Positions 1-5,853 of a stretch of 5,853 bases of DNA are shown here, piece after piece (positions within the stretch are counted from its first letter, which is position 1; each line of letters starts with the position of its first letter). Source of the DNA: a virus; the IMG/VR virus record IMGVR_UViG_3300045988_000869, one strand, 5' to 3'. The translations under genes and the position numbers were made by a program. The notes under the pieces are model-generated. The model was given only the letters and a program-made list of their open reading frames with translations, made no database searches and was not told where the DNA came from.

Positions 1-99
1 AGAGTAGTTCACCTCTTTCATAATGTTATTTTGTAAAAATGGAATTTGTTAAATGTACTTCTGTGCTGCTTGACTGCCTTTAGTATATAAAAAAAAAAG
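1..99. repeat. Terminal redundancy, copy A (identical to 5755-5853); overlap of a circular assembly
   Basis: Base-by-base comparison shows 1-99 (agagtagttcacc...tatataaaaaaaaaag) is identical to 5755-5853. Flanking bases differ (5751-5754 agtc; 100-105 agactc). This implies a circle of 5,754 nt. Confidence 0.95.
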
Positions 100-110
100 A
101 GACTCGTCAA
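82..110 (-). promoter_or_regulatory. Sigma70-like promoter P1, candidate promoter of the long structural/replication operon; transcription would run across the circular junction
   Basis: The - strand reads TTGACG (110..105), a 17-nt spacer (AGTCTC + T10 + A), then TATACT (87..82). The -35 overlaps the TGA stop (109..107) of the 65-aa ORF. An AAAGGCAG box (81..74) follows the -10 and also occurs downstream of P2 (321..314). Confidence 0.5.
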
Positions 111-304
111 GCCTCTTTTGTGCATTTTTCCCAATCGAATTGTTTTGTATCTCCGTTCTTAAGGTTTGTCCTTTCAAGCTCCGTGTAACATTTTCCTTCT
201 GTGTCGATGTAGTCTTTCAGTTCGTAGTAGTATTTGCCGGATTCTGCGTGTCCGTAAATTTCGAGTTTCCCTATGGTGCTTTTGCTCAATCGTGGCTTTC
301 TCAT
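107..304 (-). CDS. Hypothetical 65-aa protein (orphan) with its own promoter. The track ORF 107..343 is trimmed to ATG 304..302
   Basis: Open frame MRKPRLSKSTIGKLEIYGHAESGKYYYELKDYIDTEGKCYTELERTNLKNGDTKQFDWEKCTKEA. The track start at 343 is a GTG lying inside the P2 spacer/-10, so it would not be on the transcript. ATG 304 sits about 20 nt downstream of the predicted start site, with a weak AGG/AAGG purine patch 8-12 nt upstream. Composition is not low-complexity. I recognise no family. Confidence 0.55.
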   Translation of the reverse strand: MRKPRLSKSTIGKLEIYGHAESGKYYYELKDYIDTEGKCYTELERTNLKNGDTKQFDWEKCTKEA

Positions 305-331
305 TTTTGTTACCTGCCTTTCTTTGATTAT

Positions 332-359
332 ATTATACCACACTTTTTGTATTTGTCAA
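332..359 (-). promoter_or_regulatory. Near-consensus sigma70 promoter P2 with extended -10
   Basis: The - strand reads TTGACA (359..354), a 16-nt spacer ending in TGG (340..338, the TGn extended -10), then TATAAT (337..332). Both hexamers match consensus perfectly. It lies directly upstream of the 65-aa ORF. Confidence 0.6.
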
Positions 360-385
360 TAGTTTTTTGCAATTTAATCTAGAAT

Positions 386-441
386 GTCATGCGCTAGGCG
401 CGGTGCGCCGTACGAAGAGCATGACGTGACTTTCCGGCCGG
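386..441. other. GC-rich structured island inside AT-rich non-coding DNA (nested hairpins plus CCGGCCGG palindrome)
   Basis: GTCATGC (386-392) pairs with GCATGAC (419-425). Nested inside, GGCGC (397-401) pairs with GCGCC (405-409) across a 3-nt loop. An 8-bp palindrome CCGGCCGG lies at 434-441. Confidence 0.5.
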
Positions 442-468
442 CTGCCGAATTTTCACTCTAATTACATT

Positions 469-642
469 TTCAACACTTTCAACACTTTCAACAGGTTTTC
501 AACAAAAAGTTGCACAAAAGGATTTGTGCATATTGCTACACTTTCAACATTTCAACAAGTTATCTACAAAAGTATCAACATTAAAATTAGCCAAAAAATA
601 TCGTTCCAAGGATAAAAATTCATAGTATTCAACATTTCAACA
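469..642. repeat. Iteron-like array of TTCAACA (TGTTGAA on the coding strand)
   Basis: There are eight perfect copies, at 469-475, 478-484, 487-493, 498-504, 543-549, 551-557, 628-634 and 636-642, plus the variant ATCAACA at 574-580. The first three are tandem with 9-nt spacing. The 15-mer TTCAACATTTCAACA occurs twice (543-557 and 628-642), 85 nt apart. Confidence 0.85.
511..530. promoter_or_regulatory. Perfect 20-bp palindrome or hairpin, operator-like
   Basis: TGCACAAA (511-518), AGGA loop, TTTGTGCA (523-530): 8-bp arms with a 4-nt spacer. It sits between two clusters of the TTCAACA array. Confidence 0.5.
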
Positions 643-647
643 CTCCC

Positions 648-690
648 TACTACTACGACTACAACAAGTAAATAATAAAATAATAATAAT
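648..690. repeat. Low-complexity trinucleotide-like tract
   Basis: TAC TAC TAC GAC TAC AAC AAG (648-668) is followed by TAA/AAT-type repeats taaataataaaataataataat (669-690). Confidence 0.6.
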
Positions 691-692
691 AT

Positions 693-733
693 CATGCGCG
701 TGTGTGCGCGATTACGTGCGCGCGCGTGCATGC
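693..733. repeat. Two alternating pyrimidine-purine (CG/TG) tracts, Z-DNA-prone or self-complementary
   Basis: CATGCGCGTGTGTGCGCG (693-710) is 18 nt of strict Y-R alternation. After ATT, ACGTGCGCGCGCGTGCATGC (714-733) is 20 nt of strict R-Y alternation. Many CGCG/GCGC self-complementary registers are possible. Confidence 0.7.
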
Positions 734-743
734 TGATAAAACT

Positions 744-792
744 AAAAAACACTCAGCCAAGTATCTATACTTGATAGTTACTTGGCTGAGTG
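744..792 (-). terminator. Rho-independent terminator ending the long operon, 9 nt after the VP4 stop
   Basis: The - strand reads CACTCAGCCAAGTA (792..779), a 15-nt loop that can add a 4-bp CTAT/ATAG inner stem, TACTTGGCTGAGTG (763..750), then TTTTTT (749..744). The stem is a perfect 14 bp. Confidence 0.8.
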
Positions 793-801
793 ACACCAGG
801 G

Positions 802-1821
802 CTAAAAAACGCCCTTTGCTTTGGACATCTTCTTCTTCATGATTGCTTCTTTGTCTGCCAGTTGTTCGGCATACTGTTTGTCAGTTTCCATGTTTCTTTC
901 GATTAGGGATGCAATGGCTTTTTCTTGTCGATACTGCTTGATTCTCCACGCCTTTTCAGGATTTTCAGTTTCCAGTTTTCTCCAATAATATTCTGGAATG
1001 GCTGCTCTCTTGCCGTTTGTCAGCTGGATGTATCCAAGTTGCCATAGCCTTTCTTGATTCTCTTGAAACCATTTGTCTCCGAGTCCTGGCTTTCGGCTCA
1101 TCACGCAGAATGGCGGTATGAGTCCCATTTTTTTGTACTTGTTTTTGTCGTTTCCGTACAGCTTCTTGGTCACATACCCAGCTACGTAGTTGTACGTTTC
1201 CGGCGTTGCTTGAGCTATATCAATTGTGCCTTGTCCCCAGATTTTGACTAGTTTGTCGCTCGTGTAGTGTCCAAATCTTGATAGTCTGTGAATCGGCTTT
1301 AAGTCGTCTGGATTCCACCCGTACAGTATCATGTGATAATGTGGTCTCGAGGTGTTGTCTCCATACTCTCCGGCTAGGAAGTACCTGAGAGGCTCTTTGA
1401 CGGCCTTTCTGAGTCTTTTCATGAATAACTGGATATCTTCCACGTTTAAGGTTTGCACCGTTCTGGGACGCTCTGAGGCGTCTCTCCATACGTTTATGCC
1501 CCCTTTGAAGATCTCTCCCGTTTCCGTGTCCTGTGTTGGTACATGGTCGTCATCATAGGTTAATGTGATAAACCAGATGCTTTCTTTGTTGTGGCTGTAT
1601 GCTTCCAGCTCCATTCGTGTGCTCCAGTCTTTGCGCTTGCGTAGCTTGCATCCTGTGCATTGTCCACACGGTATTATCATCACATCTTTGCGATACATTA
1701 GGTCTTCATATCTCATTTCGGTCTTATGAACTTTGTTAAAAGAAGCGAGTGAGTACACTCGCCCACTCGCTTCTCTATCATGAGGTACATAAAACCGGAT
1801 TAACGGTTTGTTGCATCCCAT
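802..1821 (-). CDS. VP4: VP4 replication initiation protein (HUH rolling-circle endonuclease, phiX174 protein A-like)
   Basis: 339-aa ORF with ATG at 1821..1819. Visible hallmarks are the N-terminal Cys cluster IPCGQCTGCKLRKRKDW, RCR motif 1 WFITLTY, HUH motif 2 RPHYHMILYG, and motif 3 with paired tyrosines YNYVAGYVTKK (two-tyrosine active site as in phiX174 protein A). The start abuts the VP2 stop (TAAATG). Confidence 0.95.
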   Translation of the reverse strand: MGCNKPLIRFYVPHDREASGRVYSLASFNKVHKTEMRYEDLMYRKDVMIIPCGQCTGCKLRKRKDWSTRMELEAYSHNKESIWFITLTYDDDHVPTQDTETGEIFKGGINVWRDASERPRTVQTLNVEDIQLFMKRLRKAVKEPLRYFLAGEYGDNTSRPHYHMILYGWNPDDLKPIHRLSRFGHYTSDKLVKIWGQGTIDIAQATPETYNYVAGYVTKKLYGNDKNKYKKMGLIPPFCVMSRKPGLGDKWFQENQERLWQLGYIQLTNGKRAAIPEYYWRKLETENPEKAWRIKQYRQEKAIASLIERNMETDKQYAEQLADKEAIMKKKMSKAKGVF

Positions 1822-2670
1822 TTATTTAAGTTTTCCTTTCCAAAATTCGATGTTTTTGCTTCCAATGAAGTCTCTTCCCGGTTTGTATTCGAGCTCATCT
1901 TTCTTTGGTTTTCTCCCTGCACCGCCGCCGACGCCACCGTTTAGGTTGCTGAGGTCGTTGAAGACGTCCTTGAATGCGTTAAACGCTTTGTCCGCGCTTG
2001 TGTGCGACCAGCTTGTAGCGTCTCCAACTGCTTGTGCTGCGTTGTACCAGTTGCTTTCGCTTTTGCTCCATGTGTTGTTGTGGTTTTGGCTTACTCCAAG
2101 AGCGCTTGCGCTTGCTGCACTGCTGCTTGCGAGGCCCATGCTTGCGCCGCTGATGGTGCCCTGTGCACCTCCCGGAGTGCTTGCTCCGCCCTGTTGGTAT
2201 GCTAAGATAGGGTTGATGCCAGCTTTTCGCATATCTTCCACGGCTCGCTGATAAGCTGTATTGCTCATTTGCTCTTGCCAAGCTCTGTTTTTGGCTGCTT
2301 CTGCGCTGTTGTAGGACATCGCTGCGTTGTTGCTTATTTGGTTATATACACCCTGAGTGATTGCCGCCATGGTGTTATAGCCCATTTGCTCAAACATGCT
2401 TCGACGGTTGAACTTCTGTTGGCTTTGCATATTACTTTGGATTGCCCCCAGCATACTGCTCCAGTCTTGCAGATTTTGCTCTCGGTTTACGCCGCTGGCG
2501 GAGCTGCTGTATCCGCCGCCTTGGCTTGAGCTTTCGTTGTGCTGTGTGCTTCCCCCATTGCTTTCCATTAGGTTTCCGCCTAGGAACTTGTTTATGAGTC
2601 CTCCGGCGATTGTTGGGAGTAGTTGTTTGCCGATTCCGAGTAGTGCGCTGCCGATTGCTGCTAACGCCAT
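1822..2670 (-). CDS. VP2: VP2 minor capsid / DNA pilot protein
   Basis: 282-aa ORF with a hydrophobic N-terminus MALAAIGSALLGIGKQLL and a Gly/Ser/Asn/Gln-rich low-complexity middle. I recognise the block NRAWQEQMSNTAYQRAVEDMRKAGINPILAY as the conserved core of gokushovirus VP2. It lies immediately downstream of VP1. No Shine-Dalgarno is visible upstream; the ATG follows the 2679-2701 hairpin by 8 nt. Confidence 0.85.
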   Translation of the reverse strand: MALAAIGSALLGIGKQLLPTIAGGLINKFLGGNLMESNGGSTQHNESSSQGGGYSSSASGVNREQNLQDWSSMLGAIQSNMQSQQKFNRRSMFEQMGYNTMAAITQGVYNQISNNAAMSYNSAEAAKNRAWQEQMSNTAYQRAVEDMRKAGINPILAYQQGGASTPGGAQGTISGASMGLASSSAASASALGVSQNHNNTWSKSESNWYNAAQAVGDATSWSHTSADKAFNAFKDVFNDLSNLNGGVGGGAGRKPKKDELEYKPGRDFIGSKNIEFWKGKLK

Positions 2671-2678
2671 AATAAAAT

Positions 2679-2701
2679 AGCCCGGGGTTTTGCCCCGGGC
2701 T
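2679..2701 (-). terminator. GC-rich hairpin followed by ATTTTATT; candidate partial terminator/attenuator between VP1 and VP2
   Basis: AGCCCGGGG (2679-2687), 5-nt loop, CCCCGGGCT (2693-2701): a perfect 9-bp stem. On the - strand it is followed by ATTTTATT and then the VP2 ATG. The U-tract is short and interrupted, so a structural or origin role is equally possible. Confidence 0.4.
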
Positions 2702-2711
2702 TCCCCCTTTC

Positions 2712-2747
2712 GTCAGCTGAGGCCTCAGCTGACACTCTCAGCTGAGG
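2712..2747. repeat. Triple palindromic repeat TCAGCTGA(G) forming mutually exclusive hairpins
   Basis: A 22-nt perfect palindrome GTCAGCTGAGG|CCTCAGCTGAC spans 2712-2733. A third copy, CTCAGCTGAGG, lies at 2737-2747. TCAGCTGA starts at 2713, 2725 and 2738. The arm at 2723-2732 can pair either with 2713-2722 or with 2738-2747 (10 bp, loop CACTC). Confidence 0.8.
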
Positions 2748-2811
2748 ATCTTTATTTTTGTCGTTGTTACGTTATATTATTGCTATTCTAGGTTAACAAT
2801 AACGAAAAACT

Positions 2812-4524
2812 TTAGTGATGATCTACGAGACCCGGAATGCTGTACATGGGCATAGGTCTCACAGATGTATTGTCTATGACGGTATCCATGATAAACTGCG
2901 GCTCGTTGTCCATGGCCAGAGTTCTCTGAATCTCGGAATCTCCTTCCTTCATCCATGCCTGGCTCAGGTTCGGAACCTCTTTGTAGTTGTCGCCGTAGTG
3001 CCAGCTGTCCAACGTCCCCGTTGCGTTCGACCTGAACTTGCCGCTGATGCGGTTTGGTTTCATTCGGTACTCTGCCCATGCTTCCTGATAGCCGAAAGCC
3101 TGTTCATCAGTGCTTGTGCCAGTGAGATACAGCTCCTTTTTAAGGATGGCCTGCTCGCCCAGATTCGCGAACACCGGATAGTAAAAGTCCAGATTAGTTT
3201 TACGACTCCACATGCGCTCCAAGCCCTGCTGGTAGGTATGGTCGTGTCGGATGCAGCATACACCGATAACATAGCCGTGCTCTTCAAAGCTCTTCGTGAA
3301 CATACTGCCGTTGTACGGTGTAACACTGATTGCTGCCGCGTTGCCCTGAGGACTTTCTTGCGTCGTTCCGCTGGTTTGGATGACTTGACTCATGTTGATA
3401 GTGATGCGCGTGCCACCCAGATACTCAGGAATTTGTACCGTCTTATCGCTGATTTTCGTATGGAACAGCGAGTAAACCATCTCGCGGTAACGACTGCCGC
3501 CTCGTGCCAGCTGTTCGTAATATTTTTGCACCTGAAATGCCTGTCGCAGCTGATTGATGGTTGCGGCTGTTACATTTGATAAGTCAGCTCCCAAGGTTAC
3601 GCCTGTATACGTTTGGCTTGTTTCGATTCCGATCGCAAGGCCTTTGTCTCTTACAGGGCCCGAGCCTATGTCCCATGTGTTTGCGTTGAATGTGCTTCCA
3701 TTTGTTGTTATTCCTGCCTCTGCCAGAATTTCTTTCATTTTTTGGCTGTTAATGGTTACGTTTCCGCTACTGGTGTTGTACATTCCTAGAGGTGCGCTTC
3801 CAGTTATTGGCAATTTGACCGCTGGTCCCTTCTGCGGACTCGGCAATGCGCTGGTAAAGTAGTCGTGGTATTTGTTTACAGGTAGAGGTCTGCCGCCGGT
3901 GTGTGCTTGGTTGAGAATGTATTGGAGGTCGGGCGTTTTTCCGTCCATTCCTTTTTCTTCATTGTCTGTGTAGTTTATTAATCCGTCTCCTTTGTAGTTG
4001 ATAGCCGGATTGTCTATGTTTTGATCTCGGAACCACTCCTGCCAAATCATGGCGTATGCCCGGAACGGCAGTGCGTTAATGCTGAATTCCGTATCTGGTC
4101 CCTTGCTCACCTTGGTAGGAATGCCCATGTAATCCATGATGCTTCCTTCGTACGGTGCTGGTTTGTCGGCTGTGCCGGTGATTTTGATTTGCGGAATGGT
4201 GTATTCTTGAGTCTGTACCCATGGCCCTTTATCGTTTTCGCCCATGAAGCGTTTGAAGTTGTCCCAGATGATACGATTAGGCGTGTAGAAATAGTAAATA
4301 TCCATATGACAGTTGTCCATAACCGGGAAGATAGGCGTAGTCATACGGATAATTGCGGCCTGGTCGATGCTGAAGGTATCACCCGGGAGCACTTCGTCCA
4401 CGTAGAACGGAATGAGCTGGCCTGCGTTCATTGTCAGCTTGACATCTTGCCGCCGTTTGAAGCGACTTCGCGTAATGTCCAGTCGCGGAACTTGGTTAAA
4501 CCCTGCGTCTTTGTTCCTGTTCAT
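2812..4524 (-). CDS. VP1: VP1 major capsid protein (Microviridae F-type jelly roll)
   Basis: 570-aa ORF with AGGAGG (4540..4535) 10 nt upstream of the ATG. Conserved microvirus blocks are visible: RSRFKRRQDVKLTMNAGQLIPFYVDEVLPGDTF, DYFTSALPSPQKG and ATINQLRQAFQVQKYYEQLARGGSRYRE. The start overlaps the VP3 stop as ATGA. Confidence 0.95.
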   Translation of the reverse strand: MNRNKDAGFNQVPRLDITRSRFKRRQDVKLTMNAGQLIPFYVDEVLPGDTFSIDQAAIIRMTTPIFPVMDNCHMDIYYFYTPNRIIWDNFKRFMGENDKGPWVQTQEYTIPQIKITGTADKPAPYEGSIMDYMGIPTKVSKGPDTEFSINALPFRAYAMIWQEWFRDQNIDNPAINYKGDGLINYTDNEEKGMDGKTPDLQYILNQAHTGGRPLPVNKYHDYFTSALPSPQKGPAVKLPITGSAPLGMYNTSSGNVTINSQKMKEILAEAGITTNGSTFNANTWDIGSGPVRDKGLAIGIETSQTYTGVTLGADLSNVTAATINQLRQAFQVQKYYEQLARGGSRYREMVYSLFHTKISDKTVQIPEYLGGTRITINMSQVIQTSGTTQESPQGNAAAISVTPYNGSMFTKSFEEHGYVIGVCCIRHDHTYQQGLERMWSRKTNLDFYYPVFANLGEQAILKKELYLTGTSTDEQAFGYQEAWAEYRMKPNRISGKFRSNATGTLDSWHYGDNYKEVPNLSQAWMKEGDSEIQRTLAMDNEPQFIMDTVIDNTSVRPMPMYSIPGLVDHH

Positions 4525-5000
4525 TCAGTGGTTTCCTCCTCTTTAGGCTTTTCAGGCTCTTTCTCCTGATAGATTCCCAGATTTTTTGCCCAGTCAACAG
4601 TGCCGAAGCTTGCGACAAACTTGTCAACGTCATTGTCAAACTTGAGCTTGATTTCTTTCGGGATTTCATCCCAGATTTGTTCTGCTCGGAGCATGATGTT
4701 CTGAAGCTCCATCAGATTCTCCGGCATCTCGGTTGCGTCCTGAAGCCCACCGCCCATATCCGGCATCAGTCTAGCTGCAAGGTCAGGGTCGATGGATGCT
4801 CGGCGGATGATGTTCTCTAATTTGGTTTCTTCTAGATAGCTGTCAATTTCTGCTTGCTGGTCGATGATCTGATCAAGGGTTAGTACCTTTTCGCCCTTCT
4901 CGTTGAGCTCCCAGAGGTATGTTCGCCTGATGCTCTCTCCGGCCTCGGTAGGTTTTGCAGTTGCGGTTTCTCTGAAATTACTTACTGAGCGATACGCCAT
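4521..5000 (-). CDS. VP3: VP3 internal scaffolding protein (Chlamydia-phage-type scaffold). The track ORF is trimmed to ATG 5000..4998 (159 aa)
   Basis: The track start at 5048 is a TTG with no RBS. ATG 5000 has AAGGAG (5016..5011) 10 nt upstream. The protein is acidic, and the C-terminal half MPENLMELQNIMLRAEQIWDEIPKEIKLKFDNDVDKFVASF matches the pattern I associate with gokushovirus VP3 (F..LP..I+..F.ND...F). It is coupled to VP1 by an ATGA overlap. Confidence 0.8.
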   Translation of the reverse strand: MAYRSVSNFRETATAKPTEAGESIRRTYLWELNEKGEKVLTLDQIIDQQAEIDSYLEETKLENIIRRASIDPDLAARLMPDMGGGLQDATEMPENLMELQNIMLRAEQIWDEIPKEIKLKFDNDVDKFVASFGTVDWAKNLGIYQEKEPEKPKEEETTE

Positions 5001-5214
5001 CGAAGATGTTCTCCTTTTCGTTCTCAAACAGGCCCGTTTTTTCGTCAAACTTTGCCAGGCGTACTAACCGATAGTCGCTGGCCGCTTTGCTCATGATGTT
5101 GTTTTCGTCGGTGAGCGCGATTTTGAAGTTGCGTTCTGCAACCTTGTCGTCACGCTCGTTGAAGGTCGTAATGTAGCCGTTGACACAGCGGTCATAGATT
5201 CCGTATACGTTCAT
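4978..5214 (-). CDS. Small non-structural protein resembling the gokushovirus ORF5/VP5 family
   Basis: 78-aa ORF with ATG at 5214..5212 and AAGGAG (5226..5221) 6 nt upstream. The pattern MNVYGIYD...AERNF...DYRLVRLAKFDEKTGLF resembles the (I/V)(F/Y)D ... A.R.F ... D(F/Y).L..LG.FD..TG signature I recall from small conserved gokushovirus proteins. The family assignment is from memory, not a search. Confidence 0.6.
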   Translation of the reverse strand: MNVYGIYDRCVNGYITTFNERDDKVAERNFKIALTDENNIMSKAASDYRLVRLAKFDEKTGLFENEKENIFDGVSLSK

Positions 5215-5224
5215 GTTATTCTCC

Positions 5225-5323
5225 TTACTTGAACCATTCCTTGATGATGTCGATTGTATTAATGACGAGGTAAAAACCCGCTGCGAGAAATGCCATAGTC
5301 ATGCTTGCGAATACAGCGCTCAC
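5225..5323 (-). CDS. Unannotated 32-aa hydrophobic (single transmembrane-like) peptide; 25 aa if started at ATG 5302
   Basis: My own translation of the - strand gives GTG(5323..5321)-SAVFASMTMAFLAAGFYLVINTIDIIKEWFK-TAA(5227..5225). The GTG overlaps the TGA stop of the upstream J-like gene as GTGA. The TAA overlaps the AAGGAG RBS of the next gene. The ORF exactly fills the only unexplained gap (5215-5319) in a tightly packed operon. It falls below the size cut-off of the ORF track. Confidence 0.45.
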   Translation of the reverse strand: MSAVFASMTMAFLAAGFYLVINTIDIIKEWFK

Positions 5324-5439
5324 AGGCGGATGCCCCCTCTCATCGCTCCGCTTCCCAGGTTGATGGCCTTGGTTTTGCGTGCGGTCTTGTTGTAGATTTT
5401 TGCGTCTTTGGATTTGCGGACTTTATTCCTCTTTGCCAT
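5320..5439 (-). CDS. Small highly basic DNA-binding protein (phiX174 J-like / gokushovirus ORF8-like), 39 aa
   Basis: MAKRNKVRKSKDAKIYNKTARKTKAINLGSGAMRGGIRL has 13 of 39 residues as K/R. I recognise the C-terminal MRGGIRL as typical of small basic microvirus proteins. The track start (5511) is a TTG inside the upstream ORF. ATG 5439 has a GAAGGGA patch about 10 nt upstream. Confidence 0.65.
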   Translation of the reverse strand: MAKRNKVRKSKDAKIYNKTARKTKAINLGSGAMRGGIRL

Positions 5440-5650
5440 GGTTGATTTCCCTTCTGAGGATTTCCACCTCAATGTTACTGGCAGATGCCTTTTTTCTAAA
5501 CGCAATGTCAATATAATACTTTGCGTCTTCGATGTTTGTTGCCTGTCGTACCATTTTGTACGCGGCGTCTATTGCTTTGTAGGTTTTCGTCAACTCTTTC
5601 ATAAGGTTCTCGTCGGTCTGGTCTCTTACATTCCATGGTTTGTTTTCCAT
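5423..5650 (-). CDS. Hypothetical 75-aa protein (predicted helical, charged)
   Basis: ATG at 5650..5648 has GGAGG (5661..5657) 6 nt upstream. The sequence is MENKPWNVRDQTDENLMKELTKTYKAIDAAYKMVRQATNIEDAKYYIDIAFRKKASASNIEVEILRREINHGKEE. The 3' end overlaps the J-like start by 17 nt. I recognise no family. Confidence 0.6.
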   Translation of the reverse strand: MENKPWNVRDQTDENLMKELTKTYKAIDAAYKMVRQATNIEDAKYYIDIAFRKKASASNIEVEILRREINHGKEE

Positions 5651-5651
5651 T

Positions 5652-5735
5652 TCAAGCCTCCGGTTTGTCCCTTGTTACTGCGTGGTAGATTTTGTCCAGT
5701 ATGGCAAGGATTTTTTGGATGTTTTCAAACAGCAT
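5652..5735 (-). CDS. Possible 27-aa leader ORF
   Basis: My own translation gives ATG(5735..5733) MLFENIQKILAILDKIYHAVTRDKPEA TGA(5654..5652). The stop is 1 nt before the ATG of the 75-aa ORF and the ORF spans that gene's GGAGG. No convincing RBS of its own is visible. Confidence 0.25.
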   Translation of the reverse strand: MLFENIQKILAILDKIYHAVTRDKPEA

Positions 5736-5754
5736 CTTGATTTCTTGGAGAGTC

Positions 5755-5853
5755 AGAGTAGTTCACCTCTTTCATAATGTTATTTTGTAAAAATGGAATT
5801 TGTTAAATGTACTTCTGTGCTGCTTGACTGCCTTTAGTATATAAAAAAAAAAG
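5755..5853. repeat. Terminal redundancy, copy B (identical to 1-99)
   Basis: See copy A. It contains the -10 (5836-5841) of P1 but not the -35, which lies at 105-110 beyond the repeat. Confidence 0.95.

Follow-up and report, generated by a model that had tools for sequence, protein, structure and literature searches.

We interpret the TTCAACA repeat array of this gut microvirus genome as the DnaA boxes of an oriC-like basal unwinding module that spans positions 467-692, a reading that we consider likely though well short of certain. On this reading, the module would consist of at least ten candidate boxes of the form TTTTC(A/C)ACA in the same orientation, a 4-nt GC spacer, DnaA-trios and an AT-rich element, and would copy both the architecture and a lineage-specific box variant of the Oscillospirales/Clostridia dnaA-dnaN origin. 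The phage element has this architecture, is selectively conserved and shares its design with host origins. By its sequence it is oriC-module-like and not a chromosomal origin, lying as it does in a 5754-nt microvirus and not on a chromosome beside dnaA and dnaN. The comparison suggests that a rolling-circle phage with a single-stranded DNA genome carries a module of oriC type; in the open-access literature we found no paper tying DnaA boxes, oriC or DnaA-trios to Microviridae or gokushoviruses.

The window, that is, the whole stretch of 5,853 nt that was analysed (IMG/VR record IMGVR_UViG_3300045988_000869), comprises a gokushovirus genome of 5754 nt, complete and circular, with 99 nt of terminal redundancy. 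All of its genes are on the - strand, and its sole long non-coding region (344-801) contains the TTCAACA array, the candidate DnaA-box/trio element being placed between VP4 and a 65-aa ORF. The features of this region and its surroundings are as follows.

332-359, - strand: perfect sigma-70-type promoter (TTGACA, 16-nt spacer, TGxTATAAT), upstream of the 65-aa ORF (304-107)
386-447: GC-rich flank 1, GTCATGC...GCATGAC with an inner GGCGC-GGT-GCGCC, which accompanies the cassette in some relatives
467-475, 476-484, 485-493 and 496-504, + strand: putative DnaA-box cluster 1, reading TTTTCAACA, CTTTCAACA, CTTTCAACA and TTTTCAACA
508-516, + strand, and 525-533, - strand: inverted box pair with canonical CACA core, AGTTGCACA and ATATGCACA
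511-530: palindrome TGCACAAA-AGGA-TTTGTGCA formed from the inverted boxes (hairpin z-score -4.9)
541-549, 549-557, 560-568 and 572-580, + strand: putative DnaA-box cluster 2, reading CTTTCAACA, ATTTCAACA, TTATCTACA and GTATCAACA
626-634 and 634-642, + strand: putative box pair beside the unwinding element, TATTCAACA and ATTTCAACA
643-646, + strand: GC-cluster spacer CTCC, 4 nt
647-661, - strand: candidate DnaA-trio array, 3'-GAT GAT GAT GCT GAT-5' (CTA CTA CTA CGA CTA, CTACTACTACGACTA, on the + strand)
662-668, + strand: CAACAAG extension, nearly invariant among phage modules
669-692: AT-rich element, 24 nt consisting of A and T alone, candidate DNA unwinding element
693-735: GC-rich flank 2, alternating purine-pyrimidine runs (CATGCGCGTGTGTGCGCG ... 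ACGTGCGCGCGCGTGCATGC), its position conserved in relatives
750-792, - strand: strong hairpin directly after the VP4 stop (hairpin z-score -8.0)
802-1821, - strand: gene for VP4, the rolling-circle replication initiator (phrog_942, E 1.8e-112), adjoining the AT-rich end of the module
1822-2670, - strand: VP2
2812-4524, - strand: VP1
VP3, VP5 and small ORFs, - strand

An earlier note on this DNA had reported eight perfect copies of TTCAACA at 469-642. The count stands: all eight are on the + strand, starting at 469, 478, 487, 498, 543, 551, 628 and 636, and the start-to-start spacings of 9, 9 and 11, then 8, then 8 are those given at the time. The 15-mer described there as duplicated, TTCAACATTTCAACA, is present at 543-557 and 628-642, 85 nt apart, and the single variant copy is ATCAACA (574-580). 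A whole-genome count, the check proposed in the same note, found the motif nowhere outside 469-642 on either strand, and dinucleotide-preserving shuffles of the whole window gave a mean of 1.09 copies and a maximum of 4, none of the 200 reaching eight. Variants with one mismatch were not enriched genome-wide (29 found, 22.4 expected), and the signal is thus that of the exact, clustered motif. Repeats arise easily in AT-rich non-coding DNA, and the array could in principle be functionless, or an assembly artefact in which host origin DNA has been fused to a phage contig. Against this stand not only the shuffles but also the recurrence of the module in at least 64 IMG/VR contigs, many of them with terminal repeats and hence complete circles, and in 44 GenBank records deposited by several laboratories and drawn from several host animals, as well as the conservation of box cores above that of the spacers; the idea is effectively refuted.

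These carriers were collected by two IMG/VR pattern scans, in which microvirus-size contigs (4-7 kb) with at least four copies were scored as carrying an array, and by GenBank searches. The scans returned 74 IMG/VR contigs, two of which were unrelated repeats; the matches L141, from a giant virus, and L211 were rejected as coding repeats. The 7-mer is therefore found in other microviruses, where it had been proposed to look for it, in both IMG/VR and GenBank gut Microviridae. All carriers were faecal Microviridae/Gokushovirinae, from humans, monkeys, pigs, dogs, mink and raccoons, and the region was annotated in none of the array-carrying records.

When the arrays were aligned, the 7-mer proved to be the core of a 9-mer, TTTTC(A/C)ACA; read as 9-mers, the window has ten boxes on the same strand, starting at 467, 476, 485, 496, 541, 549, 560, 572, 626 and 634. 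Across about 70 related gokushovirus genomes, the universal DnaA box, as TTTTCCACA or TTATCCACA, substitutes for TTCAACA units at homologous slots. The fourth slot of cluster 1, whose boxes are all oriented towards the AT-rich element, is often TTTTCCACA in relatives, and the slot at 560-568 is TTATCCACA in most of them, the window's TTATCTACA being one mismatch away. In other clades the forward GTTGCACAA of the inverted pair is retained with a different palindrome (TTCGTCATTTTGACGAA) in that spot. When the 598 cores of 73 arrays were tallied, position N of TTCNACA was A in 529, C in 66, T in 3 and G in none, such that the only common alternative core is the canonical DnaA core, TTCCACA. Counting against a DnaA reading, the proximal boxes have three mismatches to the E. 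coli consensus TTATCCACA.

The limits of 469-642 given originally for the array enclose only the upstream part of what appears to be a larger oriC-like module, which reaches to about 692. DnaA-trios have the form 3'-NAN-5', with the consensus 3'-GAT-5'. In the window, (CTA)3 on the + strand is the single occurrence in the genome, and four of the five candidate trios read 3'-GAT-5'; the fourth in order, GCT, is without the central A, which counts against the DnaA reading. In nearly all of 66 modules, 4 nt separate the last box from the first CTA, and the + strand of the trio array carries the TnnT motifs of the DnaD recognition element (TACTACT). The AT-rich element is the longest A/T run of the genome and lies within its least stable stretches, both at 25 bp (667-692) and at 40 bp (651-691).

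This arrangement closely follows that of bacterial origins, where a GC-rich spacer of 4-5 bp is typical between the proximal box and the trios (PMC8235120). The equivalent strand of the B. subtilis origin reads 5'-CTACTATTACTTCTACTA-3' (PMC10201434), and that of C. difficile 5'-CACCTACTACTATTACTACTATGA-3', with three boxes before it and the unwinding element after it (PMC7561715). The published search rule for the basal unwinding system (BUS) asks for three or more trios, separated by no more than 16 bp from a box that differs from the standard or species motif at two positions at most (PMC8287927). In the window, the last box, ATTTCAACA (634-642), falls within these bounds with the lineage-specific motif only, having one mismatch to TTTTCAACA; it is followed by CTCC (643-646), by at least three trios and by the unstable AT-rich stretch at 669-692. 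The trios have the right polarity, namely that of the B. subtilis and C. difficile origins and of three dnaA-dnaN origins that themselves carry TTCAACA.

The latter came from one scan of bacterial genomes for three closely spaced TTCAACA copies. Most of the at least 120 matches were unrelated coding repeats (59 lay within ORFs of at least 150 aa), and at least three were chromosomal dnaA-dnaN intergenic regions: L277 from an uncultured Oscillospiraceae, L314 from an uncultured Ruminococcus sp. and L325 from Clostridiales RUG098, all MAGs with taxa as given in the record titles. The number and taxonomic range of TTTTCAACA-box origins seen here are a lower bound, among the matches listed. Pfam and BLAST confirmed that DnaA and DnaN flank all three arrays. 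The intergenic regions of L277, L314 and L325 hold 12, 23 and 9 copies of TTCAACA, respectively, against 2, 7 and 4 in the ~7 kb around them. TTCCACA boxes in both orientations are interspersed among the copies, TTTTCAACA is the predominant box of all three origins, and the L325 origin region has no canonical TTWTNCACA box. The host arrays end in two adjacent boxes, a GC spacer, CTACTACTAC(TA) and AT-rich DNA, oriented as in the phage. In L277 the array end reads TTTTCAACAGTTTCAACA-CCCC-CTACTACTACTACTA-AACATATATAC, matching the window in layout and polarity. Two differences count against the DnaA reading: the proximal boxes are 8 bp apart in the phage, with a 1-nt overlap, versus 9 bp in the host origins, and CAACAAG was not found in the host origins compared. 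The same module is present in L261, a contig labelled Anaerolineae, and in L072, a 39-kb tailed gut phage contig with Dit and a minor tail protein.

The DnaA proteins encoded beside the three host arrays have DHSTIVY in the DNA-binding helix, versus DHTTVIH in B. subtilis and Aquifex, the differences corresponding to T435S and H439Y in E. coli numbering. T435 and H439 are among six base-specific DnaA residues said to be conserved across Firmicutes and E. coli (PMC7561715), and substitution of two base-contacting residues fits an altered box preference. Judging by where TTTTCAACA lies, by the canonical boxes interspersed with it and by the changed helix-turn-helix, it probably serves these bacteria as a DnaA box. 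The hosts of these phages are then probably Oscillospirales/Clostridia, a call made from sequence features of the module that agrees with the assignment, made independently from CRISPR spacers, of gut Gokushoviridae to Clostridiales (PMC10159846).

Another host DNA-binding protein might be proposed as the ligand, for example Spo0A or a direct-repeat-binding response regulator, and would link the phage to the sporulation or stress state of its host. The Spo0A 0A box is TGTCGAA, or TTCGACA on the other strand, from which TGTTGAA is one base off, head-to-tail repeats at roughly 8-11 bp would be suitable for a response regulator, and many Clostridia sporulate. However, the alternative base in the arrays is always that of DnaA, and a factor of this kind would leave the trios and the AT tract unaccounted for. 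TTCGACA was found in 0 of the 598 cores in the 73 arrays and was absent from the three host origin regions, and we rejected Spo0A boxes as such; any reading of this kind strikes us as highly implausible.

Selective conservation is most apparent when the parts of the module are compared separately. Over 66 distinct modules, identity to the window was 0.90 for box cores, 0.66 for inter-box DNA and 0.96 for trios plus CAACAAG, with 549 boxes in forward and 6 in reverse orientation and box spacings of 8, 9, 11 or 12 nt. The carriers span amino-acid identities to the window of 40-100% for VP1 and 35-100% for VP4; L007, L019 and L023 combine a module that is 94-96% identical to that of the window with a VP4 that is just 43% identical. 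The global alignments used have an identity noise floor of approximately 0.73-0.75, and only values well above it, as for the module (0.80-0.96), were counted. Several GenBank genomes (H9-H18) match the window in the module region only. By sequence, the module is thus exchanged between phage lineages and does not track VP4. No DNA similar to it was found among PLSDB plasmids, and a module of boxes plus trios is missing from the classical gokushoviruses phiMH2K, Chp2 and SpV4, which counts against a DnaA-origin reading.

These comparisons bear directly on the possibility that the repeats are classical iterons, bound by a phage protein (VP4, VP5 or the 65-aa product) and marking the phage's own origin or serving autoregulation. 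Tandem direct repeats do lie beside the VP4 replication gene, VP5 belongs to phrog_1670, a family annotated as DNA-binding, and the CAACAAG that follows the trios is phage-specific. An iteron, however, should be specific to its own initiator and co-vary with it, and we found no co-variation with VP4 over its whole range of divergence. Furthermore, the 65-aa ORF is missing in most carriers, the unit is a 9-mer interchangeable with the universal DnaA box, and the boxes and their layout also occur in chromosomal origins and a tailed phage, both of which are without these proteins. We therefore regard iterons as very unlikely. In this respect the earlier claim of a non-random array of initiator sites in one intergenic region divides in two. 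The array itself is upheld; a phage or plasmid initiator or regulator as its binder is not, the motif being kept despite VP4 identities of 35-43%, and it is disfavoured by the combination of VP4-independent retention, alternation with DnaA boxes and presence in Clostridia origins that have no VP4. The array had also been contrasted with the phiX174 origin, and rightly so: nothing on either strand matched the ~30-nt phiX174-type origin core CAACTTGATATTAATAAC, even when 3 mismatches were allowed. A VP4 nick site at CAACAAG or in the AT tract was likewise unsupported, given the varying orientation relative to the coding strand and the want of a phiX-like origin.

The module is found in three configurations relative to the genes. 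In configuration A, that of the window, the AT-rich end adjoins the 3' end of VP4 and the genes are on the opposite strand; in B, the module is on the coding strand, immediately 5' of where VP4 starts; and in C, the gene order is A-like with the box-trio cassette of ~210 bp inverted in place. The inversion is seen between L199 and L010 on the one hand and L018, L030 and L048 on the other, which are colinear save for an inverted 998-1206 (coordinates of the rotated genomes). Since the orientation of the cassette is fixed neither to the genes nor to the packaged (coding) strand, it appears to be a self-contained duplex element, and a role in the single-stranded form is argued against. A function of the trio strand on the packaged strand was rejected for the same reason, its orientation flipping among A, B and C.

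Of the neighbouring elements, the hairpin at 750-792 reads GGTGTCA-stem-loop-stem-TGTTTTT on the coding strand and looks like a terminator; it may also have an origin role for VP4, and GGTGTCA plus hairpin is retained beside VP4 in configurations A and B. Neither GC-rich flank folded better than shuffled sequence, and in relatives with an inverted cassette flank 2 lies on the other side of the boxes. Rfam gave no match in the array region, its sole weak match lying at 2672-2748, under the gathering score.

Even if DnaA is the protein bound, its purpose here could be regulatory. The boxes might act as a DnaA sink, with the multicopy replicative form draining DnaA and stalling host initiation in the manner of datA or the B. 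subtilis clusters, or they might place neighbouring promoters under DnaA-dependent control, tying phage expression to the growth state of the host. The clustering of at least ten boxes would suit either version, and ~110 nt separate the first box from the perfect sigma-70 promoter of the opposite strand. There is also precedent in the DnaA-box clusters outside oriC in B. subtilis, for which titration and transcriptional roles are established (PMC3245932). Neither a sink nor an operator has need of a GC spacer, trios of correct polarity or an AT tract, however, and these extra elements are the most conserved (0.96) and are held at the fixed 4-nt spacing. In configurations B and C, moreover, the cassette is inverted or moved relative to promoters and genes. 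We consider a purely regulatory purpose unlikely on these grounds, and favour the unwinding module.

If the module works as its design suggests, host ATP-DnaA would bind the boxes in the double-stranded replicative form and, starting at the proximal box pair, oligomerise along the trio strand, melting 647-692. The TACTACT TnnT motifs of the + strand could then serve DnaD, and the host loaders (DnaD, DnaB and DnaI in Firmicutes) would bring in the replicative helicase and primase. Host machinery would thereby prime or replicate phage duplex DNA beside the rolling-circle synthesis driven by VP4, with complementary-strand priming during replicative-form multiplication, theta-type amplification or plasmid-like carriage as possible outcomes. 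Microviridae are thought to need only a rolling-circle initiator and host elongation and primosome factors, which makes the benefit of a DnaA-dependent origin less obvious and counts against it. A bolder version, which we put forward tentatively and think on balance doubtful, is that the module is a second, host-initiator-driven origin: the replicative form would fire with DnaA like an oriC minichromosome in addition to VP4 rolling circle, by means of a mobile, invertible cassette that passes between phage lineages and is common to tailed phages as well. Were this so, theta-type amplification or stable plasmid-like carriage in Clostridia would be possible in the absence of an integrase, and this could account for the abundance of gut microviruses and for their persistence over long periods.

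The Microviridae serve as the textbook example of replication by rolling circle from one initiator-specific origin. If the proposal is correct, a large and abundant clade of mammalian-gut gokushoviruses also plugs into the chromosomal initiation machinery of its hosts, by way of a module that is widespread in gut viromes and unexpected for this family. The module offers a sequence-based host call for uncultured phages, pairing a TTTTCAACA-box origin with a DHSTIVY DnaA, that is, Oscillospirales/Clostridia. It also points to a candidate natural variant of DnaA-box specificity with defined residue changes (T435S, H439Y), and provides a compact, naturally minimised candidate origin of ~230 bp. 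Origin cassettes that are swapped and inverted among phages would, in addition, have a bearing on origin evolution.

Several known systems resemble the module in part. E. coli datA and the B. subtilis DnaA-box clusters (PMC3245932) similarly group boxes outside the chromosomal origin; these titrate or inactivate DnaA, however, and are not known to come with trios and an unwinding element arranged in origin polarity. Iteron replicons (pSC101, R6K, F, P1 oriR and, with geminivirus/CRESS Rep, viral ones) share with the phage array the use of direct repeats near a replication gene as initiator sites. Iterons are bound by their own Rep, are usually 17-22 bp long and co-vary with Rep, and several iteron plasmids also have accessory DnaA boxes. 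The phage unit, by contrast, is a 9-bp box of host type, independent of VP4 and part of what appears to be a complete host-type unwinding module. The phiX174 primosome assembly site, which is PriA-dependent, and the R6K A-site hairpin, a DnaA-dependent 'ABC primosome', are cis elements by which small replicons recruit host helicase loading and priming with no phage loader, as is proposed here. They are hairpins in single-stranded DNA, whereas the phage array consists of direct repeats that would require duplex and whose strand is not fixed relative to the packaged one.

The closest likeness is to the BUS of bacterial oriC, typified by B. subtilis incC with its DnaA-boxes 6/7, GC cluster, DnaA-trios and AT-rich region (Richardson 2016/2019; Pelliciari 2021, PMC8287927). 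The phage module differs in being carried on a 5.7-kb single-stranded DNA genome away from dnaA and dnaN, in having boxes nearly all of one orientation (549 to 6) with a proximal pair 8 bp apart, and in its phage-specific CAACAAG after the trios, and its cassette is invertible and exchanged between lineages. In common with the BUS, it has a tandem box pair facing a 4-nt GC spacer, at least three 3'-GAT-5' trios on the opposite strand, an AT-rich tract and further boxes upstream, and the dnaA-dnaN origins of L277, L314 and L325 have essentially the same design as the phage module.

The contig begins and ends with the same 99 nt (positions 1-99 recur as a direct repeat at 5755-5853), which shows that the genome is circular and complete and that the repeat is an assembly overlap. 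Within it, the oriC-like module, with its DnaA boxes, DnaA-trios and AT-rich tract, is framed by two GC-rich blocks.

386-447, no strand: GC-rich block on one side of the AT-rich module
693-735, no strand: GC-rich block on the other side

The 693-735 block alternates perfectly between pyrimidine and purine over runs of 18 and 20 nt (CATGCGCGTGTGTGCGCG and ACGTGCGCGCGCGTGCATGC), which are prone to Z-DNA formation, and neither GC-rich block folds better than shuffled sequence. Similar GC-rich blocks border the cassette in relatives and, where the cassette has been inverted in place, the breakpoints adjoin them. A direct repeat (AATGTCATGCGC at 383-394 and AATATCATGCGC at 688-699) flanks the entire module, and the similarity of two GenBank genomes, MT135258 and MG945391, to the window is confined to approximately 380-730. 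These repeats may be the borders of an exchanged cassette.

Parts of the module are peculiar to the phages or vary among them. The heptamer CAACAAG (662-668), immediately past the trios, shows almost no variation across all phage modules but is missing from the host origins (dnaA-dnaN intergenic regions of L277, L314 and L325). A palindrome between box clusters 1 and 2 (505-535 in the window, and the homologous position in relatives) is always present, its sequence differing by clade, with TGCACAAA-N4-TTTGTGCA in some and TTCGTCATTTTGACGAA in others. Relatives have another variable hairpin between box clusters 2 and 3 (for example ACGCTTTAGCGT).

Microviruses are not the sole carriers of the module, since it also occurs in a gut-derived contig of 39 kb that belongs to a tailed phage (L072, IMGVR_UViG_3300045988_134603, ~1800-1990), where 11 TTCAACA boxes are followed by GCCCC, TACTACTA and an AT-rich tract, adjoining tail genes. 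A 68-kb viral contig (L088, IMGVR_UViG_2531839741_000003, 1180-2210) holds 35 copies of TTCAACA/TGTTGAA in both orientations within ~1 kb, interspersed with TTTTCCACA and arranged in higher-order repeats of ~105 nt; this region may serve a prophage or phage-plasmid as its origin.

On the bacterial side, the C-terminal region of DnaA in L277, L314 and L325 (Oscillospirales/Clostridiales) has DHSTIVY where the recognition helix canonically reads DHTTV(I/L)H, a difference suggesting that DnaA-box specificity is altered in this lineage (TTTTCAACA). Among the matches listed, four Oscillospiraceae/Ruminococcaceae MAGs (L255, L279, L296 and L309) contain additional clusters of TTTTCAACA/TGTGGAAAA boxes in non-coding DNA. 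Within the stretch covered at each locus these clusters lie outside the dnaA-dnaN interval; they could represent the second half of an origin, promoters under DnaA control or the origins of mobile elements.

The remaining features lie outside the module.

332-359, minus strand: perfect sigma-70-type promoter (TTGACA, 16-nt spacer with TG, TATAAT)
304-107, minus strand: 65-aa ORF downstream of this promoter
2679-2701: GC-rich hairpin in the VP1-VP2 intergenic region (2672-2760)
2713-2751: 13-nt tandem repeat TCAGCTGAGGCTC in three copies, same region, folding as a second hairpin
750-800, minus strand: hairpin of very high stability (z-score -8), lying on the coding strand between an upstream GGTGTCA and a downstream TGTTTTT

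The 65-aa ORF gave no family match and is missing from the majority of related genomes. Within 2672-2760, Rfam returned a weak, below-threshold match to anti-hemB that is probably due to chance. GGTGTCA and the 750-800 hairpin adjoin the gene for the rolling-circle initiator VP4 in both arrangements, past its stop where the module's AT-rich end lies beside the VP4 3' end, and ahead of its start where the module lies upstream. The hairpin may be a terminator or the VP4 origin; its loop carries, on the plus strand, ACTTGATA, the core sequence at which phiX174 is nicked.

What the first reader, a model, noticed from the sequence alone, without database searches (positions are those of the whole stretch)
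5225..5323. Hidden 32-aa transmembrane-like ORF between the J-like gene and the VP5-like gene: candidate single-gene lysis or membrane protein
The ORF is too small for the ORF track but exactly fills the only unexplained gap in the operon. It is linked upstream by a GTGA stop/start overlap and downstream by a TAA embedded in the next RBS. It encodes about 22 consecutive hydrophobic residues (SAVFASMTMAFLAAGFYLVINTI) followed by an amphipathic charged tail (DIIKEWFK). Gokushoviruses lack a recognisable homologue of phiX174 lysis protein E, and how most of them lyse the host is unresolved. Small one-helix peptides are the known format of single-gene lysis proteins in small phages.
Basis: partly seen in the sequence, partly recalled or inferred. 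Interest (0 to 1): 0.65.

Follow-up and report, generated by a model that had tools for sequence, protein, structure and literature searches.

The report
Hidden membrane micro-gene in gut gokushovirus
A 32-codon reading frame between two known genes of this small gut phage is very likely a real gene for a one-helix membrane peptide; it is the best candidate for a lysis-related factor here, but that role is unproven and close relatives do without it.

Summary
On the minus strand, 5323-5225 is a 32-codon ORF. It starts at a GTG inside a GTGA overlap with the stop of the J/VP8-like gene. It ends in a TAA that begins the TAAGGAG ribosome-binding site of VP5.

It is very likely a real gene. Among the window plus 68 related genomes, 41 carry the insert. 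Forty copies are open and one has a 1-nt insertion. Pooled dN/dS is 0.33-0.39 in frame, against 0.8-1.9 out of frame. Indels keep the frame. All full-length variants stay hydrophobic enough for one membrane helix. A small-residue stripe and an I-D/N-I-I/V-K-x-W tail are conserved. The start site is the one that drives VP5 in relatives lacking the ORF.

It is an accessory gene. Twenty-eight close relatives and five outgroups join J directly or almost directly to VP5, and the ORF-less close relatives show no substitute small membrane ORF. No homologue exists outside this clade.

A lysis-related role is plausible. The genome has no endolysin. More distant relatives carry an M15 peptidase, an amidase or a holin-family gene in the same neighbourhood. 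But this role is not shown; I put it at about 0.45. Superinfection exclusion, or a phiX174 K-like modulator, remain open.

The parts
5225..5323 (-). 32-codon ORF (GTG start, TAA stop) for a single-pass membrane micro-protein, MSAVFASMTMAFLAAGFYLVINTIDIIKEWFK
   Evidence: sequence; an ORF at the same place in 41 of 69 genomes; dN/dS 0.33-0.39 in frame against 0.8-1.9 out of frame; called as a gene in a Logan contig and in NCBI nr DAW89936.1, 'hypothetical protein'.
5252..5320 (-). Codons 2-24: the uncharged hydrophobic segment (predicted transmembrane helix), with a conserved small-residue stripe (G/S, A, A, G/A/S) and conserved F and L
   Evidence: KD19 maximum 1.93-2.57 in all 32 full-length variants; only the 28-aa deletion allele (1.86) and the frameshifted copy (1.62) fall lower; conserved alignment columns G8, A15, A19, F21, L23; continuous helix.
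5228..5251 (-). Codons 25-32: the amphipathic juxtamembrane tail DIIKEWFK. With I24 it forms the family-wide motif I-D/N-I-I/V-K-x-W.
   Evidence: I30, K32 and W34 are invariant across 34 distinct peptides; hydrophobic moment 0.63; some synonymous variation occurs within the motif.
5320..5323 (-). GTGA start/stop overlap: GTG starts the micro-ORF and TGA stops the J-like gene
   Evidence: The junction reads NTGA in all 69 genomes, with N = G (most), A or T; each gives a start codon. In ORF-less genomes the same codon starts VP5.
5333..5339 (-). Shine-Dalgarno-like GAGGGGG (GAGGAGG in relatives), 9 nt upstream of the GTG and embedded in the J codons for M-R-G-G
   Evidence: It is present in the sampled genomes with and without the ORF.
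5221..5227 (-). TAAGGAG: stop codon of the micro-ORF fused to the Shine-Dalgarno site of VP5 (ATG at 5214)
5320..5439 (-). Upstream neighbour: 39-aa basic J/VP8-like DNA-binding protein
   Evidence: phrog_10695, E 5e-9; the homologue is annotated 'DNA binding protein' in PQ007391; dN/dS 0.03-0.05.
4978..5214 (-). Downstream neighbour: VP5 (Phage_ORF5)
   Evidence: dN/dS 0.03-0.06.

Best explanation
This is a genuine, lineage-specific accessory gene of a clade of mammalian-gut gokushoviruses.

Shown, or nearly so: ribosomes finishing the J/VP8-like gene, or loading on the GAGG(G/A)GG site inside its last codons, start at the GTG of the GTGA overlap. They make a 32-aa peptide (38 aa in a sister allele). 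The peptide is one hydrophobic helix followed by a short amphipathic tail.

Inferred:
- It inserts into the host cytoplasmic membrane with the N-terminus out and the C-terminus in. The tail is positively charged in the 38-aa allele and the N-terminus carries no charge.
- It acts through in-membrane helix packing along its conserved small-residue face. The I-D-I-I-K-x-W motif sits at the cytoplasmic interface.
- Its most likely role is an optional lysis or egress factor, by one of two routes. It may self-associate and collapse the membrane potential, as holins and type-I toxins do, so that host autolysins are unleashed. Or it may block a membrane step of cell-wall precursor supply, as phiX174 E and LysM do.

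It is not the universal lysis gene of the group, because sister genomes lack it.
For: Real coding gene:
- 41 of 69 genomes carry the insert. Forty copies are open. The one exception is a 1-nt insertion in a G-rich run, with the rest of the frame intact.
- There is one in-frame 10-codon deletion. The alleles differ by whole codons (32, 33 and 38).
- dN/dS is 0.33-0.39 in frame against 0.8-1.9 in the other frames, and the other frames hold stops.
- The second codon position varies least.
- The start stays a start codon (GTG, ATG or TTG).
- The same start site and Shine-Dalgarno site initiate the highly conserved VP5 gene in ORF-less relatives, so the site is functional.
- The region is not an RNA element: fold z-score -1.2 and no Rfam match.

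Membrane helix:
- The KD19 maximum is 1.93-2.57 in all 32 full-length variants despite fast sequence change. Only the 28-aa deletion allele (1.86) and the frameshifted copy (1.62) fall lower.
- Only 1% of simulated genomes contain such an ORF.
- AlphaFold2 gives a single helix.
- Small residues are conserved with a spacing of 3-4.

Lysis-related role:
- Pfam and PHROGs find no endolysin, peptidase or holin in the window.
- It is the only consistently open small membrane-like ORF on the coding strand of 61 genomes.
- More distant relatives keep lysis genes in the same neighbourhood. These are Peptidase_M15_3 upstream of J (L131-L134), Amidase_3 abutting VP5 (L136), and a Phage_holin_6_1 / phrog_6918 holin gene abutting J in a Clostridia prophage with no endolysin found by Pfam scans of its larger ORFs (L137).
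- Lysis-associated genes are known to be patchy accessory genes in microviruses (PMC9239249, PMC3394797).
- Gokushoviruses lack an E homologue (PMC7062461).
- The ORF meets the three Sgl screening criteria of PMC7693330.
Against: - 28 of 69 genomes, most of one VP1 clade, and outgroups L130-L134 have no such ORF. The ORF-less close relatives also have no substitute small membrane ORF and no endolysin-sized accessory ORF family. So phages of this clade appear to complete their cycle without it.
- The E. coli gokushovirus EC6098 lyses its host with only six core genes (PMC7062461).
- There is no similarity to any lysis family, PDB chain or other protein outside the clade.
- The most conserved part is the cytoplasmic tail, not the helix.
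- Few TMD-bearing small phage ORFs turn out to be lytic (33 of 293 toxic, 7 lytic; PMC7693330).
- The host is unknown. Translation and membrane insertion have not been observed.
Confidence: 0.45

Rival explanations
1. A membrane micro-protein with a non-lytic accessory role in phage-host or phage-phage conflict. It might exclude superinfecting phages by blocking genome entry at the inner membrane, or interfere with a host membrane protein such as a defence or transport component.
For: - The distribution is patchy and lineage-specific, and allele types do not follow the VP1 tree, as is typical of conflict genes.
- The protein evolves 6-12 times faster than its neighbours at the same synonymous divergence: dN/dS 0.33-0.39 against 0.03-0.06.
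- Related gokushoviruses are lysogenic: prophages L137 and L138 sit in Clostridia MAGs.
- EC6098 confers superinfection immunity (PMC7062461).
- ORF-less relatives appear to complete the lytic cycle without it.
Against: - It sits inside the structural and late gene string and is translationally coupled to J, rather than behind its own promoter as many exclusion genes are.
- It has no similarity to any PADLOC or known exclusion family.
- There is no direct evidence for it.
Confidence: 0.25
2. A phiX174 K-like non-essential membrane modulator. It would tune burst size, or the timing or membrane localisation of replication and assembly, without itself causing lysis.
For: - It is dispensable in sister genomes.
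- It is small and hydrophobic, and expressed together with DNA-packaging-related genes (J upstream, VP5 downstream).
- The conserved cytoplasmic tail could contact a phage protein.
- From my own knowledge, not checked here: phiX174 K is a small, hydrophobic, non-essential protein that raises burst size.
Against: - It shows no sequence relation to any Pfam family.
- The role is vague and hard to distinguish from the others by sequence.
- K is overprinted on other genes, whereas this ORF stands alone.
Confidence: 0.15
3. The peptide itself has no function. The ORF is only a translational-coupling spacer that sets the VP5 expression level, or a recently inserted piece of DNA that happens to be open.
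For: - The ORF took over the ancestral VP5 start site and delivers ribosomes to a new VP5 Shine-Dalgarno site.
- In the 38-aa allele the W-R codons (TGGAGG) form the VP5 Shine-Dalgarno site.
- The tail codons show little synonymous variation.
- Purifying selection is only moderate.
Against: - A pure spacer would not keep a transmembrane-grade hydrophobic helix in 32 distinct full-length variants, when chance gives one in 1% of genomes.
- It would not show dN/dS well below the out-of-frame controls.
- It would not keep W invariant in the 32-aa allele, where W is not part of the Shine-Dalgarno site.
- It would not preserve the frame through indels.
Confidence: 0.08

Closest known systems
LysM (Sgl of levivirus M), a 37-aa single-helix inhibitor of the lipid II flippase MurJ
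   Same: Almost the same size and format: one transmembrane helix plus a few polar residues. It is encoded by a very small phage with no endolysin, and the family is clade-restricted and young (PMC12506998, PMC7693330).
   Different: No sequence similarity (no PDB hit). LysM belongs to an RNA phage. The target and lytic activity of the ORF here are untested. This ORF stands alone between two genes.
phiX174 protein E, a 91-aa Sgl that inhibits MraY
   Same: It comes from the same virus family (Microviridae). It has an N-terminal transmembrane helix with, from my own knowledge, an N-out/C-in orientation and a basic C-terminal part. It is the only microvirus lysis mechanism that has been worked out (PMC3394797).
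   Different: E is overprinted inside scaffold gene D and needs a proline in its helix and the host chaperone SlyD (my knowledge). The ORF here is free-standing, a third of the length, and has no proline in any of the 35 distinct variants. It matches no Pfam family.
Holins, in particular the Phage_holin_6_1 (Holin_LLH) gene next to the J-like gene in the Clostridia gokushovirus prophage L137
   Same: It is a membrane protein gene in the same J/VP5-proximal position of a related phage. It has a single N-terminal transmembrane helix followed by a charged part. Pfam scans of the larger ORFs of that prophage found no endolysin either.
   Different: The L137 protein is 112 aa and matches a curated holin family. 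The ORF here is 32-38 aa, shorter than the established holins I know of, and matches no holin model.
Type I toxin peptides of bacteria, such as Fst (33 aa) and TisB (29 aa)
   Same: Same size and layout: a hydrophobic helix and then a short charged tail. Those peptides depolarise the membrane by self-association (my knowledge).
   Different: They are bacterial or plasmid genes controlled by antisense RNA. There is no sequence relation, and no antisense partner was looked for here.
phiX174 protein K
   Same: It is a small, hydrophobic, non-essential accessory protein of a microvirus (my knowledge). This matches the dispensability seen here.
   Different: K is overprinted across the A/B/C genes and is unrelated in sequence. 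Its role is burst-size modulation, not lysis.

Membership tests
Sgl candidate, by the operational screen of Chamakura et al. 2020 (PMC7693330) | ORF of at least 25 codons with an ATG, GTG or TTG start | tested here: met
   32 codons with a GTG start; 28-38 codons in relatives.
Sgl candidate, by the operational screen of Chamakura et al. 2020 (PMC7693330) | A legitimate Shine-Dalgarno sequence | tested here: met
   GAGGGGG or GAGGAGG lies 9 nt upstream. The same site serves VP5 in ORF-less genomes.
Sgl candidate, by the operational screen of Chamakura et al. 2020 (PMC7693330) | A predicted transmembrane domain | tested here: met
   KD19 maximum 2.03 (1.93-2.57 across the 32 full-length variants). 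The Hessa-scale sum is about 0 or below for most variants. AlphaFold2 gives a single helix. TMHMM and DeepTMHMM were not available.
Sgl (functional definition) | Expression alone causes host lysis | not testable with these tools
   This needs an induction experiment.
phiX174 E family (MraY-inhibiting lysis protein) | Sequence homology to E | tested here: not met
   No Pfam or PHROG family at E <= 0.1. No PDB chain at E <= 10. Only 3 clusters, all 32 aa, in 1.84 billion representatives.
phiX174 E family (MraY-inhibiting lysis protein) | A conserved proline within the transmembrane helix; gene overprinted in the scaffold gene | tested here: not met
   No proline in any full-length variant. The ORF is free-standing between J and VP5.
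Canonical holin | Match to a holin family model | tested here: not met
   No Pfam or PHROG hit. By contrast, the L137 neighbour protein does match Phage_holin_6_1.
Canonical holin | A partner endolysin gene in the same genome | tested here: not met
   No peptidase, amidase or lysozyme domain in any window ORF tested. Distant relatives have M15 or Amidase_3.
Canonical holin | At least one transmembrane domain plus a charged, hydrophilic C-terminus | tested here: met
   A helix followed by DIIKEWFK or DIIKNWRKSK. The tail is only 8-10 residues long.
Gokushovirinae core gene set | Present in all or nearly all members at a fixed position | tested here: not met
   Absent from 28 of 69 clade genomes and from outgroups L130-L134.
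Superinfection-exclusion membrane proteins | Blocks entry of related phages when expressed | not testable with these tools
   No sequence signature exists for this. PADLOC gave no hit.

The most novel reading that the evidence does not exclude
The ORF is a newly born single-gene lysis protein of gut gokushoviruses. At 32-38 aa it would be among the smallest known, and the first lysis effector identified for Gokushovirinae. It would have arisen by insertion at the J-VP5 junction, and would kill by membrane depolarisation or by blocking a lipid II pathway enzyme of an anaerobic gut host.
Probability: 0.3. Interest if true: 0.8.

Novelty: new member of a known kind. Interest (0 to 1): 0.5.

Why it matters
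Gokushoviruses are among the commonest phages of the gut. The papers I read report no E-type lysis gene in gokushoviruses (PMC7062461), and the literature searches here found no lysis effector described for them beyond horizontally acquired peptidases.

This ORF gives a concrete, very small, synthesisable candidate. Nature has also supplied controls: sister genomes without it, two diverged alleles (32 and 38 aa), a 10-codon deletion allele and a frameshifted copy.

If it is lytic, it would be a new 'protein antibiotic' pointing at a weak spot in the envelope of anaerobic gut bacteria. If it is not, it is still an unannotated, conserved phage membrane micro-protein. It would also be a clean example of a gene inserted at a translational-coupling junction, where the newcomer takes over the old start site and the displaced gene gains a new ribosome-binding site.

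Tried and rejected
- The same tool run with VP5 returned only close relatives (78% identity or more), so it did not reach distant gokushoviruses.
- tblastn of both peptide alleles against GenBank phages found only the five close relatives, plus one chance hit in a Staphylococcus phage tape-measure gene at E = 5.
- Searches of PDB, NCBIfam and PADLOC found nothing significant for the peptide; the only listing was a chance NCBIfam match at E = 0.1 for the 38-aa allele.
- An exhaustive phmmer search found only the family itself.
- I rejected an RNA-structure explanation: fold z-score -1.2, and no Rfam match.
- I rejected a second membrane-like ORF (window 564-752, minus strand) as a rival lysis gene. 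Its boundaries are inconsistent between genomes (27-62 aa). It lies in a non-coding region that is 79-98% identical in nucleotides across 56 related genomes.
- I ignored the many hydrophobic ORFs on the antisense strand, because all recognised genes lie on one strand.
- I looked for a compensating gene in the ORF-less genomes and found none. There was no small membrane ORF, and no peptidase-sized accessory ORF cluster enriched in that group. Those ORFs were clustered but not scanned against Pfam.
- The host search gave only relatives with 45-47% VP1 identity in Clostridia MAGs, so the host of the window's own clade remains unknown.
- Literature searches found no paper describing this ORF, or any small transmembrane lysis gene in gokushoviruses.

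Full report
**What the window is.** The 5853-base window looks like a complete or near-complete gokushovirus genome, with all recognisable genes on the minus strand.
- VP4 replication initiator, 1821-802
- VP2 pilot protein, 2670-1822
- VP1 capsid protein, 4524-2812
- VP3 scaffold protein, 5048-4521
- VP5, 5214-4978
- A 39-aa basic J/VP8-like protein, 5439-5320
- A 75-aa ORF, 5650-5423

These assignments rest on Pfam and PHROG matches.

**The observation.**
- Its GTG start lies in a GTGA overlap with the J stop codon.
- Its TAA stop is fused to the TAAGGAG ribosome-binding site of VP5.
- Residues 1-24 carry no charge. The best 19-residue Kyte-Doolittle window averages 2.03.
- The last 8-11 residues form an amphipathic stretch.
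- AlphaFold2 predicts one continuous helix.

A membrane-grade ORF of this length is unexpected on this A-rich, T-poor strand. It appeared in 1% of 300 Markov simulations. The only inaccuracy is the phrase 'the only unexplained gap': a 141-nt VP1-VP2 spacer and about 1 kb of sequence beyond VP4 are also unassigned.

**Relatives.** I compared the window with 8 GenBank genomes and 60 IMG/VR contigs whose VP5 is 77-96% identical. Between the J stop and the VP5 start there are only two states.
- In 41 of 69 genomes there is a 79-117-nt insert, 105-117 nt in all but the deletion allele. It always opens at the NTGA overlap with the J stop.
- In the other 28 genomes there is no insert at all. VP5 itself starts at that same (G/A)TGA.

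Of the 41 inserts, 40 are open. The exception (L015) has a single-base insertion in a G-rich run, and the rest of the frame, including the tail motif, is intact downstream. The alleles are 32-33 aa (several subtypes) and 38 aa. One 28-aa allele is an in-frame 10-codon deletion.

**Evidence for coding.**
- Pooled Nei-Gojobori dN/dS is 0.33 for the 32-aa type (21 sequences) and 0.39 for the 38-aa type (14 sequences). The two alternative frames give 0.8-1.9 and hold stop codons.
- The second codon position varies least.
- The start is GTG in most genomes, ATG once and TTG once.
- Despite the sequence divergence, all 32 full-length variants keep a KD19 maximum of 1.93-2.57.
- Across both allele types there is a conserved stripe of small residues with 3-4 spacing (alignment columns G8, A15, A19), plus F21, L23 and the motif I-D/N-I-I/V-K-x-W.
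- The neighbouring genes J and VP5 have dN/dS of 0.03-0.06 at the same synonymous divergence. The micro-protein is therefore constrained, but evolves 6-12 times faster than they do.
- RNA folding of the region is unremarkable (z = -1.2), and no Rfam family matches anywhere in the window.

**The start site.** This is the strongest argument that the frame is translated. The Shine-Dalgarno-like GAGG(G/A)GG lies 9 nt upstream of the start, inside the J codons for M-R-G-G, in the sampled genomes of both kinds. In ORF-less genomes it must drive the highly conserved VP5 gene.

The insert has therefore captured the ancestral VP5 initiation site. VP5 received a new site in exchange: TAAGGAG in the 32-aa type, and TGGAGG inside the W-R codons in the 38-aa type.

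Gene callers have already picked the frame up elsewhere (a Logan contig, and NCBI nr DAW89936.1 and DAW87971.1, both 'hypothetical protein'). The GenBank genomes of the clade leave it unannotated.

**Distribution.**
- On a VP1 tree of 40 genomes, one major clade is almost entirely ORF-less (12 without, 1 with).
- The other clade mostly carries the ORF (24 with, 3 without). The 32-aa and 38-aa alleles are intermixed on the tree, which suggests recombination and occasional loss (compare).
- Five more distant gokushoviruses with the same upstream module (small ORF, 75-aa ORF, J) join J directly or nearly directly to VP5. The ORF therefore looks like a gain in one lineage.
- An exhaustive HMMER search of 1.84 billion representative proteins found only three clusters, all 32 aa long.
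- tblastn against GenBank phages found only the five close relatives, plus one chance hit at E = 5.
- The peptide matches no Pfam, PHROG, PADLOC or PDB entry. The only NCBIfam listing is a chance match at E = 0.1 for the 38-aa allele.

**Function: for a lysis-related role.**
- The window has no endolysin-like or holin-like domain.
- On the coding strand of 61 genomes, this is the only consistently open small ORF with a membrane-grade segment.
- It passes the three screening criteria used to find leviviral single-gene lysis proteins (PMC7693330).
- More distant relatives keep recognisable lysis genes in this neighbourhood. These are Peptidase_M15_3 upstream of J (L131-L134) and Amidase_3 abutting VP5 (L136). 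A Phage_holin_6_1 gene (25.6 bits against a cut-off of 24.9; phrog_6918 holin, E 7.7e-8) overlaps the start of the J-like gene in prophage L137. That prophage is integrated in a Clostridia MAG, and Pfam scans of its larger ORFs found no endolysin.
- The literature agrees that lysis-associated genes are patchy accessory genes in microviruses, and that gokushoviruses lack an E homologue (PMC9239249, PMC3394797, PMC7062461).

**Function: against a lysis-related role.**
- The 28 ORF-less relatives have no substitute small membrane ORF and no peptidase-sized accessory ORF cluster.
- EC6098 lyses E. coli with six core genes (PMC7062461).
- Most TMD-bearing candidates in the leviviral screen were inert: 33 of 293 were toxic and 7 were lytic (PMC7693330).
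- The most conserved part of the peptide is the cytoplasmic tail.

**My weighting.** The ORF is a real membrane micro-protein gene with probability about 0.9. An optional lysis or egress factor is the single most likely role (about 0.45). Next come superinfection exclusion or another conflict function (0.25), a phiX174 K-like modulator (0.15), and a functionless coupling spacer (0.08).

**Mechanism: shown and inferred.**
- Shown by sequence: the coupled start, the conserved frame, the hydrophobic helix and the conserved small-residue face and tail.
- Inferred from the positive-inside rule: an N-out/C-in orientation. The 38-aa tail has a net charge of +2 to +3 in the commonest variants (for example DIIKNWRKSK), and the N-terminus is uncharged.
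- Inferred only by analogy: self-association or target binding through the small-residue face, followed by depolarisation or a block of wall-precursor supply and then autolysis.

**Host.** The host of this clade is unknown. The nearest prophages (45-47% VP1 identity) are in Clostridia MAGs.

Noticed in passing
window 534-812 (minus strand), immediately after the VP4 stop at 802: A non-coding block of about 270 nt is 79-98% identical in nucleotides (mostly 84-93%) across 56 of the 60 related genomes, apparently more conserved than the neighbouring coding DNA. It begins with a 19-bp hairpin (750-768 / 774-792) followed by TTTTTT, like an intrinsic terminator. Next comes an alternating purine-pyrimidine tract (GCACGCGCGCGCACGTAATCGCGCACACACGCGC), and then an AT-rich stretch. 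This is probably the terminator plus an origin or promoter region. It produces a spurious 62-aa 'membrane-like' ORF (564-752) whose boundaries differ between genomes.
   Followed up: partly
window 5652-5735 (minus strand); also L130:267-365, L131:114-311, L134:214-330: A micro-ORF lies just upstream of the 75-aa ORF (MLFENIQKILAILDKIYHAVTRDKPEA here; 32-38 aa with the core ILxKLDxIYH in relatives). It is conserved even in outgroups whose VP5 is 26-36% identical. It is unannotated in the GenBank records inspected and has no family match.
   Followed up: partly
L137 6589-11627 (JAFQUU010000009.1, Clostridia MAG from goat colon) and L138 (CALVOB010000061.1): Two gokushovirus prophages are integrated in Clostridia MAG contigs, next to host aminoacyl-tRNA synthetase-like genes. 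Both carry a small ribbon-helix-helix-like ORF after VP4. L137 also has a Holin_LLH-family gene overlapping the start of the J-like gene, and Pfam scans of its larger ORFs found no endolysin. This is evidence for lysogenic gokushoviruses in Firmicutes that carry a holin-family gene.
   Followed up: partly
L137 7021-7230; L136 123-704: The junction just upstream of VP5 looks like a hotspot for gene insertion. In L137 an unrelated 69-aa ORF starts at an ATGA overlap with the J stop. In L136 an Amidase_3 gene abuts VP5 with an overlap.
   Followed up: partly
L049 / L110 (IMGVR_UViG_3300045988_002334): One allele has an in-frame 10-codon deletion, leaving a 28-aa peptide. Its hydrophobic stretch is probably too short to span a bilayer, so it may be a natural loss-of-function or altered-function allele.
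   Followed up: no
window 107-343 (minus strand): A 78-aa ORF lies in the variable region beyond VP4 and has no family match. Homologues occur in only 13 of 61 related genomes, so it is another patchy accessory ORF. Other genomes carry different 64-80-aa ORFs in that region.
   Followed up: partly
GenBank relatives L001-L008: The five GenBank relatives that carry the ORF come from human or monkey faeces. The three that lack it come from pig faeces. This may mean that ORF presence tracks the host or the animal reservoir.
   Followed up: no
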